Position numbers and translations under genes: made by a program. The notes beneath the pieces are model-generated. The model saw only the letters and a list, made by a program, of their open reading frames with translations, was not told the DNA's origin and did not search any database. A stretch of DNA of 64,000 nt. Source: Felis catus. Its lineage: Eukaryota. Every line of letters starts with the position of its first letter. Positions within the stretch are counted from its first letter, which is position 1. Location of the stretch: positions 35,278,001 through 35,342,000 of the forward strand of contig NC_058375.1 in NCBI RefSeq assembly GCF_018350175.1, given 5' to 3'. This document shows positions 1 through 64,000 of this stretch, in pieces.

Positions 1-100
1 TTTATGGACCACTTTTATTTATTGACAGACATTTATTTATTGGGATTGAGCCCCAGGGAGGGCCTCCTCCTGGGATAATAAACCGTTTTTGCATAACTTG
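1..100 (+). other. PLK3: Terminal 3' UTR of polo-like kinase 3 (AU-rich elements, AATAAA at 77-82)
   Basis: Overlapping ATTTA motifs at 17-21 and 31-39 and AATAAA at 77-82. Position next to DYNLT4 matches human synteny and the sequence resembles the recalled PLK3 3' UTR end. No coding sequence in the window. Confidence 0.7.
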
Positions 101-109
101 GAGGCCTCT

Positions 110-769
110 TCACTCGTAGTAGAGCCCATGGACCACGGCCACGGCGAAGAGCGAGGCGTTGGTGAAGGCGGCGGAGGCCAGACCATCGCATTCGGTGTCC
201 CAGAGTGCGCGGCTGACCACGTGCACGCCCTGGCCGGCGCGCGGCCCCAGCACCACGCTGCACACTAGCTTGTAGCGCGGGGGACTGATCTCACGCAGGC
301 GCACGCGTACCAACTCGCACAGCTCCTGAGCCAGAGGCCCGGCCTCTGCACCCGAGTAGCACGCATTGTGCAGCCTCGCCGCCAGCGCTGCCTCCAGGGC
401 GCACTGTAAGCGCGAGGCTTCCCAGCGCTCCCCTGGCGCTGGCTCTGTGCGGTAGGAGGGTGCCACCTGACGCACGGGCGCTAGGGGCAACCCAGAGAAG
501 CTAACCCTGGAGCCCAAAAGAGGAACTGGGCCCAGAGATGGTCGCCGACCCCCAGGACCCACGCCTGGTCCGGCCAGCGAGTTGCGGCGTGAGAAGGACG
601 AGGCTGGGCCCAGCACAGAGCCGCGGCGGGAGGCCGGGCCCAGACTTGCTAGTCGGGCCTCTTCAATACTGGGCAGGTGGCCTGGAGGCCTCACCGGTGA
701 TAGTTTCAGCCCGGGGTCTTTGGTAGTATCCTCCTCCTGGCGTCCTGGGGGCACAGACCTGCCAGCCAT
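110..769 (-). CDS. DYNLT4: Dynein light chain Tctex-type 4 (TCTEX1D4), single coding exon, 219 aa
   Basis: ORF 110..793 with the true ATG at 769 (MAGRSVPPGRQEE...), preceded by an acceptor (tcttctag) at about 781. C-terminal Tctex-1 domain (PPRYKLVCSVVLG...SRALWD...DGLAS...NASLFAVAVVHGLYYE), RVSF PP1-docking motif, RRxS sites. CpG-rich. Confidence 0.95.
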   Translation of the reverse strand: MAGRSVPPGRQEEDTTKDPGLKLSPVRPPGHLPSIEEARLASLGPASRRGSVLGPASSFSRRNSLAGPGVGPGGRRPSLGPVPLLGSRVSFSGLPLAPVRQVAPSYRTEPAPGERWEASRLQCALEAALAARLHNACYSGAEAGPLAQELCELVRVRLREISPPRYKLVCSVVLGPRAGQGVHVVSRALWDTECDGLASAAFTNASLFAVAVVHGLYYE

Positions 770-1533
770 GGACCTGCCGGCTAGAAGACCCACACATAGA
801 CGGGATGGCCTAAACTGGCCGTCTGTACCACATCCAGTCTTTCACTCCGTGATAAGGGTTTTTACCCCCTAACCCCTTCTTACCTGTGTTTTTGGGACAG
901 GTGAATCAAATTGTCCCCAGCTGCGTGGATTCCTAGGTGCTTAGAGGATTAAGGGCTGTTAGGGACATAAGCGATGCTGCTCAGACTATCATCTTGGGGT
1001 TGCCCCTGTCCCCTTGAGCTCCACTTTCCCCTGGGCACTATGGAGGTTTGCTAAGTGAGCTCTAAATAAATACACCTCCTTTTCTCTCTTCCACCTGACT
1101 TCTCCAGCAGAAGGGAGATGAACCTCCCCTTTGTTTTCCTCAGCCTAGATAGTGGTGCCTCAAACCCCTAACCAGAGGGAGACACAGACCAACTCCTTCA
1201 ACCCCACAGATCCTTTTAGCCCTGTGTCTAGAATCCAGACACCTTCGACCCCTACCTGCTTCTAGCGTGGCTGGCACAAAGATCTCTCCTACAATTGGTT
1301 CAGGCTGGATGGAGGCAGGTGACTCAGGAAGCTCCTTCCACCCTCTCCAGTTGGCCTCTGGCCCTACCTCCAGAATTAGTTCTGGGATGAATGCCCTCTT
1401 CTCCCGAAACTCCCACAGGAAACTGAGTCACCTGCAGCCTTTGGCCTCCAAACTCTCTCCTAGCTCCACAGCCCTTCCTCACCCAGCTGGCCTGACTGGC
1501 AGACGGGAAGGTAATGGCCCCTTGTGTTGTGGA

Positions 1534-1548
1534 GTTGCCCTGGGTTAC
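1534..1548. promoter_or_regulatory. Candidate RFX X-box in the DYNLT4/BTBD19 upstream interval
   Basis: GTTGCCCTGGGTTAC vs consensus GTNRCC(N0-3)RGYAAC, one mismatch. Confidence 0.3.
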
Positions 1549-2958
1549 TGGGAAGGCACTCCTGTTTTTTGGTTTCCTCCTTCCAGTCCTGGCTCTGGCT
1601 TAACTTGGAAGTGTTACTACACAGTACATGCTGTGTGCGGGGTGCCTGGGTCATCAGGCAAGAGGAGATAACAGGGGCCTAGAACCCCTGTACTGAGGGG
1701 GCAGATGTAGAGAGGGGCTCTGGTCAGAAAGGTATTCCCCTACACCAGGACTCTTGAGCCACTGTCCATTTCTCCCCTTCTGAAGGCTGGCTCTGAAGCT
1801 GTGAGCAAGTTGCAGAGGCCTGGTGTATGGGGAGACCTTGAGGCTGTAGGGGTGGCTGTTCAGGAATCAGGATCTTCCCCCACAGGAAGAAGAACGTCAT
1901 GGCTCTATCCTCTCCCCATTAGCCTCAACAAGGACAAACATTTCCGCTCTCTGTGCAGAGCTGGGGTGGGGTTTGGATGACTTCCTCAGCTCAGGGCTGT
2001 GTGCAGGGGGAGGGGAGACCCATCAGCCCTGCTGGTGGGAGCCGACCTGATGCAACAGTGGTGACTAGACTTGGCAGTGAACCAGAGTCCAGCCTCCTGA
2101 CCCCTGCTGACCCAAGTGCTCTGGAGCTTGTCTCCAGCTGGCCACACCTCTGCTGTGCCCTAGTGCCTAGAGTGCCAACCCCCTGTGGTTGCATTTTAGG
2201 GATGCCAGAGGCCATGACGCTTCTGTCAGAGCTGACACCTCCTCACCTGACCTCCTTCTGGGAGGGACAGGACTGCCCCCTCCCAGACAAGCCAGTCTGG
2301 GCCCTGAAAGCTCCATGAGGGTGAGGAATTTCCCTATTGAGGGGGGTTTCCCAGGCCTGGCTAACCTGATCCTGACCCTGTGCGCATGTGAGGGAAGGAG
2401 TAGGAGGGTCAGGGAGTTTGAACTCTGAATCCAAGGCAGGCAGGGGTCTGGGTGTTAAGACCCTCTACTAAGCTTCCTGCCCCTCTGAGGGCTGAAGTTT
2501 TCCCTGGGCCTGTGGAAGATGGGTGGGGCCTCTCAAGCTGAGCTCCAGTTTCCGTGGAAACCCACAGGCTTCCCACCCACTGCTGCCTGGGCAGGCTCCC
2601 AGCTGGGGCCTCATGCTCTGCCAGCCTCTCCTCCCCAGTCCAGTCTGCTCCACCCTCAGCCCGTCTTGGCCCCTTCCCTGACTCTCCATCCCCAAGCCCA
2701 GCCTCTGGCCTCTTCCATTAGGCTCTAATGCCTTCTTAAGGAACCTGGGCCTCTCCTGCCCCATCCCTAAACTTCAGCTTCTCAGCAAACAGGCTTCCCA
2801 AGCTCCTGCCCCTCCCTCTCAGGCCTTTCTAGCCTCCTTACCAGCTCCCAGGCCTAGCCAGGCCTCCTGCTCCTGCCCACCTATCACCTCCCACAGACCA
2901 ACAGACAACAGGTCTCCTAGGCTATTCTGTCCTCTTGCTCCCCTGCCCCACCCCACCC

Positions 2959-5900
2959 ATGGAGACCCCAGGACTGGTTGTGCACGGGGAGGCTGCACCC
3001 TTTTCCACAGCACTCCGAAGCCTTCTCAACAATCCCCAATACAGGTGAGGGGGTGGGCCCTGTCTGTGGGATTTCCTTAGCTGGCTCTGCTGGGTCCCAT
3101 GACTCTGAGGAAGCCTTGGGTACAGAAGAGGTGGAGATGACCCTCCTCCCTGGTGAACTCAGTCTGGGGAAGTCAAGTGTGGAGAATGGCTACAGGTTAC
3201 AACACTCAGTGTCCATGATGTCTTGAGAGCCAGAAGTGGGGGCGGGGGGAGAAGAGGGGGAGGCAGTGGGGGCTGGAGCCCGGAGCAACTGGTATGACTT
3301 TGGGCAAAGGCCTTCTCTTGTGGATTTGGGTTCCTGGCAGAGAGGAGCCCTTTGCCCCCTGGATCTTGAGAGATGGGATGTGACTTGAGTCCCTCCCTGG
3401 GAGGCAGAGGAGCAGATGACCCTGTTCTGGGAACTGGGGATTCACAAGAGGAACAAAACTCAAGGGATTGAGCCAGAGTTTCCGGCAGGAAGCAGTTCAA
3501 GGGTGCTGCCTAGGGCTCACTGCACAGGATGCTAGTGGTGTCTGAAACCAGGGATAGAATATGGGGGCAGGGCTGGTCAGGAGAACTAGAATGTAGCTTT
3601 CTGTCCCCACTGCCTCCCTAAGGGTTGAGGACTCCCATGACCCTACTGCTTTGGGGATTACAGTCTGGTCTGAGTAGTGGGAACCCCTGGCCTTGGACCT
3701 GGGACTAGGAGGCTCCAGAAGCCCAAGCTTCATTTCCTGCCTCCTACCCTCTATGCTGTTGGGAGGCCCAGAGGCTGGGGCCGGAAGTGGTTGTGAAGAT
3801 GGAAAATGTGGTCTGGTCTCATGATGGTGCGTTGCTGCCATGTCTATCTGCAGCCAGTGCACTCTGCACCCCCGCTCCCCCACCCCCTCCTGCCTGGAGG
3901 AGGCTGAAAAAGGCTGAGTTTGCAGTCTATGGAGGAGGAGCCAAGAAGAGCTTCCCTTACCTCAAGAGTCAGGCTGGGGAGAAGAGGGGTATGTAAGATC
4001 AATCTTGCATCAGCCTTGGTGTCCCCTCAGTGATCAAGTATAGCCACCTCCTCTAAGACCTGAGGGTTTGGGATTACTATCCCATTTCATGGATGAGAAA
4101 CCTGAAATTCAAAGGTATAAGTCACTTGCCTGAGGCACTATGGGATGAAGCTAGGACTAGAATCCAGGCCTGTGTGTATACTCCAGACCATTGGCTGGAA
4201 GGACTAAGCCCTGTCCCTTATATGACAGATAAGGAAATGAAAGCTCAGAGTAGGCAAAGGCAAAGCCTAGAGTTATATCCAAGACTCTGGCCTCTTCTTC
4301 CCTGGCTCTCTCCTTCCCTTCCCACAGTGATGTTTGCTTTGTGGTCGGTCAAGAACGGCAGGAGGTGTTTGCCCACCGGTGCTTGTTGGCCTGTAGATGC
4401 AACTTCTTCCAACGACTTCTGGGTCCAAAGCTGGGCTCTGGCATGCCTAGCCCCGTGGTGCTAAGCACTGTGCCAGCTGAGGCCTTCCTGGCAGTGCTGG
4501 AGTTCCTGTACACCAACAGCGTCAGGCTGCACCGCCACTCTGTGAGCCTGTTGGGCAAGGGTGTGGATGAGAGAGGGAGGGGGAGGGGCAGGAGACACTC
4601 CCTTCCACATCCCTTCTACTTTGCAGGTGCTGGAGGTGCTGACCGCGGCTATAGAATATGGGCTGGAGGAACTGCGAGAGGTAGGTTTATATGGCAGACC
4701 CTTGTCTCATTTCTCTTGCTTCTTATGGGCTCAGATCACACCCTGCCTCACACACACTCTGGCCTGGAGAGGAACGTGTTCCAACACAGAAGTATGGATA
4801 TCTCTCTGTGTAAATAGGCATTATGTGTGCCTATGTGCAATGGATATGTACATGCCCTGTGTGTGCTGTGGGGGCATATGGCGGGGGTTATGGCTGGTGC
4901 CATAGATGCCAGGATAAATCAGCCTTGATCCTTGTTCTTCAAAGAGAGATAGACACATGAAAACTCTTAACCCAGGGGCATAAGAAGTGTGATAAATGAG
5001 GGTATATGGTGCTGAGACTCTACAGAGGGTCTCTCTAGTCTTGCCATAGGGGAGAAAGGAAGGGAAGACTTCTTGGAAGGGGAAACATTTGTGTTAGATC
5101 AAGTAGAATAGGTAGAGGTTTGCTCAGAGGGGGAGTGGAAAAGGTGGCATTCTAGTCACAGAGGCACAAAAGGAGCTAGTGAGCCATTTAGTGTGGCTGG
5201 ACTAAGTGTGAGAGGAGAGAGACAGATGAGATGAGATTGGAGACAGTGCCGGGGGCTAAATCATACTGGACCTTAAAAAATTTGGACTTTTTTTTTACTC
5301 AGAGGGCATGGAAATTCATTGGAAGTTTCAGGTAAGGGAGTGAGGATTTGGAGCTAAGAGGATAAGTGATTGGGAGAGATGGGAAGGGCTCCACAGTCCA
5401 ATGGGGATGAGAGGCAGTGGCAGCCCATGACTTTAAGAGAAGTGGAACTGGCATGACCCAGTGCTTTTCTGGATGTGAAAGTGAGAAGGAGAGGTCATGG
5501 GTGAAATTCAAGTTTCTGGTTAAAACAAAAAGGTCTTTGAGTCAGGAGTGACACAAGATAAGTGTCCTCAGAGAAGGAGAGTGGATTTTCACGTGGCTTT
5601 CATCTAGTTTCATTTGTGGGGAATGTGCTAGAAGGTAGACTGCTGGACCCAAAGTAGGCTGCTAGTGTCCAGTCCCTTCAGGCTTGCCAAATCTCAGACC
5701 CTGGTGATTTCTTGCCTCTCTTGGTCTGGGAGGTCACCTTGGGCATGTGGCTGCTTAGGAGCCCGGGTGGCTCACTGCTTCTGAGGATGGGGTCTTGGAG
5801 GGGGAGACACCTTGGCACAACCTGCTTTCATTTCTGTTCCCAGCTGTGCCTGGAGTTTGTGGTGAAGGTGCTGGATGTGGAACTGGTTTGTGAGGCCTTG

Positions 5901-6806
5901 CAGGTGGGTGTTCTAGACAGGCTTGCAGTTAGTCCTCGGTGTGGAGGACTGGACTACAATGGTCTCTCCAGCCTCCAACCTGATGGCCTTCATCCTGTTC
6001 CTAGGTTGCTGTAACCTTTGGCCTGGGACCGCTGCAGGAGCGTTGCATAGCCTTCATAGAGGCCCACAGCCAGGTATCGCTCCCCATCTTCATAGTCTCA
6101 ATCCCTCAGACCTCATTCTGCTCCTCCCTGACCCATTCGTGGACCCACAGGAGGCGCTCCGGACCCGCGGGTTCCTGGAGCTGTCGGCGCCAGCGTTGCT
6201 GTCCCTGTTGCGCAGCGACAAGCTCCGCGTGGACGAGGCTGAGCTCGTTCTGGCGGCCAGGAGCTGGGCACGCGTGGGTGCGGTGAGCGGGGGTACTAAA
6301 GGGACCCTGGGTTGGCGTGCGGAAGGAGGCTTGGGGCGCAGGAACACGGCAAGCCGGAGGCGGGGCAGGTGCTCCTGCCTGTCCAGGCTTAGGGCTGGCG
6401 TTCGCAGGCTGTGCTGGAGCGGCCGGTGGCGGAGGTGGCGGCCCCGGTGGTGCGGGAGCTGAGACTGGCTTTGCTGGCCCCGGCGGAGCTGAGTGCCCTG
6501 GAAGAGCAGAACCAGCGGGAGCCGCTCATCCCGGTGCGGACGCGGGGAACCAAGCTCAGATCCGCTCAGCAGCGTGGGGGAAAAGCGCGAGGGTGGGGGT
6601 GGGGGGCTCGGCCCAGGGTCTGCCGGGTGAGGGGGTATTGCAGGACTGCCGTGACCGGCCTTCCCCTGCAGGTGGAGCAGATCGTAGAGGCGTGGAAATG
6701 CCACGCTCTGCGAAGAGGGGATGCGGCCCGGGGCGCCCCGTGCCGCCGCCGGAGGGGAACCCTGCCCCGGGAGCATCACTGCTTTCTGGACCTGCCCTTT
6801 AAGTGA
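2959..6806 (+). CDS. BTBD19: BTB/POZ domain-containing protein 19, 8 coding exons, 291 aa
   Basis: Exons with GT-AG boundaries: 2959-3044, 4328-4541, 4627-4680, 5844-5903, 6005-6073, 6151-6282, 6408-6533, 6672-6806. Sum is 876 nt, in frame. METPGLVVHGEAAPFSTALRSLLNNPQYSDVCFVVGQERQEVFAHRCLLACRC (BTB), BACK-like region, ends LPREHHCFLDLPFK*. Confidence 0.95.
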
Positions 6807-7100
6807 CCAAAGGCCGCGGTTTGCAAGGAATTCTGGGCCTGTCCCAAGCTACAACTCCCGACGTGCCTAGTGCTCGGAGCCGACTTCCGCCCCCAGCATG
6901 CCCTGCGAGCCGGGCGCTGGAAGAGCGACTGTCGCCCGGCTCTGCGCCCTGTGGGTGGGGCTCTGGGGGTGGGGAGTGGGTGTGGGCTTGGGCGGGGCCC
7001 AAAAGCGATTTCCCTTACACTTTACTCTGACTCTACCCTGGCCCTCTGGCCGCGCAGGCCTGCCGCGTTTACTTTTATAATCCCCACGTTTTTCGGCTCA
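6140..7100. promoter_or_regulatory. CpG island over BTBD19 exons 6-8 and 3' UTR with ZNF143/SBS-like, ETS and GC-box motifs
   Basis: High GC and CpG density. Motifs at 6823-6837 (CCCAGAATTCCTTGC, minus), 6848-6867 (GCTACAACTCCCGACGTGCC) and 6883-6907 (ACTTCCGCCCCCAGCATGCCCTGCG). Confidence 0.6.
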
Positions 7101-7321
7101 ACTCCCTCTTTAATTCCAGAGCTACCTCCTAGAGAGCGCTCTCTAAATGCCCCACAGACACCTCAGACTCAATCCAAAATTGGGCTGCCTCATCTTTCCC
7201 CAGTTCTGCCCCCATCGTGTTTCTCATCTCTGTGAGTGTCTAAGCCAGAAACCTGCATCTCAGCTTTGCCTTGTTCTTCATCCTCACATCTGCCTCCCGT
7301 GACTTCTGCCTTCTAAGACAC

Positions 7322-7829
7322 TGAAGGGTAGTAAAATGTGCCAATCCAAAATACGCCTCTTTGAGCTAAGGATTATTTTAAGCTGATTATTTTGAGAAAA
7401 AGTGGAAGCTCTGGAAACAATAGAATTTACCCTTTTGTAAGGGAAATTTATAATTAAAAAGGGAATCTCCATTAGTAAGGGCGTCTCCTCCGTACCAGGA
7501 AAAGAAGGATGATCAACTCACAAGATTTTAGTGGAGAAGGCACCCACTGAAATCTGCTTAACAAGCCTTACCTTATGTACTGTTTTTCCTGGTAGCATTC
7601 TCCTAACTGTCCTCCCTACACTTTTCTTTCATCCTTAACTGAAGATGGTCTTTCAGCAGGTATTTTAGACCACCTCAGGGAGTTACTCATTTTTCCCTGG
7701 GTATCTCCCATGTACACAAGAGGTATACATATTAATAAACTTGTTTTTCTTTTGTTAATCTGTCTCTTATTACAAGGGTCTCAGCCAAGACTTCATAGAG
7801 TAGAAGGAAAATTATTTTTTCTCCCCTAT
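7322..7829 (+). mobile_element. Solo ERV1-type LTR (MER34-like)
   Basis: Starts TGAAGGG...CCAAAATA...AAGGATTATTTTAAGCTG, has an internal AATAAA (~7734) and ends GAAGGAAAATTATTTTTTCTCCCCTA, typical of MER34-group LTRs. Confidence 0.6.
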
Positions 7830-8210
7830 GAGATCTTTCCAGTTGGTTCAGTTCTCTTCACTTTAGTTCACCCAGTACCATGTTAAGAATTAATGCAACA
7901 GGCTCTTGCTAGTCTTTCTGCCTCCACACCAGCCATGCCCCTCTTCGTGCCATTTCCCACACTGCAGCCAGACTTAAGATTATCAGCCGTACTACCCTTA
8001 TTAAGCCCCCAACATCCCCATTGCTCAGACAAAATACACTATTTCACTTTCAGGACACTCTGAATTACTAGTGGTTCCAAATGTTAGCAACTCTTCTCTC
8101 AACAACTACCTTTGCATAAAGTCACTGGTTCTGAAGGCAGTAGTCCTCTGGCTGCACAGTCATTCTCTTGGTTACTGATGACTCCCCATGCTACAGATGC
8201 AGTTTTGGAG

Positions 8211-8840
8211 TGATGGTGGGGTCTGGAGCCAATGGCCAAGAAAGAATGGTTGAGTGCAAAAAGGTGATTTTAAAGCATGGGGACAGGACCAGTGGGCAGG
8301 AAGAGCTGTATGTGTGTGTGTGTGGGGGGGGGGGGGGGTTGTGAGGAGTGATTGATTATATACTTAGGGGTTGGGGGAAGTAAAGGCCAGAGGAAGTTTC
8401 CAGAAGGACTTTCATATGCTAATCATATGCCAAAGATGGCTCAGTTGGTTGAACTTCCCACTTGGGCTCAGGTCATGATCTCATGGTCTGTGAGTTCAAG
8501 CCACGCATCGGGCTCTGTGCTGACAGCTCAGAGCCTGAAGCCTGCTTTGGATTCTATATCTCCCTCTCTCTCTCACCCTCTCCCGTTCAAGCTCTCTCTC
8601 TGTCTCAAAAATAAATAAACATTAAAAAAAATTTAAAAAAAAAAAGACACACAGGATCCTGGAGGCCTTGCTCTTGTCAAGCTAAGGTTGTTTTTTTCCC
8701 TCTAGCAAAACATTAACATTAAGACAGTAGGGAGTTCCTGGAGGAATGTTAGAGTTGACCTGCCTCAAGAATTTGTCAAAGGGCTGCAGGTTATGAGGAA
8801 ATTTAATTTTATCTACATTTCCTTCTGCCTTTGTTTCTCA
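8211..8840 (-). mobile_element. Carnivore ERV LTR (solo), interrupted by a SINE
   Basis: Minus strand begins TGTGAGAAACAAAGGCAGAAGGAAATGTAGATAAAATTAAATTTCC and ends ...GACCCCACCATCA, giving TG...CA termini. Confidence 0.5.
8436..8646 (+). mobile_element. Can-SINE (5'-truncated) nested in the LTR
   Basis: TGGCTCAGTTGGTT...GGTCATGATCTC...(CT)n tract, AATAAA and A tail. Confidence 0.9.
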
Positions 8841-9456
8841 CATCACTACCTTTTTCATTCATTACACCCTTTGTCTTCCTGAGGATCTGAATCTCCCTAG
8901 ACAAAGATCCCTGGGATTGGAGTGGTGCCTTATTCATTTCTTGTTTCTCCAGTCTCAGTCACATAATCAGTGCTCTGCAAATGTTCAGTGATTACGTTAT
9001 TTCCTTATTTAAATGCTATTTTATTCCATAAAGAGTTTAAAAGAGCTATAAAACAAGATACTATCAATCTAAAATGAGGGACAGTTGATTAGTAGAAAAT
9101 AAGGTTACACTTCTGTCTCAGGGATTTTATACAAAAATATGTTGCATATGAATTAAAGAAAGTTATTTGGCATTACTTCTCAAGACCGAAAATGTGGTTA
9201 CTCATAGTACCACTTCATAACAGCATTGTTTGGATAATGAAAATTGAAAACAAGCTAGATGTCCTGGTTTAATCTAGAAGACTGGCTAAACTATGGTATA
9301 TTACAGTGATATAGAAAGGTATCTGTGACTTTGGAAAAAGCTCAGTGCAGATCAAGTAGAGCACAATTCCTTTTGCTAAAAGAAAAGGTAGTGTAAGGGA
9401 GGAAAAAGTTCTCCTTGCCCCTCTTAGGGTCCCTGGTTGGGTTTGAAAATTAAACT

Positions 9457-10065
9457 TGGGAATGCAAGCTGGTGCAGCCACTCTGGAAAAGAGTATGGAG
9501 TTTCCTCAAAAAACTAAAAATAGAACTGCCCTAGGACCCAGCAATTGTACTACCAGGCATTTATCCACGGGATACGGGTGTGCTGTTTCGAAGGGACACA
9601 GGCACCCCCATGTTTATAGCAGCACTATCAACAATAAAGTATGGAAAGAGCCCANNNNNNNNNNNNNNNNNNNNNNNNNNNNNNNNNNNNNNNNNNNNNN
9701 NNNNNNNNNNNNNNNNNNNNNNNNNNNNNNNNNNNNNNNNNNNNNNNNNNNNNNNNNNNNNNNNNNNNNNNNNNNNNNNNNNNNNNNNNNNNNNNNAGAA
9801 AGATGAAAATCTTATGACTTCACTCATGAGGACTTTAAGAGACAAAACAGACGAACATAAGGGAAGGGAAATGAAAATAATATAAAAACAGGGAGGGGGA
9901 CAAAACATAAGAGACTCTTAAATATGGAGAACAAACAGAGGGTTACTGGAGGGGTTGTGGGAGAGGGGGATGGGCTAAATGGATAAGGGGCACTAAGGAA
10001 TCTACTCCTGAAATCAGTGTTGCACTATATGCTAATTTGGATATAAATTTTTAAAAAATTAAAAA
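9457..10065 (+). mobile_element. L1-derived 3' element (ORF2 end + 3' UTR), copy 1
   Basis: Starts TGGGAATGCAAGCTGGTGCAGCCACTCTGGAAAA (L1 ORF2 C-terminal region), ends in an A-rich tail. TSD GAAAATTAAACT at 9445-9456 and 10066-10077. N gap at 9655-9796. Confidence 0.9.
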
Positions 10066-10119
10066 GAAAATTAAACTGACATAGATTAACAGGACAAAAG
10101 CATACAAATTTATTTAATA

Positions 10120-10232
10120 TGATTTATGTATGTATGTATGTATGTTTGTAATCTCTACACCTAACGTGGGGCTCACACGACCTTGGGATCAAGAGTCACA
10201 TGGTCCTCCGGCTGAGCCAGACTGGTACTCCA
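10120..10232 (-). mobile_element. Older, short Can-SINE with (TATG)n tail
   Basis: TCTCTACACCTAACGTGGGGCTCAC...GATCAAGAGTCACATG...CTGAGCCAG pattern. Confidence 0.75.
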
Positions 10233-10247
10233 ATATTAAGTTTTAGT

Positions 10248-10272
10248 GTGCTCACTTCATCAGCACATATAC
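10248..10272 (+). pseudogene. Tailless 5' fragment of U6 snRNA (retropseudogene)
   Basis: GTGCTCACTTCATCAGCACATATAC vs U6 5' end GTGCTCGCTTCGGCAGCACATATAC (22/25). Flanked by TAAGTTTTAG direct repeats at 10237-10246 and 10278-10287. Confidence 0.75.
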
Positions 10273-10342
10273 CGATATAAGTTTTAGCAATACAAAAGCC
10301 TTCATAAGGAAATGAAGACTAGAAGAAATGGTTAAACCAGAA

Positions 10343-10556
10343 TTTTTTTTTTAATGTTTATTTATTTTTGAGACAGAGAGAGACAGAGCATGAACGAGGG
10401 AGGGTCAGAGAGAGAGGGAGACACAGAATCTGAAGCAGGCTCCAGGCTCTGAGCTGTCAGCACAGAGCCCAACACAGGGCTCGAACTCACAGAGTGTGAA
10501 ATCATGACCTGAGCCAAAGTCGGCTGCTTAACCGACTGAGCCACCCAGGCACCCCT
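10343..10556 (-). mobile_element. Can-SINE (SINEC_Fc-like)
   Basis: Full tRNA-derived head (GGGGTGCCTGGGTGGCTCAGTCGGTTAAG on minus), CT tract, A tail, TSD aaaccaga. Confidence 0.92.
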
Positions 10557-10900
10557 AAACCAGAGTATTTTTATGCTGGGTTTGATGAAGAGTGGATAGT
10601 GATGGAGGATATAATGGGTTAAAGGGTATGAGGTAAGTGTAGTAAATGGGGAAATTTAGCAAAACCTGTTTGGATTCTTCGTGGAGTCCCTTTGACTCTG
10701 GAGATAAGGATGACTCCTTGCCTCCAGTATAGGAGGGCACCTCTCACTTGAGGGTTTTATAACCTGTTTCAAGGGAGAAGGGAGATGGGGCCAGGGTGAG
10801 ATGAGGCAGTAAGAGTGACTCTTCTGATTTCTCAAATTGCTTAAAATATTCAATATGCCAAGATACTATATTTTGGGGTAGCATGTCCTGAACCCCATCA

Positions 10901-21300: not shown

Positions 21301-24300
21301 GAAGGCCCTACCTTAGCAGCTGTCCTTGGGCGTCTCTGGCCATGCCCCCCAGCAGCAGTTCCTCCTGCCAGTGCATGAACTTGTGGGAGAAGCCATGGCA
21401 GCCACCGTTCAACTCCTGAGCCACATTGGGAGCCTAGAGGGGGACAGGAGGGGGGTTTATTATTCAAGGCTCTGGCTCTGGGTTAACTCGGGGTCCCTGG
21501 GCTGGAACCATGCCTGCCATGGGGTTCCATAGCCTGAAGTGTAGATAAGTATTCTCCTGAGTTTCTTGCCTACTCTGAGTCTCTTGCCTAATAGTGAACA
21601 GCTATTATCCTGCAGAGAGGAGGCCACAAGAGGGAGAAGAGGCCTGGAAATAGGCTTCTGGGAAGCGCTGGAGTAACTTTGGTGGGTTTTGGAAAAAGGT
21701 TCACATTCACAGGGACACAGAGACACTCAGGAAACTAGGTATGATACTTGTGCTTAGCTAATTGGTCCTCAGTTTCTCTGTACAAATCTATTTTGATGAA
21801 GTCCAGGTTTTCTGGACTTAGAAAAGGACCAAGGGATTCATATACCACTTGAAGGTCCCTTAGGAGAACTGAATGGAAAGGGTATTCAGGTATCTAGCAC
21901 AGTGAGGGCAGGGTAACGATGTCCAGAAAATGGGAGACAGAGCACAATCTGCTCTCTCAGAACATATGAGGAGGGAAAAGGGAAGAAAAATAGCCTTTCC
22001 CTGGCAAACCCGGCTGGAACCCACCTGCTTGCTGTGATGGTTAGGGGCAGTAGGTGGGCAGTGGAGGTCATCAGGGTGCAGACAGGGCCGCCCCACATAG
22101 GCCTGGCCCACCTGTGCCTTGTCTAACAGCTCCCGGAAGCCCTCAAGGGAGGCAAAAGGGCCCAGCTCCTTGAGCAGCTGCTCTGGATCCAGGTTGGTCC
22201 ACTGGATGTCAGGACGACCACTGAGGGGAGAGCCCATGGTTGGTGAGGATAAAGGATCAATTCCCTCCCTCCAAAATGCTGCTAGGGGACCCCTGCTGTA
22301 CCCTACCCTCCTCCTAGCTGTTCATTTGTCCCTCCATATGAAGGGTGTGCAATGTTGAGCTTCCCAGAGCTCCCAGGCTACACCAGCTTACCAGGTTGCT
22401 GCAGTGAGATGGAGGACAGATAGTACTTAATACATGGACAAGGCCAAGAAAAAGCCCCACTGAGTCCCTTCCCAAGCATCTATCTTTGGTTCTAATACAT
22501 AACCATATGGGCACCTGCCTGTAACAGGTTTTCTTTTTAGTCTGGCAACAGCTTAGCTGATACCTAGTTAACTCTCCCGTGCAAAGTCTCTTTCTGGGGA
22601 TCTTTTTTTCTCCTTCATTCAGATCTTTGTTCTGTTTTGTCTAAATAAGGCCAGTTTGCCTTTCCTTCAGAGGAAAGGAGAAGGTGGGTGTGGAGAGAGC
22701 CCTGGGGCAGTCTGGCCCTGGCCTGACAGGTAGTTTAGGCCCTTAGTAAGGTTTTGATCATCATCTTTACTCCCACCCTCTCTTCTGCTGGGAAAGTCCC
22801 GGCCTAGGAAGCAGGGCCTGGGAGCAGCTGTGGTGGCACTCACGGCAAGTAGGCAGAGCCCCCTTGGAGTTTGGCTCCCTCCCAGAAGCAGTCGAGGGGG
22901 GTGAGGATCACGCACGGAAACAGCTTCTCAATCATCTGCCAGGGACATCCCAGGCCACATCAGTCCTGTCCCTGGGCTCCTTTCTCCACAATCTCTGTAG
23001 AATGCCCTCTGCAACCCCCTCCCCTCCCCTCCTGACTTTTAGCCTCCCCATCTCCGAGAACCTTCCCCTGCTGCAGAAAAGGTTCCGCCTTGACCCCATC
23101 TCAAAGAACAGCTCAGGGTACTCACCCGCTCAATCATTCCATTTTCAATTAGGGGAATTCCTGACTTGTAGCAGATTTTATTCAAATCCCAGGACCTGGA
23201 ATAGCCAGGACACAAGAGATCAGCAGAAGAGGCAGATTCCCATGCCAGCTCTGCCACAGCATGCCTCACTCCCAGCTGCTCAGGGACTCAGCCAGACTCA
23301 CTTTCCATAGAGTGATACTTGCACTTTACTGGCTGCAAGGGCTGCCTGGAGGTGGAGGCCCAGTGCCTCAGGCGTGAGGATGTTCTCCCCCTCCTGGTGT
23401 GGGGTCTGTATCAGCATCTGGGAGGTGTACGCAGCCTCCTCCCCCAGCTTCTCCTTGGTGTAATGCAACTCCTGGCTCACCCGGCTGCCCACTGCCAGAG
23501 ACAGAGAGAAAGCTGGGGAAAAGAGCTTTAGTGGACTGGAGCTCTGGGGAATGTGGGACCCTAGCCTGCTGAGGCTTCCCAGGAAAAGTGGGAGAAGTGC
23601 TCTGAAAGGAGCCCCTACTTTTCCCCTGATGGCCATTCTCACTCCACAGGCTCCTGGCCCTCTGGCTGGAATCTGGAGCTTTGCAGGGAAGTGAGAGACC
23701 TCAGTTGTATGGCTCTATGGAATTCTTGTGTCGTCTAAGATTTAAGCATGAATCAGGTTGGCTAGGTTTGGAGCAAATAACTTCAAAATGAGAGGTCAGT
23801 ATGAGTTGGGTCGGGGCTGCGGTTTTGGAGGTATCCTGGTAAAGGAGCCCTCACTCAGTCCCTCTCTGCTTTGGTAAGGAAGACAAGGAGGGACAAAAGG
23901 GACCAATAGAGAGGTTGCCATTGGGAGGGTCTTCTAAAAGAACAGATCTAGTGCTAGGACTGGTTCTTAGTTCAGGTTGTCCCAGGCAATGCTTTATAGC
24001 CATACATCTTTTTGCAAATTGTTCTGCCAAGAGGGTGGGGATGGAAGTGCCTGGTAATAATGGGCCCTGTGGTGGCACAGGTGAGAGGGAGGATCAGATA
24101 GTCTTTCAGTGTGACGCTGTCAACATACTGCTTCCACTCATGCAAGAAGTACCTGGAATCAGCTCACGTACCCTGGCAGAGGTGACAGCAACATGGACCA
24201 AGGGGAAGAAAACGTTCCCAGATCCCTTTCACCAGTCTCACTGTCCAGGCAACAGGGAGACCCAGCGCCAGGCCTGCCTTAGTCTCCTTGATCTTGGCAA

Positions 24301-27300
24301 CCCTCAAGTCCAGCATTGTACTGGCCACAGAGTCATGGTCTCTAACTGGGGCTTAGCAGGGGAGGGGCGCTGTGAGGGGATATGGCCTGCCTGTGGTTTG
24401 GAGGAGGGCAAGGGCAAGTGCCAAATCACTCCTGAGGCTTTATGGACTTGGTCTGGGCTTAGGCCCAGTTCTGCTTCCACCTGTCCAGGACCTCTGCCTG
24501 TTGGTCACTGCCATTCCTGGGGCCCACATGTATATCTTCTCTGAGGCTCCAGCCCCATCGGTGATCATCATGGTCCCCCATCTCTTTTTCTGCTTTATTT
24601 TAGACAGAGAGAGTGTGTGAGAGTGCCTATGTGCTCACATTGGGGCAGGGTGGGGGCATGCAGAGGGAGAGAAAGAATCCCAAGCAGGCTCCGCTCTGTC
24701 AGCACAGATCCCACCACCCTGGGATCATGACCTGAACTGAATTTGAGTTGGATGCTTAACCCACTGAGCGACGCAGGTGCCCCTCCCAATCTCTTTTTCA
24801 AGCCCATATAATCTCCTTACTCATGAGAGTCCCAAACCCTTAGTAGCAACCCCCCAACACAGATTTGCCCATCTGCTCACATTTTCCCACTCAAATCACA
24901 TTCCTGGCCCTCTCTCACGAATGTAGCCTCCCATAGCCATGCTGCCTGCTTCCACATATTTTTCTTCCTTTTCTGACTCTCCTTCCTCCCCAGGTCTGTA
25001 CTGTACTACAGTGTTTATTTCACCAGGCTTAGGCCAAACCTGCTACAAGGAGGGACAGGAGGGGACAAAAATAAGCTCTTCATAGTAAGTGACTTTGCTG
25101 AGGGGAGGGATGCACAGGAGAAGGAAGGAACCCAGAGAGGGCTATCAAGAAAGCAAGAGAGGGGTGCCTGGGTGGCTCAGTCCGTCCAACTTTTGGTTTC
25201 GGCTCCAGGTCATGATCTCACAGTTTGTGAGTTCTAGCCCTGTATCGGACTCTGTGCTGACAGCGTGGAGTCTGCTTGGGATTCTCTCTCTCTCCCTCTC
25301 TCTCTGCCCCTACCCTTCTCACTTACTCTCTCTCAAAATAAATAAACTTAAAAAAAAAAAAAAAGCAAGAGAAATACTGGCAATGTAAAGCATAACATCA
25401 AAGAAAATAAGGAATCCTAAGAAAAAATGAGGAAAAGCAAAAGGTAAACTTCTACTGACAACAATGATGATGATAGACATGAGGACAGATGAACTGGGAT
25501 GTATTCTGCGGGCAAGAAGAGACAGCAGGTGGAAGGGAGAGCCTGGAAACTGTACAGACCTGGGTTTGAGCCTTGGCTCTGACACTTAGTCTGTGCTTTG
25601 GGAAAATTACTTAGCCTCTCTGACCCTCAGTTTCCTCATCTGTCAAGTGGGGACAATACCTACCTTGGTAGAATTAGCATCAATACAGGCAAAGCACTAA
25701 CTGCCCAACACATAGTAGGTACAGACAAGAATTGTTATTTAATAGCTGCTGGGAGAGAGACTGTGGGACAGAAAAACGAGAAAGAACTTGGAGTAACAAA
25801 GATTGAATGGGGAGGAAGTAGGAGAAAAGGAGAAGCAGATGTTAAAATCAAGTCTGTTGAATGCTTTTGTGCCTTTACAAAAGAGAGAATATAACTGGCT
25901 AGCCAGCATGGAAAAAGAACCCACCTTATATGTAATCCTGTAAGTGTGAATTAAAACAGCAGTAAATTACTGTCTATCAAACTAGCAAAAATAAAAAAAA
26001 AATTGATAGCACTCATTGCTGGCTTACAGGAGTGGACTCTTCCTACCACCAAAGTGTAATTTGGTATGATATTTGGGGGAAAGCAATATTGTAATATGTA
26101 TCAGACCTTGAGAAATGTTCGTAATCCTTGGTCCAGAAATTCTCCATGCAAGGGCCTATAAGCAAAGACATAGGCTTTCTTGGAGTGAACTGGGAGCCAT
26201 GGTAGCTTTTGAGCAGAGAAGTGAGATGACCTTTTTCATCACTGAACAATACATTCTGGAGCTGAACTGTGAATGAATAGAAATTGGCCAGGGAAGAAGG
26301 TCAGGAAAGGGCATTCTGGGCCAAGTTATGTGTAGGGAACTGTCAAAGACTCAGCATTGCTGAGTGAAAGAGAGACAATGCTAGAGAAGAAATCAAGTTA
26401 GGTTGCGAGGGCCTAGAATGTGTGCTAAGGAACTGGATTCTGGAGTCTCCCCAGACTCTAACAGAAAGTGGTAGAAGGACTCTAAGCAGGGGATGGACTT
26501 GGCCAGATTTATATACACCACAGGAGGGCAGTGTAGAGGCAGAGTTGAAGGTGAGGCTTGCAGAAGATTGGTCACTTCTCTAACAGACTTTGATTTTGTT
26601 GGCCATTCTCTGAAAGGCCCAGTGATTCAGGGCAGCTGGATCCCTCCCCAGCCTCAGGGGGGTGGAATTTGATTAGTTAATCACAGTAATTCCATTGCCT
26701 TTGCCAAGTGAAGGGTTTAGGCATATGAAGCTACACAGTTCTTGCCAAAGTGACCAAATGGGAAGTCGGCTGGGGGCTTCTGGTAAAATTTCCCTCACTT
26801 CCAAAATTTCCCCCAGACAGGACGGGATGACGTCCCTTTTCTGACACTGCAATAGCCACTTGGGACAAGGAGGTGGTAAGCCTGAGGACAAAAGGCCAAC
26901 ATGCTGAACAAGGCAGAGGAGAAGACAGGAAGAACCTGTGTCCTTACTGATGTCCTTAGGTTTTGAATTAACCATCCTGGAACTTCTCTACTGTGTACTA
27001 CCAGATTTCTTGTTACAGGGATAATAAATCAATCTTCTTCCTTCCTTCCTCCACCCTCCTTTCCTTTTTTTTTCTCTTTCGCGTGGCTAAAAGCATATCA
27101 AATGATACAATCAGGAGTGTACTACCAGAGACTGAGAAAGGCCTCATCTAGAGCAATGGCCACATGGGTGGAAAGGAGGAGTCTGTTATGAGAAAGGTTA
27201 ACAAAGAAGAATTTGCTGGCTTAGTAACCAGTTAGGTAAGCAAGAAGAACTGAGGCTGACTCCCAAGGTTTCAGCCTTGTGTCTTTGAGTGGATAGTCGT

Positions 27301-29807
27301 TCCACCAATTGATATGTTGCATCCTGCCTTCTAGATAGAATGGCTACATGTTCCTTCTTTTCAGGGATAGCTCCAATTTCAAACCATCTCTCTCACTGTT
27401 CCTGTAAGTATTGGTTGGGCTATGTGTTGTGTTTTTTTTAATTTTAGAGGTCAATCTATCTCTGGGCCTTTTAGCTTTAAAGTTGATCAGGAAGGACAAG
27501 TTACTTTCCAAGTCTCTCACCATGGCAAAGTTGTAAGGGACCCTGAACTCTGGTCCAGAACTCTGATAGCCAGTGAGTGTCCTGCTTCTTTCTTTGCTTC
27601 CTGTATTAGCAAAACAGGAAAGGAATAGAGAAATACTCTTCAGTCCTCACCTTGATCAGCTCCTCATTGCCTAGGGCATTGCTGGGAGAAGCCTCAACTA
27701 TAGATGTACAGAGACAAGATCAGGTCAGGATCATTGCTTTGACCTCACCCCCAGCTCTAGCTGATATAGGACACAGCAGGATTCTGAAATAAAGGAAAAA
27801 GCCCTAGGAATTGGATACCACCCTCTAATATCACCCTTCCACAAACAGCAGAAAAAATCTGGTGGGATCTAGCTTGTCCTGTGCTGGAGTAATAGGAGAG
27901 AAGATAAGGAACAGGAACATGGAGGTTCAAGCAGTGTTTAGATGGGAAAGCTCTGGGAAATGGAGAAAGAGGAAGAGGGGAGAGACAGCTTCTATTGTAG
28001 CAGGAAATCCAACAGTCATTTGGGACCACCCAGGCAGCAGTGGTGTGTGGGTGGGGGTATGTGTATGTGCGTGTATGCACATGTGTGTCCTGGGGCTGGG
28101 GGCAGGCAGGCAGGCAGGCACAGAGAAACATCTGCTCTGGACCCCAGGGCTGGCCTAGAGTGGATATGTATGTGTGAGCCTGCAGAGGGCTGGGGCAGGG
28201 TGGGGATGGGGTGTGGGAGCCCAACAGGCAGGCGGGCAGGCTCCAAGAAACATCTGCTGTGCATCCTAGGGCTTGCCAGTGTTTGAAATAACTCAAGGGT
28301 GTGAGACTCTAACCTGGCCCTGCCTTTGGGTGTGGGCCAGGGCTGGGGGAGGTTTGGGGGAGGCCACAAATGCAAATTTCCCAGGAAAGACCAGGTAAGA
28401 GTTTGACTCTATTGAAGGGCTAACATATGAAACCAGGCCTCAGGAAAGAAGAGTTATGCCAAAATTATTAATAAGAAACCATCTTTAACGCTTCCATTAG
28501 GAAGTGAGGATTTGGTTGCATCTGACTCCACTGTTGCCTCAAAGTGCAGACCCTGTGCCGCTTTTTCCCACTAATTGCAGGGGGCCTAGGTGCATGGGAC
28601 CTCTCCATGGAGGCTTGCCAGATGATTTACTCAGTTTCCCCAGCCCAGTTCTAATTTTCCAGATTCTCCTGGTTAGGTGTGATCTCTCCTTGCCTTCTCT
28701 TATTCAATGTAATCACATTCTGCTCTACATTATATTGCATCCTAACACATATTTTACTTTCCTTGCTACTGAAAGATGGGTCTTAGTTTGGTTGCCTTTA
28801 CAAACCCTGCCATGCCATAAAAAATACACATAAAAAGTTGGCAATAATTGCTAAATAAACACACACATGCTCACAGATAACTATTCTATATACCTATCCA
28901 CAGGACTCCATCATCTGCAGATGTCCATTTACAGGTGTGGGAGGGAGCACTGCTCCCAGACGCCCAGGCTTTAGCAGACAGGTACCCCTTCCAGACCCAG
29001 AGCCAAGCCCACTAGAACTCAGTAGTCAGCTCCTCACGCTGTTCTTGTCTTAGGCTCACCATATCCAAGCAGCTATGACTAGTGTCCACAACTCACCTTC
29101 CACCCAGAGCTGTTCTAGGTCTGTCTCAATGATGGCCACACGGAGACCCAGTGCCAGGGCTCCAAAGGCCAACAGGCCCAGGAAGAGCACTTTGCCACAG
29201 TGTCTCTGGATCCCGCAGCCCAGAGAGAAGAGCAGGCCCTGGAAGTAAGCACGAAGCCAGAGTGGAGCCTTTAGGCTCCCAGCTAGGATCTGGGATGGAA
29301 AGAGAAGGGTCAGCCAGGCATTACTGCAACAATGCATGAAATCCTTCCTTTTTCTCCTTATGTACACCCTCTGCCCAAGCCCTAGCTTCTTGCTTTCTGG
29401 ATGCAGGACAGGTAGGACCTACAGAGACACAGGCCCAAACTTGGAAAAGATTTAACTCTATTCCCTGCCACCCACCCAATACACACCCAAGGAAGGCACA
29501 GACCCCTTTTCTGAGAGTAGAATACATATACATACATCTGTTTTCAGGTGGACAGAGGTGAAACCCAGACACACTCTCACCGGCCAGATGTTGAGGAGAC
29601 ACAGAAAGGCACACACACCCTTAAGGGGTGGGCAATAACACCCTGCACTTTAGAGACATCACACCTTGCTGAGTGACAGACCTGGGGTCTCCAGACCTGG
29701 TCCCAATCTTTCTAACCCGTTTCCACTCCACTCACCTGGGGTGATGCGGCTCGAGCTGGGGGTGTATAGACAGGGGGCAGCTCCTGGAGTGGCGGCGGCC
29801 GAGCCAT
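15379..29807 (-). CDS. PTCH2: Protein patched homolog 2 (Hedgehog receptor), 22 coding exons, about 1207 aa
   Basis: Exons in transcript order: 29736-29807, 29097-29289, 23302-23491, 23126-23195, 22844-22935, 22025-22220, 21312-21433, 21016-21163, 20805-20936, 20559-20714, 20382-20474, 19918-20043, 19706-19824, 19243-19591, 18785-19097 (part N), ~18551-18693 (mostly N, end inferred), 18284-18464, 17873-18153, 17626-17763, 16243-16385, 16059-16158, 15379-15645. All visible boundaries are GT-AG and in phase. Sterol-sensing domain with GIGVDD and GIGVEF RND motifs. Confidence 0.97.
16585..16780. mobile_element. MER58-like hAT DNA transposon remnant in PTCH2 intron 19
   Basis: TTGGCAAAC...GTAAATAAAGTTT...GCCTAAAATATTT...TTTACAGAAAGTTTGCTGATCCTG signature. 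Confidence 0.65.
17365..17480 (-). mobile_element. Short Can-SINE in PTCH2 intron 19
   Basis: GGGGCGCCTGGCTGCCTCAGTC head on minus, (TATG)n tail. Confidence 0.8.
24590..24783 (-). mobile_element. Can-SINE in PTCH2 intron 2
   Basis: AGAATCCCAAGCAGGCTCC...GATCATGACCTGA...CTGAGC on plus. Confidence 0.85.
25160..25365 (+). mobile_element. Can-SINE in PTCH2 intron 2
   Basis: GGGGTGCCTGGGTGGCTCAG head, CT tract, A tail, TSD aaagcaagaga. Confidence 0.9.
28024..28032 (+). promoter_or_regulatory. Consensus GLI site in PTCH2 intron 2
   Basis: Perfect GACCACCCA in non-repetitive sequence. Confidence 0.55.
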
Positions 29808-30350
29808 GCTGGCGGGGATGGGGGGCGTGGGCGCCCCCAACTCGCGTTATCTGGGATTCTCCATAGGCTGGCCTGGTACCCCTGTACTGCGGGGCCCGGC
29901 GTCGGGACTCAGTGGGGCCGCTTAGACGCGGCGTGGGTGAGGGGTGGGATGCTGGTGAGCAGCGGCGGCTGTGAGGGGGAAGAGCGCAAGGAGATGCGGG
30001 TGCCGGAGTCAGTCCCGCGTTCAGGCAGAGCTACCGGCCCGCGACAAGCCGCGCGGCAAGAGGCGGAGAACGCAGTGAGGAGGCGTCCTTAGCCCCAGAA
30101 AAAGGGAGAGGGCCGGGACGACGCCCTCCCATTGGCTGAGGGATCCGTAAATTACTCGGAGCCGCGCGGCCGGATCTGCTGCTAGGCAACGGCGCCGCGG
30201 GTGGGGGCGGGGCAGGAGACCACCCAGGCAGGGCCACCCCACGCCTTGCTTCCCCAGCCGCCTGCGGGGCCCTGGGGGAGAAGCACGGAGGGAGATCCCG
30301 AGGACGCACGGCGCTGGCCAAGTATGAGCTAGGAGACGCCAGTGCTGAGA
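29740..30350 (-). promoter_or_regulatory. PTCH2 CpG-island promoter with CCAAT box, RFX X-box, GC box and GLI site
   Basis: CCAAT (minus) 30131-30135, GCTGCTAGGCAAC 30178-30190, GGGGGCGGGGC 30203-30213, perfect GACCACCCA 30218-30226. Confidence 0.85.
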
Positions 30351-33013
30351 AAGGGTATCTGCTGACTGACCCGCCAAGACCCAAAGACTCCTTTTCGCTC
30401 TTTTCTGCCTCCACACTTGCCCCTTTCAGTCCACTCTCCACTGAAGCCAGAGTTATCTCTCTAAAATGCAAATTTGATGATTGCTCTAGAACACAAAGCC
30501 CTTTTGGAGCGCGGAGCCCTGCATGATCTAACTAAAGCCTCTCTCATAGTTCCTTCACACCCACCCGATGTTCTTTCCAGCCCTACAGAGTTACATGTAA
30601 TTTCCTAAAGGCACCATGCTATTCCAGGCGTTTCTGCCTTTGTACGTGTTGTGGCCCTGTTGTCTTGGCAGACAACCTTCAAAACAACATGAATCGGTCA
30701 TCTCTCTTTGAAGCCTTCCTTGATTCGCACTTCCACCTGATGTAGTTGCTTCTTTCATTGTGCTCCTTATAACTAGACAATAAGTAGGTGCTAAATTGTT
30801 GAGTAAATCACTGCGAGTTGGAGAAACCAGGGTGGAAAGGACTGGAAACGGAATAGTTCCTTTATTAAGCTTTCATCAACTATCCTGAGTACCGTTTCTG
30901 CCAGGTTTCTGAATGATTAACCCTGAGTGGCAGAGGAGGGTAAAATCGATATTCTAACATGTAAGGTTTGGAAAAGAGAAAAATAATCTCCAATAAACTC
31001 ATTACTCTAACACAACCACTACTCTCTCCGGCCAATTTCTTGGTCAGTTCTTCCAGACTTGTTTACCATTACATCATTAACATTACATTGTTACTACATA
31101 GTCTTTGTATCAATTATTTGGAGAATGTCCTTAGGACAGATTCCCAGAAGTGAGGGTGTTGGGTCAAAAAGCATGAACATTTTTATGGCTCTTGCTACAC
31201 ATTGCCAAACTGCTTTTTGAAAACGTGTCAATTAACATTATTTCCAGAGCCTCAGTCCTGGGGAAAGGGAAATTTCAGACTGAGGGGATGAACCACCTAA
31301 CTGGTTTGCCACATCTGTTGGTCCATTCTTCCAGCAAAATGCCAGTGGAGGAATCAATACATGTATGATGCTGTTGGCCAAGTAGTAACTACGCATTAAA
31401 AAGCAGCATATGTGCATAGCACTTTCTTCTTCCCTGTTATCCTCTTGTGGATAAAGAAAGTGTATGGAAGATGGTGGAATAGGAGGATCCAAGAAAATGT
31501 ATCCTCAGGAATTCTCTGGATATAGAAATAGTCTCTAAACTAGCTGTATGGGCCCCTGGATTGCTCTTGGGGCAACAGCTGAGTATGGCTGGGTACTCAA
31601 GCAGAAAGGCTCTGTTGTAAGTAGCTCTTGAGACTTCCTTCCTTCTTACCAGACTCCGCAAGACATAAAGTCCATAGAGAAAGATTTGTAATTGCGTGGG
31701 CCTTGGGACTCTGCTTCCACCGCAGGCCCACCATTGCTAACAACTGTGGTGAAGTCCAGCATTTCTGTGGATGCTTCCAGGGCAGGGCTTGCCTGCTGGG
31801 AAAATTTCTTGCCAAACTCCAAAGACCAATGTGGGAGAAACTGGTCTGCAGTTCTAACCATTCCAACTCAGGGCCTAGTGCCCTCTGGCTGCTCCAAGCT
31901 CCAAGATGACCTTTCTTTTCCCCAACAAAGTGATTTCCTGAGTGCAGCTGAGCTCAATCAGAGCAACCTAAAGCCATAGACCCCAGGGAACAGGAAGGGA
32001 AGTAGAAACTCGTCTTTTTTACGCTACAAGCAGCCTGCTTCACTGTGGAACAGCCTGGTTCAGTGTCACTTCCACTGGGCCTGGAAATGTGTTTTGGATT
32101 AAAACCAGAGAAATACCCCAAAGAATAACAAAAGAGAAAAGCCATTTAATTAAATTCATTATCACCAAGGAGTAAATCTAATTACTGACTGAGACAACAT
32201 CCTTTAAGGTCTGTTATGTGTCCACCCCTTTGCTAAGTTCTAGGGTTGCAGGGTACCTGCTTTTTAGAAGTTCATAGTCTAAGAGGGAGCACAGAGACCA
32301 CAGGAGAAAACACTGTGAGCTGGAATACTCAGGGAGGTTTAACTTGGATTGGATGGGAGAGGTGGGAAGATGACCAAATTGAAAAGGAGAAGACATGGTT
32401 CAAGGTCTGGATCTATCATTTACTGCGTATGAGATCTTGGGCAAGTCACATAATCTCTGACATTGACATAAGAATTAAATAATATATGTGGCTGATGAGC
32501 AGTGTAGGTAGGGTCCATGTAGGAGGAACTAGGTTAGACCTTCTTTCCTTGGCATTCTCCCAGGCTTCTCACTCATGCTTTGGGCTGGCTTTTGTTATCT
32601 GGGCTGGGCAGGGTCAGTGACCCTGAGATGTAGAGGAGGGAAGCAGGGATCCCTGGTGTCCCCCCCCCCCTCGCTATCCATTATGTTTAGTGGCCAAACT
32701 TGGGAATGTATACCCCTTCCCTGTAGGCAGCTTTAGGCCAATAGCACCTGTCAAGTCTCTAGTGTCAGAGGCTGCAACCTGAGATCAGAGAATGGCCTTT
32801 TACCTGGAAGGTGGAGTAAGAAGAGAGGCTGAAAATCAAAGCAGAATCTCCCCATTTATCCATGGCAGAAAAGCCTGATGCAATCCTTCTGGGTGGTGGC
32901 AGATGGCTCAGGTTGAGGATGTCACCCTGGCTTCAAGTAGAAGGTGTTCTCTTGCTCAGCCTCTTTCCTTCCCTGTGAGCTCCATCAGAACTAAGCTTTC
33001 TAGCCCTTGTGTC

Positions 33014-33022
33014 TGGGTGGTC
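33014..33022 (-). promoter_or_regulatory. Consensus GLI site about 3.2 kb upstream of PTCH2
   Basis: TGGGTGGTC on plus. Near-consensus TGGGTGGTG at 32890-32898. Confidence 0.5.
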
Positions 33023-35669
33023 CTTCCCATACCCACTCCCCCTTCCTCAGACACATTTAACTATTTAGAAAGCAGTATACAAAGGCCTGGCTTACTACCT
33101 CTTTAGGGGTAGGGACAGCTGTGGATAAAGAAAGTATGTTCTCTGCAATTCTCTGGAAATAGAAACAGCTTATAAACTGGCCTGTGTGGGCCCCCAGATT
33201 GTTGTTGGGGCTCCGGCTAAAGACATCCTCCTCCCCCCCCCCCCCTCCATAAATGGGAGTGGGATACGAAGACTAATGTGATGAAGGACTGGGAAGAAGT
33301 TCAGCCTCTGGCCTTGGGAACAAGTTTGGAGGGCAGTCCTGACAGTCCATCCCCTTACAGGCTCAGGAACTCTTGCCAGCAGGTGGGGGTGAGGTGTTAC
33401 TGGGGGAGGGGTTCCTGGAGTAGTAGACATCAGATTTTGTCTGACCTGGCAAGCTCCCAGAACCCTTGTTGCTCAACACTTCCCCAGAGTCCTCCTTGAT
33501 TGGCACTGAAAGCCTCCTTCCTTCTCTCTTCCACTTCCCTCCTGGAGCATCACTGGGAGAGGCAGAACAGGTAACTCTCTTACCTGCCTGCCTCTTCTGG
33601 CTTCTGTCTCATAGAGAGGTGGCTGGCAGTGGAAATTCAGTTGCTCACTGTATTTTAGATATATACAAACTCTCTGTAAGCTGCTGCCAAAAGGAAACAA
33701 AAATGGTCCCAGCCTTCTGGCAGACAAACAGAGCAAAGGGAAGAGAAATCAAAGCATCTTGGGCATTCAGCCAATCCTGGAGTTGTTGGAGACAATAGTA
33801 GCACTGTCCTGGGCTGGGGGCTGTTCCCAGCTGGGACTTAAACTTAGCAAGGCCTTCCCCTGGGAAATCTTACCTTGTCCTGTTTTCTCCAGCTCCCCTT
33901 TCCAAGTCCTGCTCATGGGTTTGTGCAAGGGAAAGCAGAGAAGTCTTTCCTCTACCTTATGTCAGGGATTCCAAGGGCTCAGTGGGGGAAGATGAGGAAG
34001 GGGTTTGGGAAGGCTCTAGGACAGTTTAATCAATCCCTTCTCTTCCCTTCCTTCCAAACCTACCTAGTTTCACCCCCTTGCTGTTCAGAAGAAGCAGTTT
34101 TCTGGCCTCTTGGGCCACCCAGATCCCAAGGGTCAGAAAGCTCAGAGAGGGGACAGAACCTGAGAATGGAAAGATCCTTTAAAAGTTATCCAGTCACTTT
34201 CCCGTTTTGCAGATGTGGAAACACAGGGACAGAGGAGAGGCAAGATTTGGCCAAAGCCAAACAACATTTCAGGGGGCAGGTCTTCTTCCATCCAGCATCA
34301 TCTGAACTCTACAGATTTCGTTTCCAAAGGGGACCACCCTGGGCACTGCCACAGCTCTTTACCCCCACCTCTCCCCACAGTCCTATCCATCTCAACCACT
34401 TCTACTGAGCCATTTCAGCTCCTGTCTGATTAGGGCAAATTTTCAGGAACCTTGTTCTGGCCAGTGGTAGGAGTGTGGAGCTCTAGAGCTCCCAAGAAGG
34501 CTGGTGGAGGTGGAGATCCTTTAGGGTAGAAATGCTCATCTAGTCTCTCACAAGTTCAATGAGAACAGCACTAAGATTCAGGCAAGATTACTCAAATGAA
34601 CTTTAGAGACTTCAGATTTTTGAAGTGATGTAGAAACCAGTATTTCAAATCATTCTTTATAATTACTGCCACCCACAGTGAGCACATCAAGGGAAACCTT
34701 TACTTTGATAATTCTAGGAGGTGAAATCCACCCCAGGAACCACTTTTATCTTCCACCAAACACCTGCAGGTTGTAAAAGTAGTGCAGGGAGAGGCAAGAG
34801 CAGAGTGTATGTGTGTTTGGGAGTGGGGGTGGTGAAGGGAAGGTGGATAGAATTCCAGAAGGGCTGTGAGTATGGAAATCTCACTTCTTAATTATCTGAA
34901 GCAGGAGAGTCAGTATAATTAGGATATAAAGGAGCGTAGCTGGAGAAGAATTAGGAAGAATTTCAACCATGATATAGGTTCCTGGCGCTTATTTTCCAGG
35001 TTGGACAGACTTTAGTCTTCTCCTCACTGAGGGAAGGCGAGAAGGAGTCTGTCTGGCTTCACAAACCATGACTTTCTCTTACTGCTCTTGCAGCCACTAA
35101 AACCAGTGGAGTTAGGCTTGTCGGCTAGGCCAGGGCTGTCTCCTGCTTATTCTGAGTCTCCAAAAGGTAACAGTTGACCTGGAGAAACTGCCTAGAGACT
35201 GGGAGGTGGGGAGTGAATGGCAGGTGAGGCTGGGGGTGGGGTGGTGGCAGGGGCTGGCAATCTGTTTGCCAGGTATGGGAACACAGCAGTAAGTCATGGG
35301 CTGAGGACTAGGGGCCACGCTGCCCAAATCGGCAACTGTAGAAGGAGCTTGATGTACAGAGGTGGCACTGTCAGCAGCTATGCCTATGGGTCTAGAAAGC
35401 CTGATTAGGGTCAGGAACTGAAATAGTCCCAAGTCCTTTCAGTAAGCAGATACTTTTATGGACGAGGCTGGGACAGCCAGTCAGAAAGCAGACCTTCTAT
35501 GAGCTTTACCCTTGATAACCACAGTACACAAGAGCTAGCTACACACTGGCTCTAGATGTTTTTTTTCCCATGTGACTCATGAACACACACTGTGTATCCC
35601 TGGAGCCCACCTGATATGGAGCTTGGGACTACCCCACAAGTCTCCACCATGCCTTTGGGAGCCCTTCTC

Positions 35670-35780
35670 TCTCTTTTTTCAGTTCATTTAAGTAAACTCT
35701 ACACCCAATGTGGGGCTCAAACTCGGAACCTTGAGAACAAGAGCCTCATGCTCTACCGACTGAGCCAGCCAAGTGCCCCA
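35670..35780 (-). mobile_element. Short Can-SINE directly downstream of the EIF2B3 poly(A) signal
   Basis: Minus head GGGGCACTTGGCTGGCTCAGTCGGTAGAGCATG. Flanking near-repeat TGGGAGC(C/A)CTTCT. Confidence 0.8.
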
Positions 35781-35792
35781 TGGGAGCACTTC

Positions 35793-35798
35793 TTTATT
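35793..35798 (-). terminator. EIF2B3 polyadenylation signal AATAAA
   Basis: TTTATT on plus, 87 nt downstream of the stop codon. Confidence 0.75.
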
Positions 35799-35884
35799 GG
35801 GAAATAAATACAGAGTCAAACAGGTGGGCCAGCCAACATCTGTAGTTCTGGGGGCCAAGAGAAAGGAGTCCAACTTTTCAGAAC

Positions 35885-63894
<28,010 letters not shown>

Positions 63895-64000
63895 TCAAAT
63901 ATGAGAAATCTGACTGTCTGGATCCTATGGGATCAGAAACTCTGTGTATGTCATGCCACCACGGGACTGACAGAGATCAAAAGTGACCTGGATTTGGTAG

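What the first reader, a model, noticed from the sequence alone, without database searches (positions are those of the whole stretch)
9445..10077. Two independent L1-derived insertions share an identical 5' end: candidate short non-autonomous retroelement family (copy 1)
Seen: 9457-10065 and 62231-62860 both begin at exactly TGGGAATGCAAGCTGGTGCAGCC immediately after their own, unrelated TSDs (GAAAATTAAACT vs AGAGRTCCTAAAA). They are about 610-630 bp, highly similar, and share a compact 3' UTR (...GGGGCA(C/A)TAAGGAATCTACTCCTGAAATC...), which appears shorter than the carnivore L1 3' UTR I recall. Established: L1 5' truncation points are largely random, so two base-identical breakpoints in 64 kb are unlikely. 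Different TSDs, tails and flanks exclude segmental duplication. Inference: a source locus transcribes only this 0.6 kb unit, which behaves as a SINE-like element made purely of L1 sequence and would be labelled simply as truncated L1.
Basis: partly seen in the sequence, partly recalled or inferred. Interest (0 to 1): 0.8.

Follow-up and report, generated by a model that had tools for sequence, protein, structure and literature searches.

The report
Fixed-start short copies of cat L1
In cat-family DNA, many copies of one jumping-gene lineage begin at exactly the same letter instead of at random points, which points to a defined short RNA and offers a way to test why such elements are usually cut short.

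Summary
Confirmed: two independent L1 insertions (9457-10065, 62231-62860; about 92% identical, own target-site duplications) start at the same base, ORF2 codon ~1145.

The shared start is not chance. Among database proteins translated from other copies of this subfamily, non-L1 sequence joins at this codon in 17 of 40 script-called junctions (24 by eye); by eye, other codons have one or two. The junction resolves to the same T. A sister subfamily shows 0-1 of 69 against 8 of 61.

Most copies run on upstream into L1 with the same 3' end. Short copies have no fixed private change over 66 codons, carry several haplotypes, start with U and show no cap-type extra G.

Best reading (0.42): full-length RNA of one L1 sub-lineage is cut, or its decay halts, at this base, and the poly(A) 3' piece is copied in cis. 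A non-autonomous source or internal start site stays close behind (0.36).

Ten literature searches found no description. Dfam/Repbase and whole felid genomes could not be checked.

The parts
9445..9456 (+). Left target-site duplication of copy 1 (12 bp), preceded by TT
   Evidence: exact repeat at 10066-10077
9457..10065 (+). Copy 1 of the fixed-start 0.6-kb L1 3' unit; first base is the hotspot base
9457..9838 (+). Broken remnant of the last ~130 codons of L1 ORF2 in copy 1 (partly unreadable); starts inside the C-terminal Cys/His motif
   Evidence: motif name recalled
9839..10052 (+). 3' UTR of copy 1, ending in the unit's only run of four or more T
10053..10065 (+). A-rich tail of copy 1
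10066..10077 (+). Right target-site duplication of copy 1
62214..62230 (+). Left target-site duplication of copy 2 (13-bp core 62218-62230, up to 17 bp), at a TT/AAAA site
62231..62860 (+). Copy 2 of the fixed-start unit; same first base as copy 1
62231..62621 (+). Broken ORF2 C-terminal remnant of copy 2; 62273-62416 matches human ORF2p residues 1159-1206 (E 3.7e-11), so the first codon is about residue 1145
62622..62835 (+). 3' UTR of copy 2, with ATTAAA near its end and no T4 run
62836..62860 (+). (AAAAC)n tail of copy 2
62861..62873 (+). Right target-site duplication core of copy 2

Best explanation
The two insertions belong to a recurrent class of L1 retrocopies, from one felid-type subfamily, whose 5' end is fixed at one base about 600 nt from the tail (shown). 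Most likely mechanism (inferred): the full-length RNA of a sub-lineage of this L1 is translated and bound in cis by ORF2p at its poly(A) tail. A fraction of these RNAs is then cut at this G|U step, or 5'-to-3' decay halts there. ORF2p copies the remaining uncapped 0.6-kb piece to its end by target-primed reverse transcription and joins it to the target without microhomology. The copies look like a SINE family but are by-products of the autonomous element and need no promoter of their own. The cutting agent (host endonuclease, small-RNA-guided slicer, exonuclease block or self-cleaving fold) is not identified.
For: Spike: 17 of 40 script-called junctions fall in the pre-named codon (P about 4e-16). 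By eye it is 13 of 119 in the search whose ranking was blind to the junction. Single-base precision: in 11 of 11 proteins read in the shifted frame the residue before the first L1 codon is M, L or V, as an xTG codon requires (6 M, 3 L, 2 V); none was seen by eye in the next 13 codons. Only 2 of 11, and 0 of 2 window copies, have G before the T, so no cap-type G and no microhomology excess. Same parent: 78 of 119 copies continue into L1 upstream; the short consensus equals the younger-type long consensus at 66 of 66 codons; divergence is the same (0.096 vs 0.096). More than one source: short copies carry both states of a site that also splits long copies (8 T, 2 K, 1 M), and P0197 has older-type states. 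On a tree they need 12 changes against 12.3 for shuffles. Subfamily-specific: 8 of 61 against 0-1 of 69 (p 0.002-0.013; strict count 6 of 61, p 0.009-0.05). Precedent: ORF2p is processive and host cleavage is argued to be the likelier cause of truncation (PMC10830420, passage); cleaved 5'-OH L1 RNA is proposed as an in-cis template (PMC6789731, passages). U is an atypical start base for Pol II or Pol III (own knowledge).
Against: No cutting agent found: no ribozyme family in Rfam at E up to 10; the published LINE-1 ribozyme sits in the 5' UTR and cuts C|A. All 11 readable short copies share one haplotype next to the junction (Ala at shifted-frame position 4: 11 of 11, against 45 of 78 long copies, p 0.006), which a founder source explains just as well. 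One variant is enriched in short copies (4 of 11 vs 2 of 78, raw p 0.002, post hoc over 66 columns), but the second sample does not clearly repeat it (2 of 11 vs 4 of 43). The two window copies share three states absent or rare in the database copies (0 of 11 short and 2 of 78 long; 0 of 25; 0 of 7). Haplotype mixing in short unnamed contigs could be assembly chimerism. The tree has only 64 columns, 1 starred branch, and does not rule out one origin. In human cells U6/L1 junctions showed no preferred L1 site.
Confidence: 0.42

Rival explanations
1. Non-autonomous, SINE- or TINE-like family: one or a few source loci, either a 0.6-kb insert under an outside promoter or longer L1 copies with an internal start site, transcribe RNA from this base, and L1 proteins copy it in trans.
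For: Single-base spike confined to one subfamily. One fixed haplotype beside the junction in 11 of 11; 0 of 23 with the older state when the 12 ambiguous proteins are added, against 23 of 78 (p 0.001). Hints of sub-lineages among short copies and three states shared by the window pair. Tarsier TINEs show that about 29,000 copies can arise from partial transcripts of a silent element (PMC5059674, passages).
Against: No fixed private change in 66 codons; no clustering on the tree. No shared leader: every upstream flank differs, so a start site would have to fall exactly on this U. No excess of an added G. Promoter boxes are weak: best A-box 7 of 9 without the final GG, best B-box 5 of 7.
Confidence: 0.36
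2. Reverse-transcription arrest: the RNA is full-length, but ORF2p stops at the 3' foot of a stem-loop just upstream of this base that is stronger in this subfamily.
For: Upstream sequence inferred from three overlapping protein frames folds more stably in this subfamily than in the sister: 45 nt, -13.3 vs -6.9 kcal/mol, z -1.8 vs +1.3; 66 nt, -17.7 vs -12.1, z -2.2 vs +0.4. The stem ends within two bases of the junction.
Against: The sequence is inferred from few proteins in some frames (1-8), not observed, and the z-scores are modest. Bases at the junction are also paired in the sister fold. The hairpin type occurs in long copies of both near-junction haplotypes (34 and 16), yet short copies come from only one. 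ORF2p is highly processive. A stall would be expected to scatter over several bases.
Confidence: 0.13
3. Splicing by-product: the T is position +2 of a GT donor-like site in the parent L1, and a branched or debranched splicing intermediate that still holds the poly(A) end is copied up to the branch.
For: Inferred upstream bases give a donor-like G|GTGGG context. A variant that changes donor position +5 occurs in 11 of 78 long copies and 0 of 11 short ones.
Against: The sister subfamily has the same context and no spike. The end is one base short of the donor G. The 0 of 11 is not significant (p 0.06). No spliced partner product could be looked for.
Confidence: 0.04
4. Chance, duplication or artefact: ordinary random truncations, a segmental duplication, or a bias of gene calling or assembly in the protein database.
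For: The outside evidence is indirect: predicted proteins on short unnamed contigs, species not determined, target-site duplications not checkable. Many ORFs start inside the region and are uninformative (66 of 90, 34 of 119).
Against: Different flanks, tails and duplications in the window. The spike appears in two reading frames and three searches, each protein with its own flank. It is absent from a sister subfamily processed the same way.
Confidence: 0.03

Closest known systems
Ordinary 5'-truncated mammalian L1 copies
   Same: ORF2 C-terminal remnant, 3' UTR, A-rich tail, target-site duplication, endonuclease site.
   Different: Truncation is described as at various positions (PMC3747384, passage). 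Here at least 13 of 119 copies that reach this position start at one base.
Tarsier TINEs (PMC5059674, passages)
   Same: SINE-like, L1-mobilised short retrosequences made only of part of another element.
   Different: TINEs derive from silent LTRs with a Pol II promoter. This unit is the 3' end of an L1 whose long copies are of similar divergence, and no promoter or cap sign was found.
HAL1 (half-L1; PMC5753468 and PMC13756887, passages)
   Same: Non-autonomous derivative made of L1 sequence.
   Different: HAL1 encodes ORF1p; this unit has no ORF1 and consists of the ORF2 tail and 3' UTR.
U6/L1 chimeras (PMC6789731, passages)
   Same: Model in which L1 RNA is cut after RNP formation and the 3' piece is inserted in cis.
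   Different: No U6 or other shared head here, and those junctions show no preferred L1 site.
SVA truncation hotspots (PMC10681720, PMC12593883) and tailless retropseudogenes (PMC5322556), passages
   Same: Recurrent end points in L1-mobilised RNAs.
   Different: The SVA clusters with a stated cause are 3' ends at cryptic poly(A) signals and the others are only 'potential' hotspots; tailless ends are 3' ends attributed to internal priming. None is a single-base 5' end within L1 itself.
LINE-1 twister-sister-like ribozyme (PMC11620745, abstract, passages, section 19)
   Same: A self-cleaving motif reported inside L1 sequence.
   Different: Placed in the 5' UTR of primate L1PA7/8, cuts C|A, mostly inactive homologues; this site is G|U in the ORF2 tail.

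Membership tests
L1 retrocopy (TPRT) | Target-site duplication and endonuclease site | tested here: met
L1 retrocopy (TPRT) | L1 sequence running to an A-rich tail | tested here: met
Randomly 5'-truncated L1 | 5' ends spread smoothly | tested here: not met
   17 of 40 junctions in one codon
SINE (Pol III) | Head derived from tRNA, 7SL or 5S RNA | tested here: not met
   Unit is L1 from its first base; no such Rfam match
SINE (Pol III) | Internal A and B boxes | tested here: not met
   Best A 7 of 9 without GG, best B 5 of 7; consensus patterns recalled
SINE (Pol III) | No T4 terminator inside the unit | tested here: met
   None in copy 2; one at the very end of the readable part of copy 1. Weak: L1 sense strands are T-poor
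Non-autonomous family from source loci (SINE/TINE-like) | Discrete 5' end across independent insertions | tested here: met
Non-autonomous family from source loci (SINE/TINE-like) | Own lineage with diagnostic changes | tested here: inconclusive
   No fixed change in 66 codons; unresolved tree; fixed near-junction haplotype
Non-autonomous family from source loci (SINE/TINE-like) | Primary transcript starting at this base | not testable with these tools
   Needs RNA data; no excess G at the junction
HAL1 | Encodes ORF1p | tested here: not met
   Only ORF2 tail and 3' UTR
U6/L1 chimera or spliced L1 with a 5' exon | Shared sequence upstream of the L1 part | tested here: not met
   All upstream flanks differ
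LINE-1 TS-like ribozyme product | 5' UTR location and C|A cut site | tested here: not met
Segmental duplication | Shared flanks | tested here: not met
Catalogued feline L1 subfamily (Dfam/Repbase) | Match to a library consensus with this 5' end | not testable with these tools
   No repeat library available

The most novel reading that the evidence does not exclude
A mammalian L1 sub-lineage carried a site-specific RNA cut in its ORF2 tail (a new self-cleaving fold, or one dominant germline slicing or decay-stop site) that released a stable 0.6-kb poly(A) RNA and seeded a SINE-like population made purely of L1. This would be a fossil record of a defined molecular cause of L1 5' truncation, possibly with some short copies going on to replicate as their own family.
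Probability: 0.3. Interest if true: 0.87.

Novelty: new variant of a known kind. Interest (0 to 1): 0.68.

Why it matters
Why most L1 insertions are 5'-truncated is described as not well understood (PMC10830420, passage). A single-base end point that is common in one subfamily and absent from its sister gives a matched pair of natural sequences to test cleavage, decay arrest and polymerase arrest in a standard retrotransposition assay. If the rival holds, it is an overlooked non-autonomous family that repeat annotation would hide under 'truncated L1'. Either way the copies are usable markers in felid genomes, and annotation that assumes random truncation misses them.

Tried and rejected
GTDB genome scan with a 20-base pattern: 0 matches. 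Plasmid megablast: no match. Cluster-member look-up could not be made, so variation inside clusters stayed unseen. Metagenome and viral contig collections and whole felid genomes were not searched, so target-site duplications and DNA-level 5' ends of outside copies stayed unchecked.

Antisense reading frames as a start-codon-free probe: all three are closed by stops 17-25 codons from the junction, so not used. LINE-1 ribozyme (a recalled lead): rejected on location and cut site. Rfam at E up to 10 on both copies: only weak miRNA, snoRNA, CRISPR-repeat and IRES hits far below gathering scores.

Pairing of the unit's first 30 nt with the segment before the tail looked striking in the fold, but 80 of 500 shuffles did as well and the whole unit has z -0.2: rejected. 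Linkage of the upstream hairpin to the near-junction haplotype: not significant (p 0.23). A first subfamily comparison (p 0.15 and 0.054) used a loose pattern that over-counted long copies (79); one search replaced it with an offset rule (61 and 69 informative).

The junction-calling script is noisy: it extended several by-eye junctions upstream (P0031, P0062, P0142, P0181, P0197, P0212, P0217, P0276) and called P0237, which I had left ambiguous; both counts are given. The tree is uninformative either way.

Full report
Observation. Copy 1 spans 9457-10065 between exact 12-bp repeats; copy 2 spans 62231-62860 between repeats of 13 to 17 bp at a TT/AAAA site. They are about 92% identical where readable (187 of 203 and 229 of 250 columns). 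About 140 bases of copy 1 are N. Flanks and tails differ, and the window holds no other copy. Both begin at the same T ('base 0' below). Translation matches human ORF2p 1159-1206 from codon 15 on (29 of 48 identical), so the unit is the last ~130 codons of ORF2, a 3' UTR of about 210-240 nt and a tail. The window carries young tRNA-derived SINEs of the felid type (type name recalled). Two copies sharing an end have a chance of about 0.00025-0.001 under exponential truncation, too weak for a genome scan on its own.

Outside test. No eukaryotic genome collection was open and the GTDB scan gave 0 matches. I therefore used predicted proteins translated from other copies, mostly unnamed ENA contigs of 0.5-2 kb. 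An ORF that runs from flank into L1, or from upstream L1 into the unit, shows where L1 begins. Three searches sampled this subfamily. (ORF2 frame): best 120 of 4620, one dropped, 90 of this subfamily, 61 reaching upstream of base 0; 8 by eye and 6 by script have unrelated sequence directly before the first codon; in two of the 8 that sequence is another part of L1. (shifted frame, query starting 44 nt inside, so ranking is blind to the junction): best 120 of 285, one dropped. Of 119, 13 join at base 0, 78 continue into L1, 12 start one codon before the first L1 codon, 11 start just inside, 3 are ambiguous and 2 are other. (50% representatives): 47 of 147 new proteins kept by signature, 25 of this subfamily, 3 by eye and 2 by script at base 0. 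The script junctions in all, 17 in this codon; for a codon named in advance among about 34, P is about 4e-16. By eye the total is 24, each with its own flank (SINE tails, MIR-like sequence, old or antisense L1, unique DNA).

Resolution and specificity. In the shifted frame the residue before the first L1 codon is M, L or V in 11 of 11 (6, 3, 2). That fixes the junction at the T: one base further in would give this with chance 5e-7, one base further out would give V throughout. The sister subfamily, searched on purpose (best 120 of 3767, one dropped), has 0 or 1 junction at base 0 among 69 informative proteins, against 8 of 61 (p 0.002-0.013; strict count p 0.009-0.05). Its few other junctions are scattered. 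The 12 ambiguous proteins lack the older near-junction state (0 of 12, against 23 of 78 long copies), so many are probably short copies too. The share is therefore at least 11% and perhaps about a quarter of copies reaching this length. This is a biased sample, not a genome count.

Family or by-product. Long copies carry the same C-terminus and 3' UTR, so the 3' end is not a mark of the short unit. Over 66 codons the short consensus equals that of younger-type long copies, and divergence is alike (0.096, 0.096 and 0.083). Short copies hold more than one haplotype and do not cluster on a weak tree (12 changes against 12.3 shuffled). No leader is shared, the first base is U, and G precedes it in only 2 of 11 database and 0 of 2 window copies. 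These points fit an uncapped processing product better than a primary transcript (purine starts and cap-derived G are own knowledge). Against this, all 11 short copies share the state at base +11. One variant is enriched in them (4 of 11 vs 2 of 78; not clearly repeated, 2 of 11 vs 4 of 43). The window pair shares three states rare or absent in the database copies, which is unexplained: it may be a sub-lineage or a species difference. Chimeric assembly could also blur haplotypes away from the junction.

Mechanism. Shown: TPRT hallmarks, a single-base 5' end, subfamily bias, long relatives. Inferred: a discrete 0.6-kb poly(A) RNA was the template. I put its origin at a site-specific cut or decay stop in the parent RNA with cis copying (0.42), source loci or an internal start site (0.36), polymerase arrest (0.13), a splicing intermediate (0.04), artefact (0.03). 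Upstream sequence inferred from overlapping frames folds more stably here than in the sister subfamily, with a stem ending at the junction (z about -2 against +0.4 to +1.3). That suits arrest or structure-guided cutting but rests on inferred bases. Promoter boxes are poor, Rfam shows no ribozyme, and head-to-tail pairing is not above shuffles.

Comparison with print. Ten searches of the open-licence library found no description of a fixed-start feline L1 class. Subscription papers, Dfam and Repbase were not covered, and no supplements were read; repeat tables in supplements could hold such an entry. Seen as passages only: PMC5059674, PMC13756887, PMC12593883, PMC10681720, PMC5322556, PMC5753468, PMC10830420, PMC2666801, PMC5203782, PMC11014359, PMC3747384, PMC6789731. 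PMC11620745: abstract, passages and section 19. All others were seen as search listings only. It works like a TINE-type short retrosequence in outcome, or like the cleaved-RNA step of the U6/L1 model in mechanism. It fails membership of Pol III SINEs, HAL1, U6/L1 chimeras and the published LINE-1 ribozyme.

Verdict. Real and more than chance; a new variant of a known kind; interest 0.68.

Noticed in passing
window 12454-12567 (-): Full-length U5 snRNA match (104 bits) with an octamer about 215 bases upstream, a PSE-like stretch and a 3'-box-like stretch (motif names recalled): looks like a working gene rather than a retrocopy.
   Followed up: partly
window 44434-44497 (+): A pure run of 39-40 A between two 12-bp direct repeats: looks like a poly(A)-only L1-type insertion.
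   Followed up: no
window 110-841 (-), 4254-6462 (+), 19231-20981 (-): Tctex-1, BTB/BACK and Patched/sterol-sensing domains. The order recalls DYNLT4-BTBD19-PTCH2 in other mammals (recalled, not tested).
   Followed up: partly
window 45846-46071, 49573-49838, 55298-55566: Three young felid-type CanSINE copies, 87-90% identical to each other, among about 25 older CanSINE pieces.
   Followed up: partly
window 11810-12092 (+): CanSINE with an internal partial duplication, a long pure A tail and a ~10-bp flanking repeat.
   Followed up: no
window 9797-9817 and 62577-62598; database proteins: Both copies, and most database copies that could be scored (27 against 10 among long ones), have a 4-base-shorter form near the ORF2 end that shifts and shortens its last residues.
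   Followed up: partly
window copies 1 and 2: The pair shares three states that are rare or absent in database copies (0 of 11 short and 2 of 78 long; 0 of 25; 0 of 7): a sub-lineage or a species difference.
   Followed up: partly
protein P0080 (named UniRef record, Ursus maritimus): A bear gene model also joins unrelated residues to L1 at this codon; a single case that may be a predicted splice junction.
   Followed up: no
proteins P0146, P0151, P0062, P0174: L1 3' parts or antisense 3' UTR joined ahead of this region: nested insertions, rearrangements or assembly chimeras.
   Followed up: no
window 62140-62152 and 62560-62572: An exact 13-base repeat between the upstream flank and the inside of copy 2; probably chance or an old L1 remnant.
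   Followed up: no
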